Shown here in pieces: positions 1-64,000 of a DNA stretch of 64,000 nt; within the stretch, counting starts at the first letter, position 1; each line of letters opens with the position of its first letter. Below the pieces are notes generated by a model, which was not told the DNA's origin, did no database searches, and saw only the letters and a list, made by a program, of their open reading frames with translations. Origin of the DNA: Herpetosiphon sp. NSE202 (GTDB taxonomy: Bacteria > Chloroflexota > Chloroflexia > Chloroflexales > Herpetosiphonaceae). The position numbers and the translations under genes are program-made. The stretch spans positions 194,110-258,109 of the forward strand of contig NZ_JBHUPY010000007.1 in NCBI RefSeq assembly GCF_042688385.1, given 5' to 3'.

Positions 1-1998
1 GTTGCCTTGGGTCAAGTCGTCCGCGTCACGGGTACGGCTGGTGAAAACCAAGGACAAACCCAATTGAGCGGCAGCTTGACGGTTGAGCTTTGTGGCACAA
101 CCAATGTGGTTACGCCAGCACAAGTGACCTTGCCATTCGCCTCAGCTACCGAAGCCGAGCGCTACGAAGGCATGCTTGTGCAGTTCAACCAAAAATTGGT
201 TGTTTCAGAGCACTACTTGTTGGCTCGCTTCGGCCAAGTTACCTTGTCGCTCAACGAACGCTTGATGCAACCAACCAACGTGGTTTCACCAGGTGCGCCA
301 GCTTTGGCCTTGCAAGCTGAAAACAACTTGCACAAAATCATCCTTGATGATCCATTCAACAACCAAAATGCTGATCCGATTCTGTTTGGTCGTGGTGGCA
401 ATGGCTTAAGTGCCAACAATACCTTGCGCGCTGGCGATAGCATCACCGGTTTGCAAGGCGTTATGACCTACACCTGGGGTGGCGCAACTGCAAGCCCCAA
501 CAGCTACCGCGTGCGGGTCAGCCAATCGCCAAATTTCGTGGCCGAAAACCCACGCCCAACCTCGCTTGAGCTTGATGGCTCGTTGCGCGTGGCTGGGGTT
601 AACGTGTTGAACTACTTCAATACCTTTGGCACAAACGCTTGTACTGGCGGGGTTGGTGGCGCTGCTACCGATTGCCGTGGGGCTGAAAACGCCACCGAAT
701 TCACACGCCAAAGAGACAAAACCATTGCCGCAATCATCATGACCCAAGCCGATGTTATTGGCTTGATGGAAATTGAAAACGACGGCTTCGGCAGCAACAG
801 CGCCATCCAAGATTTGGTTAATGGCTTGAACGCTGCAACCGCACCAAACACCTATGCCTTGATCAATGTCGATGCGCGGACTGGCCAAACCAATCCATTG
901 GGCACCGATGCAATCAAGGTTGCTTTGCTCTACAAACCAGCCAAAGTAAGCTTGACTGGCACGACTGCCGTGCTCAACACTGGCGCATTCGGTGAATTCA
1001 ACACCGGCAGCGGCCCAACTGGTCGTAACCGCCCAGCGTTGACCCAATCGTTCACCGAAACCAGCAGCGGCGAAACCTTCACCGTTGTGGTCAACCACTT
1101 GAAGTCGAAGGGTAGCGCGTGTACCGATAACATTAGCCCAGTGCCAAGCGACCCAGATTTGGGCGATGGCCAAGGCAACTGTAACTTGACCCGCAAAACC
1201 GCCGCGCAAGAGTTGGTCAACTGGTTGAATACCGACCCAACCAATGTTGATGATAGCGATTATTTGATCATCGGCGACTTGAATTCATACGCCATGGAAG
1301 ATCCAATCACCGTTATCCGTAACGCTGGCTATGTCAACGTACCAAAAGCCTTGCTTGGCGACGAAGCCTACTCATACATTTTCGACGGCCAAACTGGCTC
1401 GCTCGACCATGCCTTGGCAAGCAATTCGTTGTTCGGCCAAGTTGCCGATGTACAAGAGTTGCACATCAACGCCGACGAACCAATTGCCTTGGATTACAAC
1501 ACCAACTTCAAGAGCCCTGGCCAAATCACCAGCTTGTATAGCAACAACGCCTACCGTGCGTCAGACCACGACCCAATCGTGGTTGGCTTGAACTTGGGTG
1601 CAGCTCCAACTGCCAACTTCGGCACCTCAACCAAGACGGTCAGCGATACCAGCGTCGAACAAGGCGAAGTCTTCACCTACACCTTGACGATTCGCAATAG
1701 TGGCGCGGCAGAAGGCAGCTTCAGCTTGAGCGACGTGATCAACAGCAATTTGCAAATTGTGAGCGTCAGTGCTGGCTTGACCACCAGTGGCCAAACCGTC
1801 AGCACCAACAGCAGCCTTGCACCAAACTCAATCAAAACCTACACGATTGCCGTGCGCAGTGTTGGTAATTTCGTTGGAACGGTCAGCAACACCGCTGTGC
1901 TCAATAGCGATATTGATTTGACTGCCGATGACGTGACGATTACCGCAACCTCAAACCCAAGCTTTACGGTCTACTTGCCATTCGTGAACAAAAACTAA
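1..1998 (+). CDS. Secreted endonuclease/exonuclease/phosphatase (EEP)-family nuclease with C-terminal DUF11-type repeat domain. 5' partial: the ORF is open to the window edge.
   Basis: EEP motifs (VAGVNVLNYFNTF, SDHDPIVVGL). C-terminal DUF11-like repeats (TYTLTIRNSGAAEG...). No stop upstream of first Met at 7, so the gene likely begins before the window. Confidence 0.6.
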   Translation, partial: VALGQVVRVTGTAGENQGQTQLSGSLTVELCGTTNVVTPAQVTLPFASATEAERYEGMLVQFNQKLVVSEHYLLARFGQVTLSLNERLMQPTNVVSPGAPALALQAENNLHKIILDDPFNNQNADPILFGRGGNGLSANNTLRAGDSITGLQGVMTYTWGGATASPNSYRVRVSQSPNFVAENPRPTSLELDGSLRVAGVNVLNYFNTFGTNACTGGVGGAATDCRGAENATEFTRQRDKTIAAIIMTQADVIGLMEIENDGFGSNSAIQDLVNGLNAATAPNTYALINVDARTGQTNPLGTDAIKVALLYKPAKVSLTGTTAVLNTGAFGEFNTGSGPTGRNRPALTQSFTETSSGETFTVVVNHLKSKGSACTDNISPVPSDPDLGDGQGNCNLTRKTAAQELVNWLNTDPTNVDDSDYLIIGDLNSYAMEDPITVIRNAGYVNVPKALLGDEAYSYIFDGQTGSLDHALASNSLFGQVADVQELHINADEPIALDYNTNFKSPGQITSLYSNNAYRASDHDPIVVGLNLGAAPTANFGTSTKTVSDTSVEQGEVFTYTLTIRNSGAAEGSFSLSDVINSNLQIVSVSAGLTTSGQTVSTNSSLAPNSIKTYTIAVRSVGNFVGTVSNTAVLNSDIDLTADDVTITATSNPSFTVYLPFVNKN

Positions 1999-2013
1999 TC
2001 TGGCCTGAGACCA

Positions 2014-2053
2014 AGCGCCCAGCACTAATTGCGGTGCTGGGCGCTTTTTTGTT
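2014..2053 (+). terminator. Rho-independent terminator after the nuclease gene
   Basis: 12-bp perfect stem AGCGCCCAGCAC/GTGCTGGGCGCT with 8-nt loop, followed by TTTTTTGTT. Confidence 0.75.
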
Positions 2054-2245
2054 AATCAGCCCAAAGCCGCTAGCCAAATTCCATTCAAAAGCCCATTCTG
2101 ATGCTGCCATATCCAAAGCTTATCGATTCAAATCAGTGCCAGATCAACCTTTAGCCTAACGATCAATAAGCCAAATTGGGGCTTGAATGTGCTGATTGCA
2201 GGTTGTAAGCTAGCAGCACCACAGCTACTCAATTTGGAGCGAGAG

Positions 2246-3316
2246 ATGCAACACCTCAAACGCATGAGTTTGATCGTCTGTTTAGGCTTGGCTTTGGCAG
2301 CATGCGCAATTCCAGGCAATTATTCCTCGGATAATCCACCGACCAGCCCACCAGCCGAATTGCAAATCGAAGCAGGCTTTACGATTAGCCCAATCATTAC
2401 TGGTCTCGATCAGCCAACTGGGCTAGCCTTCGATCCTCAAGGGCGTTTGTATATTGCGCAACGCTCAGGCAGTGTGCTGATCAAAGAGGGCGCTGATCCG
2501 CCGCGCGAGTATGCCACGGGCTTCAATAAACCGCTCAGTTTGCACTGGTTTGAGCAAGCGTTATATGTGGTTGAGCAAGGCCAAATTCAGCGCTTGGATG
2601 ATCACAACGGCGATGGCAGCGTCGATCAGCAAACAATTTTATTAAGCGATCTGCCTGATCAGATTGAAGCCGCAACCCTTGTCTCCGATGCGCAAGGCTG
2701 GCTCTATCTTGGGGTTGGCACCCAAGCAGATCACACTGCAACCGCTGGAATTCAAGAGGGTTATATTCGGCGCTTTCGGGGCGATGGCAGCGAAGCCAGC
2801 GTTTATGCAACTGGTTTGCGCATGCCGTTTGGCTTGGCGTTCGATGCCCAACAGCAGTTGTATGCAACCGACAACGGACGCGAAGGCTTAGGCGATGATC
2901 TGCCGCCAGATGAGGTTAATCAGATTGAGGCGGGGGCCAATTATGGTTGGCCTGCGTGTTGGGGCCAGCGCCAGCCAGATGCTGATGGCGGCGGCGATCA
3001 AGCAGCGTGTGCAACGACCAGCGAGCCAGCAGCGCTTTTGCCAGCCCATAGTGGCGTGACCGGAATTGTCTTCTATCAAGGCACAGCGTTTCCTGCCAGC
3101 TATCAGGGCGATGGGTTTATTAGTTTATCAGGTTCGTGGTATAGCCAAGAATTGCGTGGTCATAGCATTGTGCGCATGAACGCAGAAGATCAAAGCATTG
3201 TGCCATTTGCCAGCGGCTTTGCGCGCCCAGTTGGCTTGGTTGTTAGCCCGCAAGGACAGTTGCTGGTGGCAGATTATGACCGTGGCATGATCGTTATGAT
3301 TGCAGCGCAACCCTAA
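2246..3316 (+). CDS. Lipoprotein, soluble quinoprotein glucose/sorbosone dehydrogenase-like beta-propeller (SGL family)
   Basis: Lipobox LGLALAAC after signal peptide. Repeated blade motifs (PTGLAFDPQGRLYIAQR, PFGLAFDAQQQLYATDNG, PVGLVVSPQGQLLVADY). GGAG RBS upstream of the Met at 2246. Confidence 0.6.
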   Translation: MQHLKRMSLIVCLGLALAACAIPGNYSSDNPPTSPPAELQIEAGFTISPIITGLDQPTGLAFDPQGRLYIAQRSGSVLIKEGADPPREYATGFNKPLSLHWFEQALYVVEQGQIQRLDDHNGDGSVDQQTILLSDLPDQIEAATLVSDAQGWLYLGVGTQADHTATAGIQEGYIRRFRGDGSEASVYATGLRMPFGLAFDAQQQLYATDNGREGLGDDLPPDEVNQIEAGANYGWPACWGQRQPDADGGGDQAACATTSEPAALLPAHSGVTGIVFYQGTAFPASYQGDGFISLSGSWYSQELRGHSIVRMNAEDQSIVPFASGFARPVGLVVSPQGQLLVADYDRGMIVMIAAQP

Positions 3317-3429
3317 ACCTAGAGAAAGTTGCCGAATATGCCTCAATTTATCAGTATTGCATATGAACTGTAAACATTGGGGTTCTCATGTATTTTTTGA
3401 CAAGCTAATCGCGAAAGTAGGCAGAATCT

Positions 3430-3912
3430 ATGCAACAGCTTATCCTCGCCTGTGGGGTAAATCCATTAGGCCCAATTATTTTACTCTTTGGGACAGCAAT
3501 TCTGCTATTTATCAGTAATATGACAATTAAATATTTCTTGCTTGCAAAAACCCATCGTTCAAAACGTCGTTCATTAATGATCGATAGTTTGAGCTTGACA
3601 TTTATTGAAGGCTTTGTAATCGGCTTGGTTATTCTAGCTGCAACAGTGTTGCCACGTGTTGTATTTATTACGAAAATTGGATTTTTATTTTCCTATCAAA
3701 TTATCATTTGGGCATTGTTTTGCATCATCGATACGTTTTTTATCAAACGTTGGTCAATCCAAACCAAATTTCAAGCGATTAGGCTAGACGACAGTCAACA
3801 ATTACAGGTTGAGCCAGCACATCGCACTTATCTGCCGCCATGGCTGGTAGCAATCCTATCAAATACATTAATCCTTGGCTTAATTGGCTTATTGGTTTGG
3901 ATAGTCAATTAG
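3430..3912 (+). CDS. Small 4-TM membrane protein, paralogue A (uncharacterised family)
   Basis: Begins MQQLILAC. About four hydrophobic helices. Conserved loop DDSQQLQVEPAHRTY shared with the next gene. AT-rich codon usage unlike its neighbours. Confidence 0.5.
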   Translation: MQQLILACGVNPLGPIILLFGTAILLFISNMTIKYFLLAKTHRSKRRSLMIDSLSLTFIEGFVIGLVILAATVLPRVVFITKIGFLFSYQIIIWALFCIIDTFFIKRWSIQTKFQAIRLDDSQQLQVEPAHRTYLPPWLVAILSNTLILGLIGLLVWIVN

Positions 3913-3931
3913 TTTATAACGAGGAGCAGCA

Positions 3932-4423
3932 ATGCAAAAAATAATCCTTGCCTGCTGCTATGGTTTATGGCCCCAATCATTTGGCTGGCTCTATGGGTTT
4001 ATCGGTTTTTGGGTAATTATAGCGCTTGTTATTGTGGTGAAAGCCTGGGTTTTCCCGCGCAGCCAATGGATTCAGCGGCGGGCACCCTTCCTTAAAAGTT
4101 TTTTGCTTTTTATGTCGGGAGCCAGTCTTAGCATGCTTGTGTTGAGCGGCATCTATTTTTTTGCGCCAGCCATGTTCAGCAATCGCCTTGGATTCGTCCC
4201 CGCCTATCACGTGATTCTGCTTGGGGCAATCTGCGTTCACGATACGCTGATATTGAACTATTGGCTCAAACAAGGCTATGCCCAAACCATCGGAGTTGAT
4301 CCAAATCAGCAACTTCAGGTCGAGTCAGCCCAAAGCCACTGGTATCAACCGATCGTGCTTGGATTCGGCACTAATCTCATGCTCTTTTTGGTTATTCAGG
4401 CAATGCTTAGCCTTGCTGGCTAA
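3932..4423 (+). CDS. Small 4-TM membrane protein, paralogue B
   Basis: Begins MQKIILAC. Shares the DPNQQLQVESAQSHWY loop with the preceding gene. Tandem duplicate. AGGAG RBS at 3920. Confidence 0.5.
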   Translation: MQKIILACCYGLWPQSFGWLYGFIGFWVIIALVIVVKAWVFPRSQWIQRRAPFLKSFLLFMSGASLSMLVLSGIYFFAPAMFSNRLGFVPAYHVILLGAICVHDTLILNYWLKQGYAQTIGVDPNQQLQVESAQSHWYQPIVLGFGTNLMLFLVIQAMLSLAG

Positions 4424-5187
4424 TGCCATTGTTACCATGGAGCAAAAGGTTGTTGATTATGACTGCACTTAATAATTCACTTGTAGCCTCAATTGAACCA
4501 GACGAGTATGATCCTTGGCTTAGCTTGCGCTATCAAACGCCACAGCAGCAAATCGTGCTCTATAGCGGCTCAATCTATCATAGTGGCATATTTGATGACG
4601 ATCAAACTGAATTTTGCTTAGATTTTAATTTTGGCCATAGCTACCTGATTCAACCCTATCGCCTCAGGCGGTTTGCCGAATGGCTTGTTTTTGTGCCCAT
4701 GATCGATCAAGCTACTGAGCTTGATAATGTTTGGGCTGATCACGCCCAGTTTGGGCAAGGGTTGCTAATTCCCCAACACAGCTGGGATGTTGTTTGGCAA
4801 GCAGCCGGATTTGCTGTGCGCAGCGCTGCAAGCATCCCACTTGCAACCAATGCCGATCTACAATTGCTTTGGTTGCTGACAAGCCAATTTAAGCAAGTTT
4901 CACCAGCCATGACGGGGCTAACAACTTCTATCAAGGCACTTCAGCATGCGATTCTTGCAGAAGCGCCAAACCATCAGCCTTCGATTAAACAGCTGCTGCA
5001 AGCAATGCTTGATCAACAACTGCTGCTTGAGCCAACTCCAAGTCCGCAACTCGCCGAAGGCCTGACGATTACAGCTTACTGGACTGACCACCAGCAGCGG
5101 ATTCAGGAGTGGCCAGCACTTATCGTCCAGCAGCAGCAGCCTTACCTGCTGATTTTTGGCCAGCTGGTTAAAATTCTCGAAGCCTAA
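4423..5187 (+). CDS. Hypothetical soluble protein (possible alternative start at 4459)
   Basis: ORF with TAATG stop/start overlap to the upstream gene. Gln-rich C-terminus. No recognisable domain. Confidence 0.4.
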   Translation: MPLLPWSKRLLIMTALNNSLVASIEPDEYDPWLSLRYQTPQQQIVLYSGSIYHSGIFDDDQTEFCLDFNFGHSYLIQPYRLRRFAEWLVFVPMIDQATELDNVWADHAQFGQGLLIPQHSWDVVWQAAGFAVRSAASIPLATNADLQLLWLLTSQFKQVSPAMTGLTTSIKALQHAILAEAPNHQPSIKQLLQAMLDQQLLLEPTPSPQLAEGLTITAYWTDHQQRIQEWPALIVQQQQPYLLIFGQLVKILEA

Positions 5188-5303
5188 AATAGGGCAGTTT
5201 GCGGGCAAAAACTGATATGTTGCTGAAAATGCTGAGAGTTACTTGAAAAAGGGAACACAATTGGCCTCGTATCCGTTATGATAAGACAGCCGAAACGATT
5301 TTA

Positions 5304-7634
5304 GTGTGTGGAGTATTGGGTATGCGCTGGATACGCTGGTGTTGGCTGCTGTTGCTGATAGCCCTACCGATCAGTGCAGCATCGGGCCAAGAGCAATCAA
5401 ATAATGGGCTAATTTGGCAAGTTGAGCCAGTATTTGGCACCACCTATCGCCCTGGCGAGTGGATGGCCTTGCGGGTCAAGGTGAGCAATACTGGCGTTGA
5501 TCGCAAGGTTGAAATTCACGTTGGCAACTACAATGTTGAGCTTGATGTGCCCGGCGGCAGTCAAAAAGAAACTTTGTTATATGGCCAATTTGATCAAGCG
5601 TTTCGGGTGCCAATGGCGCTCTATTTAAATGGCGAAAAACGCGAAACCGCCACGCTTCAACTGCGCTCAACCGATCGCCCGATGGTGGCAACCTTGTTGG
5701 AGCAACCGCTGCCCCAATTGACCAAGGTAGTGCTGGTTGCGACTGATAGCAAGCAATTGCCGAATTCGGCGATTGGCCTCGATATGCTCAATGGCATTGC
5801 GCTCAATCAGCGGTCGTGGGGCGAGCTATCGCCAGAACAACAGCAAGCAATCAAACGGTGGGTCAACAATGGTGGGATGTTGTTGGTCGAGCCAAATCTG
5901 CTTGAAGATTTGCCTGCCGAACTCCAGCCAGCCCAAGTTGCAGGCGAGCAAGCTATTGCCACCACAACCTTAAGCCAAGTATTTCTTCAGCCGTTCAATG
6001 AAGCAAGCTTGAATATTGCCCTGCTTCAGCCAAATAATCAATCGGCTGCGAGCCTGAAGCAAGATCAAACGCCGATTTTTGTTAAACGCCCAGTTGGCAA
6101 AGGTTTTGTCATCGCCAGTGCGTTTAATCTCGATCAGCAGGAAATCATCGCTTGGCGTGGCTACGAAAATATGCTGGTTTCGCTCTTTCCCCAAGCCCAA
6201 AATACTGGCTGGATGGGGCCTGGCAGCAGCGAAAATATGATTCGCGATACGAATGCGCCAGCATTGCTCAACAATTTACCAGCGCTTGACCTGCCACCGC
6301 TCAAAACCTTGTTAATTCTGTTGGGGCTTTACATTGTGTTGGCGGGGCCAGTGACCTACCTCGTGCTGCGACGGCTTGATCGCATGGCCCTCGCATGGCT
6401 GACAATTCCCTCATTAACCTTGGTTTTTGCAGTGCTGGCCTATGGAATTGGCTCAAAACAACGCGGCACTGATATTTTGGTTCATGATGTGGCCTTAATC
6501 TACCCCGATGCTGATGCTAATGCGACCGTGCTTGGCTATGCAGGGATTTTCTCGCCTGTTCGCGACGAATATCAGGTAACAATCAAAAACGGGGCCTATC
6601 CACGACCACTTTTGGTCAACCCCAATATGGGCGGCAATAATGGCGGGGTCAATGCAACCCGAGCACTCTATAGCCATCAACCAGGCGATATTCGCGACTT
6701 GACGATTAATCAATGGTCGATGGAAATGTTTGCTTATGAACAAAGCATCAGCGATGCGCCGCACGTGCAAATTGAAATCAGCATGCAAGAAAAGAAAATC
6801 ATTGGCACCGTGCGCAATACCAGCAAATATACGCTCAACGAAGCTGCATTTATTATGTTAGGTAATGCCCAAAAGTTTGGCACAATCGAGCCAGGCGCTG
6901 AAAAATCGATTGAATTGCAAATTAACAATAATCCTTCGATGTCGGGCGCAAGCTATTTGCTGTTTCAAAAAGAGCTTGATGCTGGCTATCAAACGCCATC
7001 CGGCCCACCACGCGACCTGTTGGCCAAAACCCAAGCACTTGATATTGCACTGCCCAACACCTATAGCTCGGTTGATCGCAACGCCGTGTTTGTGGCATTC
7101 GTCGATTTCAATCAATCGGTGATCGATTTGCCCGAAAAACGCTTTGCCGCAACCCAACGCAGCTTGTTAGTACAATATCCACAATTAAGCTATAGCCAAA
7201 ATGTGGTTGAACTGAACAACAATTGGTTCAGCTATACCATGGAAGAAGATCCCAATATGGGCATGGGTTCGGCCTGTACTACCAGTGCCCGTGGCTCAGG
7301 CACAAGCATTTCGCAAAAGACTGGCATCATCCAACTTAACTTACCAGCAACGCTTAGTTCAATCGAAGCCCAATCGTTGCGCTTTTTACCAACAATCGAT
7401 GGTGGCATGGTCGCACCCAACAAAGTCAACTACGAACTTTATAATTGGGTTACTGGGCAATGGGATGGCCTAAGCTTCAAAAATGGCGCGCTTGATCTGA
7501 CCACCAACCCAAGCGATTATTTACAACAAGGCAGTTTGCGCATGCGCTACACCATTGATCCATCGATCGACACCACTGCTGGGTTGTGGGGCTGTTTCTC
7601 GGTTGGGCCGGTGCTTACGGGAGTGGTCAAATGA
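5304..7634 (+). CDS. Large secreted/membrane protein with a GldG/ABC-transporter-auxiliary-like (DUF4350-type) segment
   Basis: N-terminal signal peptide. Two central TM helices (aa ~335-385). Motif ELSPEQQQAIKRWVNNGGMLLV resembles the GldG/ABC_transp_aux signature. Translationally coupled (ATGA) to the downstream ABC ATPase. Confidence 0.5.
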   Translation: MCGVLGMRWIRWCWLLLLIALPISAASGQEQSNNGLIWQVEPVFGTTYRPGEWMALRVKVSNTGVDRKVEIHVGNYNVELDVPGGSQKETLLYGQFDQAFRVPMALYLNGEKRETATLQLRSTDRPMVATLLEQPLPQLTKVVLVATDSKQLPNSAIGLDMLNGIALNQRSWGELSPEQQQAIKRWVNNGGMLLVEPNLLEDLPAELQPAQVAGEQAIATTTLSQVFLQPFNEASLNIALLQPNNQSAASLKQDQTPIFVKRPVGKGFVIASAFNLDQQEIIAWRGYENMLVSLFPQAQNTGWMGPGSSENMIRDTNAPALLNNLPALDLPPLKTLLILLGLYIVLAGPVTYLVLRRLDRMALAWLTIPSLTLVFAVLAYGIGSKQRGTDILVHDVALIYPDADANATVLGYAGIFSPVRDEYQVTIKNGAYPRPLLVNPNMGGNNGGVNATRALYSHQPGDIRDLTINQWSMEMFAYEQSISDAPHVQIEISMQEKKIIGTVRNTSKYTLNEAAFIMLGNAQKFGTIEPGAEKSIELQINNNPSMSGASYLLFQKELDAGYQTPSGPPRDLLAKTQALDIALPNTYSSVDRNAVFVAFVDFNQSVIDLPEKRFAATQRSLLVQYPQLSYSQNVVELNNNWFSYTMEEDPNMGMGSACTTSARGSGTSISQKTGIIQLNLPATLSSIEAQSLRFLPTIDGGMVAPNKVNYELYNWVTGQWDGLSFKNGALDLTTNPSDYLQQGSLRMRYTIDPSIDTTAGLWGCFSVGPVLTGVVK

Positions 7635-8584
7635 GCGAATTAGCGATTCAAACTGTTGATTTACTGCGCCGCTATGGCAAATATACTGCCGTCAACAAGC
7701 TTAACTTAGCCATCGCGCCTGGTAGTATTTTTGGCTTTCTCGGCCCAAACGGCGCTGGCAAAACCACAACCTTGCGGATGCTGGCGGGCTTGCTTGAGCC
7801 AAGCAGCGGCCAAGTCTTTTTGCATGGCCAGCTGATTCAAAAAACCAGCACAGCGGCAGCCATCGTTGGCTATATGCCCGATTTCTTTGGGGTTTACGAT
7901 GATCTGCGGGTTTGGGAATATCTTGATTTCTATGCGCGTTGCCATGGAATTGAGCCAGCCAAACGCAAAAGCACCGTTGATGGTTTGCTCGATTTGGTTG
8001 ATCTGAGCGACAAGCGCAATGCTTTTGTGCAACATCTGAGCCGTGGGATGCAACAGCGCTTGTGCTTGGCTCATGCGCTTGTGCACGACCCCAAAATTTT
8101 GTTGCTCGATGAGCCAGCCAGCGGCCTCGACCCCCAAGCGCGGGTTGAATTACGCGAGTTGCTGCGCACCCTACGCGATATGGGCAAAACGATTATTCTT
8201 AGCTCGCATATTTTGAATGAGCTAGAAGATATTTGTACCAATTTCGGAATTATGGCGCGTGGCCAATTGCTAGCCCAAGGCTCACTTGAAACCTTGCGCC
8301 AACGCAGCCGCCCAGCCCTCCAAATCAAAGTGCTTGATGATTTAGAGCGGGCGATGCGCTTGATTGGCGCTCAATCAGGCGTGTTGCGGGTGCTTGAGCC
8401 AGCGGAAGAAACGCCCAACCTGATCGAAGTAGAATTTGATGGCAATGAGCAGCAAGCATCACAGTTGCTGCTTAATTTAGCGCGCGCCGAGTTGCCAATT
8501 GCCGATTTCCATCGCGAAGACGATTCGCTCGAACGGCTCTTTTTGCAGCTTGTCAATGACCATGTTACGGAGGAACAGCTATGA
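7631..8584 (+). CDS. ABC transporter ATP-binding protein (ABC-2/GldA-like)
   Basis: Walker A GPNGAGKTT, signature LSRGMQQRL, Walker B ILLLDEP. GGAG RBS. ATGA overlap upstream. Confidence 0.85.
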   Translation: MSELAIQTVDLLRRYGKYTAVNKLNLAIAPGSIFGFLGPNGAGKTTTLRMLAGLLEPSSGQVFLHGQLIQKTSTAAAIVGYMPDFFGVYDDLRVWEYLDFYARCHGIEPAKRKSTVDGLLDLVDLSDKRNAFVQHLSRGMQQRLCLAHALVHDPKILLLDEPASGLDPQARVELRELLRTLRDMGKTIILSSHILNELEDICTNFGIMARGQLLAQGSLETLRQRSRPALQIKVLDDLERAMRLIGAQSGVLRVLEPAEETPNLIEVEFDGNEQQASQLLLNLARAELPIADFHREDDSLERLFLQLVNDHVTEEQL

Positions 8585-9669
8585 GCAATCGTGCGGCGAG
8601 CAGGCGTTGGAGATTGCAACCAAACCCAATTGTGGTCAAAGAGTTGCGTTCGCGTATGCGTGGTGGTCGAGCCTTTATCTTGCTCACGGGCTTTTTGCTG
8701 GGCTTGGGATTGGTTGGCTATGGCTTATTTCTGCGCGCTACCACCGGCCAAAACAACGGTGCACCGATTTTTAGTGCTCAAGTTGGCCAAACCCTGTTTG
8801 CAGGCTTAGCCTTTATGTTGCTGTTTTTGGTGATTCTGATTGCGCCAGCAGTAACGGTTGGGGCAATTAGCAGCGAGCGCGAACGCCTCACCTACGAAAT
8901 GTTGATTGCCACCAATTTGCCATCGCATCGCTTGCTATGGGGCAAATTGATTTCAGCGCTATCGTACATTGCGCTTTTGCTTTTGGCGGCAATTCCGCTG
9001 GGCAGCATTGTCTTTCTCTTTGGTGGGATCACCTTGCGCCATGTCATCCAAGCAGCAGTTATTATTGTGCTGAGTGCCATCACCAGCGCCATGCTTGGGA
9101 TTTGGGCCTCGGCAATGACCGGCAAAACCGGACGGGCAGCGGTCGTCAGCTATGTAATTATTGCCTTGGTGTTGGGTGGATTTTTGTTTGGAGCAGAAAT
9201 CTGGACGAATCGCACGACCGATCCAGTACCAACTGGGTTATTAGCGCCAAACCCGATTAGCGCCTTAGCTTCGAGCCTTGGAACCTTATCGGGGTCAAGC
9301 AGTAGCGGCATGCCATTTGAAGCAATCCCGAGGGCGGCTGGCGGCGGGCCTGGTTGGTGGCCAGGCAGCAACCCCTTCAGCAATACGGGCCTCAATTTTC
9401 CAGGTTGGCGAACCTTTTCGATTGGCATTTACCCAGCAACCGATCAATTTGGGCCTGATGGCATGCCAATTATTGCCGAGCCACGTTCGGTTTGGCGCAT
9501 TACCATCATCATTTTGATTATGGCATGTCTGGGCTTCTTTTGGATGGCGCTGCATGCCGTCAAACCACGCCGCCGCTGGTGGCCAACCTGGGGCGACGCA
9601 GCAATGCTCTCAGTCACCTCGCTCAGCTTGCTTGGTTTGGGCTTTTGGATTGGCTGGTGGTTCCGTTAG
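8581..9669 (+). CDS. ABC-2 family permease (GldF-like)
   Basis: Six or more TM helices. ATGA coupling to the ATPase. Gly/Pro-rich periplasmic loop. Confidence 0.7.
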   Translation: MSNRAASRRWRLQPNPIVVKELRSRMRGGRAFILLTGFLLGLGLVGYGLFLRATTGQNNGAPIFSAQVGQTLFAGLAFMLLFLVILIAPAVTVGAISSERERLTYEMLIATNLPSHRLLWGKLISALSYIALLLLAAIPLGSIVFLFGGITLRHVIQAAVIIVLSAITSAMLGIWASAMTGKTGRAAVVSYVIIALVLGGFLFGAEIWTNRTTDPVPTGLLAPNPISALASSLGTLSGSSSSGMPFEAIPRAAGGGPGWWPGSNPFSNTGLNFPGWRTFSIGIYPATDQFGPDGMPIIAEPRSVWRITIIILIMACLGFFWMALHAVKPRRRWWPTWGDAAMLSVTSLSLLGLGFWIGWWFR

Positions 9670-9717
9670 ACCAAGTTCAAGCGCCAATCAATAGCTCAAA
9701 AACACGAATTAAACGCC

Positions 9718-9743
9718 AACCCCGCGCCAATTGGCACGGGGTT
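9718..9743. terminator. Near-perfect 26-bp palindrome between convergent genes (possible bidirectional terminator)
   Basis: AACCCCGCGCCAATTGGCACGGGGTT with one mismatched pair. No strong T-tract. Confidence 0.35.
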
Positions 9744-9767
9744 GATGCATTGGAAGAAAAGACCAGG

Positions 9768-11015
9768 TTATGGAGTTGGGGTTGGTTGTTGCAAGGTTGG
9801 CGTAATGCCCGTGGTTGCAGTTGCCAACGGCCCAGTAGTCATAGGAGCTAAGGTTGTGGTTGGCTGGGTTGTTGGCATCAACGAAGGCACGGCCACCACA
9901 TTTTGGCCTGGCGTTGTCGTCGTATCAGGAAACAGCAAACTCATTGGGGGCAACTTGAAGAAATACAATATCCCTAAGAGCGCCGCCAACACGACCAACG
10001 AACCTAGAATGCCCCACCCCGATAAACCACCGCCTTCGGCCTTGGCCGCAGCGCGCGGCGCAGACGCAACAGGACGGGCATGAGCCTCGGCCATCGCTGG
10101 AGTCAAACGACCTGAAGCAGTCAGCGGCACGTGCTGTAGGGTTTCATCATCGTGCATCCCAACTACCGCCATAGGCTTGGTGCCAGTTGGCCCAGCAGGC
10201 AACTCAAATTCCTCAGTGATCGGGTCGGCACTGCGGGCTGGCGTATTCAGTGGCTGGTTTAATAATGTTTCCAGCAATGGATCATTAGCTTCAAGCTCAT
10301 CAAGCTCATCAACTTCAACCAACAAAGCGGTGATATTATCGTAACCGCCAACTCCATTGGCCAGATCGATCAGCTTTGGCACAATCTGATCGAATGGCAA
10401 CGTATTGATCGTACGTAAAATGGTTGCCTCATCAACGAAGCCATGCAAGCCGTCAGATGAGATCAAAAAGCGATCGCCAACCTGAACAGGCTCGCGAAAC
10501 ACATCAACTTGAACCTCGCGTTGATGCCCAACGGCGCGGGTAATGATGTTTTTGATCTTCGACTGTGACGCTTGTTCGCGGGTCATTAAGCCTGCGCGAA
10601 CTTGCTCTTCAACAAATGAGTGATCAACCGTAATTTGGCGCATCGAGTTATTGCGAATTAAATAGGCTCGACTATCGCCAACATTGGCTAGAAACGCTAC
10701 ATTTTTGAAAACCAGCAAGGCCACCGAGGTGGTTCCCATATTGCCACGGCCACGGTCAAACACAGCCTGATTCGCACTCACGATAGACGTAGTGAGGGCC
10801 TTGGGAATATCGGTTTGAACAACGTTCGGAAATGTTGCCAACATGGTTTGCACAGCCGTTTGACTGGCGACTTCGCCAGCTAAATGACCGCCCATGCCAT
10901 CGCAAACAACAAAAAGTTGGATTCCGTTTGGTAGCGGGTCGCCCACGCCATAGGCATCTTGGTTAACTTCGCGTGAACGCCCAATGTCGGTTTGTGCGCT
11001 GTGGCGTAGCTTCAT
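9768..11015 (-). CDS. PP2C-family Ser/Thr protein phosphatase with C-terminal TM anchor and Pro/Thr-rich tail
   Basis: MKLRHSAQTDIGRSREVNQDAY...CDGMGGH motifs. GGAG RBS. Hydrophobic helix followed by PTTQPTTTLAPMTT tail. Confidence 0.85.
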   Translation of the reverse strand: MKLRHSAQTDIGRSREVNQDAYGVGDPLPNGIQLFVVCDGMGGHLAGEVASQTAVQTMLATFPNVVQTDIPKALTTSIVSANQAVFDRGRGNMGTTSVALLVFKNVAFLANVGDSRAYLIRNNSMRQITVDHSFVEEQVRAGLMTREQASQSKIKNIITRAVGHQREVQVDVFREPVQVGDRFLISSDGLHGFVDEATILRTINTLPFDQIVPKLIDLANGVGGYDNITALLVEVDELDELEANDPLLETLLNQPLNTPARSADPITEEFELPAGPTGTKPMAVVGMHDDETLQHVPLTASGRLTPAMAEAHARPVASAPRAAAKAEGGGLSGWGILGSLVVLAALLGILYFFKLPPMSLLFPDTTTTPGQNVVAVPSLMPTTQPTTTLAPMTTGPLATATTGITPTLQQPTPTP

Positions 11016-11192
11016 CGATACTCCTGTCAATCCCGGGACGATTTACATCGTGAGTGTATCGGCGCGAGTATAGCATAGGCCGTACTATGCGGCAACAATT
11101 GATTCACGGCGTAAAATACATTTTGAGCTATTTTTGTTATTGTATTGATCATCTGGGTGAATGTCTATAGGCAGAAAGCCCAAAAAGCCCTG

Positions 11193-11201
11193 TGCTATAA
11201 T
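11193..11201 (+). promoter_or_regulatory. Extended -10 promoter element (TGcTATAAT) for the ROK kinase gene
   Basis: TGcTATAAT ~30 nt upstream of the start. Weak -35. Confidence 0.4.
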
Positions 11202-11242
11202 TGCGCAATTAAAGATCCGCATGAAAGGTATTGGTTTTTTGT

Positions 11243-12199
11243 ATGGCATTTGCAATCGGGATTGATCTCGGTGGCACCCATTTACGGGCTGCCTTAGTAG
11301 ACCGAGAAGGTGAAATTCTTGCCCATGAACGGATTCGGACTGAAGCCCACGAAGGTGCCGAGGCAGTGGTTGGTCGGATTACCCAATTAATTAACGCCAT
11401 GATCGCTGCGGCGAATGGTGAAACAATTGTCGGCGTTGGCATCGCCGCCCCAGGCCCGCTTAATCCTTTTACGGGCACGGTCATTACTATGCCCAATTTG
11501 CCAGGCTGGGAGAACTTTCCGATCCGCGAACGAATCGCAGCCCAAGTGCCCTTCCCTGTTGTGCTGGGCAACGATGCCAATCTCGCAGCAGTTGGCGAAT
11601 GGTTGTTCGGCGGCGGGCGAGGCATGCAAAATATGATCTATGTCACAATTAGCACTGGCGTTGGCGGCGGCGTTATTTGCGATGGCCGTTTGTTGCTTGG
11701 CTACAATGGCTTTGCCGCCGAAGTTGGCCACATGGTGCTCGATCCCCACGGCTTTGCTCCAGCTACGCCTACTCCCGCAGGCTCGTGGGAAGCCTTGGCA
11801 TCGGGCACGTTTTTGGCCTACCACGCTGCTGAAGCGATGCGCGCTGGCACAGAAACGGTGCTTAATCAATTAACCACCCCCGATGCAGTGACGACCCATC
11901 ATTTGGATCTTGCGGCCCAACAAGGCGACGAGTTGGCAATTCGCTTGATCGAAAACGCTGGTTTTTGGTCGGGCATCGCCTTTGTCAACCTGTTGCATAT
12001 GTTCAGCCCTGAGGCAATTTTCGTGGGTGGCGGGGTCTCCAACTTAGGCGATCGCCTGCTCAACCCAGCCCGAGCCGAAATTAGCAAACGCGCCTTGCCT
12101 GGCTATCGCAATGTGCCAATTCATCAAACCAAAATGGGCGATAACCTTGGCGTGCTCGGTGCCGCCGCCTATGCATTTAGCTCAGTCGAATTCGCCTAG
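11243..12199 (+). CDS. ROK-family glucokinase/sugar kinase
   Basis: MAFAIGIDLGGTHLRAALVD N-terminus. ROK Cys/His region. Gly-rich ATP motifs. Confidence 0.8.
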   Translation: MAFAIGIDLGGTHLRAALVDREGEILAHERIRTEAHEGAEAVVGRITQLINAMIAAANGETIVGVGIAAPGPLNPFTGTVITMPNLPGWENFPIRERIAAQVPFPVVLGNDANLAAVGEWLFGGGRGMQNMIYVTISTGVGGGVICDGRLLLGYNGFAAEVGHMVLDPHGFAPATPTPAGSWEALASGTFLAYHAAEAMRAGTETVLNQLTTPDAVTTHHLDLAAQQGDELAIRLIENAGFWSGIAFVNLLHMFSPEAIFVGGGVSNLGDRLLNPARAEISKRALPGYRNVPIHQTKMGDNLGVLGAAAYAFSSVEFA

Positions 12200-12316
12200 T
12201 TCTCTGGCAAGCCGCTCGGTTCCAAAGCATCCCGCTAACGCGTCTTTGGGTCTTGGCGGCTTGGCGTTTTTAGCACAAAGGATTTCAGCATGTCGCTCAG
12301 GATTCGCCGCAGTGAA

Positions 12317-13186
12317 ATGACCTGCCCAGCGCATAGCCTCGCCATGATCAGCAAAGCCGCTGTTTCTGAGGCCGATGAGGTCATTATCGATTTGGAAGAT
12401 GCGTGTGCAGTTTCACAAAAAATTGCTGCCCGCGCTACGGTCATTCAGGCCTTGCAAACGCTTGATTTTGGTCAAAAGCTGGTGGCGGTGCGGCCAAACG
12501 CCGTCCAAACTCATTATCACTATCGCGATGTGGTTGAAATTGTCGAGGCTGCTGGTGATAAAATCGACGTGCTGGTGATTCCAAAAATCGAAACTGCTGA
12601 TGATGTGCGCTTTGTTGATCGTTTGCTGAGCCAAATCGAAGCCAATATTGGCCTTGCGGTTGGTTCGATTAAACTCGAAGTATTAATTGAAGGCACGCGG
12701 GCGTTGCAAGCGGTTGAGCACATTGCCAATGCTTCGCCGCGTTTGGAAAGCCTGATTTTTGGTTTGGCCGATTATGCAGGCGATTTGGGCGCACGTTCTG
12801 CTGACGATCAATGGGGCATGTTTGCCTACCCCAAGCACAAAATGCTGGTTGCTGCCAAAGCGGCTGGGCTGGCGGCGATTGATAATGTAACGTTTGCCTT
12901 CCGCGATTCTGAGGCTTGTCAACGCGATGCTAAGCGGGCCGCTGCGATGGGCTTCGATGGCAAATGGGCAATTCATCCAGCCCAAGTGCCAATCATCAAC
13001 CAAGCCTTTTTGCCAACTGCCGCCGAAATCGCCGAGGCCCAACGCTTAATCAACGCCTATGCCGCCGCCGATCAAGATGCAGGGTTGGGCGCAATTGCAA
13101 TTGATGATCAGATGATCGATGCGGCAAGTTTGCGGGTGCATGCCAAAAAATTAGCCCTCGCCCAACGCGCAGGGTTAGTGGAATAG
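12317..13186 (+). CDS. HpcH/HpaI aldolase / citrate lyase beta-subunit (CitE)-like lyase
   Basis: VIIDLEDAC, MGFDGKWAIHPAQV motifs typical of CitE/malyl-CoA lyase family. Confidence 0.75.
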   Translation: MTCPAHSLAMISKAAVSEADEVIIDLEDACAVSQKIAARATVIQALQTLDFGQKLVAVRPNAVQTHYHYRDVVEIVEAAGDKIDVLVIPKIETADDVRFVDRLLSQIEANIGLAVGSIKLEVLIEGTRALQAVEHIANASPRLESLIFGLADYAGDLGARSADDQWGMFAYPKHKMLVAAKAAGLAAIDNVTFAFRDSEACQRDAKRAAAMGFDGKWAIHPAQVPIINQAFLPTAAEIAEAQRLINAYAAADQDAGLGAIAIDDQMIDAASLRVHAKKLALAQRAGLVE

Positions 13187-13203
13187 TTCAGAATGATGGT
13201 GAT

Positions 13204-13338
13204 TCCCTCACCCCCCAGACCCCTCGCCTACTGAACGCGGGCGAGGGGGAGCAGCCGTGGTTCACCAAGGAATTGGGAGAGAACCACAGGATTAAAGCCC
13301 CTCTCCCGTTGGGCGGGAGAGGGGTTGGGGTGAGGGGA
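13204..13338. repeat. Two copies, in opposite orientation, of GC-rich palindromic interspersed repeat (REP/MITE-like family)
   Basis: 13204-13249 TCCCTCACCCCCCAGACCCCTCGCC...GCGGGCGAGGGGG. 13297-13338 is the inverse copy. Each forms a CCCTC(T/G)CCCG/CGGG(A/C)GAGGG hairpin. Confidence 0.8.
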
Positions 13339-13438
13339 ACGGATCTCACTAGCCATAACTCAATCAATTTCGTGCCTCATGATATACTGTGAGCAGACTG
13401 ACATTGCAAGCCCTCACACATAGGACATAAAAAACACA

Positions 13439-15241
13439 ATGGCTGAACAGACGCACATTCGCAACTTTAGCATTATCGCCCACGTCGATCATGGCAAAAC
13501 TACCCTCTCGGATCGCCTGTTGGAAGTGACCCAAACTCTTTCATCACGCGAGATGCGTGCCCAAACCCTTGATGCCATGGATTTGGAACGCGAAAAGGGC
13601 ATCACAATCAAGATGCACCCCGTCCGGCTAGAATATACTGCCAAGGATGGTCAACAATATGCCTTGCATATGATCGACTGCCCTGGTCACGTTGACTTTA
13701 GCTACGAAGTTTCACGCTCGTTGCAAGCCTGTGAAGGCGCATTGTTGATCGTTGATGCTTCGCAAGGCATCGAAGCCCAAACCTTGGCCAATGTCTACTT
13801 GGCGCTCGAAAACAATCTCGAAATTATTCCAATCTTGAATAAAATCGATTTGCCTGGGGCCGAGGTTGAGCGGGTTTCCGAGGAAGTCGAGCATGTGCTG
13901 GGCTTGCCACGCGAAGAGATTATTTTGGCTTCGGGCAAGGAAGGCACCGGCGTGCCCGAAATTCTCGAAGCAATTGTCGCCCGCATTCCACCACCAAAAG
14001 GGAAGAACGAAGCCCCAGCCCGCGCGTTGATTTTCGATTCGCAATATAACGCCTATAAAGGGGTGATTGCCTATATTCGGGTCGTCGATGGCACGATTCG
14101 CACTGGCGATAAATTGCGCTTGATGGGCACCGACGTGCTGACCGAAGCGATGGAAATTGGCTTCTTCCGGCCCGGCATGGTTGCTGGACAATCGCTCAGC
14201 GCTGGCGAGGTAGGCTACATCGCGACGGGCTTGAAGTCGGTGCGCGATTGCCAAGTTGGCGATACGATCACTCTAATTGATAACCCTGCAACGGAAACCT
14301 TGGCTCCCTACGAACCAGCCAAACCAATGGTCTTTGCTGGTTTGTATCCCGTTGATTCAGGCGATTACACCTTGCTGCGCGATGCGCTCGATAAATTACG
14401 CCTGAACGATGCAGCGCTTTCCTTCGAGCCAGAAACCTCAGCCGCCTTGGGCTTTGGCTTTCGGGCTGGCTTCTTGGGCTTGCTGCACATGGAAATTGTT
14501 CAAGAACGATTGGAACGCGAATACAACATCGACTTGTTGATCACCGCGCCAAGCGTGGAATATCAAGTGTTGACCCATGCTGGCGAGATTTTGATCATCG
14601 ATAATCCGTCGGAATTGCCCGATGTTGGCATGATCGATCAAATCGAAGAGCCAATGATGGCGATCAGCATTATCGTACCAACCCGCTATATCGGCGTGGT
14701 GATGGAATTGGTCACTGGCAAGCGTGGCGTGTTCCAAAGCATGGATTATCTCGATAAAGAGCGGGTGGTGCTGAAGTACGAAATTCCACTTTCTGAAATT
14801 GTGGTCGATTTCTACGATTCGCTCAAATCGCGCACCCAAGGCTATGCCTCGTTGGATTATCATCTGAGCAGCTATCGCACTTCCGATTTGGTGAAGCTCG
14901 ACGTATTGGTCAATGGCACGCCAGTCGATGCGCTTTCGATGATCACCCACCGCGATAATGCCTATCGCCAAGGCCGCCAATTGGTCGAAAAGCTACAAAA
15001 GCTGATTCCACGCCAAATGTTTGAAGTGCCAATTCAAGCAGCAGTTGGCTCACGGGTCATCGCCCGCGAAACCATTCGCGCAATGCGCAAAGACGTGTTG
15101 TCGAAATGTTATGGTGGCGACATCAGCCGCAAGCGCAAGCTCTTGGAAAAGCAAAAAGAAGGCAAGAAGCGCATGAAGATGGTCGGCAACGTCGAAATTC
15201 CGCAAGATGCCTTTATGGCGGTCTTAAAGCTCGACAGCTAG
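13439..15241 (+). CDS. lepA: Elongation factor 4 (LepA)
   Basis: Full-length match to the LepA pattern: [32 protein letters not shown]-terminal LepA-specific domain. Confidence 0.95.
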
Positions 15242-15250
15242 GCCTGAGAT

Positions 15251-15505
15251 TCCCTCACCCCTCTCCCGTTGGACGGGCGAGGGGATTTTTCGTTCGGTGG
15301 TAAAGATCCCCTCTCCCCAGCCCCCTCGCCCGTGACGCGGGCGAGGGGCTTTAAGCCTGTGGTTTTGCATGATTTGTGGTAAACATTGGTGCTCCCCCTC
15401 GCCCGCGTTTTCGTGGAAGAGGGGGCTGGGGGGTGAGGGAACGCTCCACTGCCGACCAATCGCTCAAAACCGACCCTTAAAAGGAGCGGGCTGGGGGTGA
15501 GGGAA
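15251..15505. repeat. Cluster of 4-5 REP-like palindromic elements (same family) in the lepA 3' region
   Basis: Copies at ~15251-15285, 15307-15349, 15392-15441 (inverted), 15488-15505 (partial). Confidence 0.8.
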
Positions 15506-15519
15506 TACGAAAACAGCAA

Positions 15520-15552
15520 CTCCACACGCATCAAAACGTGTGGAGTTTTTTT
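15520..15552 (+). terminator. Rho-independent terminator downstream of lepA/REP cluster
   Basis: Stem CTCCACACG/CGTGTGGAG, loop CATCAAAA, then TTTTTTT. Confidence 0.7.
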
Positions 15553-15632
15553 GTGCCTGTGATACTTTGGCATGTTATTGGTATTAACTTACGAACGTTC
15601 ATTGAGAATCGAACCTAGCGCGAGGTAGCCTC

Positions 15633-16184
15633 ATGACCAATGAGCAGGAGTTAAGTTTTGACCAACTCTATACCACCCATTTCAAAGCAATTTACAACTA
15701 TGTGTACTACCGAGTGCATAACAACGCCGTTGCCGATGATCTGACGGCGCAGATTTTTGAGCGTGCATTGCGCCATTTTGACCAATATCAACCAGCCAAA
15801 GCGCCATTTGTGGTTTGGTTGTTTACCATCGCGCGGCGGGTTGTGCAATCGTATATGCGTCGTCAACGCTTAATCCAATGGTTGCCGCTCGATAGCTTTC
15901 GCGAATCGCACAACCAGCACAACCCAGAAACTGTTGTGTTGGCCCAAATCGAACAGCAAGCCTTATTGACGGCGCTGCGAGGGCTGAGCCAACGCGAACA
16001 AGAGATCATCACGCTTAAGTTTGTGGCTAGGCTAACCAATCGTCAGATTGCCCAAATTAGCAGCTTAAGCGAATCGAATGTTGGCACAATCGCCGCCCGC
16101 AGCTTGCTCAAATTACGCCGTTCACTCAGCCAGTCGCAAGGAGAAACCAATGTCGAAACAACAACCCCAACCTGGTCGCACTGA
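15633..16184 (+). CDS. ECF-type RNA polymerase sigma-70 factor
   Basis: Region 2 (FERALRHFDQY...VVWLFTIARR) and region 4 HTH (LSQREQEIITLKFVARLTNRQIAQ). Confidence 0.8.
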   Translation: MTNEQELSFDQLYTTHFKAIYNYVYYRVHNNAVADDLTAQIFERALRHFDQYQPAKAPFVVWLFTIARRVVQSYMRRQRLIQWLPLDSFRESHNQHNPETVVLAQIEQQALLTALRGLSQREQEIITLKFVARLTNRQIAQISSLSESNVGTIAARSLLKLRRSLSQSQGETNVETTTPTWSH

Positions 16185-16974
16185 TCGCGGCTTGATCGCC
16201 GAAGAAACTGTGCTGAGGCTCTTGAGCGAAAGCGACCCTTCGGCTCAGAGTTCGCTCTATCAGCCGCTTCGCCAACGTTTATTCCAACAAAAAACATATA
16301 AGGAGATTAAACCAATGCGGACACCACGTTTTGCTTTGCTGTTTGGCTTGGCGTTGGTCGCGCTGCTGGCGCTAACGCCAGTTCGCAGCAGTTTGGCCGC
16401 AGTTTTACAACAATTTGGCTTGATTCGGGTCACTGATCAGGCAACTTCAGGCCAACAATTCCAAGGCCAGCAACTGCCTGCCTATGATCCAAGTTTGCCT
16501 GAACCAACCAGCGTGCCAGCACCAAGCATCGCAAGCATCGAAAGCCTTTCAAGCCAACTTGGCAGCCATGTGTATGCTGCAAGCACTGTGCCAGCTGGCT
16601 ATCAACTTTTGGAGCGCCACATGAACGTTGGCAGCATCGGTTCGACCGTGATTAGCTATTATGCGAATCAACAAGATACGACCAATGCCGATCAGGCAAT
16701 GATCAGCCTGAGCCAAACCCACCAAACTCAAGCCAATGCCCAAGCCTACGATTTTGCGGTTGGTTCAGCTGCTAGCACACCAGTGCAAGTGCGCGGCGTT
16801 AGCGGCCTCTGGATTGAACAAGCACCATTGTTGTTGGCCGACGATGGGACTGGTCATTTCACAACTGTCGGAGTCAATGTATTGGTTTGGAGCGACGGCG
16901 CTAATAGCTTCAAACTCGAAAGCAATCGTTTGGACTTAGCAGCAATGAAAGCTTTCGCTGAATCACTCCAATAA
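16150..16974 (+). CDS. Putative anti-sigma factor / single-pass membrane protein
   Basis: Overlaps the sigma gene 3' end by 35 nt. Single TM (FALLFGLALVALLALTPV). RBS AAGGAG upstream of the Met at 16150. Confidence 0.45.
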   Translation: MSKQQPQPGRTDRGLIAEETVLRLLSESDPSAQSSLYQPLRQRLFQQKTYKEIKPMRTPRFALLFGLALVALLALTPVRSSLAAVLQQFGLIRVTDQATSGQQFQGQQLPAYDPSLPEPTSVPAPSIASIESLSSQLGSHVYAASTVPAGYQLLERHMNVGSIGSTVISYYANQQDTTNADQAMISLSQTHQTQANAQAYDFAVGSAASTPVQVRGVSGLWIEQAPLLLADDGTGHFTTVGVNVLVWSDGANSFKLESNRLDLAAMKAFAESLQ

Positions 16975-16993
16975 ATCGAACATCCCTATAATT

Positions 16994-17030
16994 CAAGCCC
17001 AACCCAAATGCAGATTTTGGGTTGGGCTTG
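16994..17030. terminator. Hairpin between convergent genes (15-bp stem)
   Basis: CAAGCCCAACCCAAA-loop-TTTGGGTTGGGCTTG. Weak U-tract. Confidence 0.45.
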
Positions 17031-17041
17031 AAATTTAAAGG

Positions 17042-17506
17042 CTAGATTCGCGCCGCAGGTGACCGACGACGTTGGATAAATCCCGCCAAAATTGGCGTGC
17101 CAACGCCAAGTGCGGCAATCCACAGCGCTTTGTACAGCACTGGCAAGAAACTAGTGGGGAAATTGCTTGGCACATCGCCAATCAACACCAACATGCCGAG
17201 CGTTACCGCAACGCCCACGATATAAATGAGCAGCAGCTGCCACCAAGCAACATGGCCTGTTGCCTGATGCCGCTGCCATGTCGTTGCTAAAATTCGCCCT
17301 AATTGATCAGCGCTGCCAAATTGATCCAGCGCAGTTGTCACCGCCGTCGCCTGATCAGCACCTTGCTGCATTGCTTGATCAACCAACGCCTCAAGATGGC
17401 TGCGAAGCTCACGAATTTCATCTGTGCGCTGAGCGGCAGGCAAGTTGGAAAATTCGGCAGCCACGGTTTTCAAATAACGTTCAATTCGATCAGATGCTGG
17501 GGTCAT
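17042..17506 (-). CDS. DUF1700-like membrane protein (partner of PadR)
   Basis: N-terminal helical domain plus C-terminal TM helices. Overlaps the PadR gene stop. Classic PadR-DUF1700 pair. Confidence 0.45.
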   Translation of the reverse strand: MTPASDRIERYLKTVAAEFSNLPAAQRTDEIRELRSHLEALVDQAMQQGADQATAVTTALDQFGSADQLGRILATTWQRHQATGHVAWWQLLLIYIVGVAVTLGMLVLIGDVPSNFPTSFLPVLYKALWIAALGVGTPILAGFIQRRRSPAARI

Positions 17507-17837
17507 AGCTCAGTCTCCGTTTGCCCATCAGGGCTTCAATTGCCGTAGCATAGCGTCGCCATGCAGCAATGCGAGTTTCCAACTCGGCCAAACCGGCAGC
17601 GGTCAAATGATAGACTTTGCGCGCAGGCCCTTGGGCTTGAATTTCCCACGAGCTGGTCACCCATTCGGAGTTTTCCAGCGTGCGTAACGCAGGGTAGAGC
17701 GAGCCTTCACGCATACGCAAAACCTGATCACTATCGCGCTCAATCGCCCGCGCAATTGCATAGCCATGCAACGGGCCATGGGTCAAAACACTGAGAATTA
17801 AGGTGGGCAAATCACCCCGAGTTAAGTCAACACTCAT
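17490..17837 (-). CDS. PadR-family transcriptional regulator
   Basis: LILSVLTHGPLHGYAIARAIE...GSLYPALRTLE winged-helix signature. GGAGGTG RBS. Confidence 0.8.
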   Translation of the reverse strand: MSVDLTRGDLPTLILSVLTHGPLHGYAIARAIERDSDQVLRMREGSLYPALRTLENSEWVTSSWEIQAQGPARKVYHLTAAGLAELETRIAAWRRYATAIEALMGKRRLSYDPSI

Positions 17838-17955
17838 TGCACCTCCCATATAGCAACTGGCTAGGAGTATACATAGATTCAAGATGTATGTCAATATGTA
17901 ACTTATATAGATAAATTAGCTCCTAGCTCCTAGCAATGCAAGCACTAACCTCGTG

Positions 17956-18567
17956 CTAGTCATCGATCATTGCGCTGCGTGATGGAGTATGATCGCTATG
18001 AGCTACCAAGCGATCGTATTTACGCATGGCAAAATTAATCATCAGATAGCCAAGTAGTACACCGATTGCATTCATTAACACATCATCAATGTGGGTAATT
18101 CGAAATTGATAGCCAAAGATTAACCCAGTCACTAGCTGAATTGTTTCTGTACTAAAGCCAACCAGCAGCGCAATAGCAAACACGCTTTGGATGCGGAGCT
18201 TTTTGAATAAGCGTAAAAATATCCCAAACGGAATGGTAAGAATTATGTTGAGGAGATACGATTTGAGTAATCTTAAGACATCATCATGTTCATCAAACAC
18301 AAAATATTGTTGCTTAAAGGGAATCAGATAGATAGCTTCGCGATAAGGATAATTTTTGATAGTATTCCAAAGTGATATACCATGATAATTTATTGGTAAA
18401 CAGATTTGGGCAATTAACCCAAAAATATAGACTATGAAAAGACAATACAGCATTACTTTATATCTAGGTTTATCGTTTTTCAGCATCCATAATGCTAAGG
18501 GGATAATAATAATCAGCGAATAGCCAAGAAATGCTAATGTTTGGCGTAGCATATCGTATGCATCATC
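17956..18567 (-). CDS. VanZ-like family membrane protein
   Basis: Four TM helices. C-terminal motif FSTETIQLVTGLIFGYQFRITHIDDVLMNAIGVLLGY matches the VanZ signature E..Q....R..D..D..N..G..G. AT-rich gene. Confidence 0.5.
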   Translation of the reverse strand, partial: DDAYDMLRQTLAFLGYSLIIIIPLALWMLKNDKPRYKVMLYCLFIVYIFGLIAQICLPINYHGISLWNTIKNYPYREAIYLIPFKQQYFVFDEHDDVLRLLKSYLLNIILTIPFGIFLRLFKKLRIQSVFAIALLVGFSTETIQLVTGLIFGYQFRITHIDDVLMNAIGVLLGYLMINFAMRKYDRLVAHSDHTPSRSAMIDD

Positions 18568-18661
18568 CATGCTAAAACAGTCGAGTTCATAACTCTGTGC
18601 AAGATCATTGAGGCTGAGTGGAGTTGAGCAATCTATGCGTGCAGGAATGGGAAGAAGAAGA

Positions 18662-19438
18662 CTAAATTGCGGCAGTTGCAAGCTCGCTGATGCTTAAATT
18701 GCGAATTTCTAAGGCTTGGGCTTGGTGGGCCAGCACGCCGCCACGCACAATCCCGCGCGGTGAAACCTGAGCATATTGGTTATCGAGCCAGAGAATCAAG
18801 CCTAATTTGCTGGTTGGCAGATTGTGTGTTTTGAGCACCAATTGCTGATCCAGCCAAAATTCGACCCGATCGGCATACCAATCGATTTGATAGTGTTGCC
18901 AAGCATTCCATTTGAGCTGAATCGGCTGGCTGCGCACGCCCAAGGCCAATTGCAGCAAGGGCAAGCAACAGCGTTGGCGCAACCAGCTATTTTGGCTGAG
19001 CAAAACGGCCAAGGGAGCAAGTGGTAACAAAGCCAAACACAGCGCCAAACGCGGCACAAAACTCATCGCGAGCCAGCCATTGCTCGCACCATTAGCAGTT
19101 AATTCAAGTTTGCTGGCCGCGCTTGCATAGAAAAACCACAACGCTTGAGGCAAACGCAAACGCCGCAAGCCAGTGCCAGCAGGATCATTCCACCAACCAA
19201 AGCCTGCGGTACCCACAAAATGCTCAGGATCACCACAAAACTGGGCTTCAAGGTGCAAGCGAACTGGCGCATGCCAACATAAATCGCCAGCAACATAATC
19301 ATCCAATTGCGCATCGCTATAAACTATGCGATCATGCTTGGTAAGGGCTAAGCGCACTCCAGCAGCAAGCGGCTGAATCTCAGCATTGTTGGGTGTCCAA
19401 GCATGCCAGCGCCGCCCCCAAAACGAGCGAAACGTCAT
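18662..19438 (-). CDS. Hypothetical protein. Start uncertain: an internal signal-peptide-like Met (MSFVPRLALCLALLPLAPLAVLL) could be the true start.
   Basis: Long ORF with beta-rich composition (GFGWWNDP, WLDNQYA). Confidence 0.35.
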   Translation of the reverse strand: MTFRSFWGRRWHAWTPNNAEIQPLAAGVRLALTKHDRIVYSDAQLDDYVAGDLCWHAPVRLHLEAQFCGDPEHFVGTAGFGWWNDPAGTGLRRLRLPQALWFFYASAASKLELTANGASNGWLAMSFVPRLALCLALLPLAPLAVLLSQNSWLRQRCCLPLLQLALGVRSQPIQLKWNAWQHYQIDWYADRVEFWLDQQLVLKTHNLPTSKLGLILWLDNQYAQVSPRGIVRGGVLAHQAQALEIRNLSISELATAAI

Positions 19439-19450
19439 TAGGAGACTCCT

Positions 19451-19837
19451 ATGTCGCAAGCATTGTTAATTTTTGATGGAACCTGCGATTTTTGCACCCG
19501 CGCCGCCCGTTGGATCAAAAAACTCGATCGCCAGCAACGAATTCGGATTGAGCCATTTCAAAAAGCTGGCATTCCCGAATCGGTTGGCTTAACCTATGCC
19601 CAATGCGAGCAAGCAGCATGGCTGCAAACCAGTGATGGTATATTGTGGCGCGGAGCTGGGTCGGTTAATGCGGCGCTGAGCATTGCCACAGGCAAGCGTT
19701 TGCCATTGATTTTGTACCAAATGTGGGGCATCCGCCAGATTCAAGATAGCGTCTACAAACTGATTGTCAAATATCGCCATCGGATTCCAGGCGATACCCC
19801 GCATTGCCAACAGTTTCCCGCCGATTGCGCGCGCTAA
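19451..19837 (+). CDS. DCC-family thiol-disulfide oxidoreductase (DUF393)
   Basis: MSQALLIFDGTCDFCTRAARWI, the diagnostic CxxC N-terminus of the DCC family. GGAG RBS. Confidence 0.75.
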   Translation: MSQALLIFDGTCDFCTRAARWIKKLDRQQRIRIEPFQKAGIPESVGLTYAQCEQAAWLQTSDGILWRGAGSVNAALSIATGKRLPLILYQMWGIRQIQDSVYKLIVKYRHRIPGDTPHCQQFPADCAR

Positions 19838-20307
19838 GCAGCGTTCAACTGTTCGAGCAGCCATTCAAGCGCCCGTTGCGCCGAAGCCTGCTTATTGCCC
19901 AGCCGATCGTAGGGCCAAATATGTTGCTCGACCAAGGCTTGATTCGGCAAAGCCAAACCTAAATACACTAAGCCGACTGGCTTTTCAGCGCTGCCGCCAC
20001 CAGGCCCAGCAATGCCAGTCGTGCTTAGGCCAACCGTCGCGCCAAGTGCTTGGGCTGTGCCTTGAGCCATGGCTAAGGCTGTTTCTGCACTCACCGCGCC
20101 AACCGTTGCGAGGGTTGAAGCTGGCACATGCAAAAGCTGCTGTTTGGCGCTGTTGGCATAGGCGATGATGCCGCCCAAATAAACCACAGAGCTGCCAGCA
20201 ATGTTGGTCAGCCAATCGCCTAGCAAACCACCAGTGCACGATTCGGCGGTAGCGAGCGTCCATTGGCGTTGGGCCAAGGCCGTAATGACTGCTTGGGCTA
20301 AGGCCAT
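19834..20307 (-). CDS. CinA C-terminal domain protein / NMN amidohydrolase (PncC-like)
   Basis: LATAESCTGGLLGDWLTNIAGSS...GGIIAYANSAKQQLL signature. Confidence 0.75.
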   Translation of the reverse strand: MALAQAVITALAQRQWTLATAESCTGGLLGDWLTNIAGSSVVYLGGIIAYANSAKQQLLHVPASTLATVGAVSAETALAMAQGTAQALGATVGLSTTGIAGPGGGSAEKPVGLVYLGLALPNQALVEQHIWPYDRLGNKQASAQRALEWLLEQLNAA

Positions 20308-20467
20308 CGATTTAGCCTGCACGCTGTTTGCCAAGTAATTGAAATGCCGTAAAGCCTAAATAAATAATAGCACCAATAATTAAAAGCTTGATTAGGCCCT
20401 TAAACAGCGTGCCAACAAACAATAAGGCCAGAATGACCACAATAATTTGCACAAGTTTACGATTCAT
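20297..20467 (-). CDS. Possible small (56 aa) hydrophobic membrane protein (absent from the ORF track, under 60 aa)
   Basis: Translation MNRKLVQIIVVILALLFVGTLFKGLIKLLIIGAIIYLGFTAFQLLGKQRAG*. Two predicted TM helices. Confidence 0.3.
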
Positions 20468-20479
20468 TATCGATTCCTT

Positions 20480-20758
20480 CTATGATAAGCCAATATCCCA
20501 CGTGGCGGCGATTTCTTCTTTGGTGAATGAACGGAAGGCTAAAACCGTCGAGGTGCGCACAATCCCCTTTAGGCTGCCAATTTGGTCGGGCACGGTTTTG
20601 GCCAGTTGATCGTAATCGGCCAAGCGCACAATTGCGATAATATCCCATTCGCCGGTAACCGAGTAAACCTCGGCCACGCCTTCAATCGCGGTCAGGCCAG
20701 CTGCTACCCCATTGGCGGCACTTGGTTCTGTTTGAATATGCACAAATGCGGTGATCAT
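20480..20758 (-). CDS. Stand-alone Lrp/AsnC-type ligand-binding (RAM) domain protein
   Basis: MITAFVHIQTE...VYSVTGEWDIIAIVRLADYDQL...VRTSTVLAF beta-alpha-beta-beta-alpha-beta pattern of AsnC C-terminal domain. Confidence 0.6.
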   Translation of the reverse strand: MITAFVHIQTEPSAANGVAAGLTAIEGVAEVYSVTGEWDIIAIVRLADYDQLAKTVPDQIGSLKGIVRTSTVLAFRSFTKEEIAATWDIGLS

Positions 20759-20845
20759 TGCTGGTTCCTCGCCATAGAATGCAAAAAATTCAGCTTATTT
20801 TAACATATTTGCCATGCGCCAAGCGTACAAGGGTTAATTATATAA

Positions 20846-20998
20846 GCCCCTCACCCCCAACCCCTCTCCCGTGGCGCGGGCGAGGGGCTTTTCGTTGCCT
20901 AGATTTTGCCATGAATTATCATGGAAACATGGTCTTTCATAATCTAGCTCCCCCTCGCCCGCGTTCAGTGGGAGAGGGGGCTTGGGGGGTGAGGGAAG
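20846..20998. repeat. Two inverted copies of the REP-like palindromic element
   Basis: 20846-20888 GCCCCTCACCCCCAACCCCTCTCCCGTGGCGCGGGCGAGGGGC. 20947-20998 is the inverse copy. Confidence 0.8.
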
Positions 20999-20999
20999 C

Positions 21000-22988
21000 T
21001 TAGGGCAGTAGGCGCAAGCGTTGCAACCTCACTGTTTGCTGCTCAGCGCCAGCCACCACCGGATCAAGCCGCAGCATACCAATTTGGCCTTGCCAAGTTG
21101 GAATTTGGCTCAGATCGAGGGTATAGGTATGCAGCGCGCCATCACCAATCACATCCCAAGCAACCGAATGATCTTCAGTTGCGCCTTCGCCTGGAGCCAT
21201 CCAATACAGTTGGCCGTGTTGATTGGGCAAGCTGGTGGCCATCGTAATTTCTAGTTTGCGCCATTGAGCACTATCAAGCGTGATGCGTGGGCTAAGCAAA
21301 TGCGGGTCTTGCTCGGGCACAAATTGCCAAGCATCAACCCACGTCGTGCCAGCGATAAAATTCTCGCGCCAACCCAAACTCCAATCTTGCCAATGCCAAT
21401 CGGGCATACCTTGAGGAATGGGGTCGAGCTTAAAGTAGCTGGCATAGGTCAGGGTAATTGGTTGCGCTTGGTGCAAAAACGGCGCAAAGCATTCAGCCAC
21501 CGCTTGCGGCTCTAAGCCATAGCGTTCGAGCAAAATTGGGCTAGGCGCAACCGCCTGCTGATCGAGCCAAACTGGATAGCCAGAGCTAGTGGTATCGACA
21601 ATTTTGGCGCTAATTTCCAAGCAGCCATGCTGCCAATCGCCAGGGCTGACACTGAGCGGCAGACTATTTGGGCGGGCAAATTCATATTCTGCATACAAGG
21701 CTTGCAAGCCATTTGGCACGAGATAAAAATCATTGCTGCTGCCAATTTGGGCCAATTCAGTAATGATCATGCGATCTTGATCGTTGGCAGCATTGCCGTT
21801 GGCTTTAATTTGCCAGCCATTGTTTAAAGCCAAGCCAACCAAAGCCGCGCTGAGGGCTGGCTGCCACCACGGCCAACGCGCCAAACTGAGTGTATTTAGC
21901 GCCAGCGTGATCAACAAGGCCCACGGCGGCAAGCAGGCAATCCAAAATTCAATATTATCTGGCTCCCACCAGCCAAAAAAGAGGCTGTAGCTTACCAGCC
22001 AGGTTGTGGCCAGCAACACCAACGGGCGGGATTGGACCCAAATCTGCCGCCAACGCCAGCCAATCAGGCCAAGGCTTGCCAGCAAAACGACACCCCCAAG
22101 CCAGCCATGAATCGTATGTTGCCAACCGCTAAGCAAATTGCCAACACTCGTTGCGCTTGGCGTAGCACCCCACAAGCCAGTATTGGCATATTCAAACAGC
22201 CATTGTTGGATTTGTGGCCAGCTGCGAAAGCCACTCAAGCCAAACATCACAAGCGCATAGCTACCGCCAACTACCAGCAAGCCAACCAAAGCATAGTGGA
22301 TGAATGCCCGCCAGCGTTGGCTCCATAGCGTGGATTGCCAATTGGCACTCAGCCAAACCGCCAGCACTGGCAACAACCACAACACATTAGTTTGATGAAA
22401 CAGAATCGCGCCGCTATGCGCCAAACCAAGCCAGCGCCATAAGTTCACGTTTTGGGGCGTTTCAGCCAAGCGCAGCAACAAACCGGTGGCAATAATCAAA
22501 AACAAGCCAGCCAAGGTATAGACCTCGACTTCAACCGCGTAATACCACCAGGCATATGCGCCGCCAACCAGCAGACTGCCAATGCTCGCCAACCATGCTT
22601 GCTTGGTGAGGCGATAAAGCAACCTCCACCAGATGATCACGCCGCTTGCGCCAGCCAGCACATTGAGCAATTGCAACGGTCTAAAAGCCATGCCCTGATA
22701 GCCCACAACCTGACTGAATCCATAAACAATTTCGCCAAGCGGCCCATACAACAAATGATGGGGATGAAACGATTCGCGCCACGGTTTGGCTTGCACCGCC
22801 GTCGCATACGAATAGGCATCGAAAGTATGAATCTGCGTGAGCGTTAGGCTATAGAGCAGAACTAAGCCCAGCCACGCCAAACCAAGCTTTAAACGAAATT
22901 GTTGCTGCATTGCGGTATCCAGAAAGCGCGCTAAAACAATGACACAGCCTGTTGTTACAGACTGTGCCATAGTACCATTGAATGACAT
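21000..22988 (-). CDS. Polytopic membrane protein, GT-C-like glycosyltransferase candidate (DUF2079-like) with C-terminal soluble domain
   Basis: More than 12 TM helices in the N-terminal 400 aa. Acidic first-loop motif HTFDAYSY. Overlaps the stop of the upstream protease gene. Confidence 0.45.
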   Translation of the reverse strand: MSFNGTMAQSVTTGCVIVLARFLDTAMQQQFRLKLGLAWLGLVLLYSLTLTQIHTFDAYSYATAVQAKPWRESFHPHHLLYGPLGEIVYGFSQVVGYQGMAFRPLQLLNVLAGASGVIIWWRLLYRLTKQAWLASIGSLLVGGAYAWWYYAVEVEVYTLAGLFLIIATGLLLRLAETPQNVNLWRWLGLAHSGAILFHQTNVLWLLPVLAVWLSANWQSTLWSQRWRAFIHYALVGLLVVGGSYALVMFGLSGFRSWPQIQQWLFEYANTGLWGATPSATSVGNLLSGWQHTIHGWLGGVVLLASLGLIGWRWRQIWVQSRPLVLLATTWLVSYSLFFGWWEPDNIEFWIACLPPWALLITLALNTLSLARWPWWQPALSAALVGLALNNGWQIKANGNAANDQDRMIITELAQIGSSNDFYLVPNGLQALYAEYEFARPNSLPLSVSPGDWQHGCLEISAKIVDTTSSGYPVWLDQQAVAPSPILLERYGLEPQAVAECFAPFLHQAQPITLTYASYFKLDPIPQGMPDWHWQDWSLGWRENFIAGTTWVDAWQFVPEQDPHLLSPRITLDSAQWRKLEITMATSLPNQHGQLYWMAPGEGATEDHSVAWDVIGDGALHTYTLDLSQIPTWQGQIGMLRLDPVVAGAEQQTVRLQRLRLLP

Positions 22989-22993
22989 TCAGC

Positions 22994-25255
22994 TTATTTG
23001 GTCGTCCAAGGCAGATAGACTTTATAGCTAACTGCTGGAGCGGTCACGATAACCGTACCTTGCATATTGCTGTGCAACGTACAGACATAACTGAAGCTAC
23101 CAACCGTATCAAAGGTTACTGCATACTCTTGGTTTTGGCTCAGAGTGCCCGACTCCCAAGTAAATGGGGTTTGAGTACGGGTTGTGTCATGGGGAGCGCT
23201 ATCAAGGTTGCGCCACAGAACATTGGTACCCAAGGTAACCGTAATGGGAGTTGGGCTAAAGCGGAAGTTTTGAATGTTGACGGTTTGGGTCGCGGTGTAG
23301 GCAAAGTTTTGGGTTACGCTCTGATTGAGTGCAACCGTGACTGTTGCCACTTGCGTTTCCAAGGCCATCAAATCGCTCGCGATCGTGTAAGTGCCTGGCG
23401 CTAAGGTCAAGCTATACACCCCTTGAGCGTTGGTTTCGGTCGTCACGTTGCCTGGGTTAGCGGTGATCACCGCGCCAGCACGGCCAATGCCGTTGAGGGT
23501 CACGCTACCAGTTGCAGTACCAGTTGGGCCACCACTAAAAGCAAAATCTTCGGTAGTAACTTGGCCTTTGACAATCGTCACTTGGCGGGTAATTGGATCT
23601 TGGCCTGGTACAGTTACGGTGGCGGTATACACGCCTGATGGCAAGCTGGTGCTATAGACACCAGTGGTTTTGCCAAATTCAACCACGCCAACGCTGTTTT
23701 CCAAGCGCACGGTGGCCGAAGTTGCGGCAGTGCCATTAAGCGTGATGCGGCCTTGCAAGGTTGGGGCAATTGCGGTCAAGGCATTGACATAGCCATGGCC
23801 AAAGGTGTTGTTTGGAATGCTTGAGCCAGGTACGCCACCACAGGTTTCGGTTGAAGGAGCAGCGGTTGCGGTTTCTTGCAAGATTGCGCGCGTCAGATCA
23901 ACTTGGCCTTGCAATTCTGGCCGAGCTGACCACAACAAGGCCACCACACCAACCACGTGCGGGCTAGCCATACTCGTCCCGTTGCTTGAGCCATAGCTGG
24001 TGTCACTGCTGCGGGTAGCCGAACGAACACTAACCCCTGGAGCAGAAATATCAGGGCCAAGTCGGCTTACGCCGTTATTGGTAGCAGGGCCACGGCTGCT
24101 AAAATCAGCAATTAGACTAGCAGAATCGTGGGCACCAACTGTAAAGCTTTCAGGATAAATTGCGACTGGTGTTCTAATCGAGCTACAGCCCTCATCACCA
24201 TAATTTCCGGCCGAAGCCACAAACATAATCCCAGCATTGGTCACGTTTTGAACTGAGGTCTGAATCCCATCAGCAGGCGTATTATTACAGCCTTCATCTG
24301 CTGGACAGCCCCATGAGTTGTTAATCACATGCGGAGCTTTGCTGGGGTCGCCTTCAGCGCTGGTGCCAGCACTTGGGAATGGAGCCAACATCCAGTCGAT
24401 ACAGCGGATATAGGTTGCAGGTGTCCCAGCACCAGCATCCATGTTGCGGCAGGCAATCCACTTCGCACCTGGCGCAACCCCAATTTGCTCACCAGAGCCG
24501 TTATCACCAACCACTGTCCCAACAGTGTGAGTCCCGTGTGAGTTATCGTCACATGGTGCGTTAATCGCAATCCCACAGGGGTTGGTGCCACCTAATGAGG
24601 TACGAATACCATCATACCAGTTGTAATCGTGGCTGGCAGTTGTGCCGTTCCAGCCGCGATATTTGTTCTTGATGGCGGCGTGCGTCCAGCGCACCCCAGT
24701 ATCTTCGCCAGCAATCACAATCCCTTGGCCAGTAATACCCTTGGCCCAGACTTGCGGAGCTTTAACGTAGTTCACACCCCAGGTTATTGCATTGACTGCT
24801 TGTGGTGCGGGGCTGGTTTCAGCAACAGGGTTTTCAACCTTGGCCACAATCGTATCTTCGATCAATTGCTTGACGCTGGCTTGTTCAGCCAACCATTGAG
24901 CGCTGGCTAAATCAAGCGTCGCATACACGGCGTTGACTGAAAGAAAGCCTTCTGATTGAATTCCACGGTTGCTGAGTTCGTTTAGGAGCGGGGTTTGATC
25001 GCGTTGGGCTTGTTGGCGCAAGGCGGCGACAACGGCAGCACCTTTGGCTTCTTTGCTTGCTAAGCGATCAGCGAAGTTGGTGTCGACTTGGGCGTGTAAC
25101 AACACCAAGGTTGGTACTCGTTGGCCTGCATTCAGCTTGGCCAGAAGGGCTGAATCGGCCTTGTTGGCCAAGCGATCGGGTGTGTTGGCGGAGGCGCTTG
25201 GCAGACAAAAGCCCGCTAACACCATCAGGAGAATGAATGGTTTGAACAGACGCAT
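22994..25255 (-). CDS. Secreted subtilisin-like S8 serine peptidase with C-terminal beta-sandwich repeats and terminal cupredoxin-like domain
   Basis: Signal peptide. Catalytic D/H/S motifs (GHGTHTVGTVVG, GTSMASPHVVGVVALL). C-terminus CTLHSNMQG plus upstream His gives a type-1 Cu ligand set. GGGGAG RBS. Confidence 0.85.
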   Translation of the reverse strand: MRLFKPFILLMVLAGFCLPSASANTPDRLANKADSALLAKLNAGQRVPTLVLLHAQVDTNFADRLASKEAKGAAVVAALRQQAQRDQTPLLNELSNRGIQSEGFLSVNAVYATLDLASAQWLAEQASVKQLIEDTIVAKVENPVAETSPAPQAVNAITWGVNYVKAPQVWAKGITGQGIVIAGEDTGVRWTHAAIKNKYRGWNGTTASHDYNWYDGIRTSLGGTNPCGIAINAPCDDNSHGTHTVGTVVGDNGSGEQIGVAPGAKWIACRNMDAGAGTPATYIRCIDWMLAPFPSAGTSAEGDPSKAPHVINNSWGCPADEGCNNTPADGIQTSVQNVTNAGIMFVASAGNYGDEGCSSIRTPVAIYPESFTVGAHDSASLIADFSSRGPATNNGVSRLGPDISAPGVSVRSATRSSDTSYGSSNGTSMASPHVVGVVALLWSARPELQGQVDLTRAILQETATAAPSTETCGGVPGSSIPNNTFGHGYVNALTAIAPTLQGRITLNGTAATSATVRLENSVGVVEFGKTTGVYSTSLPSGVYTATVTVPGQDPITRQVTIVKGQVTTEDFAFSGGPTGTATGSVTLNGIGRAGAVITANPGNVTTETNAQGVYSLTLAPGTYTIASDLMALETQVATVTVALNQSVTQNFAYTATQTVNIQNFRFSPTPITVTLGTNVLWRNLDSAPHDTTRTQTPFTWESGTLSQNQEYAVTFDTVGSFSYVCTLHSNMQGTVIVTAPAVSYKVYLPWTTK

Positions 25256-25353
25256 AGGCTCCCCACAACAGGTAAAAGATATTAACTTAGCTGCAAGTAT
25301 AGCAAACTTTTGGGCATGGTAAAATAGCATGATGCTGATAGATTGCGACATGC

Positions 25354-26355
25354 TTGAAATGGACGATTATGGAAGATTTTTTGCGCCGAGCAGCGGCGGA
25401 TTTACATATTGGGGTTGAACAAACCAGCCCAACCACGTGGACATTAACTATTCCCGGCAGCTTGGCTCGGGTTTTTGGCAAAGAAACAGTCTTGGTCACA
25501 ACTGATAAACAAGTTGCGGCGCTCGACCCTGATCTACAATTGCTTTCGCCCAACTCATCGTTAACCTTGCGCCTCGCCGAGCAGTTGCGTTCACGCGGGC
25601 GGCCAACCCACCGCGCGCGCTTGGAATGGTATCCTGATCAAGCTAGCTTGTTGGCCGATGTGCAGCAAGCGCAGCTAATTCAAGGCCCAGCCTTGCAAAT
25701 TAGCGCCTTGCAACAGCATATTGTGCTGCGGATTACCTTCCGCATTCGTTTTGAGCGCGAAGTGATCGAAGAAAAAATGGTGGCTTGTTGTGTCGATTAT
25801 GAAACTGGCCAAGTTTGGCCCACGGTTACCGACATCACCAATCTGCGTGAGCAATTAACGCCCTTGCCCACAACCGGCCTAACCGAGGAGCACGTGAATG
25901 TCGCCTTGCACCATGCTCGGCGCTGGCTCGAACGCTTGCTCTACCCGCAAAAAGCCCTGCACGAAGCCCAACTTGCCCAATTGCTGGCGGTCGAAAAAGC
26001 GCGCATCAATGCCTTCTACGATGCCCTAGAGGAAGATTCAGGCTTAGCCTTGGGGGCCAAAGAGGGCGAATCGAACAAACAATACGCGCTCGAAGAAGAA
26101 CGCAAACGCTTGCTTGATGAGCAAGAATATCGTTATGCGCTTTCGCTAGCCGCCGAAACGGTAAGCGTCGCCACCCTCCACGTGCCAGTTTTGCACATTG
26201 GCAGCAAACAACAAGCACAATTAATCGCGATCTCGCCCTTGTTTGAGCCAATGATTCAATTGCCCCATTGCCAAGCCTGTGGCCGTCAAGCAAGCTTAGT
26301 CCAACACAAAAATCAACTTGTTTGCAATGTTTGCCATCAAGTGCTCGCTCAATAG
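25354..26355 (+). CDS. Hypothetical protein with C-terminal CxxC...CxxC zinc ribbon
   Basis: LPHCQACGRQ...LVCNVCHQV at C-terminus. No other recognisable domain. Confidence 0.4.
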   Translation: MKWTIMEDFLRRAAADLHIGVEQTSPTTWTLTIPGSLARVFGKETVLVTTDKQVAALDPDLQLLSPNSSLTLRLAEQLRSRGRPTHRARLEWYPDQASLLADVQQAQLIQGPALQISALQQHIVLRITFRIRFEREVIEEKMVACCVDYETGQVWPTVTDITNLREQLTPLPTTGLTEEHVNVALHHARRWLERLLYPQKALHEAQLAQLLAVEKARINAFYDALEEDSGLALGAKEGESNKQYALEEERKRLLDEQEYRYALSLAAETVSVATLHVPVLHIGSKQQAQLIAISPLFEPMIQLPHCQACGRQASLVQHKNQLVCNVCHQVLAQ

Positions 26356-26380
26356 TGTTTTTTTTCAAGCCAATTTTAGT

Positions 26381-26544
26381 TCCCTCACCCCCCAACCCCT
26401 CTCCCGTGGCGCGGGCGAGGGGGAGCACCCGTTTTTATCAGGGATTTTTGCACGAACCACGGCGTTAAAGCCCCTCGCCCGCGCCACGGGAGAGGGGTTG
26501 GGGTGAGGGGATCTTAACTACTACCCTTGAAAGGGAGAGGGGTT
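26381..26544. repeat. REP-like palindromic elements (2 full inverted copies plus a partial)
   Basis: 26381-26424, 26470-26511 (inverse), 26533-26544 (partial). Confidence 0.8.
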
Positions 26545-26604
26545 CGTTAACTCACACAATTCATCTATTAACAAAAGTTAATAAATTGATCGGACTTAAG
26601 GCGC

Positions 26605-26633
26605 TTGCACGGGCTGCCAAACACCCCTATGAT
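26605..26633 (+). promoter_or_regulatory. Sigma-70-type promoter for the DUF2236 gene
   Basis: TTGCAC-17 nt-TATGAT, ~110 nt upstream of the ATG. RBS AAAGGGGAAG. Confidence 0.55.
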
Positions 26634-26748
26634 ACTAGCCAAGCATAGATCCTTTGGCCACGAGCATTTCACCCTTTCTATGCACATCGGTCATACCAGC
26701 CACTAGGCTTGGCTTTACCCTGATCGTTGGAGAATTGAAAGGGGAAGT

Positions 26749-27840
26749 ATGCGTTACACCCAAGCATATCTTGAAGCGTTGCGTCCAATTGGCGACCCTG
26801 CCGCCGATAGTTTAATTGCCCAGTTGGCTGCTCATGGCGATTTAGCGCGCGTAAGCCAAGTGCTGCGCCAAATTGCCAAAAACGACCAGCCATCGCCCCA
26901 CGATTTGCCGCCGCTGCTCATTGCATGGCTCGCACAACATTCTACTCCTCCTGCAACGATCGATTGGCAACGAATTAATAATGGGGCAGCTTTTTTTGCC
27001 CGCTATGGCATGGCAATTACGGTTGTGCTCTCAACCGCCGCGTTGGTTGGCTGTTATGCGGCCCAAAAAGGGGTCAAAGTGCTCACCCAAACCCAGCGCT
27101 TGCAAACCGAACCCTACCGCCGCGTCACCGAATCGGGCCATTTTGTGATGGCAGTCTTGCAACCAAATGCTTTACAAGCCAATGGCGAAGGATTGCAGAT
27201 CATTCAAAAAGTGCGCCTGATGCACGCCGCTGTGCGCTACCACATTGACCAAGCTGGCCAATGGAATTACAGCGAACTGGGGGTGCCAATTTGCCAAGAA
27301 GATATGTTGGGCACGCTGATGGTGTTTTCGTATGGCGTAATTTGGGGCTTGGAGCAACTTGGCTATCGCATCGCCAAGCAGCAAGCAGAGGATTTTCTGT
27401 ATACGTGGAATCTGATTGGCAGCTTGATTGGCATCGATCCTGCCAGCTTGCCACGCTCAATCGCCGAAGCCGAAGATTTGGCCTATAGCATTTCGAACCG
27501 TCAGCATGGCCCTTCGGACGAGGGCCGCGAACTGACCCAAGCACTGCTGGCAATGCATACGGGGCTATTACCAAGCCGTTTTTTCGATGGCATGGTTCCC
27601 GCATTGATCCAGCATTTGGCAGGTGCTGAGGTGGCGGCATGGATGGGCGTGCCCCAAACCCGCTGGAAATATGCGCTACGCTATCTTAAAGCGCTCAACA
27701 GCGCCATGCGGACGATTACCCAGCACGTTCCTCTAATCGATACCCAATTCGATCGCTTAACATTTTTGTTGTTGCAACGCTGGACGGGCGCAATTCATCG
27801 TGGCGAGTTGAGCGCAACCCTCAATGAATGGAGCGCTTAA
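26749..27840 (+). CDS. DUF2236 (MpaB/latex-clearing-protein-like oxygenase family) protein
   Basis: N-terminal LRPIGDPAADSLIAQL pattern and length typical of DUF2236. Tentative assignment. Confidence 0.45.
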   Translation: MRYTQAYLEALRPIGDPAADSLIAQLAAHGDLARVSQVLRQIAKNDQPSPHDLPPLLIAWLAQHSTPPATIDWQRINNGAAFFARYGMAITVVLSTAALVGCYAAQKGVKVLTQTQRLQTEPYRRVTESGHFVMAVLQPNALQANGEGLQIIQKVRLMHAAVRYHIDQAGQWNYSELGVPICQEDMLGTLMVFSYGVIWGLEQLGYRIAKQQAEDFLYTWNLIGSLIGIDPASLPRSIAEAEDLAYSISNRQHGPSDEGRELTQALLAMHTGLLPSRFFDGMVPALIQHLAGAEVAAWMGVPQTRWKYALRYLKALNSAMRTITQHVPLIDTQFDRLTFLLLQRWTGAIHRGELSATLNEWSA

Positions 27841-27912
27841 TTCAATCAAGCCCCCCGCTAATGCTACACTAAAGCCAATCTGGCGCTTGCCACGATTGGT
27901 CTTTTTTAGGTC

Positions 27913-27967
27913 TTGACAGTATTCGATTTACAGTGTAAATTCATTTATAAGATTTACACTGTAAATC
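27913..27967 (+). promoter_or_regulatory. Promoter (TTGACA/TAAATT) overlapped by two tandem 15-bp palindromic operator sites (ATTTACAsTGTAAAT) upstream of the TetR gene
   Basis: TTGACA at 27913-27918. Palindromes GATTTACAGTGTAAAT (27925-27940) and GATTTACACTGTAAATC (27951-27967), 26 bp apart centre to centre. Confidence 0.7.
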
Positions 27968-27982
27968 TATTGAGGTTTTGGA

Positions 27983-28681
27983 ATGGCGCGAACGCGGAAT
28001 CATGTACTCAATGCTGAAACAACCGTTCAAATTAAGCAAGCAGCTCGCCAACTTATGGCGCAGCATGGCACAGCAGGCTTATCAATCCGAGGGATTGCCA
28101 AAGTGCTGTCGGTGAGTCCTCCGGCGCTGTATCACTACTTTGCCAACTTGGACGACCTGATTACAACCTTAATCGCTGATAGTTTTAATAGTTTGGCCGA
28201 TCGCTTGGATGAGGTCGGACTCAAAAGCCGAACCAAGACCAAGGCAGGCCGCTTATTAGCTGTGCTCGAAGCCTATCGCAGCTGGGCGTTTGAGCATCCA
28301 ATCGATTTTCAACTGATCTATGGGAATCCGATTCCAGGCTATAACGCCCCGCGCGAAATTACCGTACCTGCCGTGGTGCGCACGTTTGTCACCCCAGTAC
28401 GCTTGGCCGATTTAGCCATCAAAGCTGGCGAATCGAGCCTCAACGAATTTGTCATGACCGAGGCCTGTGCCGAACGCATGACCGCCATGATTACCCAAAA
28501 TAACTATCCAGTTTCGCTTGAATCGATGTATGTTGTGATGACGCTTTGGACGCAAATTCATGGCCTGATTATGCTGGATTTATACGGGCATCTTAGCTCG
28601 AATGTTGGCAATGCTGAGGAATTCTATCGCCATCGGGTGATGGAAATGCTGCACAGTTTTGGCTTTCACGACTTAACTTAA
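27983..28681 (+). CDS. TetR-family transcriptional regulator
   Basis: HTH LSIRGIAKVLSVSPPALYHYFANLDDL. Confidence 0.85.
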   Translation: MARTRNHVLNAETTVQIKQAARQLMAQHGTAGLSIRGIAKVLSVSPPALYHYFANLDDLITTLIADSFNSLADRLDEVGLKSRTKTKAGRLLAVLEAYRSWAFEHPIDFQLIYGNPIPGYNAPREITVPAVVRTFVTPVRLADLAIKAGESSLNEFVMTEACAERMTAMITQNNYPVSLESMYVVMTLWTQIHGLIMLDLYGHLSSNVGNAEEFYRHRVMEMLHSFGFHDLT

Positions 28682-28761
28682 TCAACCTGGCAATGACACT
28701 TAAATTGGCCTTGGCAATAAGGCTGAGCTTGCTGTTGCCAAAATTAATAAGGAAACTCCCC

Positions 28762-29685
28762 ATGACAAACGAATTACACGTTATTTTTGGCACTGGCCCA
28801 ATTGGCAAAGCGACCGCCCGCTGTTTGGTTAGCGCAGGCAAACAGGTGCGAATGATTAATCGTTCCGGCAAGGCCAGCCATCTGCCAGAGAGCGTTGAAG
28901 TGCTAGCTGGCGATATTTACGATCAACAATTCGTCGCGCAGCAAGCCCGCGATGCCGCCAGCGTTTACCAATGTGCCCAGCCAGCCTACTACGAATGGAC
29001 GAGCAAATTTCCCGCTATGCAAGCGGCTGTGATCGCAGGCGTAGCCCAAAGCAATGCGCGCTTGGTCGTGATGGAAAATTTGTATGGCTACGGCCGCTGC
29101 ACGCAGCCAATGACCGAAGCAACGCCATTTGCCGCCCACACCCGCAAAGGCAAACTGCGCGCCCAAATGAGCGAGCATCTGTTTGCAGCCCATCAGGCTG
29201 GCCGAATTCGCGCAACCAGCGTGCGCGCCTCAAATTTCTATGGCCCAGAATATCAGCTGATGGGCGATCAGGTGGTGAAACCTGCTTTGCAAGGCAAAAA
29301 AGCAACCTTGCTTGGCAATGCAGATATGCCACATAGTTTCAGTTATGTCAATGATATTGGTGCAACGCTGGCGCTGTTGGGCAGCGATGATCGCGGTTTG
29401 GGCCGCCCGTGGCATGCACCAAGCCCAGCCGCGCTGACCCAGCGCGAGTTTGTAGCAATTTTGGCCAAGATTTTGGGCAAGCCAGTTGGCTATCGTACCA
29501 TCAACACAGCGATGGTTTGGCTACTTGGACGCTTTGTCAAAGAAATTGGCGAAACGGTTGAGATGATGTATGAGTGGCAAGCGCCGTTTGTGATGGATAG
29601 CAGCGCGTTTAGCCAAACCTTCGGGCTTGAAGCCACGCCAATCGAAGAGGGAATTCGCTCGATGGTGGATTGGTTTCGCAATTAA
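28762..29685 (+). CDS. NAD(P)-binding epimerase/dehydratase-family (NmrA/atypical SDR-like) oxidoreductase
   Basis: N-terminal VIFGTGPIGKATAR Rossmann motif. Forms a pair with the TetR gene. Confidence 0.7.
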   Translation: MTNELHVIFGTGPIGKATARCLVSAGKQVRMINRSGKASHLPESVEVLAGDIYDQQFVAQQARDAASVYQCAQPAYYEWTSKFPAMQAAVIAGVAQSNARLVVMENLYGYGRCTQPMTEATPFAAHTRKGKLRAQMSEHLFAAHQAGRIRATSVRASNFYGPEYQLMGDQVVKPALQGKKATLLGNADMPHSFSYVNDIGATLALLGSDDRGLGRPWHAPSPAALTQREFVAILAKILGKPVGYRTINTAMVWLLGRFVKEIGETVEMMYEWQAPFVMDSSAFSQTFGLEATPIEEGIRSMVDWFRN

Positions 29686-29706
29686 CCAGCGGCGCAGCGC
29701 AGGCGT

Positions 29707-38415: not shown

Positions 38416-40155
38416 ATGTCTACGTTAACCTATCCGCACCTGCCCGCGCCCTTTGAAATCATCGGTGCTTGTGGCAAGCAGTCGAGTCATCGGCGTTTTT
38501 TTATGGCCAAAAAAGCGGGCATTCCCTACCTCGTTTGGTGGGAAAGCCGCATTCCCGATGCCTTGCGCAAACAACAAATGGTGGTACAAATTGCCGAGCA
38601 GGCAGGCAGCGAGGTCGCTATTTTAGATGTTCAGGCTTTATCGCTGCAACAACTCTTGGATACAGCTGGCAGCCTGCCTGCGCCGGTTGCCGCCCAATAT
38701 GCCTTAGGCCTCATCGAAACAGCCGAATTTAACCATCGCCAACGCACTGCACTCACCAGTAGCAATTTGTATGGGCCAAGTTTGCTCGACCTTGGTTCGC
38801 AAGGCACAATTGTGCCAAAAATCGATTCCAGTTTGGGCCAAAAAGCTGCGCCAATTCCAGCGCAATTATTGCCAGTGAACGAACAGCCCAGCCCAGCAGG
38901 CGATAGCTATTATATCGGAGCCTTAATTGCCTGGATGATTAGCGGCCAAGTTGCCCCCCAAGGGAATCCTTTAGCCATGTTGCCAGCAATTGATGGCCGC
39001 TTAGCGAGCATTTTACAACGCGCCACTGCCGCCAATCCAAAACAACGCCCAAGTGCCCAAGAGCTTGGCCAACAAATCCAAGATTGGTTAGCAGGCAAAG
39101 TTACCCAAGTTGCCAAAAAGAAGTCTTCAAAGCTGAAATGGCTGGTCGGTGCAATTGGCACGGCAATCATTATGTTCTTAGTCATCTATGGTTTATCGCA
39201 GCGGGATAAAGCAGCGGATACTGAGTTTGGCCAGGCCAAAGCCAATGGCCCAAGCACCGATTTCCAACCAGACAAACCAGGCACAGGCTTGGCAATCCTC
39301 AGCGATGTCAATGGAGTTGAGATTAATCGCATCGATGATACGGGCTATCCCGACATTGATATGTATCTGAGTATTATGCGCCCGACCGGGGTCGTAACCG
39401 ATGTCCCACGCCAAAATGTCAGCGTCTTTGAGAATAATAATAAAATTGAAACCTTCTCATGGGTCAATCTTTCGAAGATTCGCGATCCGCTGAATATTAT
39501 GTTGGTGATGGATACGAGCGGCAGTATGGGTCCCAGCAAAGAAGGCTTAACTGATGGCGGTTTAGATGCAGCCAAAATTGCTGCGCTTGATTTTATCGAT
39601 CAGCTACCGTCAAATACCAATCTTGGCTTAATTCACTTTGGCACGATGGTCACGGTTGATCACTCATTAACCGACGATATTGGCGCAGTGCGCCAAAGCA
39701 TTACCGAGCTTAAAGCCGAAGGCCAAACAGCAATTTATGATGCCTTGGCAATCAGCTATACCCAATTACGCCGCGCAGAAGGCCGCACCTTTATCGTGCT
39801 GATCTCTGATGGCGCTGATACCGCCAGCAAAGGCGATACTTACGATAGCATTGTGACCAAAGCAGCCAAAGCCAAAATTCCTACCTATATTATTGGCTTG
39901 ACCAGCCCAGAATTTGATGGCAAATTGCTGGAAGATTTGCAACGCGATACCAAAGCGATGATCTACCAAACCCCATCCAAAGAGCAATTGACCAGCTTCT
40001 ATGGTGAGGTCGCCCAGGAAGTCGCTGGCCAATACCGGGCCAGTTTCAGCGTGCCTGATAGCTATCCAAGTGGCGCTGGAATTACGCTCAAGGTCGAGGT
40101 CAATGCTGGCGATGGCCGCTTAGTCACCAAAGAACGCAACTATAACAAACCTTAA
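38416..40155 (+). CDS. Pseudokinase-like N-domain / TM helix / von Willebrand factor A (VWA) domain fusion protein
   Basis: Degenerate kinase subdomains (HRQ for HRD, DLG for DFG, DSYYIGALIAWMISG). TM LKWLVGAIGTAIIMFLVIYGL. VWA with MIDAS DTSGSMG...T...ISDGADT. Confidence 0.7.
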   Translation: MSTLTYPHLPAPFEIIGACGKQSSHRRFFMAKKAGIPYLVWWESRIPDALRKQQMVVQIAEQAGSEVAILDVQALSLQQLLDTAGSLPAPVAAQYALGLIETAEFNHRQRTALTSSNLYGPSLLDLGSQGTIVPKIDSSLGQKAAPIPAQLLPVNEQPSPAGDSYYIGALIAWMISGQVAPQGNPLAMLPAIDGRLASILQRATAANPKQRPSAQELGQQIQDWLAGKVTQVAKKKSSKLKWLVGAIGTAIIMFLVIYGLSQRDKAADTEFGQAKANGPSTDFQPDKPGTGLAILSDVNGVEINRIDDTGYPDIDMYLSIMRPTGVVTDVPRQNVSVFENNNKIETFSWVNLSKIRDPLNIMLVMDTSGSMGPSKEGLTDGGLDAAKIAALDFIDQLPSNTNLGLIHFGTMVTVDHSLTDDIGAVRQSITELKAEGQTAIYDALAISYTQLRRAEGRTFIVLISDGADTASKGDTYDSIVTKAAKAKIPTYIIGLTSPEFDGKLLEDLQRDTKAMIYQTPSKEQLTSFYGEVAQEVAGQYRASFSVPDSYPSGAGITLKVEVNAGDGRLVTKERNYNKP

Positions 40156-40179
40156 ACTTCTCACCTACAGCATGTTTTC

Positions 40180-40219
40180 AATCGCAGCATCTTAACCAAT
40201 GCTGCGATTTTTGTTTTGG
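40180..40219 (+). terminator. Rho-independent terminator after the VWA gene
   Basis: Stem AATCGCAGCAT/ATGCTGCGATT, followed by TTTGTTTTGG. Confidence 0.75.
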
Positions 40220-40270
40220 CTTAAAATTGTGCTACAGTGCAAACCACAATCGCACCTATGAGAAAACCCT

Positions 40271-41173
40271 ATGCTGGATTTACAAAAACTGCGCATGTTT
40301 GTGGCCGCTGCCCAAAGCCGCAATTTTACTCGCGCTGCCGAGCAACTCGATCTCACGCAACCGACGGTTAGCCAACAAATCCAAACGCTCGAACGCGAAC
40401 TCGGTGTGAGTTTGTTCGAGCGGCTGAGCCGTGGCATTGAGCTAACCGCTGCTGGGCGAGCGCTTTTACCCCACGCCGAGCAAATGATTGCGCTCGAACG
40501 AATTGCCGAACAGGCGGTGCGCGCCGCTGCGGGCCAAAGCGAACGCACCTTGCTCTTGGGCGTTGGCAACACCTTAGCCACCTATGCGCTGCCCGATTTG
40601 CTGCAACGCTTCAACTGGGAACACCCAGAATTTGTCGTCCACATTGGTACTGGTAACACCGAGCAATTGCTGGCTCAAGTGATTTCTGGCGAATTTGAAT
40701 TGGCGCTGGTTGGTTCGCCGATTAGCCACAATCAATTGATCGTGAGGCCATTTCTCAGCACCGAATTGGTGGTCATCGTCAGCCCCGATGATCCTTGGGC
40801 ACGCTTGAAACAGATTAATCTCGAAGCCTTGCATGGGCGACGCATGCTCTTGCGCGAAGAAGGCTCGGCTTTGCAAGCAAGCGTCAGCGAGTTGCTCACC
40901 AAGCAGCAAATTCGCCCTAAACAGCCAATTGTGCTTGGCAATCTTGAGGCGATTAAGCGCTCGGTTGAAGTTGGCTTAGGCATCGCCTTAGTGCCAGCCA
41001 TGGCTGTGCGCCGCGAAGTAGCGGCTGGGCGCTTGCGTCAATTGCATTTGGCCAATATGCCAACGCGGCGGGTGTATAACGTGGTGCATCATCGCGACCG
41101 CCACATTACGAATGCAGCCCAATTGTTCCTCGATCTCTTGCGCAAACCGTTGGGGCCTGATACTAACGAATAA
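40271..41173 (+). CDS. LysR-family transcriptional regulator
   Basis: N-terminal HTH LQKLRMFVAAAQSRNFTRAAEQLDLTQPTVSQQIQTLERELG plus substrate-binding domain. Confidence 0.85.
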   Translation: MLDLQKLRMFVAAAQSRNFTRAAEQLDLTQPTVSQQIQTLERELGVSLFERLSRGIELTAAGRALLPHAEQMIALERIAEQAVRAAAGQSERTLLLGVGNTLATYALPDLLQRFNWEHPEFVVHIGTGNTEQLLAQVISGEFELALVGSPISHNQLIVRPFLSTELVVIVSPDDPWARLKQINLEALHGRRMLLREEGSALQASVSELLTKQQIRPKQPIVLGNLEAIKRSVEVGLGIALVPAMAVRREVAAGRLRQLHLANMPTRRVYNVVHHRDRHITNAAQLFLDLLRKPLGPDTNE

Positions 41174-41248
41174 GGCCTTGATATGCTATGATACGATCTA
41201 TTGCTTCCGACCACCTTTTGGAGCAGAACCCGTTATGGGCTTGGGGGA

Positions 41249-41845
41249 ATGGCCTGCATGACCGATGCAGAACGACAATGGGTGAGCGCCGCCAAAGCTG
41301 GCGACGTTGAAGCCTTCAATCAATTAGTGCGCATGTACGAAGGGCGGGTCTATGGCTTGGCCTATCGAATGCTGGGCGATAGCGATAGCGCTGCCGATGT
41401 GGCCCAAGATACCTTTATCTCGGCATTTAAGGCAATTAAACGTTTTCGCGAAGGCTCGTTTGCTGCTTGGTTGCTACGCATCGCCACCAATGCGTGCTAC
41501 GATGTGTTGCGCGCCCAAAAACGCCGCCGCACCACCTCGATGGATCAAATGCTTGCTGGCGACGATGATAGCCCAGGCGAGCAATTTGAAGATCAATCGC
41601 TGCCTCTCGATCAGCATATGATCAATCGCGAGTTGCAAGCAGCCATTCAAGCAGGCTTGGCAACTTTGCCCGAAGATCAACGCGCAGTGTTAATTATGTG
41701 CGATATTCAAGGCTTTGCCTACGAGGAAATCGCGGCAGCTACTGATACCCAACTGGGCACCGTCAAATCGCGGCTCAGCCGAGCACGGGCAAAGTTGCGC
41801 GATTATCTTAAAAGTCGGGAACTTTTGCCAACTGCCGAACGTTAA
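41249..41845 (+). CDS. ECF-type sigma-70 factor
   Basis: Region 2 (LAYRMLGDSDSAADVAQDTFISAFK) and region 4 (AVLIMCDIQGFAYEEIAAATDTQLGTVKSRLSRARAKLR). Confidence 0.8.
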   Translation: MACMTDAERQWVSAAKAGDVEAFNQLVRMYEGRVYGLAYRMLGDSDSAADVAQDTFISAFKAIKRFREGSFAAWLLRIATNACYDVLRAQKRRRTTSMDQMLAGDDDSPGEQFEDQSLPLDQHMINRELQAAIQAGLATLPEDQRAVLIMCDIQGFAYEEIAAATDTQLGTVKSRLSRARAKLRDYLKSRELLPTAER

Positions 41846-41875
41846 GCTTGATATGACGACACAAGTGGGTATGCA

Positions 41876-42715
41876 ATGACACCAATATCTGAACAACACC
41901 AAGAACTTCTTTCGGCAGCCCTCGATGGTCAGCTTAGCGCCGCCGAGCAAGCTCAGTTGGATCAACAGCTTGAGCACGATCCTGGCTTAGCTGTCGAATT
42001 TGCCGAGTTGCGCTCGATGCAGGCGTTGTTGCAAGACCTCCCGCCTGTTCGACCGCCACGTAGTTTTACGCTCGACCCTGCCCTGCATGCGCCCAAACGC
42101 AGCCTCTGGCTCAGCGGCTGGACACGTTGGGTCACGGTGGTTGGCGTATTCGCCTTAATGCTGACGGTTGGCTTACAGCTTACTAATCAGGCTGAGCAAT
42201 CGATGACTATGGCTCCTGAATCGCGCATAATCAGCACTGAATCAGCTGCTGTTCAATCCCAGCAAAACGAAAATGAAAATCCTGCAGCGACATCAATGAG
42301 CACGGCAAGAAGCGCAGCCATGCCAACTCCAGAGATGGCACTGCTACAACAACCAACTGGTGGAGCTGCCGATGCAATGCTTGGGGCTTATCCACCGCCG
42401 GCCCAACCATACGCTGCTGGCTCAGGTCCAATGAGCGATACGAGCGATATGGCCCGTAGCATTAGCCCTGAACAAGCGACCGCCATGGCTGGCAATCCCT
42501 TGAACGAGCCACTAATCGAGCCGAATGGCACTTCATCGCCCGATACAATCAGCTTGGAGCCGCCAGTGCTCAAGGATCAAGTGCTTGAGCAAGCAGCTCC
42601 TGCGCCAGCCGAGTCTGAATCATCATTATTGCTCTGGTTCAGCATCGCGCTCGTGCTTGGGGTTGGCTTAGCCTTCGCCATGGGCTACTGGTTCAAATTG
42701 CATAAACAAGCCTAA
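41876..42715 (+). CDS. Anti-sigma factor-like membrane protein
   Basis: N-terminal anti-sigma helix (LLSAALDGQLSAAEQAQLDQQLEHD). TM at aa ~85 and again at the C-terminus. Immediately downstream of the sigma gene. Confidence 0.5.
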   Translation: MTPISEQHQELLSAALDGQLSAAEQAQLDQQLEHDPGLAVEFAELRSMQALLQDLPPVRPPRSFTLDPALHAPKRSLWLSGWTRWVTVVGVFALMLTVGLQLTNQAEQSMTMAPESRIISTESAAVQSQQNENENPAATSMSTARSAAMPTPEMALLQQPTGGAADAMLGAYPPPAQPYAAGSGPMSDTSDMARSISPEQATAMAGNPLNEPLIEPNGTSSPDTISLEPPVLKDQVLEQAAPAPAESESSLLLWFSIALVLGVGLAFAMGYWFKLHKQA

Positions 42716-42717
42716 AT

Positions 42718-43320
42718 TTACCACGGCTGCCCTTGCGCTTCTGCTTGGGCAGCCCTAATAAATTGGGCTAGCAGCGCAATTCGGGCTTCAGCCAAACCCT
42801 GGGCGCTAGCAAGCTGCAATTGGTTTGGCAAATGATGCAGATTCTGCTCTAAGGTCGCCAAAGCTTCGGCAAAGGTTGGGTAGCGCGTATCACGACCAAC
42901 CTTGCTGACAATTCGCAAGATTCCTACTGCCCCTAGTTGCTCCAAAATATCAGCATCGCGCAATAACCTGGCTTCAAGGCTGGTTGGGGTTTGCTGCGGG
43001 CTATGTTGAGCAATCGCCGCTAAAACCGCTGCAATCTTATCAATTGGAAATTGCCATTGGTGCAATAAATCTGGCACGGTTTTTAAGGCATAGGCTACAT
43101 TATCCCAAGCAGCCAATTCTGATGGTTCAGCAGGCCGATGACCAATAAAGACCCCAAGATCATGCAACCATGCTGCCGCATACAACACATCATCATCATA
43201 GACCAAACCTTCGCCAAGTGTTGTCGCCAACTGATATAAGCGCGGTTGATGGCTATATTTATCGATCGGTAAAGCTTGTTCACGAATATAGGCCTGAATC
43301 TGGGTGCGAAAATCTGACAT
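42718..43320 (-). CDS. HD-domain phosphohydrolase
   Basis: AAWLHDLGVF HD motif. Confidence 0.7.
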   Translation of the reverse strand: MSDFRTQIQAYIREQALPIDKYSHQPRLYQLATTLGEGLVYDDDVLYAAAWLHDLGVFIGHRPAEPSELAAWDNVAYALKTVPDLLHQWQFPIDKIAAVLAAIAQHSPQQTPTSLEARLLRDADILEQLGAVGILRIVSKVGRDTRYPTFAEALATLEQNLHHLPNQLQLASAQGLAEARIALLAQFIRAAQAEAQGQPW

Positions 43321-43545
43321 AACCCGACCTCTTATACGACCAAAACTCCATTGTACCCGCCAAAAGCAACCCATCTGTCACCCGTGTAGACCCTACTTTT
43401 GAGAATTGACATAAACGTCGTATCACAGGTACACTACAGCGACCACTCAACCACAACCCATTTTAGCAAGCAATGCTGCGTTGCCGAGCTTTAGGCGGTA
43501 TGGTATAGTTTGGTTGACAGCAGTCTGCAACGTGAGAGCATCACC

Positions 43546-44367
43546 ATGAGCGTAATCGTCATTGATGACCAAGTTGTGCATTACGAGACCTTTGGGCGTG
43601 GTCGTCCAGTCCTATTTCTTCACGGCTGGCTCGGTTCGTGGCGATATTGGATGCCGACGATGGAATTCGTTTCCAAAGATTTCCGCACATATTCGTTCGA
43701 TTTTTGGGGTTTTGGTGATTCAGATAAAACAAGTACTGCCAAGAGTATTAGCATTACCAATTTCTCTGATCAAGTGATTCGATTTTTAGATGCCATGGGC
43801 ATCGATAAGGTTCCGCTAGTCGGCCACTCAATGGGCGGAATGGTCGCGCTCAAAACTGCAATCCGCCACCCCAATCGGATTAGCCGAGTTGCGGCTATTG
43901 GTGCTCCAATCGTTGGTACATCGCTTTCAGGCTTGCTCAAACTCACCGATAATCAGTATGTTTCGCGAGCAATGGCCCGCGTGCCAGTCGTCACCAAGTT
44001 TTTGTTTCGCTGGTTTTTGGGCAATGTCAACGATACCGCCTACGGCGAAATTCTCGACGATAGCGTTAAGCCAACCGAAGAAAGTTTGCGCCGCGCCGTT
44101 GGCTCGATGATGCGCACCGATCTGCGGCCTGAACTCGAACAATTGACGATTCCGACCTTGGTTGTCCATGGCGCTCGTGACGATATTGTCAATCCTAATC
44201 AGGCAGATATTTTCTTACAACGCGATATGGCCAACACGCAAGTTTTTGTGATGCCAGAAAGTCGCCATTTTCCCTTCCTTGACGAGCCAGCACAATTTAA
44301 CAAGGTGCTTCACGCCTTCTTAAAACGGCCAGTCAATGAAACCCGTGCTGCTGCTGAAGCAGCATAG
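43546..44367 (+). CDS. Alpha/beta hydrolase
   Basis: HGWLGS oxyanion region, nucleophile elbow VGHSMGG, C-terminal catalytic His. Confidence 0.75.
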   Translation: MSVIVIDDQVVHYETFGRGRPVLFLHGWLGSWRYWMPTMEFVSKDFRTYSFDFWGFGDSDKTSTAKSISITNFSDQVIRFLDAMGIDKVPLVGHSMGGMVALKTAIRHPNRISRVAAIGAPIVGTSLSGLLKLTDNQYVSRAMARVPVVTKFLFRWFLGNVNDTAYGEILDDSVKPTEESLRRAVGSMMRTDLRPELEQLTIPTLVVHGARDDIVNPNQADIFLQRDMANTQVFVMPESRHFPFLDEPAQFNKVLHAFLKRPVNETRAAAEAA

Positions 44368-44384
44368 GTAGTTAGGTCAAGTTC

Positions 44385-44672
44385 ATGATTGATGAACAAA
44401 CTGAAGCCTTAGTTCGGCGACTCAAAAGTATCGAGGGCCATGTGCGCGGCGTGCAACGCATGCTCGAAGAGGATGCCTACTGTATCGATGTGCTGCGCCA
44501 AACCTTAGCTATTCGCCGCGCACTCGAAAAAGTCGATGCTCTCGTGCTCGAACGACATCTCTCAACCTGCGTTACCAATGCAATTCGCTCACCCAACGAG
44601 GGCGAACGCGAACAGGCAATTACCGAAATTCTCGAAATTTTTGCGGCAACCCGCAGCGTTAGCGAGAAATAA
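44385..44672 (+). CDS. CsoR/RcnR/FrmR-family metal-sensing transcriptional repressor
   Basis: LKSIEGHVRGVQRMLEEDAYCIDVLRQTLAIRRAL. Cys and His positions fit a CsoR-type Cys-His-Cys ligand set. Confidence 0.75.
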   Translation: MIDEQTEALVRRLKSIEGHVRGVQRMLEEDAYCIDVLRQTLAIRRALEKVDALVLERHLSTCVTNAIRSPNEGEREQAITEILEIFAATRSVSEK

Positions 44673-44680
44673 CCAACCCT

Positions 44681-45709
44681 ATGAATGAGCTGCTACCCTA
44701 CCCATTGTTGGGAATTGTCGGCCAAAGCGAGCTAAAAACCGCGCTTACCTTGGCCTTAGTCAATCCCGCTGTGGGTGGGGTTTTGTTAAGTGGCCCCTAT
44801 GGCGTGGGCAAAACCACCGCCGTGCGCGGCTTGCTCGATATTATGCCCTTGGTCAAACGCTCGCGCTGCGAGAATAATTGCCCCCCCGACGACGAGAGCG
44901 ACCTCTGCCCAACTTGCCTCGACTACCTCGAACGCGGCGAATCACGGCTCAAAGATGATCTCATGCGCTTAATCGAGCTGCCACTCAACGCTCGCTTAGA
45001 GGATGTGGTCGGCGGTCTGAACGAACGCGTCGCCATCGAACAACAACGCGTCCTGCTCGAAGAAGGGGTTTTGGCCCGCGCCAACAATAATTTGCTCTAT
45101 GTCGATGAAATTAATTTGCTTGATCACGCGGTGATCGATGCGATTCTCGATGCAGCAGCCCAAGGACAAACCTTCGTGCGTCGCGGGGCAATGGTCAAAC
45201 TCTATCAAAGTCGCTTGGTGCTCATTGGCTCGATGAACCCAGAGGAAGGTCGGTTACGACCCCAAATCTTGGATCGTTTGGGCTTACGGGTATGGGTTGG
45301 CCCGCAGCCAAACGCCCGCGAACGGCTTGAAATTTATCGCCGCGCAATTGCCTTTCGCCAAGACCGCACAGCCTTTCGCCTGGCCTATGCCCAAGCAACT
45401 ACCCAACTGCGGCTCGATGTACTCAAAGCGCGCGAGTTGCTGCCCAACGTTCATCTAACCAAAGCTGCTGAACGCTATGCGATGCAGATCATTACTCAAT
45501 TGGCAATTCCTTCGCATCGCGCCGAAATTGTGTTGCTCGAGGCCGCCCGCGCCCGCGCTGCTGCTGATGATCGGCTTCGGGCTACACCCAACGACATCAA
45601 AGCAGTTGCCCCAATGGCCTTACGCTGGCGACAAAGCCCGCATCTCAACGATTTTCTGAAGCAGCACGAAACCGAGGAAGGCCTCATCGCCCAAGCCTTG
45701 CAGGCTTAA
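44681..45709 (+). CDS. ChlI/BchI-family (Mg-chelatase subunit I-like) AAA+ ATPase
   Basis: Collinear with BchI: YPLLGIVGQSELKTALTLALVNPAVGGVLLSGPYGVGKTTAVRGL, LLYVDEINLLDHAVIDAILD, LIGSMNPEEGRLRPQILDRLGL. Cys-rich insertion CENNCPPDDESDLCPTC. Confidence 0.8.
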   Translation: MNELLPYPLLGIVGQSELKTALTLALVNPAVGGVLLSGPYGVGKTTAVRGLLDIMPLVKRSRCENNCPPDDESDLCPTCLDYLERGESRLKDDLMRLIELPLNARLEDVVGGLNERVAIEQQRVLLEEGVLARANNNLLYVDEINLLDHAVIDAILDAAAQGQTFVRRGAMVKLYQSRLVLIGSMNPEEGRLRPQILDRLGLRVWVGPQPNARERLEIYRRAIAFRQDRTAFRLAYAQATTQLRLDVLKARELLPNVHLTKAAERYAMQIITQLAIPSHRAEIVLLEAARARAAADDRLRATPNDIKAVAPMALRWRQSPHLNDFLKQHETEEGLIAQALQA

Positions 45710-46101
45710 TAATAGACTTCGCGGCCAAAAAAGGCTTCGACATCACGCGAATTCATATAGGCCAACACAATCACATTCCACAACATGCCGCCCCAAGCCC
45801 AGCGCTCGCCCAATAAACCATCTAAAATGTAGCCACCAATCGAAACATAGGCGCTAATAATCACCACCCACCACATGATGCGCCAGCCTTGAAACAGCGC
45901 CAATCCCATCACAATCTGAAAACAGGCGGTCACAACCAACACAATTGGATCTTCCGATAAGATAAACGATTGCAAGAAGGCCGGCACGCGCCCCAACAAG
46001 GCCACGCCAATCTCAACCAGTGCGGTCAGCACATAGCCAATCGCAATCACCGTAATCAAAAATGGGCGGCCAAAAGCCAACGATTCATTGCGTTTGAGCA
46101 T
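45706..46101 (-). CDS. Small polytopic membrane protein (DoxX-like)
   Basis: Four TM helices, ~130 aa. Last gene of the panD-moeA-cls operon. Confidence 0.4.
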   Translation of the reverse strand: MLKRNESLAFGRPFLITVIAIGYVLTALVEIGVALLGRVPAFLQSFILSEDPIVLVVTACFQIVMGLALFQGWRIMWWVVIISAYVSIGGYILDGLLGERWAWGGMLWNVIVLAYMNSRDVEAFFGREVYY

Positions 46102-46114
46102 GCTTGCTCCATTT

Positions 46115-47335
46115 CTATAAAATCGGCCACAGTGGCGAGAGCACCAGCTCGGCAGCCTTGGTATACCAAGGACGCTTAATCCATTCGGCCAAGGTCAATT
46201 CGCGGGCATTGGTCATATCGCAGGCAAAAATGGCTTCCATGCGTTCAGCAAAGGCCGCATTGTAAATTTCAAGATTAATTTCGTGGTTGCCCGCCAAACT
46301 CAGCCGATCAAGATTGGCCGTGCCAACCGTCGACCAAATGCCATCAATCGTCGCTGTTTTGGCATGAATCATGGCGTTTTCATACAGAAAAATTTTAATT
46401 CCATGGCGCAAGCAAAATTCAAAATAATGGCGCGCCAGCCAATCAGCCAACACATGGTTCGATTCAGCTGGCACCAAAATCCGCACATCAACCCCACGCC
46501 GCGCAGTGAGCACCAAAGCCTCTAAAATTGCCCGATCAGGAATAAAATAGGCATTGCTGATGTAGACAAAACGCTCAGCTCGTTCAATTGCATCGAGATA
46601 CATCGAACGAATTGGAAACACCAAACGCCCAGCATCGTTGCGTTGCACCCGCACCGTCGATTGCCATTCCAAATCAAGGTCGATGTTGAGCCGAGGCAAG
46701 CGCCGCCGATAGCGATTCCATTGCGAGGCAAACATCTCGGCCAAATTGCGCACAATCGGCCCACGCACTTGCACATGGGTGTCGCGCCACTCGGTGCGAT
46801 ACAATTCGCCTAAATTGTAGCCCCCAATAAAGGCTACGTCATTATCGACAACCAACAGTTTGCGATGGTCACGTGCATACGAACCAATATCGAAAATTTG
46901 CGATAAGCGCGGAAAAGCAGGATAGGTCAACAAGTGAATTTCAGCAGGAAACTTTTTGAATTTACGCGGCACCACCAAATTCGCAAACCCATCGACAATC
47001 ACATACACGGCCACGCCGCTATGGGCTTTGCGCATCAAAGCATCGCGAAATTTTTGGCCTAATTCATCGCCTTTGAAAATAAAGGTTTCAAGCAAAATCA
47101 AGCGTTGTGCCGATTCAATAGCCTGCAACATCGCCGGAAATAGCTCTTCGCCCGACATATACAACTGAAATTCATGGCGATCGTCGCTGGTTGGCGGCAG
47201 GCTAATCCGTGGGTAGCGCTTATAGGTAGTTGGTCGCCATTTGCGCACGCCAATCAACAAAAAAGCCAAGCTCACTTGGAGTACCACGATTACCACCAGC
47301 ATCGTTATCAGATCTTGAAATGATTCAAATGGCAT
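46115..47335 (-). CDS. cls: Cardiolipin synthase / phospholipase D family
   Basis: Two HKD motifs (HRKLLVVDNDVAFIGGYNLG and HAKTATIDGIWSTVGTANLD). N-terminal TM. Confidence 0.8.
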   Translation of the reverse strand: MPFESFQDLITMLVVIVVLQVSLAFLLIGVRKWRPTTYKRYPRISLPPTSDDRHEFQLYMSGEELFPAMLQAIESAQRLILLETFIFKGDELGQKFRDALMRKAHSGVAVYVIVDGFANLVVPRKFKKFPAEIHLLTYPAFPRLSQIFDIGSYARDHRKLLVVDNDVAFIGGYNLGELYRTEWRDTHVQVRGPIVRNLAEMFASQWNRYRRRLPRLNIDLDLEWQSTVRVQRNDAGRLVFPIRSMYLDAIERAERFVYISNAYFIPDRAILEALVLTARRGVDVRILVPAESNHVLADWLARHYFEFCLRHGIKIFLYENAMIHAKTATIDGIWSTVGTANLDRLSLAGNHEINLEIYNAAFAERMEAIFACDMTNARELTLAEWIKRPWYTKAAELVLSPLWPIL

Positions 47336-47352
47336 CCGCCGTACTCCATCAA

Positions 47353-48588
47353 CTATTGCAATTCGCCAAACAGCACAATTTCGGCGTATTCACCACGAAT
47401 AATGCCACGACTTGCCTCTGGCACAATCAACAAGCCATTTGCTCGCGCCATCGAGCTAACCAAGCCTGATCCTTGAGCACCGGTTAATTGAGCAGTCAAG
47501 CCTTCAGCGCTGCTTTTAACAATCACCCGCAAATATTGGCGACGTTCGTTGCTTTCCAAATCGGCATCGAGCAGTTTCGCCCAAACACTAGGCCGAAAGA
47601 GCTGTTGATAACCGCCAAGCTTGCGTAACGCAGGCCGTACAAACAGCTCAAAACACACCATGGCCGAAACTGGGTTACCAGGCAAGCCAAAAATTGGTTT
47701 GCCATTGATCGAGCCAAAGGCCAAGGGTTTGCCTGGGCGCATACGCACGCGCCAAAATTCTAGTTTGCCAACTTCGTTCAAAATTTGCTTGACCAAATCA
47801 TAATCGCCAACCGACACGCCGCCAGAAGTCAACAATACATCAGCTTCGGCCACTGCTTGGGCTAAAGTTGCGCGCAAGGCCTCAGCATTATCGGGCACAA
47901 TTGGCATTAAGATCGGAACCGCTCCCGCTTCGCGCACTTGGGCGGCATTGGCATAGCCATTCGAGTTGCGAATTTGGCCAGGATTTGGCTCAACGCCAAC
48001 ATCAACCAACTCATCGCCAGTTGCAATAATTGCGACGCGTGGTTGGCGAAACACTGGCACTTGAGCCGCGCCAATCGTAGCCAAAACCCCAATGCTGCCA
48101 GCATGCAAGACCTGCCCAGCGTTTAAAACCAAGGCTCCAGCCTGCATATCTTCACCCGCTGGGCGAATATTATTGCCGTGCTGGGTTGCTTGAAACATCC
48201 GCACAACCTCAGATTGGGCGTTGGGCTGACCTTCGTCGGTTTCCTCGAAGGGCACAACCGCTTCAGCATTAGCCGGAACTTGAGCGCCAGTCATAATCCG
48301 AATTGCGCTGCCAGCCCGCAGTTCATGCTTTGGCACCGCTCCCGCCGCAACCCGTTCAATAATCTGCAACGATACAGGCTGATCGGCACTGGCTTGAGCC
48401 AAATCGCCAACCAACACCGCATAGCCATCCATAGCCGAGTTAGCAAATGGCGGTGCAGCGCGATCGGCATACATGGACATGGCCAAGACGCGACCTAAGG
48501 CCTCAGTTAACGCAATTGATTCGCTGGCGAGGGTGGTCATGCGCTCAAGAATCGCCGCTTGAGCATCGGCAACAGCAAGTAAGCTCAT
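47353..48588 (-). CDS. moeA: Molybdopterin molybdotransferase MoeA
   Basis: MoeA N-terminal LSVADAQAAILE. MoCF-biosynthesis domain GGVSVGDYD. C-terminal beta-barrel. Confidence 0.85.
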   Translation of the reverse strand: MSLLAVADAQAAILERMTTLASESIALTEALGRVLAMSMYADRAAPPFANSAMDGYAVLVGDLAQASADQPVSLQIIERVAAGAVPKHELRAGSAIRIMTGAQVPANAEAVVPFEETDEGQPNAQSEVVRMFQATQHGNNIRPAGEDMQAGALVLNAGQVLHAGSIGVLATIGAAQVPVFRQPRVAIIATGDELVDVGVEPNPGQIRNSNGYANAAQVREAGAVPILMPIVPDNAEALRATLAQAVAEADVLLTSGGVSVGDYDLVKQILNEVGKLEFWRVRMRPGKPLAFGSINGKPIFGLPGNPVSAMVCFELFVRPALRKLGGYQQLFRPSVWAKLLDADLESNERRQYLRVIVKSSAEGLTAQLTGAQGSGLVSSMARANGLLIVPEASRGIIRGEYAEIVLFGELQ

Positions 48589-48645
48589 ATAAAAAAAGGC
48601 CATGGATGGGCCAAAACCCAATCCATGGCACACTCCTCACAACAA

Positions 48646-49023
48646 CTAACGACCACCAGCAGGCTGCAAGGCCTTGACCTCGGTAATCGCGTTTTGTTCG
48701 TCAACAAAGACCACGGTTGGCTCCCATTCTTCGGGCTTGGCATCAACTTGGGCATAGGCCATGATGATCACCAAATCGCCAACATTGACTAAGTGCGCCG
48801 CAGCACCGTTGAGTTGAATTGTGCCCGAGCCACGTTCGCCGACAATTGCATAGGTTTCGAGCCGCGCACCGTTATTAACATCGACTACTTGAACCCGTTC
48901 AAATGGCCAAATTCCCGCTGCTTCCAAAAGATCCTCATCAATGGTTATCGAACCAACATAATTGAGGTCTGCCCCAGTGACGGTGGCGCGGTGAATTTTG
49001 GCATGCACGAGGGTACGAATCAT
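48646..49023 (-). CDS. panD: Aspartate 1-decarboxylase
   Basis: [38 protein letters not shown]...[10 protein letters not shown]. Pyruvoyl-site Gly-Ser present. Confidence 0.9.
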
Positions 49024-49166
49024 CGTTGATTACTCCTTAGGTTGGTCGCCGCTGTTCATCCCATCGATCAACAGTCGCCGCCATACATCATGATACGGCT
49101 GTCAGTGGTCTAACGCAAGTCATTTTTATTGAGGTTTCTATTTGATTCTTAAAAGATTTAGATGAA

Positions 49167-49272
49167 TCCCCTCACCCCAGCCCCTCTCCCGTCCAGCAGG
49201 CGAGGGGCTTTTACGGTGTTCTTGGCCTGATTGCTGTGCTCCCCAAGCTTGCTCCCCTCGCCCGCGTTCAGT
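49167..49272. repeat. Two inverted REP-like palindromic elements
   Basis: 49167-49208 and 49241-49272, same family. Confidence 0.8.
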
Positions 49273-49289
49273 GGGCGAGGGAAACTGAG

Positions 49290-49511
49290 TTATTTTTGCG
49301 GATTAGGATAGCGTTCGAGCTTACCATCGAGGTCAGCAATGCGTTCGCGTAATTGCTCAACGCTCAAGGCAGTACCGTCGTCATCGGTTGGCAACACAAT
49401 GCCTTCAGCCTCAAGATCCCAGTTTTGTTCAAGGCCTTCCAAGGCGCGGGCCAATTTGCGGCGTTCCGAAAGCCATTCCTTGCGATACATCCGATTTTTA
49501 TATTGTGGCAT
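49290..49511 (-). CDS. Small hypothetical protein (73 aa)
   Basis: GGAGG RBS. Charged helical protein. No recognisable domain. Confidence 0.4.
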   Translation of the reverse strand: MPQYKNRMYRKEWLSERRKLARALEGLEQNWDLEAEGIVLPTDDDGTALSVEQLRERIADLDGKLERYPNPQK

Positions 49512-49549
49512 ACAATCCTCCAATTCAAGTAATAGCTCTATTGTACCAT

Positions 49550-50224
49550 TCAGCGTTGCGCGCTTTGAGCCAACCACGCGGGCAACTCACTGAGCTGATT
49601 TAAGATCGTTGCTGGTTGGGCTGCGCTGAGCGTTGCCAGATCATGCGTGCCTGTTGTAACCGCTACGCTCGCAACTTTGGCGTTATGGCCAAGCGTAATA
49701 TCGTGGGTCGTGTCGCCAATCATCAGTGCTTGGGTTGCATTCAGGCCAAAATAGGCCAAGGTTTTTTCCAACATCTCGGCATGCGGCTTGGGCTGAGTTA
49801 CCGAATCGTTGCCCATCAGCAAATCAAAATACTCAAATAAGCCAACTTGCTGCAATACGGCAGCGCTCACTGGCGTAATTTTCGAGCTAGCAATCGTCAA
49901 CCGATAGCCAGTAGATTTTAATTTGCTGATAGTTTCGGCCACGCCTGTAAACAAACGGCTGCTCGGAATCGCAATCTCACGGTAGATTGTACGATAGCGC
50001 TCGGTCAAAATCGCATAGTTTTCAGGCCCAAAATCGGTCAAGCGTTCCCAAAAAACCTGCAATGGCAAGCCAATCCATGGTGCAATCTGGCGATATTCAG
50101 CTCCAGCAAAGCCATGTTCCGCCAACACTTGATTGACCGTATCCACAATCCCTTGCGCCGAATCGACCAACGTTCCATCTAAATCGAAAGCCAATAATTG
50201 AATCTGCTGCGAATCAACCACCAC
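49550..50224 (-). CDS. HAD-superfamily hydrolase (phosphoglycolate phosphatase-like)
   Basis: Motif I LLAFDLDGTLVDS, motif II S/T, motif IV GDTTHD. Confidence 0.75.
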   Translation of the reverse strand: MVVDSQQIQLLAFDLDGTLVDSAQGIVDTVNQVLAEHGFAGAEYRQIAPWIGLPLQVFWERLTDFGPENYAILTERYRTIYREIAIPSSRLFTGVAETISKLKSTGYRLTIASSKITPVSAAVLQQVGLFEYFDLLMGNDSVTQPKPHAEMLEKTLAYFGLNATQALMIGDTTHDITLGHNAKVASVAVTTGTHDLATLSAAQPATILNQLSELPAWLAQSAQR

Positions 50225-50429
50225 CGACTCCTAGCCTAAGCAACGAATCTAAACAGCTATTATGCAACGTTTGAGCAGTTTCGCAAATTGCGCAGCAACC
50301 CATGCCAAAAATCGTGATCAAGTGTATCTAACCAAAGCGAGTGAATAGATTTACCAGCTATGTATTGCATAGCATCCATTCCACAGAGGCTGGCAATCTT
50401 CACCCAAACCAGCCTTTGTGGAGTTACCA

Positions 50430-51311
50430 ATGCGCTATCTTGGCCTGAGTGGCCGCATTTTGAAACGACCTGATTTACAAGCGCCCAACCAGCAAGGCCT
50501 AAGTCAATGGGTTTTGTATCTTTACGATGTGCTGCGCTATCTCGACCAACAACACATTCATTGTTATCGTTTGCCAGCCTGGCCGTATGAATTGCTGAAT
50601 AGCTGGCCCGAATCCGCCGATCAACTCAGCTTAATTGGCAATTATGCCCAACAAGCCAAAATTCGCCTAACCTATCATGCGCCAAGCAATGTGCTGCTCA
50701 ATAGCCATGATCAGCATATTCGCCAGTATGCGCTGAATTATTTAACTAGTGCAGCAGACTTTTTGTCCCAGCTTGGCAGCTATGATCCAGTGATTGTAGT
50801 CCATATCGGGGCGCAATATGGCGATCGAGCTTGGGCCTTGGCGCAAACGGTCGCCAGTTTGCAGCAGCTTGATTCCGCAGTTCTCAATTGCTTAGCCCTA
50901 GAGGCCGATGGCCGAGTTTGGAGCTTGCTCGATGCATTGCACATTCATGCCCAAACTAAGATTCCGGTGATTTTCGATTGGCTACATCATCAACTTTACA
51001 ACCCAGCCCAACTCAATGCTGGCGCTGGATTAGAATATGCGCTGGCGACTTGGCCAAGCCAACGCAAGCCCAAAGTGCATTTTAGCTCACCTAGAACCGA
51101 AATTCGGCTTGGTCAACGCCAACAATTATTGCTGCCAACGTGGCATGAGCACAGCGATTTGGCCAATCCATTTGAATTAATCAGCCTGCTACGGTTGCCA
51201 TTCCAGCGCGATTACGATCTGATGCTTGAGGTTAAGGCAGGCGATTTGGCGCTTGAACGAGCGCGCAGCGATCTCCAACGCTTTGCGCCTGAACTTGTTG
51301 ATGTGGAGTAG
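50430..51311 (+). CDS. uvsE: UV damage endonuclease UvsE (UVDE)-like, TIM-barrel
   Basis: Collinear UvsE motifs: VHIGAQYGD (IHIGGAYGN), LEADGRVW, IPVIFDWLHHQLYNP, PKVHFSSPRTE. Confidence 0.75.
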   Translation: MRYLGLSGRILKRPDLQAPNQQGLSQWVLYLYDVLRYLDQQHIHCYRLPAWPYELLNSWPESADQLSLIGNYAQQAKIRLTYHAPSNVLLNSHDQHIRQYALNYLTSAADFLSQLGSYDPVIVVHIGAQYGDRAWALAQTVASLQQLDSAVLNCLALEADGRVWSLLDALHIHAQTKIPVIFDWLHHQLYNPAQLNAGAGLEYALATWPSQRKPKVHFSSPRTEIRLGQRQQLLLPTWHEHSDLANPFELISLLRLPFQRDYDLMLEVKAGDLALERARSDLQRFAPELVDVE

Positions 51312-51314
51312 GTT

Positions 51315-51953
51315 ATGCCAGAAGCCAATACGCCAGTTTTAGTCGCAGTCTTGAATAACCAAGCAGATTGGCAACGGATTCAGGAGCAGCATTGGTATCG
51401 GGTTCCGTTAGCCCACGCCCCACGGCGCATGACTGCTGGCATTTTGGCATGGTATCAAACCAAGGCGTTTGGTGCTGAGGGCGGTCAAATTCGCTGGTAT
51501 GCAGAAATAAATCATGTGAGCCAAGCCACCCGCAGTCAGCTAATCCCCGAGCAACCAGCGCATCCTCGTGCTCAAGAGCGCTACTGGCGACTCCAAATTG
51601 GCCAATTGCAAAGCTTGCCGCAGCCAATTTTAGCCCAACGCTTTCGACGAATTACCTTTATTAGCACCAATTGGCAGCAGTTCATTCACGCCAAGCAGAT
51701 CAACGATCTCTGGCTAGGTGATAGCTTAATCGAGCAACTAAGCCAACAATTAATCAGCGAGGGCATGAACGTAGCGCGACGGCGCTTACACGATGGTAAT
51801 ACGCCGCCGCAAGGCACATGTATTCTGATTCCGTTGCTCAATCAGATTGAGCTCCAGATTGGTGGGCAGGTTTTACGACTCGAACATGAGGATTTAATTT
51901 GGGATTTTGCTGGCTGCTTAGCCCAAATTCGCGCCTTACAACGCCGCAATTGA
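51315..51953 (+). CDS. Hypothetical protein
   Basis: Four nt downstream of the uvsE stop. No recognisable domain. Confidence 0.4.
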   Translation: MPEANTPVLVAVLNNQADWQRIQEQHWYRVPLAHAPRRMTAGILAWYQTKAFGAEGGQIRWYAEINHVSQATRSQLIPEQPAHPRAQERYWRLQIGQLQSLPQPILAQRFRRITFISTNWQQFIHAKQINDLWLGDSLIEQLSQQLISEGMNVARRRLHDGNTPPQGTCILIPLLNQIELQIGGQVLRLEHEDLIWDFAGCLAQIRALQRRN

Positions 51954-51965
51954 GCTAGGTTCAGC

Positions 51966-52511
51966 CTATTGACCAGCAAGCAACAAACGGGCAAGGCGCT
52001 CGCCGCCAACCAAATCGGCCAAATGGGCCAATTGGTTATCTTCGTAGGCTTGATTAAACAGTGCTACATCGAGGGCTAGAACTTTGCGGAAGGCAATAAT
52101 TGCATTAGTGGGGTCGCTGCTCGTAGCGGCAATCTGCTCACCACACGGCATAATAATATCCAGCATCGCCAACGGATAGCGCACAGGCAAACCGATGCGC
52201 ACATGAATTTCGCCAATTTTCAAGCGTTGCTGAGCATACGCTTCATCATACGTCCCACGAAACAAATCGCTAAACCATGTTCCAAGCATGCCCGTCAAGC
52301 GTTCTACCGAAACGCCATCGAGGTATTCAGCGGTAGCGGCGTGGCCAAGCAAGCGCTTGTAAAATGCATCGGTAAAATCTTTGGTTTGAGCTTTGGCCTT
52401 TTCGTGTAAGCCGCCAAGTAATTGCGCTTCGGCAGCAGAAACATCCATCATTTTGACCAACTCGGTGAGAATGGCCGTGCCTTTCACGCCCCAACTTTGA
52501 CGATCTGCCAT
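51966..52511 (-). CDS. Single-domain sensor globin / protoglobin-family protein
   Basis: RLKIGEIHVRIGLPVRYPLAMLDII matches the conserved segment of globin-coupled-sensor/protoglobin domains. No output domain. Confidence 0.6.
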   Translation of the reverse strand: MADRQSWGVKGTAILTELVKMMDVSAAEAQLLGGLHEKAKAQTKDFTDAFYKRLLGHAATAEYLDGVSVERLTGMLGTWFSDLFRGTYDEAYAQQRLKIGEIHVRIGLPVRYPLAMLDIIMPCGEQIAATSSDPTNAIIAFRKVLALDVALFNQAYEDNQLAHLADLVGGERLARLLLAGQ

Positions 52512-52526
52512 GAGCTACCTCCTTGA

Positions 52527-52904
52527 TTAAGCACTCATCAGTTCGGCGATTGCCCGACCAGTTTCCCGCGCTTCAATCCGAATCATGCCAAGATTGGCTT
52601 GTTGGCGCAGAATGATTGCCAGAATCATTTGGGTAGCAACTGGCATAACTAAGAGATAGCCACTTTCGGCGTTAACAATGGCCTCGTTGGCCTTCCCAAT
52701 TTTCAAATCGTTAACCACGCGGGTCGTAACCCCCATCATCGTGGCTGCAATCGCGCCCATGCGGTCGGCATTAACATCTGCCGACATGCGCGAGCTAATC
52801 AAAATCCCATCTGAACTAATTAATGCGGCCCCATTAATATCGTTACCGTTATTGGTAACCAATTGGCCTAAAATAGTATTAATTTGCTCCGAACGACTAG
52901 CCAT
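52527..52904 (-). CDS. Roadblock/LC7 (MglB-like) domain protein
   Basis: ILGQLVTNNGNDINGAALISSDGILISS...GYLLVMPV typical Roadblock fold pattern. Confidence 0.7.
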   Translation of the reverse strand: MASRSEQINTILGQLVTNNGNDINGAALISSDGILISSRMSADVNADRMGAIAATMMGVTTRVVNDLKIGKANEAIVNAESGYLLVMPVATQMILAIILRQQANLGMIRIEARETGRAIAELMSA

Positions 52905-53478
52905 GAGAGTGCTCCTTGTGAGTTACAGGCGAGGAGGATGAATCTTGGGCTAAAACGTCGATTCGATCAAGCAGCGTAGCGATTACATCGCTCACCAGCG
53001 CATAGTCGGTTGCGTTACAAGCGAGAATCGGAATATCGTTTGGTAGCCCTAAACGGCGGCGAATATACGTTGGCGGCAAGGCCCCAGGTAAATCTTGTTT
53101 GGTGGCGGCAACCACGAATGGTACGGGGGTCAGTTCCGCGAAGCGTTCCAATACAACAATTGTTTCGTTAAAATGGGCTGGGCGACAGCTATCAACTAAA
53201 ACAATATAACCCAAACAGCCTTCAGCTAAAATTTCCCACATAAAATCAAAACGTTCTTGGCCTGGCGTGCCAAATAAGAGCAAGCGTTGTTCGGCATCAA
53301 TCGTCAACGTGCCGAAATCCAAGCCAACCGTTGTATGATGTTTCAATTCTTTTTCTTCAGCGTGTGTGACGGCAACATCAGTATCAACGACATCGATTTC
53401 GCTGACTGTGCGAATAAATTGCGATTTACCCGCCGCGTATGCTCCCGTGATAACAATTTTATAATTGACCATTGTCAC
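52897..53478 (-). CDS. MglA-like small Ras-superfamily GTPase
   Basis: P-loop KIVITGAYAAGKSQF. Switch II FGTPGQERF. ATKQD NKxD-like box. 8-nt overlap with the roadblock gene. Confidence 0.7.
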   Translation of the reverse strand: MTMVNYKIVITGAYAAGKSQFIRTVSEIDVVDTDVAVTHAEEKELKHHTTVGLDFGTLTIDAEQRLLLFGTPGQERFDFMWEILAEGCLGYIVLVDSCRPAHFNETIVVLERFAELTPVPFVVAATKQDLPGALPPTYIRRRLGLPNDIPILACNATDYALVSDVIATLLDRIDVLAQDSSSSPVTHKEHSHG

Positions 53479-53480
53479 TC

Positions 53481-54179
53481 CTACGCACTAGCGCTGGTAC
53501 GACGCAGCCGCGCTTTGATAGCTTGAACCAACCCACGCACCCGAGTTTCAACCATATGTTCAGGGTTTGGAGCCATCAAAACTGGGCTAAGCGAACGCTG
53601 AGAAACAACAATCTCGCAGGACACCTCCACCAAGTTCAAGGCGATCAAACGATGCAGCACTTTGAGAGTTTGATCGTAATTCCAACCAGTGGCTTCAACC
53701 AGTTCAGCCACGCTTAATTCTTGGACTAATTGGCTCAAAATGCGCCAATCTTCGAGGGTCAGGGTGATGTCGCTGGCTTGGCTGAGCTTTGGCACCAAGC
53801 GCAAACGCGAGGTTGGCTGAAGTTTGGTCGTGCCAGCCAAGCGTTGTGGTTGGTCGCGGCGACGCAAGCCTTCAATAATCAGCCAATCAATTGAGCGTTG
53901 AATTTGCACGCTGACCGTTTCTTGTGGGTTGGGTGGTAAAAAGACAAATTGGGCATCGTCCCAGGCCAGCATATCAAACACCGCTTGTTCACCACACGAA
54001 ATCCGTTCGTGGGAAGTATTTTTGACCACCCCTGCATTGATAATTGCGCCATCAAAAAACCACAACATCGCCTTGAATGGAGCATTCGCAATCAGTAGAC
54101 GACCAGTTTTGCGCCCATGATGAAATACATGCATCAAATCAATCAATGGCATATCAGCAAAATTACCTTCGAGAGCCAT
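53481..54179 (-). CDS. DUF4388-domain protein
   Basis: N-terminal LEGNFADMPLIDLMHVFHHGRKTGRLLI...AMLWFFDGAIINAG signature of DUF4388. First gene of the four-gene operon. Confidence 0.55.
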   Translation of the reverse strand: MALEGNFADMPLIDLMHVFHHGRKTGRLLIANAPFKAMLWFFDGAIINAGVVKNTSHERISCGEQAVFDMLAWDDAQFVFLPPNPQETVSVQIQRSIDWLIIEGLRRRDQPQRLAGTTKLQPTSRLRLVPKLSQASDITLTLEDWRILSQLVQELSVAELVEATGWNYDQTLKVLHRLIALNLVEVSCEIVVSQRSLSPVLMAPNPEHMVETRVRGLVQAIKARLRRTSASA

Positions 54180-54540
54180 AGCCGTCTCCTTTTTGCGCAG
54201 TACAACCAGTCGATGTTGTCTAGGTTTTGTCCATATTCTGTATAAAAATAATACAAGCTGGAACAAATATATTTTCTAGCAGGCTTGATTGCAGGCATCG
54301 ACGTAAGAAAAATGACAACTGTATTATGGCCGCAATTGGATGTATCCGTCTATGATATGTCAATACTCTTTATGGCTATGCAGGGGTAAGGTAACGATTG
54401 GGATGGAAGTACTAGAAGACGTTTCCATGGAGAGGATCGCAGGTATAACGTGCTAGGTTGATTGAACCATGCCTAAGAGGGGTTTGTCAAGATGGGATAC
54501 AATAGCCACGATCTGCGGTTTTTTTAGTATTGAGGTTGTT

Positions 54541-55161
54541 ATGGGCTTACATGTATCATCGCATCCATTGGTTTTACATAAATTGGCGTTACTGCGACGC
54601 GTCGAGAGCGAACCAAAGAAATTCCGCGAATTGGTGCGCGAAATTTCGCAATTTTTGGTCTATGAAGCAACTGCCGATATGCCGCTTGCGCCCTATACCA
54701 TTCAGACCCCTTTAGGCTCGATGGAAGGCCACGCCATCGGCGCACGCATTGGCTTGATTCCGATTTTGCGGGCTGGCTTGGGCATGGTCGAGCCAGTGAT
54801 TGACCTCTTGCCAACCGCCCACGTCTGGCATTTAGGCCTGTATCGCGACCATAACTCGCTTGAGCCAGTTACCTACTATAACAAATTACCAGCCCAACCT
54901 GATATTGATGTGTGTTTGATTCTCGACCCAATGTTGGCAACTGGTGGCTCAGCAGTTGCTGCGGTTGATATTTTGAAGGCTTGGGGCGCTGCCAAGATTA
55001 AATTCTTGGGGTTAATCGCCGCACCTGAAGGGGTAGAACGCTTGCAAAACGCTCACCCCGACGTGGAAATTCATTTGGCAGCGCTTGACGAACGCTTGAA
55101 CGAGCAAGGCTATATCGTGCCCGGCTTGGGCGATGCAGGTGACCGCCAATTTGGAACGTAG
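54541..55161 (+). CDS. upp: Uracil phosphoribosyltransferase
   Basis: [12 protein letters not shown]...[12 protein letters not shown]...[24 protein letters not shown]-binding motif. Confidence 0.85.
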
Positions 55162-55167
55162 GCAAGA

Positions 55168-56148
55168 ATGCGCATTTTAGTAACTGGGGCAACTGGTTTT
55201 TTGGGTTCGCACACCGCTTTGGCCCTGCACAAAGCTGGGCATACGGTGCTGGGCTTGGGTCGCCGCTGGCAGCAGGTTCCACAGCTTGTGAACGCTGGCA
55301 TTAAGCCAATTACTGCTGATTTACGCGAGCGCGATGCAGTGATTGCGGCCTGCGCTGACTGCGATCTGGTGGTGCATAGCGGGGCACTTTCGGCACCGTG
55401 GGGCAGTCGCCGCGATTTTCAGGCGATTAACGTTGACGGAACGGCCCATGTGCTGGCTGGTTGTGCTGCGCACAATGTTGGACGCTTGGTGTTTATCTCA
55501 TCACCAAGCGTTCTTTCCAATGGCCATGATCAGCTGGATTTAGTCGATACTGCGCCCTATCCGGCGCGGCCAATCTCGCTCTATTCAGCCAGCAAACAGC
55601 AGGCCGAGCAGTTGGTGCTGACCCATGCAACGCCAAGCGTCATTTTGCGGCCCAAGGCGATTTTTGGCGAGGGCGATCAAGCGTTGTTGCCACGAATTAT
55701 TGCGGCAGCACGGGCTGGGCGCTTACGCCAATTTGGCGCTGGTCAAAATCTGGTTGATTTGACCTATGTGGAAAATGTGGTGCATGCAATTGAGCTGGCG
55801 TTAACTGCACCAGCGGCGCTTGGCAAGGCCTACACAATCACCAACGCCGAGCATCCGCAACTGTGGGCGGTCATTCGGCGGGTGCTGGCTGAGTTGGGCG
55901 TGAAGAGCGATTTACGGCCAATGCCCTTGCCTGTGGCCCTGTTGATGGCACGCATAATGGAAAGTATTAGTCTGGTAACCCGCCGCGAGCCATTATTGAC
56001 GCGCTATAGCGTGTTGGCCTTGGCGCGCAGCCAAACCCATTCGATCGTTGCTGCTCAACACGATTTGGGCTATCAACCACAAATTAGCCTTGAGCTTGGC
56101 ATTCAACGCACAATCGCCGCCCTCAAACAGCCAACAAAGGTGGATTAA
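55168..56148 (+). CDS. NAD-dependent epimerase/dehydratase (extended SDR)
   Basis: MRILVTGATGFLGSHTALAL. YxxxK (YSASK). Confidence 0.75.
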   Translation: MRILVTGATGFLGSHTALALHKAGHTVLGLGRRWQQVPQLVNAGIKPITADLRERDAVIAACADCDLVVHSGALSAPWGSRRDFQAINVDGTAHVLAGCAAHNVGRLVFISSPSVLSNGHDQLDLVDTAPYPARPISLYSASKQQAEQLVLTHATPSVILRPKAIFGEGDQALLPRIIAAARAGRLRQFGAGQNLVDLTYVENVVHAIELALTAPAALGKAYTITNAEHPQLWAVIRRVLAELGVKSDLRPMPLPVALLMARIMESISLVTRREPLLTRYSVLALARSQTHSIVAAQHDLGYQPQISLELGIQRTIAALKQPTKVD

Positions 56149-56964
56149 ATGCAGGTTTTCTTGCTGGATACGGGAATTTGCCGCGTGCCAGAATATCATA
56201 TGTTGCGCGATGGCAGCAGCCAAATTATCGATTGCCATGCAGTTGTGGCCTTGATTGAGCATCCCCAGCGGGGCTGGGGCTTGTTTGATGTTGGTTATAG
56301 CCAAGCGATGCTCAGCGCAACCGAACATTTGCCGTGGTCGCTCTATCGGCGGGCTACGCCACTGCGCTTGTCGCCAGCGCTAGAAGTGATCAATCAACTG
56401 CCAAACTATGGCTTGAGCGCCGCCGATATTGGCTGGATTGTGCTTTCTCACGCGCATGCCGACCATGTAGCCGCGTTGGCCGATTTTCCGCAGGCCGATT
56501 TATATCTTTCGGCAACGGCGTTTGAGTTGGTTAGCCAAGTTCAGGGGATTAATGCTTTGCGGCGGGGCATTATTCCAAGTTTATTTCCCCAAGCTTGGCA
56601 CCAACGTCTGCATTTAATTCATACATTTAACGATCAGCCGTTGTTTGCCTTGGGCAATAGCCACGATTTGTTTGGCGATGGACTGTTGCGTTTGGTTGAA
56701 TTGCCCGGCCATGCACGCGGCCAAATTGGCATGTATGTTGCCAATCAGCGGCCAATCCTGCTGGCGGCGGATGGAGCGTGGCACTCACGGGCGATTCGCG
56801 AACAAGTGCTGCCACACCCAATTACCTATTTGATGATCGACGATGCCAAAGCTATGGCCACAACCTTGGCGCGCTTGAGTGCTTTTGCTCAAGCCTACCC
56901 TGAGGTATTGATTGTGCCTTGCCATTGCCCAGAAATCTATGCTAGCGAGGTAGCCAAGGCATGA
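56149..56964 (+). CDS. Metallo-beta-lactamase-fold hydrolase
   Basis: HAHADHV motif. Downstream His/Asp ligands. Start abuts the upstream stop. Confidence 0.7.
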   Translation: MQVFLLDTGICRVPEYHMLRDGSSQIIDCHAVVALIEHPQRGWGLFDVGYSQAMLSATEHLPWSLYRRATPLRLSPALEVINQLPNYGLSAADIGWIVLSHAHADHVAALADFPQADLYLSATAFELVSQVQGINALRRGIIPSLFPQAWHQRLHLIHTFNDQPLFALGNSHDLFGDGLLRLVELPGHARGQIGMYVANQRPILLAADGAWHSRAIREQVLPHPITYLMIDDAKAMATTLARLSAFAQAYPEVLIVPCHCPEIYASEVAKA

Positions 56965-58259
56965 GCATCAGCGATACATTAACTACAGCTTGGTATTTTG
57001 GGCGCGCACGTTGGCGTTGGCGGCTGAATCGACAGCGTTTGCGAGATTTTCAAAATACTAAAGCCCAGCAATTAATTCCGTGGGTGGCTCAGCATTCAGC
57101 CTTCTATCGCCAGCATTGGCAAGGCCACGACCTGCGTGATTGGCGCAATTTGCCGGTCGTCGATAAACGCTTGATGATGGCTAACTTTCGTGAATTTAAT
57201 AGCTTGGAAGTGCCAGCAGCAGCGGCCTTCGATCTAGCGCAACAAGCAGAGCAAGAGCGTGATTTTGTGCCGCGCTTGGGTGATCTGACGGTTGGGCTTT
57301 CGTCGGGCACGTCGGGCCATCGCGGCTTGTTTTTGCTTAGCCCCGCCGAGCAATTACTGTGGGTTGGCACGATTTTGGCCCGCACATTGCACCAAATCAA
57401 GCCAACCAAAATTGCCTTTTTCCTGCGTGCCAACAGCAATCTTTACCAACAATTGGGCGGGCGGTTGATTCAATTTCGCTATTTTGATTTGACTCAAGCG
57501 CTTGAGCCGCAGCTTGAAATGCTGAATACCTACCAGCCAACAATCATTGTTGCGCCGCCAGCATTGCTGTTGCAATTGCTCGCCGCAGCCCAAACTGGCG
57601 AATTGACGCATCGCCCTGAGCGCATGATTAGCGTGGCTGATGCGTTGGCCCCAGATGAACAAGCGCAACTTAGCACGTTTTTTGGCATTCCAATCGAGCA
57701 AATCTATCAAGCAACCGAAGGTTTGCTCGCCATCTCGTGTGCGCATGGCAGTTTGCACATTCAAGAGGATTTGGTGGCGCTGGATTTTGAGGATTTAGGC
57801 CAAGGCCGAGTTACGCCGTATGTCACCGATTTGTGGCGGCGCACTCAGCCGATTATTCGCTATCGATTGAACGATGTATTGCGCCTGAGTTCGCAAGCGT
57901 GCAGCTGTGGCAGCAGCTTCGCGGTGATTGAACAGATCGAGGGGCGGCGTGATGATATTTGCTACTTTACGGCACATGGTCAGCGCCAAGCAATGTTCCC
58001 TGATAGCTTGCGCCGCGCCATTCTCTTAGCGCATCCAGCAATTTTAGAATATCAAATCATCCAGCCAGCAGACGACCAGTTGCAAATCAGCTTGACCATA
58101 GCAGATACGGCGGATGCTACATTGGTTAGTACAGCGGTTGAGCAGCAGATTCAGCGTCAGCTAGCCGAATATGGTTGTAGCGCGTATCATTTGAGCATCG
58201 ATTTTGCAGCAATCGATTATGGGACGCTGAATAAACGTCGGCGTGTAATTCGGCAATGA
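56961..58259 (+). CDS. PaaK/F390-synthetase/LuxE-like adenylate-forming enzyme
   Basis: GLSSGTSGHRGLFLLS P-loop-like motif. Domain order typical of acyl-adenylate-forming PaaK superfamily. 4-nt overlap upstream. Confidence 0.55.
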   Translation: MSISDTLTTAWYFGRARWRWRLNRQRLRDFQNTKAQQLIPWVAQHSAFYRQHWQGHDLRDWRNLPVVDKRLMMANFREFNSLEVPAAAAFDLAQQAEQERDFVPRLGDLTVGLSSGTSGHRGLFLLSPAEQLLWVGTILARTLHQIKPTKIAFFLRANSNLYQQLGGRLIQFRYFDLTQALEPQLEMLNTYQPTIIVAPPALLLQLLAAAQTGELTHRPERMISVADALAPDEQAQLSTFFGIPIEQIYQATEGLLAISCAHGSLHIQEDLVALDFEDLGQGRVTPYVTDLWRRTQPIIRYRLNDVLRLSSQACSCGSSFAVIEQIEGRRDDICYFTAHGQRQAMFPDSLRRAILLAHPAILEYQIIQPADDQLQISLTIADTADATLVSTAVEQQIQRQLAEYGCSAYHLSIDFAAIDYGTLNKRRRVIRQ

Positions 58260-59509
58260 ACTATTGCATCTTGGCGCTTGGCTCGCGGGGTGATGTGCAG
58301 CCGTTTATCGCTTTGGCACGTGGTTTGCAGGCCCAAGGCCATCAAGTTGTTATCGCCGCCGCTCACGATTATCGGGCATTGGTCGAAAGCTATGCTTGTC
58401 GCTTTGCCCCTTTGATTGGCTCGATTCAAGCTTTGCTTGACCCTGAGCAGATGGCAGCGGGCTTGGCAGCAGGTCGCGGCGCAATTATCAAACAATTTCT
58501 CCAACAAACGCCGCCACTTATTCAGCAATTAATCGCCGATGCCTTGGCAGCCTGTCGTGATGCAGATTGTTTGATCGTGGCGAGTTTAGGGTTCTGGCCT
58601 GCTTTACATCTCGCTGAGCATTTGCAAATTCCGGTGGTGGTGGTGCATATGCATCCGTATGGCGCTAGCAGCCAAACGGCGCATCATTTTATGCCCCAAT
58701 TGACTTGGCCCATCTATCGCCGCATGAGCTATGTGCTAGCCGAACAGGTGCAATGGCAAGTGCTGCGTATGGCCTTTAACCAAGCACGCCAGCAGATTTT
58801 GCAACGGCCAAGCCTGAGTGTCGGCCAACTTTGGCAACGTAGCCGCCAGTTTCAACCGCCAAGTTTATATGCCTATAGCGCCTTGGTTGCGCCGCCGCCT
58901 GCAAACTGGCAGAACGCTGGTGCGATTACCGGCTATTGGATGCTCGAACCAGCAGCAAACTGGCAAGCGCCAGCGGCAGTGCGTGATTTTCTGGCAGCAG
59001 GCCCAGCCCCAATCGCCGTGAGTTTTGGCAGTATGATCCATGGCCAAGAGCGCGGCGCAGCATTAAGCCAATTGCTGATTGCAGCCAGCCAAAAAGCCAA
59101 CCTGCGCTTGATTATCAACCAAGGTTGGGGCGATTTGGGCCAAGGTCAGTTGCCAAGCAATTGCCTAGCCGCTACTGGCTTGGATTATGCTTGGCTGTTT
59201 GAGCGCGTTGCGGCGGTGGTGCATCATGGCGGCGCGGGCGTAACCGCAACCGCGTTGCAGGCAGCCAAGCCAGCCTTGGTCACGCCATTTTTGGGCGACC
59301 AATATTTTTGGGGCCAACGGGTGTATGCTTTAAAAACTGGGCCTGCGCCTGTGCCAGCCAATCGATTGCAGATTGATCGTTTGGCGCAACTGTTGCGCAG
59401 CTTGAGCGAACGCACTGATTATCACCAAGCAGCCCAACAGCTTGCCAGCACATTAGCCGCTGAACATGGCGTACAGCAAGCCATCGCATGGCTAGAGCAA
59501 CGGTTTTGA
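58256..59509 (+). CDS. GT1-family (MGT/UDP-glycosyltransferase-like) glycosyltransferase
   Basis: N-terminal ILALGSRGDVQPFIALARGL. C-terminal HHGGAGVTATAL donor-binding motif. Confidence 0.75.
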   Translation: MNYCILALGSRGDVQPFIALARGLQAQGHQVVIAAAHDYRALVESYACRFAPLIGSIQALLDPEQMAAGLAAGRGAIIKQFLQQTPPLIQQLIADALAACRDADCLIVASLGFWPALHLAEHLQIPVVVVHMHPYGASSQTAHHFMPQLTWPIYRRMSYVLAEQVQWQVLRMAFNQARQQILQRPSLSVGQLWQRSRQFQPPSLYAYSALVAPPPANWQNAGAITGYWMLEPAANWQAPAAVRDFLAAGPAPIAVSFGSMIHGQERGAALSQLLIAASQKANLRLIINQGWGDLGQGQLPSNCLAATGLDYAWLFERVAAVVHHGGAGVTATALQAAKPALVTPFLGDQYFWGQRVYALKTGPAPVPANRLQIDRLAQLLRSLSERTDYHQAAQQLASTLAAEHGVQQAIAWLEQRF

Positions 59510-59533
59510 ACTTTTTAATTACGAGGTAGTACT

Positions 59534-60520
59534 ATGCAGTTTCCTCTGCGCATCGCCGGCATCGGCGCTTACGTTCCAGCAACCATCGTTACCACCAGCG
59601 ACTTGGCCGAGCGCTTTGGGGTTGATTCCAGCATCATTGAGCGCACCACGGGCATTACCGAGCGCCGTTATGCGGTGGAAGAAACTGCCTTGACGATGGC
59701 GGTTCAAGCCTCACAACAAGCGCTAGCCGATGCCAAGTACGAGCTTGATAGTATCGATTTGATTGTGGTGGCTGCGGCAGGCATGCATCAATACATTCCA
59801 TGTACCGCTGCTTTGTTGCAAAAGGCTTTACAAGCACCAGCGGGCCGCAGCGCATGTTTCGATTTAAACGCTACCTGTTTAAGTTTTCTGTTTGGCTTGC
59901 AAGTGTTAGCACCCCTGATTGCCAGCGGAGTGTATCAACGGGTGCTGTTAGTCAGCACCGAACGCGCTTCGGTTGCGCTCGACCCCAACGAATGGCAATC
60001 GACAGCGCTGTTTGGCGATGCCGCTGCCGCCGTTATTTTGGAGCGTGGCGATGGCAGCAGCAGCCTCGAACGGAGCCAATTTACAACATGGAGCAATGGT
60101 AGCGATTTGATTCAAATTCGCGGCGGCGGCTCAAACCAGCATCCCAATGCAGCCACTACCACGCCCGACATGAATTGGTTTTCAATGCAAGGGCCGCTAG
60201 CATTTCGCTTTGTGTTTCGTGAGCTTCAGCAATTTGTAAAGCAATTTTTAGTCGATCTTGGCTGGCAAAATCACGAAGTCGATGCTTTGATTCCACATCA
60301 AGCCAACCGTCATGCAATTGAGCAAGTGCAAGTTCGCTTGGGCTTTACAGCTGATCAAGTGATTAGCAATTTTGCCAAACGTGGTAATTGTGTTGCCGCC
60401 TCAATTCCCTTAGCGTTGGCCGAAGCTGTCGCCGAGGGCCGCATCCAACGCGGCAATCGGTTGGTGCTGCTTGGCTCGGGCGCTGGCATCACCTTGGGCG
60501 TAGTGGCCTTAATTTACTAG
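59534..60520 (+). CDS. FabH-like 3-oxoacyl-ACP synthase III (KASIII)
   Basis: Catalytic triad contexts: CFDLNATCLSF (Cys), IPHQANRH (His), GNCVAAS (Asn). Confidence 0.8.
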   Translation: MQFPLRIAGIGAYVPATIVTTSDLAERFGVDSSIIERTTGITERRYAVEETALTMAVQASQQALADAKYELDSIDLIVVAAAGMHQYIPCTAALLQKALQAPAGRSACFDLNATCLSFLFGLQVLAPLIASGVYQRVLLVSTERASVALDPNEWQSTALFGDAAAAVILERGDGSSSLERSQFTTWSNGSDLIQIRGGGSNQHPNAATTTPDMNWFSMQGPLAFRFVFRELQQFVKQFLVDLGWQNHEVDALIPHQANRHAIEQVQVRLGFTADQVISNFAKRGNCVAASIPLALAEAVAEGRIQRGNRLVLLGSGAGITLGVVALIY

Positions 60521-60523
60521 GAA

Positions 60524-61276
60524 TTGGCAATGGTTGTGTTGATTACTGGGGCTGGCACTGGCCTTGGTCAGGCCATGGCGCTGGCCTTGGCCAAACGGGG
60601 CGCAACAATTATTCTGGTTGGCCGCCGCCGCGAAAAGCTGGCCCATAGTGCTGGCTTGATTACCCAGGCTGGCAGCCAAGCGTGGCCAATTGTTTGCGAT
60701 CTAAGCGATCAGCAGGCGGTGGAAACACTCGCCAAACAGATTAAACACCGCTATCTTCAGCTCGATTTAATCATTCATAATGCAGCAATCCTCGCTGGCG
60801 GAGCTTTTGAACAGCTGCCTGAACAGCACATTTTAGCTGCAATCAATGCCAATCTTGTATCGCCAATTTTGCTTACCCGCCAACTTTTGCCCAAAGCAAT
60901 CTTGATTGTTGGCAGCACGGTCAGTAGGGTTGCCATGCCCGGCGCAAGCCTGTATAGCTTGAGCAAAGCGGCGCTTGAGGCATGGGCCTTGGCGCTCGCC
61001 GCTGAAACCACAATCAAGGTTGTGCGGGCCTATCCGCCTGCCAGCAAAACCGCAATGACCGCCGCCATGGCCCAACAAAGCGGCCAGCGTTTTCCCCTAG
61101 CCGAGCCAAACCAGGTAGGCGAGCACATTATTCGGCGCTATTTGGCGGGCGAAAGCGAAATTATACTGAGTATCAATGATCGATTGCTTTTTTGGCTGCA
61201 ACGCTACAGCCCAAAACTGCTCCATGCATTGCTCAAACGCTATCATCGCCAGCTGATCAAGCTGTGGAGTTCCTAG
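60524..61276 (+). CDS. Short-chain dehydrogenase/reductase (SDR)
   Basis: TGAGTGLG cofactor motif. YSLSK catalytic YxxxK. Confidence 0.75.
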   Translation: MAMVVLITGAGTGLGQAMALALAKRGATIILVGRRREKLAHSAGLITQAGSQAWPIVCDLSDQQAVETLAKQIKHRYLQLDLIIHNAAILAGGAFEQLPEQHILAAINANLVSPILLTRQLLPKAILIVGSTVSRVAMPGASLYSLSKAALEAWALALAAETTIKVVRAYPPASKTAMTAAMAQQSGQRFPLAEPNQVGEHIIRRYLAGESEIILSINDRLLFWLQRYSPKLLHALLKRYHRQLIKLWSS

Positions 61277-61285
61277 CGCAAGCAT

Positions 61286-61314
61286 TTGACAAACCAAAGC
61301 GAGCCGACTACAAT
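61286..61314 (+). promoter_or_regulatory. Consensus-like sigma-70 promoter for the peptide ABC transporter operon
   Basis: TTGACA-17 nt-TACAAT. Confidence 0.6.
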
Positions 61315-61365
61315 TGCCACCTTGTTGATACTTAATATCAATAACTAATAATGAAAGGTTTGGCA

Positions 61366-62919
61366 ATGCGGCGTTTTGGTGCTCAGCTTTTAGGGCTAAT
61401 TCTGCTTATACATCTGTTAATCGCCTGTGGCACAGCCAGCGAAACAGCTCAACCCACAACTTCGACGAATGCAGCGAGCGAGCAAACGGCCAATTCCAAC
61501 GGCGTGTTGCGAATTGGTACCGGTATCAATTTGCCAGTTGGCTTGAATGTAGCGCAAGGCTCCACTGGCTACAACATGGTGACCTATGGCGCGGGCGAAA
61601 CCCTGATGCGCTTTACTGTTGATAATAAGCTTGAGCCGTGGTTGGCTGAAAGCGTCAGCGCGCTCGATGCTACGACGTGGCAAATTAAATTGCGCCAAGG
61701 CGTACGCTTTCATGATGGCAGCGAACTCAAGGCTAGCGATGTAGTTACTTCATTCAACAGTAGCTGGCAAAACTTGAGTGCCGCCAAAAACTTCATTCCT
61801 GCAGATAGCAAAACCACAGTGATTGATGATTACACCCTCATCTTGAGCACCAGCCAAGCTGAAGGCAGCGTGCCCTATAGCCTTGCCAACTGGAATTTCG
61901 TCATTCACAAGCCTGCAGTCAATGGAATTTCGGTGTTGACTGGCATGTATCAGCCGATGAGTCTCGAAAAAGACCAAGAATTGGTGCTCGAACGCTTTGC
62001 TAATTATTGGGATGGTCAGGCAGGCCTGCAAAAAATCAGCGTCAAGAAAATTCCCGATGCCAATGCCCGTTCTTTGGCTTTGCAAAGCGGCGATTTGGAT
62101 CTGTTGACCAACGTCGCGCCTGATTTGGCCAGCGGCCTACCAGCAGATATTGAGCTTCAGAGCGTTGCTGGCACGCGCATGCATTATGTTATGTTAGATA
62201 GTGCCTATCCGCCATTTGATGATCGTTTGGTGCGCCAAGCCATGACCTTGGCAATCGATCGCCAAGCCTTGTTGCAAGCGACACTTGATGGCCAAGGTGC
62301 TGTGGCAACCAATCTTTATCCAGCAAGTGTTGGGATTGAACTTGTCGAAGCCCAAATTTTTGATCCTGCCCAAGCTGCCAAATTGCTTGACCAAGCGGGC
62401 TGGGTTGTCGGCAGCGATGGCATGCGCAGAAAAAATGGCCAAGCATTGGCTTTTACCTTGCACAGCTACCCAGGTCGCGCCGAAATCACCATGATGGCAA
62501 TCGCGATTCAAGCCCAATTGAAAGAGCTTGGGATTGCGGTTGAGGTCAAGGAAGTGACCGATATTGGCGAAATCGTCGAAAAAGGCAACTTCAACGCCAG
62601 TATGTATTCAATCGGCACCTCGCCAGATCCCCAATATACCGTTGGCACAACGCTGATTAAAGGTGCGGCCTACAACTATGCTGGCTATAGCAACCCAGCA
62701 ATTGAAAGCGCCTTTGCAGAATTGCGCGCCGAGCAAGACCATGTCAAACGGATCACAATTGCCAAGCGGATTCAAACCGAAGTCAAAAATGATCCAGTGA
62801 ATATCTATCTTGCCAGCCCGCCGCTGATTACGGCCTATCGCAAGGGCAGCCTCAGCGGCTATGTGCCCAATCCCAATGATGTGTATTTGATCACCAAGGA
62901 ATTGAAACTCAATCAATGA
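61366..62919 (+). CDS. ABC transporter substrate-binding lipoprotein, family 5 (oligopeptide/dipeptide/nickel type). Alternative start at 61351.
   Basis: Lipobox LLIACG. SBP_bac_5 architecture. RBS GAAAGG before the 61366 ATG. Confidence 0.8.
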   Translation: MRRFGAQLLGLILLIHLLIACGTASETAQPTTSTNAASEQTANSNGVLRIGTGINLPVGLNVAQGSTGYNMVTYGAGETLMRFTVDNKLEPWLAESVSALDATTWQIKLRQGVRFHDGSELKASDVVTSFNSSWQNLSAAKNFIPADSKTTVIDDYTLILSTSQAEGSVPYSLANWNFVIHKPAVNGISVLTGMYQPMSLEKDQELVLERFANYWDGQAGLQKISVKKIPDANARSLALQSGDLDLLTNVAPDLASGLPADIELQSVAGTRMHYVMLDSAYPPFDDRLVRQAMTLAIDRQALLQATLDGQGAVATNLYPASVGIELVEAQIFDPAQAAKLLDQAGWVVGSDGMRRKNGQALAFTLHSYPGRAEITMMAIAIQAQLKELGIAVEVKEVTDIGEIVEKGNFNASMYSIGTSPDPQYTVGTTLIKGAAYNYAGYSNPAIESAFAELRAEQDHVKRITIAKRIQTEVKNDPVNIYLASPPLITAYRKGSLSGYVPNPNDVYLITKELKLNQ

Positions 62920-63866
62920 GTAGCTTGCTCCGCCAAATTGCTGGGCGCATGCTAAGCGGGCTGATCGTCTTATGGATGGTCAGCGTGCTGGCTTTTCTGA
63001 TTATTCATGCTGCCCCAGGCGACCCAGCCCGCATGCTGTTGAATGCCAACGGCCTTGACGCGCCGCCAGTCGAAGCGGTCGAGGCCAAACGGCGCGAGCT
63101 TGGCCTCGATCAACCGTTGCTCAACCAATATAGCAATTGGATTGAAGGCATTGGGCAAGGCAATTTTGGCAGCAGCTACCATTCGGGCAAGCCTGTTTGG
63201 CTGATGTATCGTGAGCGTTTGCCAGCAACCTTGATGATGGCTGGCTTGGCCTTGATGCTCTCGCTGAGCATTGCAATTCCCTTGGGCTTGCTGAGCGCAA
63301 TCAAACGCCACAGCTTATTAGATCATACGGCGCAGCTGTTGGCGGTCATTGGGGCGGCAATTCCTGGCTTTTGGATTGGCTTAGTGCTCATTTTGATTTT
63401 TGCGGCCAAACTACGTTGGTTGCCAGCTTTGGGTAGCACCACATTTAAAGGGATGTTGCTGCCAGCAATCATCTTGGCCTTGCCCAATATTGCCCTAACC
63501 TCGCGGCTCGTGCGCGCAACGACGCTCGATGTGCTGAATCAACAATACATCCTAACTGCGCGGGCCAAAGGTCGCTCGGAACATGGCTTGTTATTTGCCC
63601 ATGCCTTGCCCAATGTTGCTGCCAGTTTGATAACCCCAATTAGCCTTGAGATCGCCTTTTTGCTCACAGGGACGGTGATTATCGAGCATGTTTTTGCCTA
63701 TCCCGGGATTGGGCGTATGGCTGTTGAGGCAGCGTTAATTGGCGATATGCCAGTTTTGGGCTTGGCGGTGTTGATTGCAGGAGGAATCTATGTTGTCGCT
63801 AACTGGTGCGCTGACCTCGGTATGGCAGCGCTTGACCCACGGCTCCGCCAACATCGCCAAAGCTAA
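62916..63866 (+). CDS. ABC transporter permease (DppB/OppB-like)
   Basis: Six TM helices. EAA-like loop. ATGA overlap with the SBP gene. Confidence 0.85.
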   Translation: MSSLLRQIAGRMLSGLIVLWMVSVLAFLIIHAAPGDPARMLLNANGLDAPPVEAVEAKRRELGLDQPLLNQYSNWIEGIGQGNFGSSYHSGKPVWLMYRERLPATLMMAGLALMLSLSIAIPLGLLSAIKRHSLLDHTAQLLAVIGAAIPGFWIGLVLILIFAAKLRWLPALGSTTFKGMLLPAIILALPNIALTSRLVRATTLDVLNQQYILTARAKGRSEHGLLFAHALPNVAASLITPISLEIAFLLTGTVIIEHVFAYPGIGRMAVEAALIGDMPVLGLAVLIAGGIYVVANWCADLGMAALDPRLRQHRQS

Positions 63867-64000
63867 ACAGGCTGAAGAGCAACGAGCCAAGCCTCGCTTG
63901 AGCAGCCTTGGCCGCGTGGCAGCGGCAATGTTGCTGCTCATGGTTGTGGCCGTCAGTATCGGCCCATGGTTTTGGCAGGTCGATCCACTGGCGCAGAATG
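63790..64000 (+). CDS. ABC transporter permease (DppC/OppC-like), 5' portion only. Truncated by the window end.
   Basis: GGAGGAATCT ATG start in +1 frame inside the dppB-like 3' end. Translated N-terminus ...RLSSLGRVAAAMLLLMVVAVSIGPWFWQVDP typical of DppC. Confidence 0.6.
   Translation, partial: MLSLTGALTSVWQRLTHGSANIAKAKQAEEQRAKPRLSSLGRVAAAMLLLMVVAVSIGPWFWQVDPLAQN

Follow-up and report, generated by a model that had tools for sequence, protein, structure and literature searches.

On balance, the six-gene operon at positions 55168 to 61276 of the window (the whole 64,000-nucleotide stretch of Herpetosiphon sp. NSE202 DNA analyzed here) appears to be a dedicated cassette for a glycosylated fatty-acyl-derived product, probably a membrane or envelope glycolipid, and not a part of housekeeping fatty acid synthesis. 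A preliminary description of this DNA had likewise proposed a co-transcribed glycolipid or small-lipid biosynthetic cassette, and this overall reading is supported by the synteny of the core genes, the recurrence of glycosyltransferases (GTs) beside them, and the assignment of gene A to OleD as its best family. A literature search found no paper describing the cassette and no reported product or enzyme activity for any of its members.

Operon structure and boundaries

Six contiguous or overlapping genes had been described on the plus strand, and all six open reading frames are present. They and the downstream boundary are as follows.

55168-56148, plus strand: gene A, extended-SDR/3beta-HSD-family NAD(P)-dependent reductase, OleD-like (326 aa; core)
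56149-56964, plus strand: gene B, lactonase-type metallo-beta-lactamase (MBL)-fold hydrolase (271 aa; core)
56961-58259, plus strand: gene C, PaaK/F390-type adenylate-forming enzyme, TIGR02304 "F390 synthetase-related protein" (432 aa; core)
58256-59509, plus strand: gene D, GT1 glycosyltransferase, sterol-3beta-glucosyltransferase-like (417 aa; accessory, mainly Chloroflexia)
59534-60520, plus strand: gene E, KASIII-type condensing enzyme of a CorB/MxnB-related clade, PRK07204-like (328 aa; core)
60524-61276, plus strand: gene F, classical SDR (250 aa; accessory; start at TTG 60524 or ATG 60530)
61286-61314, plus strand: sigma-70-like promoter consensus TTGACA-17-TACAAT, downstream boundary of the operon (11 of 12 positions; consensus match only)

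Overlapping or abutting junctions with ribosome-binding sites, together with a scan that detected no prominent internal terminator within the six genes, indicate that they form one operon. The TAA stop codon of gene A abuts the ATG start codon of gene B, the B/C and C/D junctions are ATGA overlaps, the 24-nt gap between D and E carries a GAGGT ribosome-binding site, and E and F are separated by 3 nt. Gene F is followed by a 74-nt gap before a nikA-like ABC transporter operon; this gap holds the promoter match listed above, which was the top match of a scan whose overall site count was no higher than in shuffled sequence. Upstream, the housekeeping gene upp stops 6 nt 5' of the cassette and is probably co-transcribed with it. 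None of the fab genes plsX, fabD, fabG, acpP, and fabF was found near the cassette, the compact window operon has no room for a dedicated acyl carrier protein (ACP) gene, and no PKS or NRPS genes were present among the annotated neighbors of the cassettes.

A four-gene core conserved across phyla

Synteny was assessed in 51 related loci (at least 10 phyla) with at least 5 kb on each side of the gene C homologue, and genes were counted as co-occurring when they lay on the same strand within 7 kb. Gene C was accompanied by a gene A homologue in 48 of these loci, by a gene B homologue in 46, by a KASIII gene in 47, and by all three in 43, and the gene order A-B-C was invariant in the cassettes. 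This grouping is far beyond chance. Loci with the full core span Chloroflexota, Armatimonadota, Acidobacteriota, Gemmatimonadota, Planctomycetota, Bacillota, Cyanobacteriota/Melainabacteria, Actinomycetota, and Pseudomonadota. Relatives of gene C also exist in Deinococcota, where the single testable locus (L046, from a Meiothermus MAG) pairs C with B only. The neighbors of the KASIII gene are not the unrelated housekeeping genes with independent promoters that the preliminary description had named among the grounds for refuting its proposal.

The conserved core is four genes, encoding the KASIII, the reductase, the MBL-fold hydrolase, and the adenylating enzyme, with the GT1 and SDR genes as lineage-specific additions. 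An SDR gene was found in 17 of the 51 loci and gene D orthologues, in the same position, in 11, while other GT1 genes are embedded in cassettes of Thermoanaerobaculia and Planctomycetota. In several phyla, the core contains or adjoins GT21/HpnI-like and GT1 genes, and one or both types accompany it in Chloroflexota, Acidobacteriota, Planctomycetota, one Actinomycetota MAG, Melainabacteria, and Cyanobacteria. In Firmicutes cassettes, the place of the GTs is taken by an ATP-grasp and a FemAB-like enzyme, and the term glycolipid therefore cannot fit the product everywhere.

The condensing enzyme

Gene E has the N- and C-terminal ACP_syn_III domains and an intact C115/H255/N285 triad. Its top NCBIfam match, PRK07204 (292 bits), lies under the cutoff of 402 that a Paenibacillus cassette orthologue clears (450 bits). 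Gene E also scored under the cutoff of the fabH model TIGR00747 (239 versus 292 bits) and cleared that of the broad KASIII subfamily model PRK09352 (266 versus 249 bits). The closest PDB relatives were CorB (195 bits) and MxnB (190 bits), with FabH at 168 bits or lower, and no OleA entry was among the 41 PDB matches at E values of ≤1e-20. In a neighbor-joining tree with three FabH references as the only outgroups, the cassette KASIIIs were apart from these references in 100 of 100 bootstraps, and their group took in CorB/MxnB in 96 and left them outside in 4. The cassette enzymes have the motifs NA[ST]CLSF and GNC[IV]AAS and a GGG[ST]xxHP insert in common with CorB and MxnB. These comparisons argue that gene E is not a typical FabH and that it groups with CorB and MxnB, which are chain-fusing ketosynthases. 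Of the earlier label, a FabH-like KASIII with an intact Cys-His-Asn triad, the KASIII fold family and the triad hold and the FabH affiliation does not; the phylogeny that had been suggested, FabH versus OleA versus DarB-like, places the enzyme with none of the three.

The proline following the catalytic His of CorB has been tied to non-decarboxylative chemistry (PMC5506619). In contrast, the cassette KASIIIs have HQ[AG]S at this site, or, in Herpetosiphon, HQAN as in FabH. As the CorB-diagnostic proline is absent, gene E may simply be a malonyl-using KASIII. OleA, PpyS, and NocG have a Glu base 24 to 26 residues before the catalytic Cys (PMC9486936). This base is absent from gene E, in which residues 84 to 92 read MHQYIPCTA, and the position preceding the conserved Pro is Ile, Leu, or Val in all 50 of the 50 cassette KASIIIs.

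The reductases

Gene A, described as an epimerase/dehydratase, indeed matches the Pfam domains Epimerase (134 bits) and 3Beta_HSD (121 bits). Its top NCBIfam matches are two full-length OleD models (2-alkyl-3-oxoalkanoate reductase; 233 and 218 bits), which do not reach the equivalog cutoff of 580; HpnA, the next-best family, follows at 104 bits, about 130 bits below OleD. Weaker matches were to the fatty-acyl-reductase domain NAD_binding_4 (53 bits) and the thioester-reductase model TIGR01746 (61 bits). The closest PDB relative is sterol-4alpha-carboxylate 3-dehydrogenase (6jkg; NSDHL), which acts on a beta-hydroxy/beta-keto acid, and the motifs GATGFLG (7-13) and Y139/K143 are intact. Gene F was correctly called an SDR (adh_short, 130 bits; KR, 57 bits), with intact TGAGTGLG (8-15) and Y144/K148 motifs, and its orthologues (35 to 39% identity) sit after the KASIII gene in Chloroflexia loci.

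The hydrolase and the adenylating enzyme

The assignment of gene B to the MBL-fold hydrolases is borne out by its Pfam match (Lactamase_B) and can be refined to lactonase-like. Its top NCBIfam match is an AttM-type lactonase (72 bits; cutoff, 390), and the best Foldseek PDB matches of its AF2 model (pLDDT, 94.5) are all lactonases, namely AhlX (TM, 0.81), 4-pyridoxolactonase, GcL, AiiA, and AiiB. The metal ligands H101-x-H103-x-D105-H106, H188, D208, and H259 show no variation among 22 homologues. The predicted fold of gene B is thus that of a lactonase, and its metal site is complete.

Gene C scored 382 bits on TIGR02304 (cutoff, 251.9), the sole family match above an equivalog cutoff in the cassette; the top matches of A (233/580), B (72/390), and E (292/402) fall short. 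AMP-binding was matched at 30 bits, and the fold of the AF2 model (pLDDT, 84) is that of the PaaK family, with matches to BT_0428, NatL2, PaaK1/2, and 2-hydroxyisobutyryl-CoA ligase. Conserved features include the P-loop SSGTSGHRG (114-122), YQATEG, D290, R300, and K425, and four cysteines (260, 314, 316, and 334) are invariant. The gene C protein has a 100% identical counterpart in Herpetosiphon sp. NSE202, and at 50% identity, about 1090 representatives of gene C homologues were found (E ≤ 1e-30). Gene C is a genuine TIGR02304 member whose adenylation motifs are intact, and we use it as the marker gene of the cassette. Of the former PaaK/LuxE-like label, PaaK survives as PaaK/F390-type, and LuxE is dropped, there being no LuxE Pfam match.

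Glycosyltransferases and a second locus

The EryCIII-like_C and Glyco_transf_28 domains of gene D agree with its previous GT1 assignment. Its closest PDB relative, over the full length, is yeast sterol 3beta-glucosyltransferase (5gl5/5xvm; 162 bits), and it has the motifs GSRGDVQP (9-16), HHGGAG (323-328), and GDQ (347-349).

The cassette SDR gene of other Chloroflexia is directly followed by one gene for an alpha/beta-hydrolase-like protein and two for HpnI-like GT21 enzymes. The window has a copy of this trio at 33008-36211 on the minus strand, 19 kb from the cassette and with the order kept.

35360-36211, minus strand: divergent alpha/beta-hydrolase-like protein, by homology to the Chloroflexia cassette gene
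34194-35360, minus strand: GT21a, HpnI-like GT21/GT2-type membrane glycosyltransferase (Glyco_transf_21, 75 bits)
33008-34201, minus strand: GT21b, GT21/GT2-type membrane glycosyltransferase (Glyco_transf_21, 102 bits; probable start at M30 of the open reading frame 33008-34288)

The hydrolase-like protein shares 30 to 35% identity across about 265 residues with the post-SDR gene products of five Chloroflexia loci (L008, L019, L021, L026, and L027). That family matches Abhydrolase_1/6; the canonical GxSxG motif is absent from the window copy, whose stop codon overlaps the start of GT21a. GT21a matches HpnI at 101 bits (cutoff, 310), is 48.5% identical to the first GT21 of the Roseiflexaceae cassette L008, and has a single C-terminal hydrophobic segment. 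GT21b, which falls in a separate orthology group, matches HpnI at 99.5 bits, is 57.7% identical to the second GT21 of L008 and 50 to 54% identical to its counterparts in L013, L016, L019, L021, L024, L026, and L027, and has hydrophobic segments at 316-343 and 378-399. By these orthologue-level identities (35%, 48%, and 58%), the three genes are assigned to the cassette system; 19 kb off in this genome, the trio could serve another lipid. The six-gene unit first described therefore stands as an operon but not in its extent, as the core is four genes and three more genes of the system lie at 33008-36211.

Proposed pathway and alternatives

We infer the substrates, the order of the reduction, activation, and lactone-handling steps, and the product as follows. 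Cys115 of gene E would take an acyl thioester and condense it with a second thioester; as the OleA-type Glu base is missing, the nucleophile would have to be malonyl-derived or already a beta-ketoacyl chain. This would yield either a beta-keto-acyl compound or a fused, cyclizing product. In an OleD-like step, gene A would reduce the beta-keto acid, leaving a beta-hydroxy acid, and gene C would convert the carboxylate to an acyl-adenylate. Intramolecular capture of this adenylate might form a lactone, following OleC-like logic, or the adenylate might instead undergo transfer to CoA or an acceptor hydroxyl. Gene B would open or transfer a lactone or ester bond and so free or edit an intermediate, gene F might adjust a further keto or hydroxyl group, and gene D and the two GT21 enzymes would add sugars to hydroxyls. 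As forming a lactone and then hydrolyzing it looks wasteful, the roles of B and C could differ, for example, as a thioesterase and a CoA ligase. The pathway logic is like that of the Ole and lipstatin systems, but the cassette is a member of neither family. The partial Ole parallel drawn previously thus holds for logic and not for membership, since C is not OleC-like and the MBL-fold enzyme is lactonase-like.

A true Ole-type route is unlikely. Gene A would reduce a 2-alkyl-3-keto acid, C would be a novel beta-lactone synthetase, and B would replace OleB in opening or decarboxylating the lactone, the end product being a hydrocarbon or beta-lactone and not a glycolipid. The four roles do correspond one-to-one to OleA, OleD, OleC, and OleB: gene A is specifically OleD-like, the KASIII falls in the clade of the chain-fusing CorB/MxnB, B is lactonase-like, and C is adenylate-forming like OleC, within the wider ANL superfamily. 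However, gene E has neither an OleA structure among its listed matches nor the Glu base, C is a TIGR02304 member with a 30-bit AMP-binding match and not an OleC-type ANL enzyme, and an olefin has no hydroxyl on which the recurrent GT1 and GT21 enzymes of the cassettes could act.

Similarly improbable is a LuxCDE-like scheme, in which B would hydrolyze a thioester to the acid, C would adenylate that acid, and A would reduce the activated acyl group as far as an aldehyde or alcohol. The GTs would convert the long-chain alcohol or diol so formed to an alkyl or diol glycoside, a non-glycerol glycolipid. The A-B-C order parallels the reductase-hydrolase-synthetase order of luxCDE, gene A has its NAD_binding_4 and TIGR01746 matches, and gene C has conserved cysteines. 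The cassette occurs in Chloroflexota, including Roseiflexaceae, with a partial B-plus-C set in the Meiothermus MAG, and diol-based glycolipids have been reported from Chloroflexota/Roseiflexaceae and Meiothermus lineages, which supports the scheme. We know of no report of diol lipids from Firmicutes and Melainabacteria, in which the core is present, and this counts against it. Counted in its favor was the fact that the T. roseum genome paper (PMC2615216) still lacked an explanation for long-chain 1,2-diol biosynthesis. However, the OleD score of gene A is about fourfold its scores on thioester-reductase models, C has no LuxE match, B sides with lactonases and not thioesterases, Meiothermus L046 has B and C only, and the scheme leaves the route from the KASIII to a 1,2-diol unexplained.

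Equally doubtful is a FabH-type linear pathway, in which an unusual acyl-CoA starter made by C undergoes a single malonyl-ACP extension by E, B hydrolyzes the thioester, and A reduces the free 3-keto acid to a 3-hydroxy acid that is then glycosylated. It would fit the FabH-like HQAN and complete triad of Herpetosiphon gene E, its PRK09352 score, and the CoA ligases (PaaK, BT_0428, and HCL) that make up most solved relatives of gene C, and the lack of space for an ACP gene would suit use of the fatty acid synthase ACP. Against it, the KASIII clade is separate from the FabH references and has its insert and active-site motifs in common with CorB/MxnB, and B is lactonase-like rather than glyoxalase-II/thioesterase-like. 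Furthermore, 3-hydroxyacyl chains are already available in cells, so that such a pathway would have to use an unusual starter, of which there is no sign here.

A housekeeping fabH with unrelated neighbors, or a gene set for catabolism or quorum quenching (lactonase plus aromatic-acid CoA ligase), is very improbable and largely refuted: upp is adjacent, gene E clears PRK09352, and B and C resemble AHL lactonases and PaaK, but upp adjoins the cassette in only 3 of 51 loci, all Herpetosiphon, whereas the core is syntenic in 43 of 51 across phyla, fab genes are absent nearby, gene E is under the fabH model cutoff, and recurrent GTs with a condensing enzyme indicate biosynthesis, not catabolism.

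As a dedicated cassette for a glycosylated fatty-acyl-derived product, the locus would combine an orphan four-enzyme core, kept across phyla, with GT1, SDR, and GT21 genes as added parts.

Operon structure and flanking genes

All six open reading frames of the operon were found on the plus strand between 55168 and 61276, and their junctions overlap or abut in operon-like fashion, in agreement with the preliminary description. The operon and its flanks comprise the following features.

54469-55161, plus strand: upp, uracil phosphoribosyltransferase
55168-56148, plus strand: gene A, extended SDR of the 3beta-HSD family
56149-56964, plus strand: gene B, MBL-fold protein; the TAA of A abuts its ATG
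56961-58259, plus strand: gene C, adenylating enzyme; ATGA overlap with B
58256-59509, plus strand: gene D, GT1 glycosyltransferase; ATGA overlap with C
59534-60520, plus strand: gene E, condensing enzyme (KASIII); 24-nt gap after D, containing GAGGT
60524-61276, plus strand: gene F, classical SDR; 3-nt gap after E
61286-61314, plus strand: putative sigma-70-type near-consensus promoter TTGACA-17-TACAAT, in the 74-nt gap after F
61351-63866 and beyond, plus strand: nikA/Opp5A-like solute-binding protein and NikB-like permease of a nickel/peptide ABC transporter operon

Only 6 nt, with no terminator, separate the end of upp from gene A; co-transcription of upp and the cassette is therefore probable, and so is an operon promoter ahead of upp. 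The true upp start is probably not 54469 but the ATG at 54541, which has a GAGG ribosome-binding site in front of it; alignments to upp family models likewise begin only at residue 25. The putative promoter at 61286 was the sole near-perfect match in a promoter and terminator consensus scan of the window, in which sites were no commoner than in shuffled sequence. The nikA-like transporter genes behind this promoter adjoin the cassette in other Herpetosiphon genomes as well. With zero Rfam matches, neither the window nor the eight Firmicute loci examined offer a riboswitch from which a ligand could be guessed. A horizontal-transfer island was rejected, as the GC content of the region (0.51-0.54) is the same as that of the rest of the window.

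Conservation of the cassette across phyla

A gene C profile scan of one genome per species recovered at least 595 relatives, the best 80 of which fell into 79 distinct loci. Synteny was counted where C had 5 kb or more of flanking sequence on each side, which left 51 loci. Within these 51 loci, drawn from the best 80 of at least 595 relatives, C is accompanied by A in 48, by the KASIII gene in 47 and by B in 46. All three stand together with C in 43, a result that supports and extends the earlier interpretation of the operon as a biosynthetic cassette. Given this co-occurrence and the varying accessory genes, the six-gene operon is a conserved four-gene core (A, B, C and KASIII) with lineage-specific additions. 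The adjacency to upp is confined to Herpetosiphon (3 of the 51 loci; L001, L002 and L045).

Carriers belong to the Chloroflexota, Armatimonadota, Acidobacteriota, Gemmatimonadota, Planctomycetota, Bacillota, Cyanobacteriota (including Melainabacteria and Sericytochromatia), Actinomycetota and Pseudomonadota; many are metagenome-assembled genomes (MAGs), and these phylum labels are only as good as the binning. Relatives of C also occur in the Deinococcota, where the sole testable locus, from a Meiothermus MAG (L046), holds only B and C. In public data, the marker family of C, TIGR02304, numbers about 1,090 representatives at 50% identity (E<=1e-30), from at least 10 phyla.

The A-B-C order hardly varies between loci. 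The KASIII gene lies upstream in Ktedonobacteria, Firmicutes and Melainabacteria and downstream in Chloroflexia, Gemmatimonadota and Armatimonadota. The accessory genes follow lineage-specific layouts.

Chloroflexia: A-B-C-GT1-KASIII-SDR, then an alpha/beta-hydrolase and two GT21 genes
Thermoanaerobaculia and Planctomycetota: GT21-KASIII-B-GT1-C
An Actinomycetota MAG and an unclassified MAG: KASIII, one (L061) or two (L063) GT21 genes, an unknown gene, then A-B-C
Firmicutes, Melainabacteria and one Herpetosiphonaceae MAG: addition of an ATP-grasp protein (NCBIfam PRK06849, "hypothetical")

A FemAB-like GNAT protein (PF13480) is also encoded in many of the ATP-grasp-type loci, among them that of the Herpetosiphonaceae MAG, and a PRK06914-type SDR is added in several Firmicutes. 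In the Herpetosiphonaceae MAG (L010, 6100-12824), the core is joined by the ATP-grasp and FemAB-like GNAT genes in place of glycosyltransferases. The presence of these Firmicute-type accessories in a Herpetosiphon relative implies that accessory sets may move between lineages, or that genomes may hold two paralogous cassettes.

Some cores are incomplete. L011 and L066 leave no space for an MBL gene, their A directly adjoining C; L049 has a different gene between A and C; and a Nostocaceae MAG (L057) has only C and a FemAB-like gene. Between the GT21 gene(s) and A, L061 (4985-5866) and L063 (5077-5922) encode a protein of about 285 aa, the two copies of which are 52% identical. This protein, which had no Pfam match, may be a further lineage-specific component.

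A second locus with cassette-type genes

The three genes that lie 3' of the SDR gene in other Chloroflexia are found here on the minus strand, 19 kb upstream of the operon. Their order is unchanged, and they are translationally coupled. Their counterparts in a Roseiflexaceae cassette (L008) served for comparison.

35360-36211, minus strand: alpha/beta-hydrolase-like gene, 35% identical to its counterpart
34194-35360, minus strand: GT21a, 48.5% identical
33008-34201, minus strand: GT21b, 57.7% identical

The operon genes are 39-62% identical to the same Roseiflexaceae cassette, and the best match of each GT21 protein is its positional counterpart. The alpha/beta-hydrolase-like protein has AGSYSG where the canonical GxSxG nucleophile elbow is expected, had no Pfam match at 1e-5 and gave a 19-bit match to an enol-lactonase model; it may be non-catalytic or atypical. 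Both GT21 proteins have hydrophobic C-terminal segments and match Glyco_transf_21 and HpnI at about 100 bits (HpnI cutoff, 310).

The genes between the two loci (36-54 kb) are unrelated to the cassette. They encode a histidine kinase, a VWA protein, LysR, an ECF sigma factor, an HD protein, a hydrolase, an AAA protein, a PLD protein, MoeA, UvdE and a DUF4388 protein. The PLD-family protein (46115-47335, minus strand) has two PLDc domains and is cardiolipin-synthase-like, a membrane-lipid gene with no cassette synteny elsewhere. On the other side, the GT21 locus is adjoined by a gene (31175-32695, plus strand) for a 506-aa protein with an SPFH/Band 7 domain and a major-vault-protein "shoulder" domain.

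The condensing enzyme

Gene E encodes a KASIII with the intact Cys-His-Asn triad noted in the preliminary description (C115, H255 and N285). It scores 238.7 bits against the fabH model TIGR00747, below the cutoff of 292.1, and passes the broad subfamily model PRK09352 (266 bits versus 249). PRK07204 scores best of all models and is passed by the KASIII of the Paenibacillus cassette. The closest solved relatives are CorB (195 bits) and MxnB (190 bits), which rank ahead of every FabH, and no OleA structure was among the 41 PDB matches at E<=1e-20. A neighbor-joining tree was built from 50 cassette KASIII sequences together with CorB, MxnB and three references of FabH type; in 100 of 100 bootstraps, the three references split off from the cassette enzymes. 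CorB and MxnB nested within the cassette KASIII radiation in 96 replicates and fell outside it in 4. A split between the Firmicute and Thermoanaerobaculia types on one side and the Chloroflexota types with CorB/MxnB on the other was recovered in 89 of 100.

The cassette enzymes and CorB/MxnB share, to the exclusion of FabH, the motifs NA[ST]CLSF, GNC[IV]xAS and QxIP and an insert with GGG[ST]xxHP, which in E amounts to about 15 residues relative to FabH. By these motifs, its triad and the clade, E is placed with CorB/MxnB. Both ketosynthases act stand-alone, building the alpha-pyrone of corallopyronin and myxopyronin by fusion of two chains. Their setting is trans-AT PKS/NRPS clusters, whereas no PKS is present among the annotated neighbors of the cassette. 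From the catalytic His onward, Herpetosiphon E reads HQAN, as does FabH, and other cassette enzymes read HQ[AG]S. HQPS occurs only in CorB and MxnB, and its proline is absent from all cassette KASIII enzymes. In CorB, the proline two residues past the catalytic His has been tied to non-decarboxylative chemistry (PMC5506619).

A second difference concerns the general base. OleA, PpyS and NocG have a Glu base 24 to 26 residues before the catalytic Cys (PMC9486936, Table 1). In E, residues 84-92 ahead of Cys115 read MHQYIPCTA, with no Glu, the segment being placed by spacing only, in an alignment without an OleA sequence; the position before the conserved Pro is I, L or V in all 50 cassette KASIII enzymes. 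In the stretch Q-x-I-P-C-T-A (Q86, I88, P89 and C90 in E), the Gln is found in all 50 sequences and Cys90 in 43 of them. FabH reads F-P-S-T-A at this position, which in FabH is the dimer-partner loop lining the acyl pocket.

Its kinship with CorB/MxnB, combined with the lack of both the HQP proline and the Glu base, indicates, as judged from sequence, that E represents a KASIII subfamily of its own with a relationship to chain-fusing enzymes. Its extender may be malonyl or a second (beta-keto)acyl chain. Identities as OleA, DarB, PqsD or HMG-CoA synthase were rejected, all scoring far below PRK07204, CorB and FabH. Of the types considered earlier (FabH, OleA or DarB), none therefore fits well: the label "FabH-like" gives way to a grouping with CorB/MxnB. 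The annotation "beta-ketoacyl-ACP synthase III" in cassette genomes should not be taken for FabH.

The TIGR02304 adenylating enzyme

Gene C (432 aa) passes the TIGR02304 "F390 synthetase-related protein" model with 382 bits against a cutoff of 251.9, aligned over residues 15-431, and its P-loop, YQxTEG, D290, R300 and K425 are invariant in 16 sequences. We regard it as a true TIGR02304 member on this evidence. The Pfam AMP-binding match is 30 bits only (residues 165-266). Proteins 93-95% identical to C occur in H. giganteus, H. geysericola and H. llansteffanensis. The protein had been labeled "PaaK/LuxE-like"; the PaaK half of this label agrees with its PaaK-family fold and TIGR02304 membership, and the LuxE half was dropped, as no LuxE Pfam match was obtained at E<=1e-3.

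Four cysteines (C260, C314, C316 and C334) are invariant in 16 diverse TIGR02304 homologues, with CxCGS just past the A8 hinge. This pattern suggests a Cys4 metal site or an acyl-accepting cysteine. We know of no description of such a feature for PaaK.

Reductase, MBL-fold protein and glycosyltransferases

The top families of gene A are the two OleD models (2-alkyl-3-oxoalkanoate reductase), NF042422 (233 bits) and NF042423 (218 bits), matched over the full length, with both scores well below the equivalog cutoffs of 580. The next family, HpnA, follows at 104 bits. Its best solved relative is NSDHL (sterol-4alpha-carboxylate 3-dehydrogenase). The substrates of both OleD and NSDHL are beta-keto or beta-hydroxy acids.

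The metal site of gene B (HxHxDH/H/D/H) is complete, and all seven ligands are invariant in 22 homologues. In a Foldseek search of the PDB with its AlphaFold model (pLDDT, 94.5), ranks 1-26 were all lactonases, including AhlX (TM score, 0.81, the highest), 4-pyridoxolactonase, GcL, AiiA and AiiB; glyoxalase II, thioesterases and nucleases were absent from the best matches. By metal site and modeled fold, B belongs with the MBL lactonases of the AiiA/AttM/AhlX type and is predicted to be lactonase-like, its scores lying below the lactonase equivalog cutoffs (AttM, 72 bits versus 390; AiiA, 29 versus 375).

The best solved relative of gene D is the yeast sterol 3beta-glucosyltransferase UGT51 (5gl5/5xvm; 162 bits over residues 3-411). 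Its GT-B motifs are GSRGD at residues 9-16, HHGGxG at 323-328 and GDQ at 347-349; these motifs and the full-length match place D among the predicted GT1 lipid/sterol glucosyltransferases. Like HpnI, ceramide-glucosyltransferase-type GT21 enzymes and UGT51, which glycosylate hydroxyls of membrane lipids, D, GT21a and GT21b may act on lipids. However, all scores are far below the equivalog cutoffs, and hopanoid, sterol and sphingolipid genes are not present. A hopanoid or sterol pathway was rejected: the matches to HpnA, HpnI and UGT51 reach no further than family level, and cyclase and hpn genes are missing.

Proposed pathway and comparison with known systems

Enzyme identities, subfamily placement, intact active sites, operon structure and synteny are observed; substrates, order of steps and product are inferred from them as follows. 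On balance, the cassette probably encodes a dedicated pathway to a glycosylated acyl-derived lipid. E would carry out a condensation, the OleD-like A would reduce the resulting beta-keto acid, C would activate the carboxylate, and B would handle a lactone or ester. Later, F could perform a further reduction, and D and the two GT21 enzymes would glycosylate the product.

By analogy, the logic of the cassette is closest to OleABCD and lipstatin-type pathways. Lipstatin and nocardiolactone are made by related beta-lactone pathways. Like OleABCD, the cassette combines a condensing enzyme of thiolase fold with a 3beta-HSD-family reductase predicted to act on beta-keto acids, an adenylate-forming enzyme that depends on ATP, and a protein of hydrolase fold whose expected substrate is a lactone. 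The partial Ole parallel drawn in the preliminary description thus holds for the chemical roles. It does not extend to membership, as three of the four Ole components (OleA, OleC and OleB) have no true member here: E lacks the Glu base and had no OleA among its PDB matches at E<=1e-20, C is a PaaK/F390-type TIGR02304 protein and not an OleC-type ANL beta-lactone synthetase, and an MBL-fold protein occupies the hydrolase position in place of the alpha/beta-hydrolase beta-lactone decarboxylase OleB. For the fourth component, OleD, A is a candidate, best matched by the OleD models but well below their cutoffs. Furthermore, the cassette keeps company with glycosyltransferases or, in its Firmicute versions, with ATP-grasp and FemAB-like proteins, none of which Ole pathways are known to include. 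A true Ole-type route to a beta-lactone or olefin is therefore unlikely.

A Lux-like reduction leading to an alcohol or diol glycoside is similarly unlikely. The three-gene order of reductase, hydrolase/transferase and adenylating synthetase acting on a fatty carboxylate does recall LuxCDE, and LuxE and PaaK-type enzymes are distant relatives. In contrast to LuxCDE, however, A is OleD-like, B is of the MBL lactonase type, and no LuxE, LuxC or LuxD family match was found.

We likewise consider improbable a linear scheme in which a CoA ligase is followed by FabH-type extension, release and reduction. E resembles FabH in fold, length, triad, the HQAN of the Herpetosiphon enzyme and the PRK09352 match, but differs in falling below the TIGR00747 cutoff, in its separate clade and other motifs, and in the insert. 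A housekeeping or catabolic gene set is very improbable: FabH resides in a fab operon, whereas E belongs to a conserved cassette with non-FAS genes, and plsX, fabD, fabG, acpP and fabF are absent from the annotated neighbors at 29.7-63.9 kb, in a 64-kb window that holds no second KASIII.

NocG, PpyS and PyrS are KASIII-like enzymes that act stand-alone and link two fatty acyl chains to give a beta-keto acid or pyrone (PMC9486936, PMC4578411). They have a conserved Glu base, which E lacks; the NocG clade is separate from CorB/MxnB (PMC9486936), and the genomic context of NocG, an FAAL-ACP and an aminotransferase, differs from that of the cassette. In the literature, we found no description of the cassette and no product or enzyme activity for the marker family; a match on F390 synthetase with FabH proved to be a different, ladderane/APE-like cluster. 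Overall, the cassette is a widely conserved orphan, built of familiar enzyme families in an undescribed combination.

Implications

Beyond the glycosylated acyl-derived lipid proposed for Herpetosiphon, the core could drive synthesis of an undescribed lipid class of many phyla, in which a beta-hydroxy fatty acid, fused or extended, or the lactone of such an acid carries lineage-specific decoration; we regard this reading as doubtful in its entirety. Decoration would be with sugars in Chloroflexota, Acidobacteriota and Planctomycetota and with amino acids in Firmicutes and Melainabacteria. The TIGR02304 protein would be a lactone/ester synthetase of a new type, partnered with a dedicated MBL lactonase, and the cassette KASIII family would be the source from which antibiotic pathways recruited the ketosynthases CorB and MxnB. 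In a still less probable variant, for which we see only a slight chance, the cassette makes the non-glycerol glycolipids (long-chain diol/alkyl glycosides) of Chloroflexota and relatives. We know of no described biosynthetic route to these lipids.

Solving the pathway would give functions to proteins that now carry generic annotations (KASIII, epimerase, MBL hydrolase and F390-synthetase-related protein). The cassette also suggests an origin for the ketosynthases of the CorB/MxnB antibiotic pathways and possibly a new enzymatic route to lactones or esters. Its product is probably a new envelope lipid or signal molecule in organisms as different as predatory Herpetosiphon, soil Ktedonobacteria, Paenibacillus and gut Melainabacteria.
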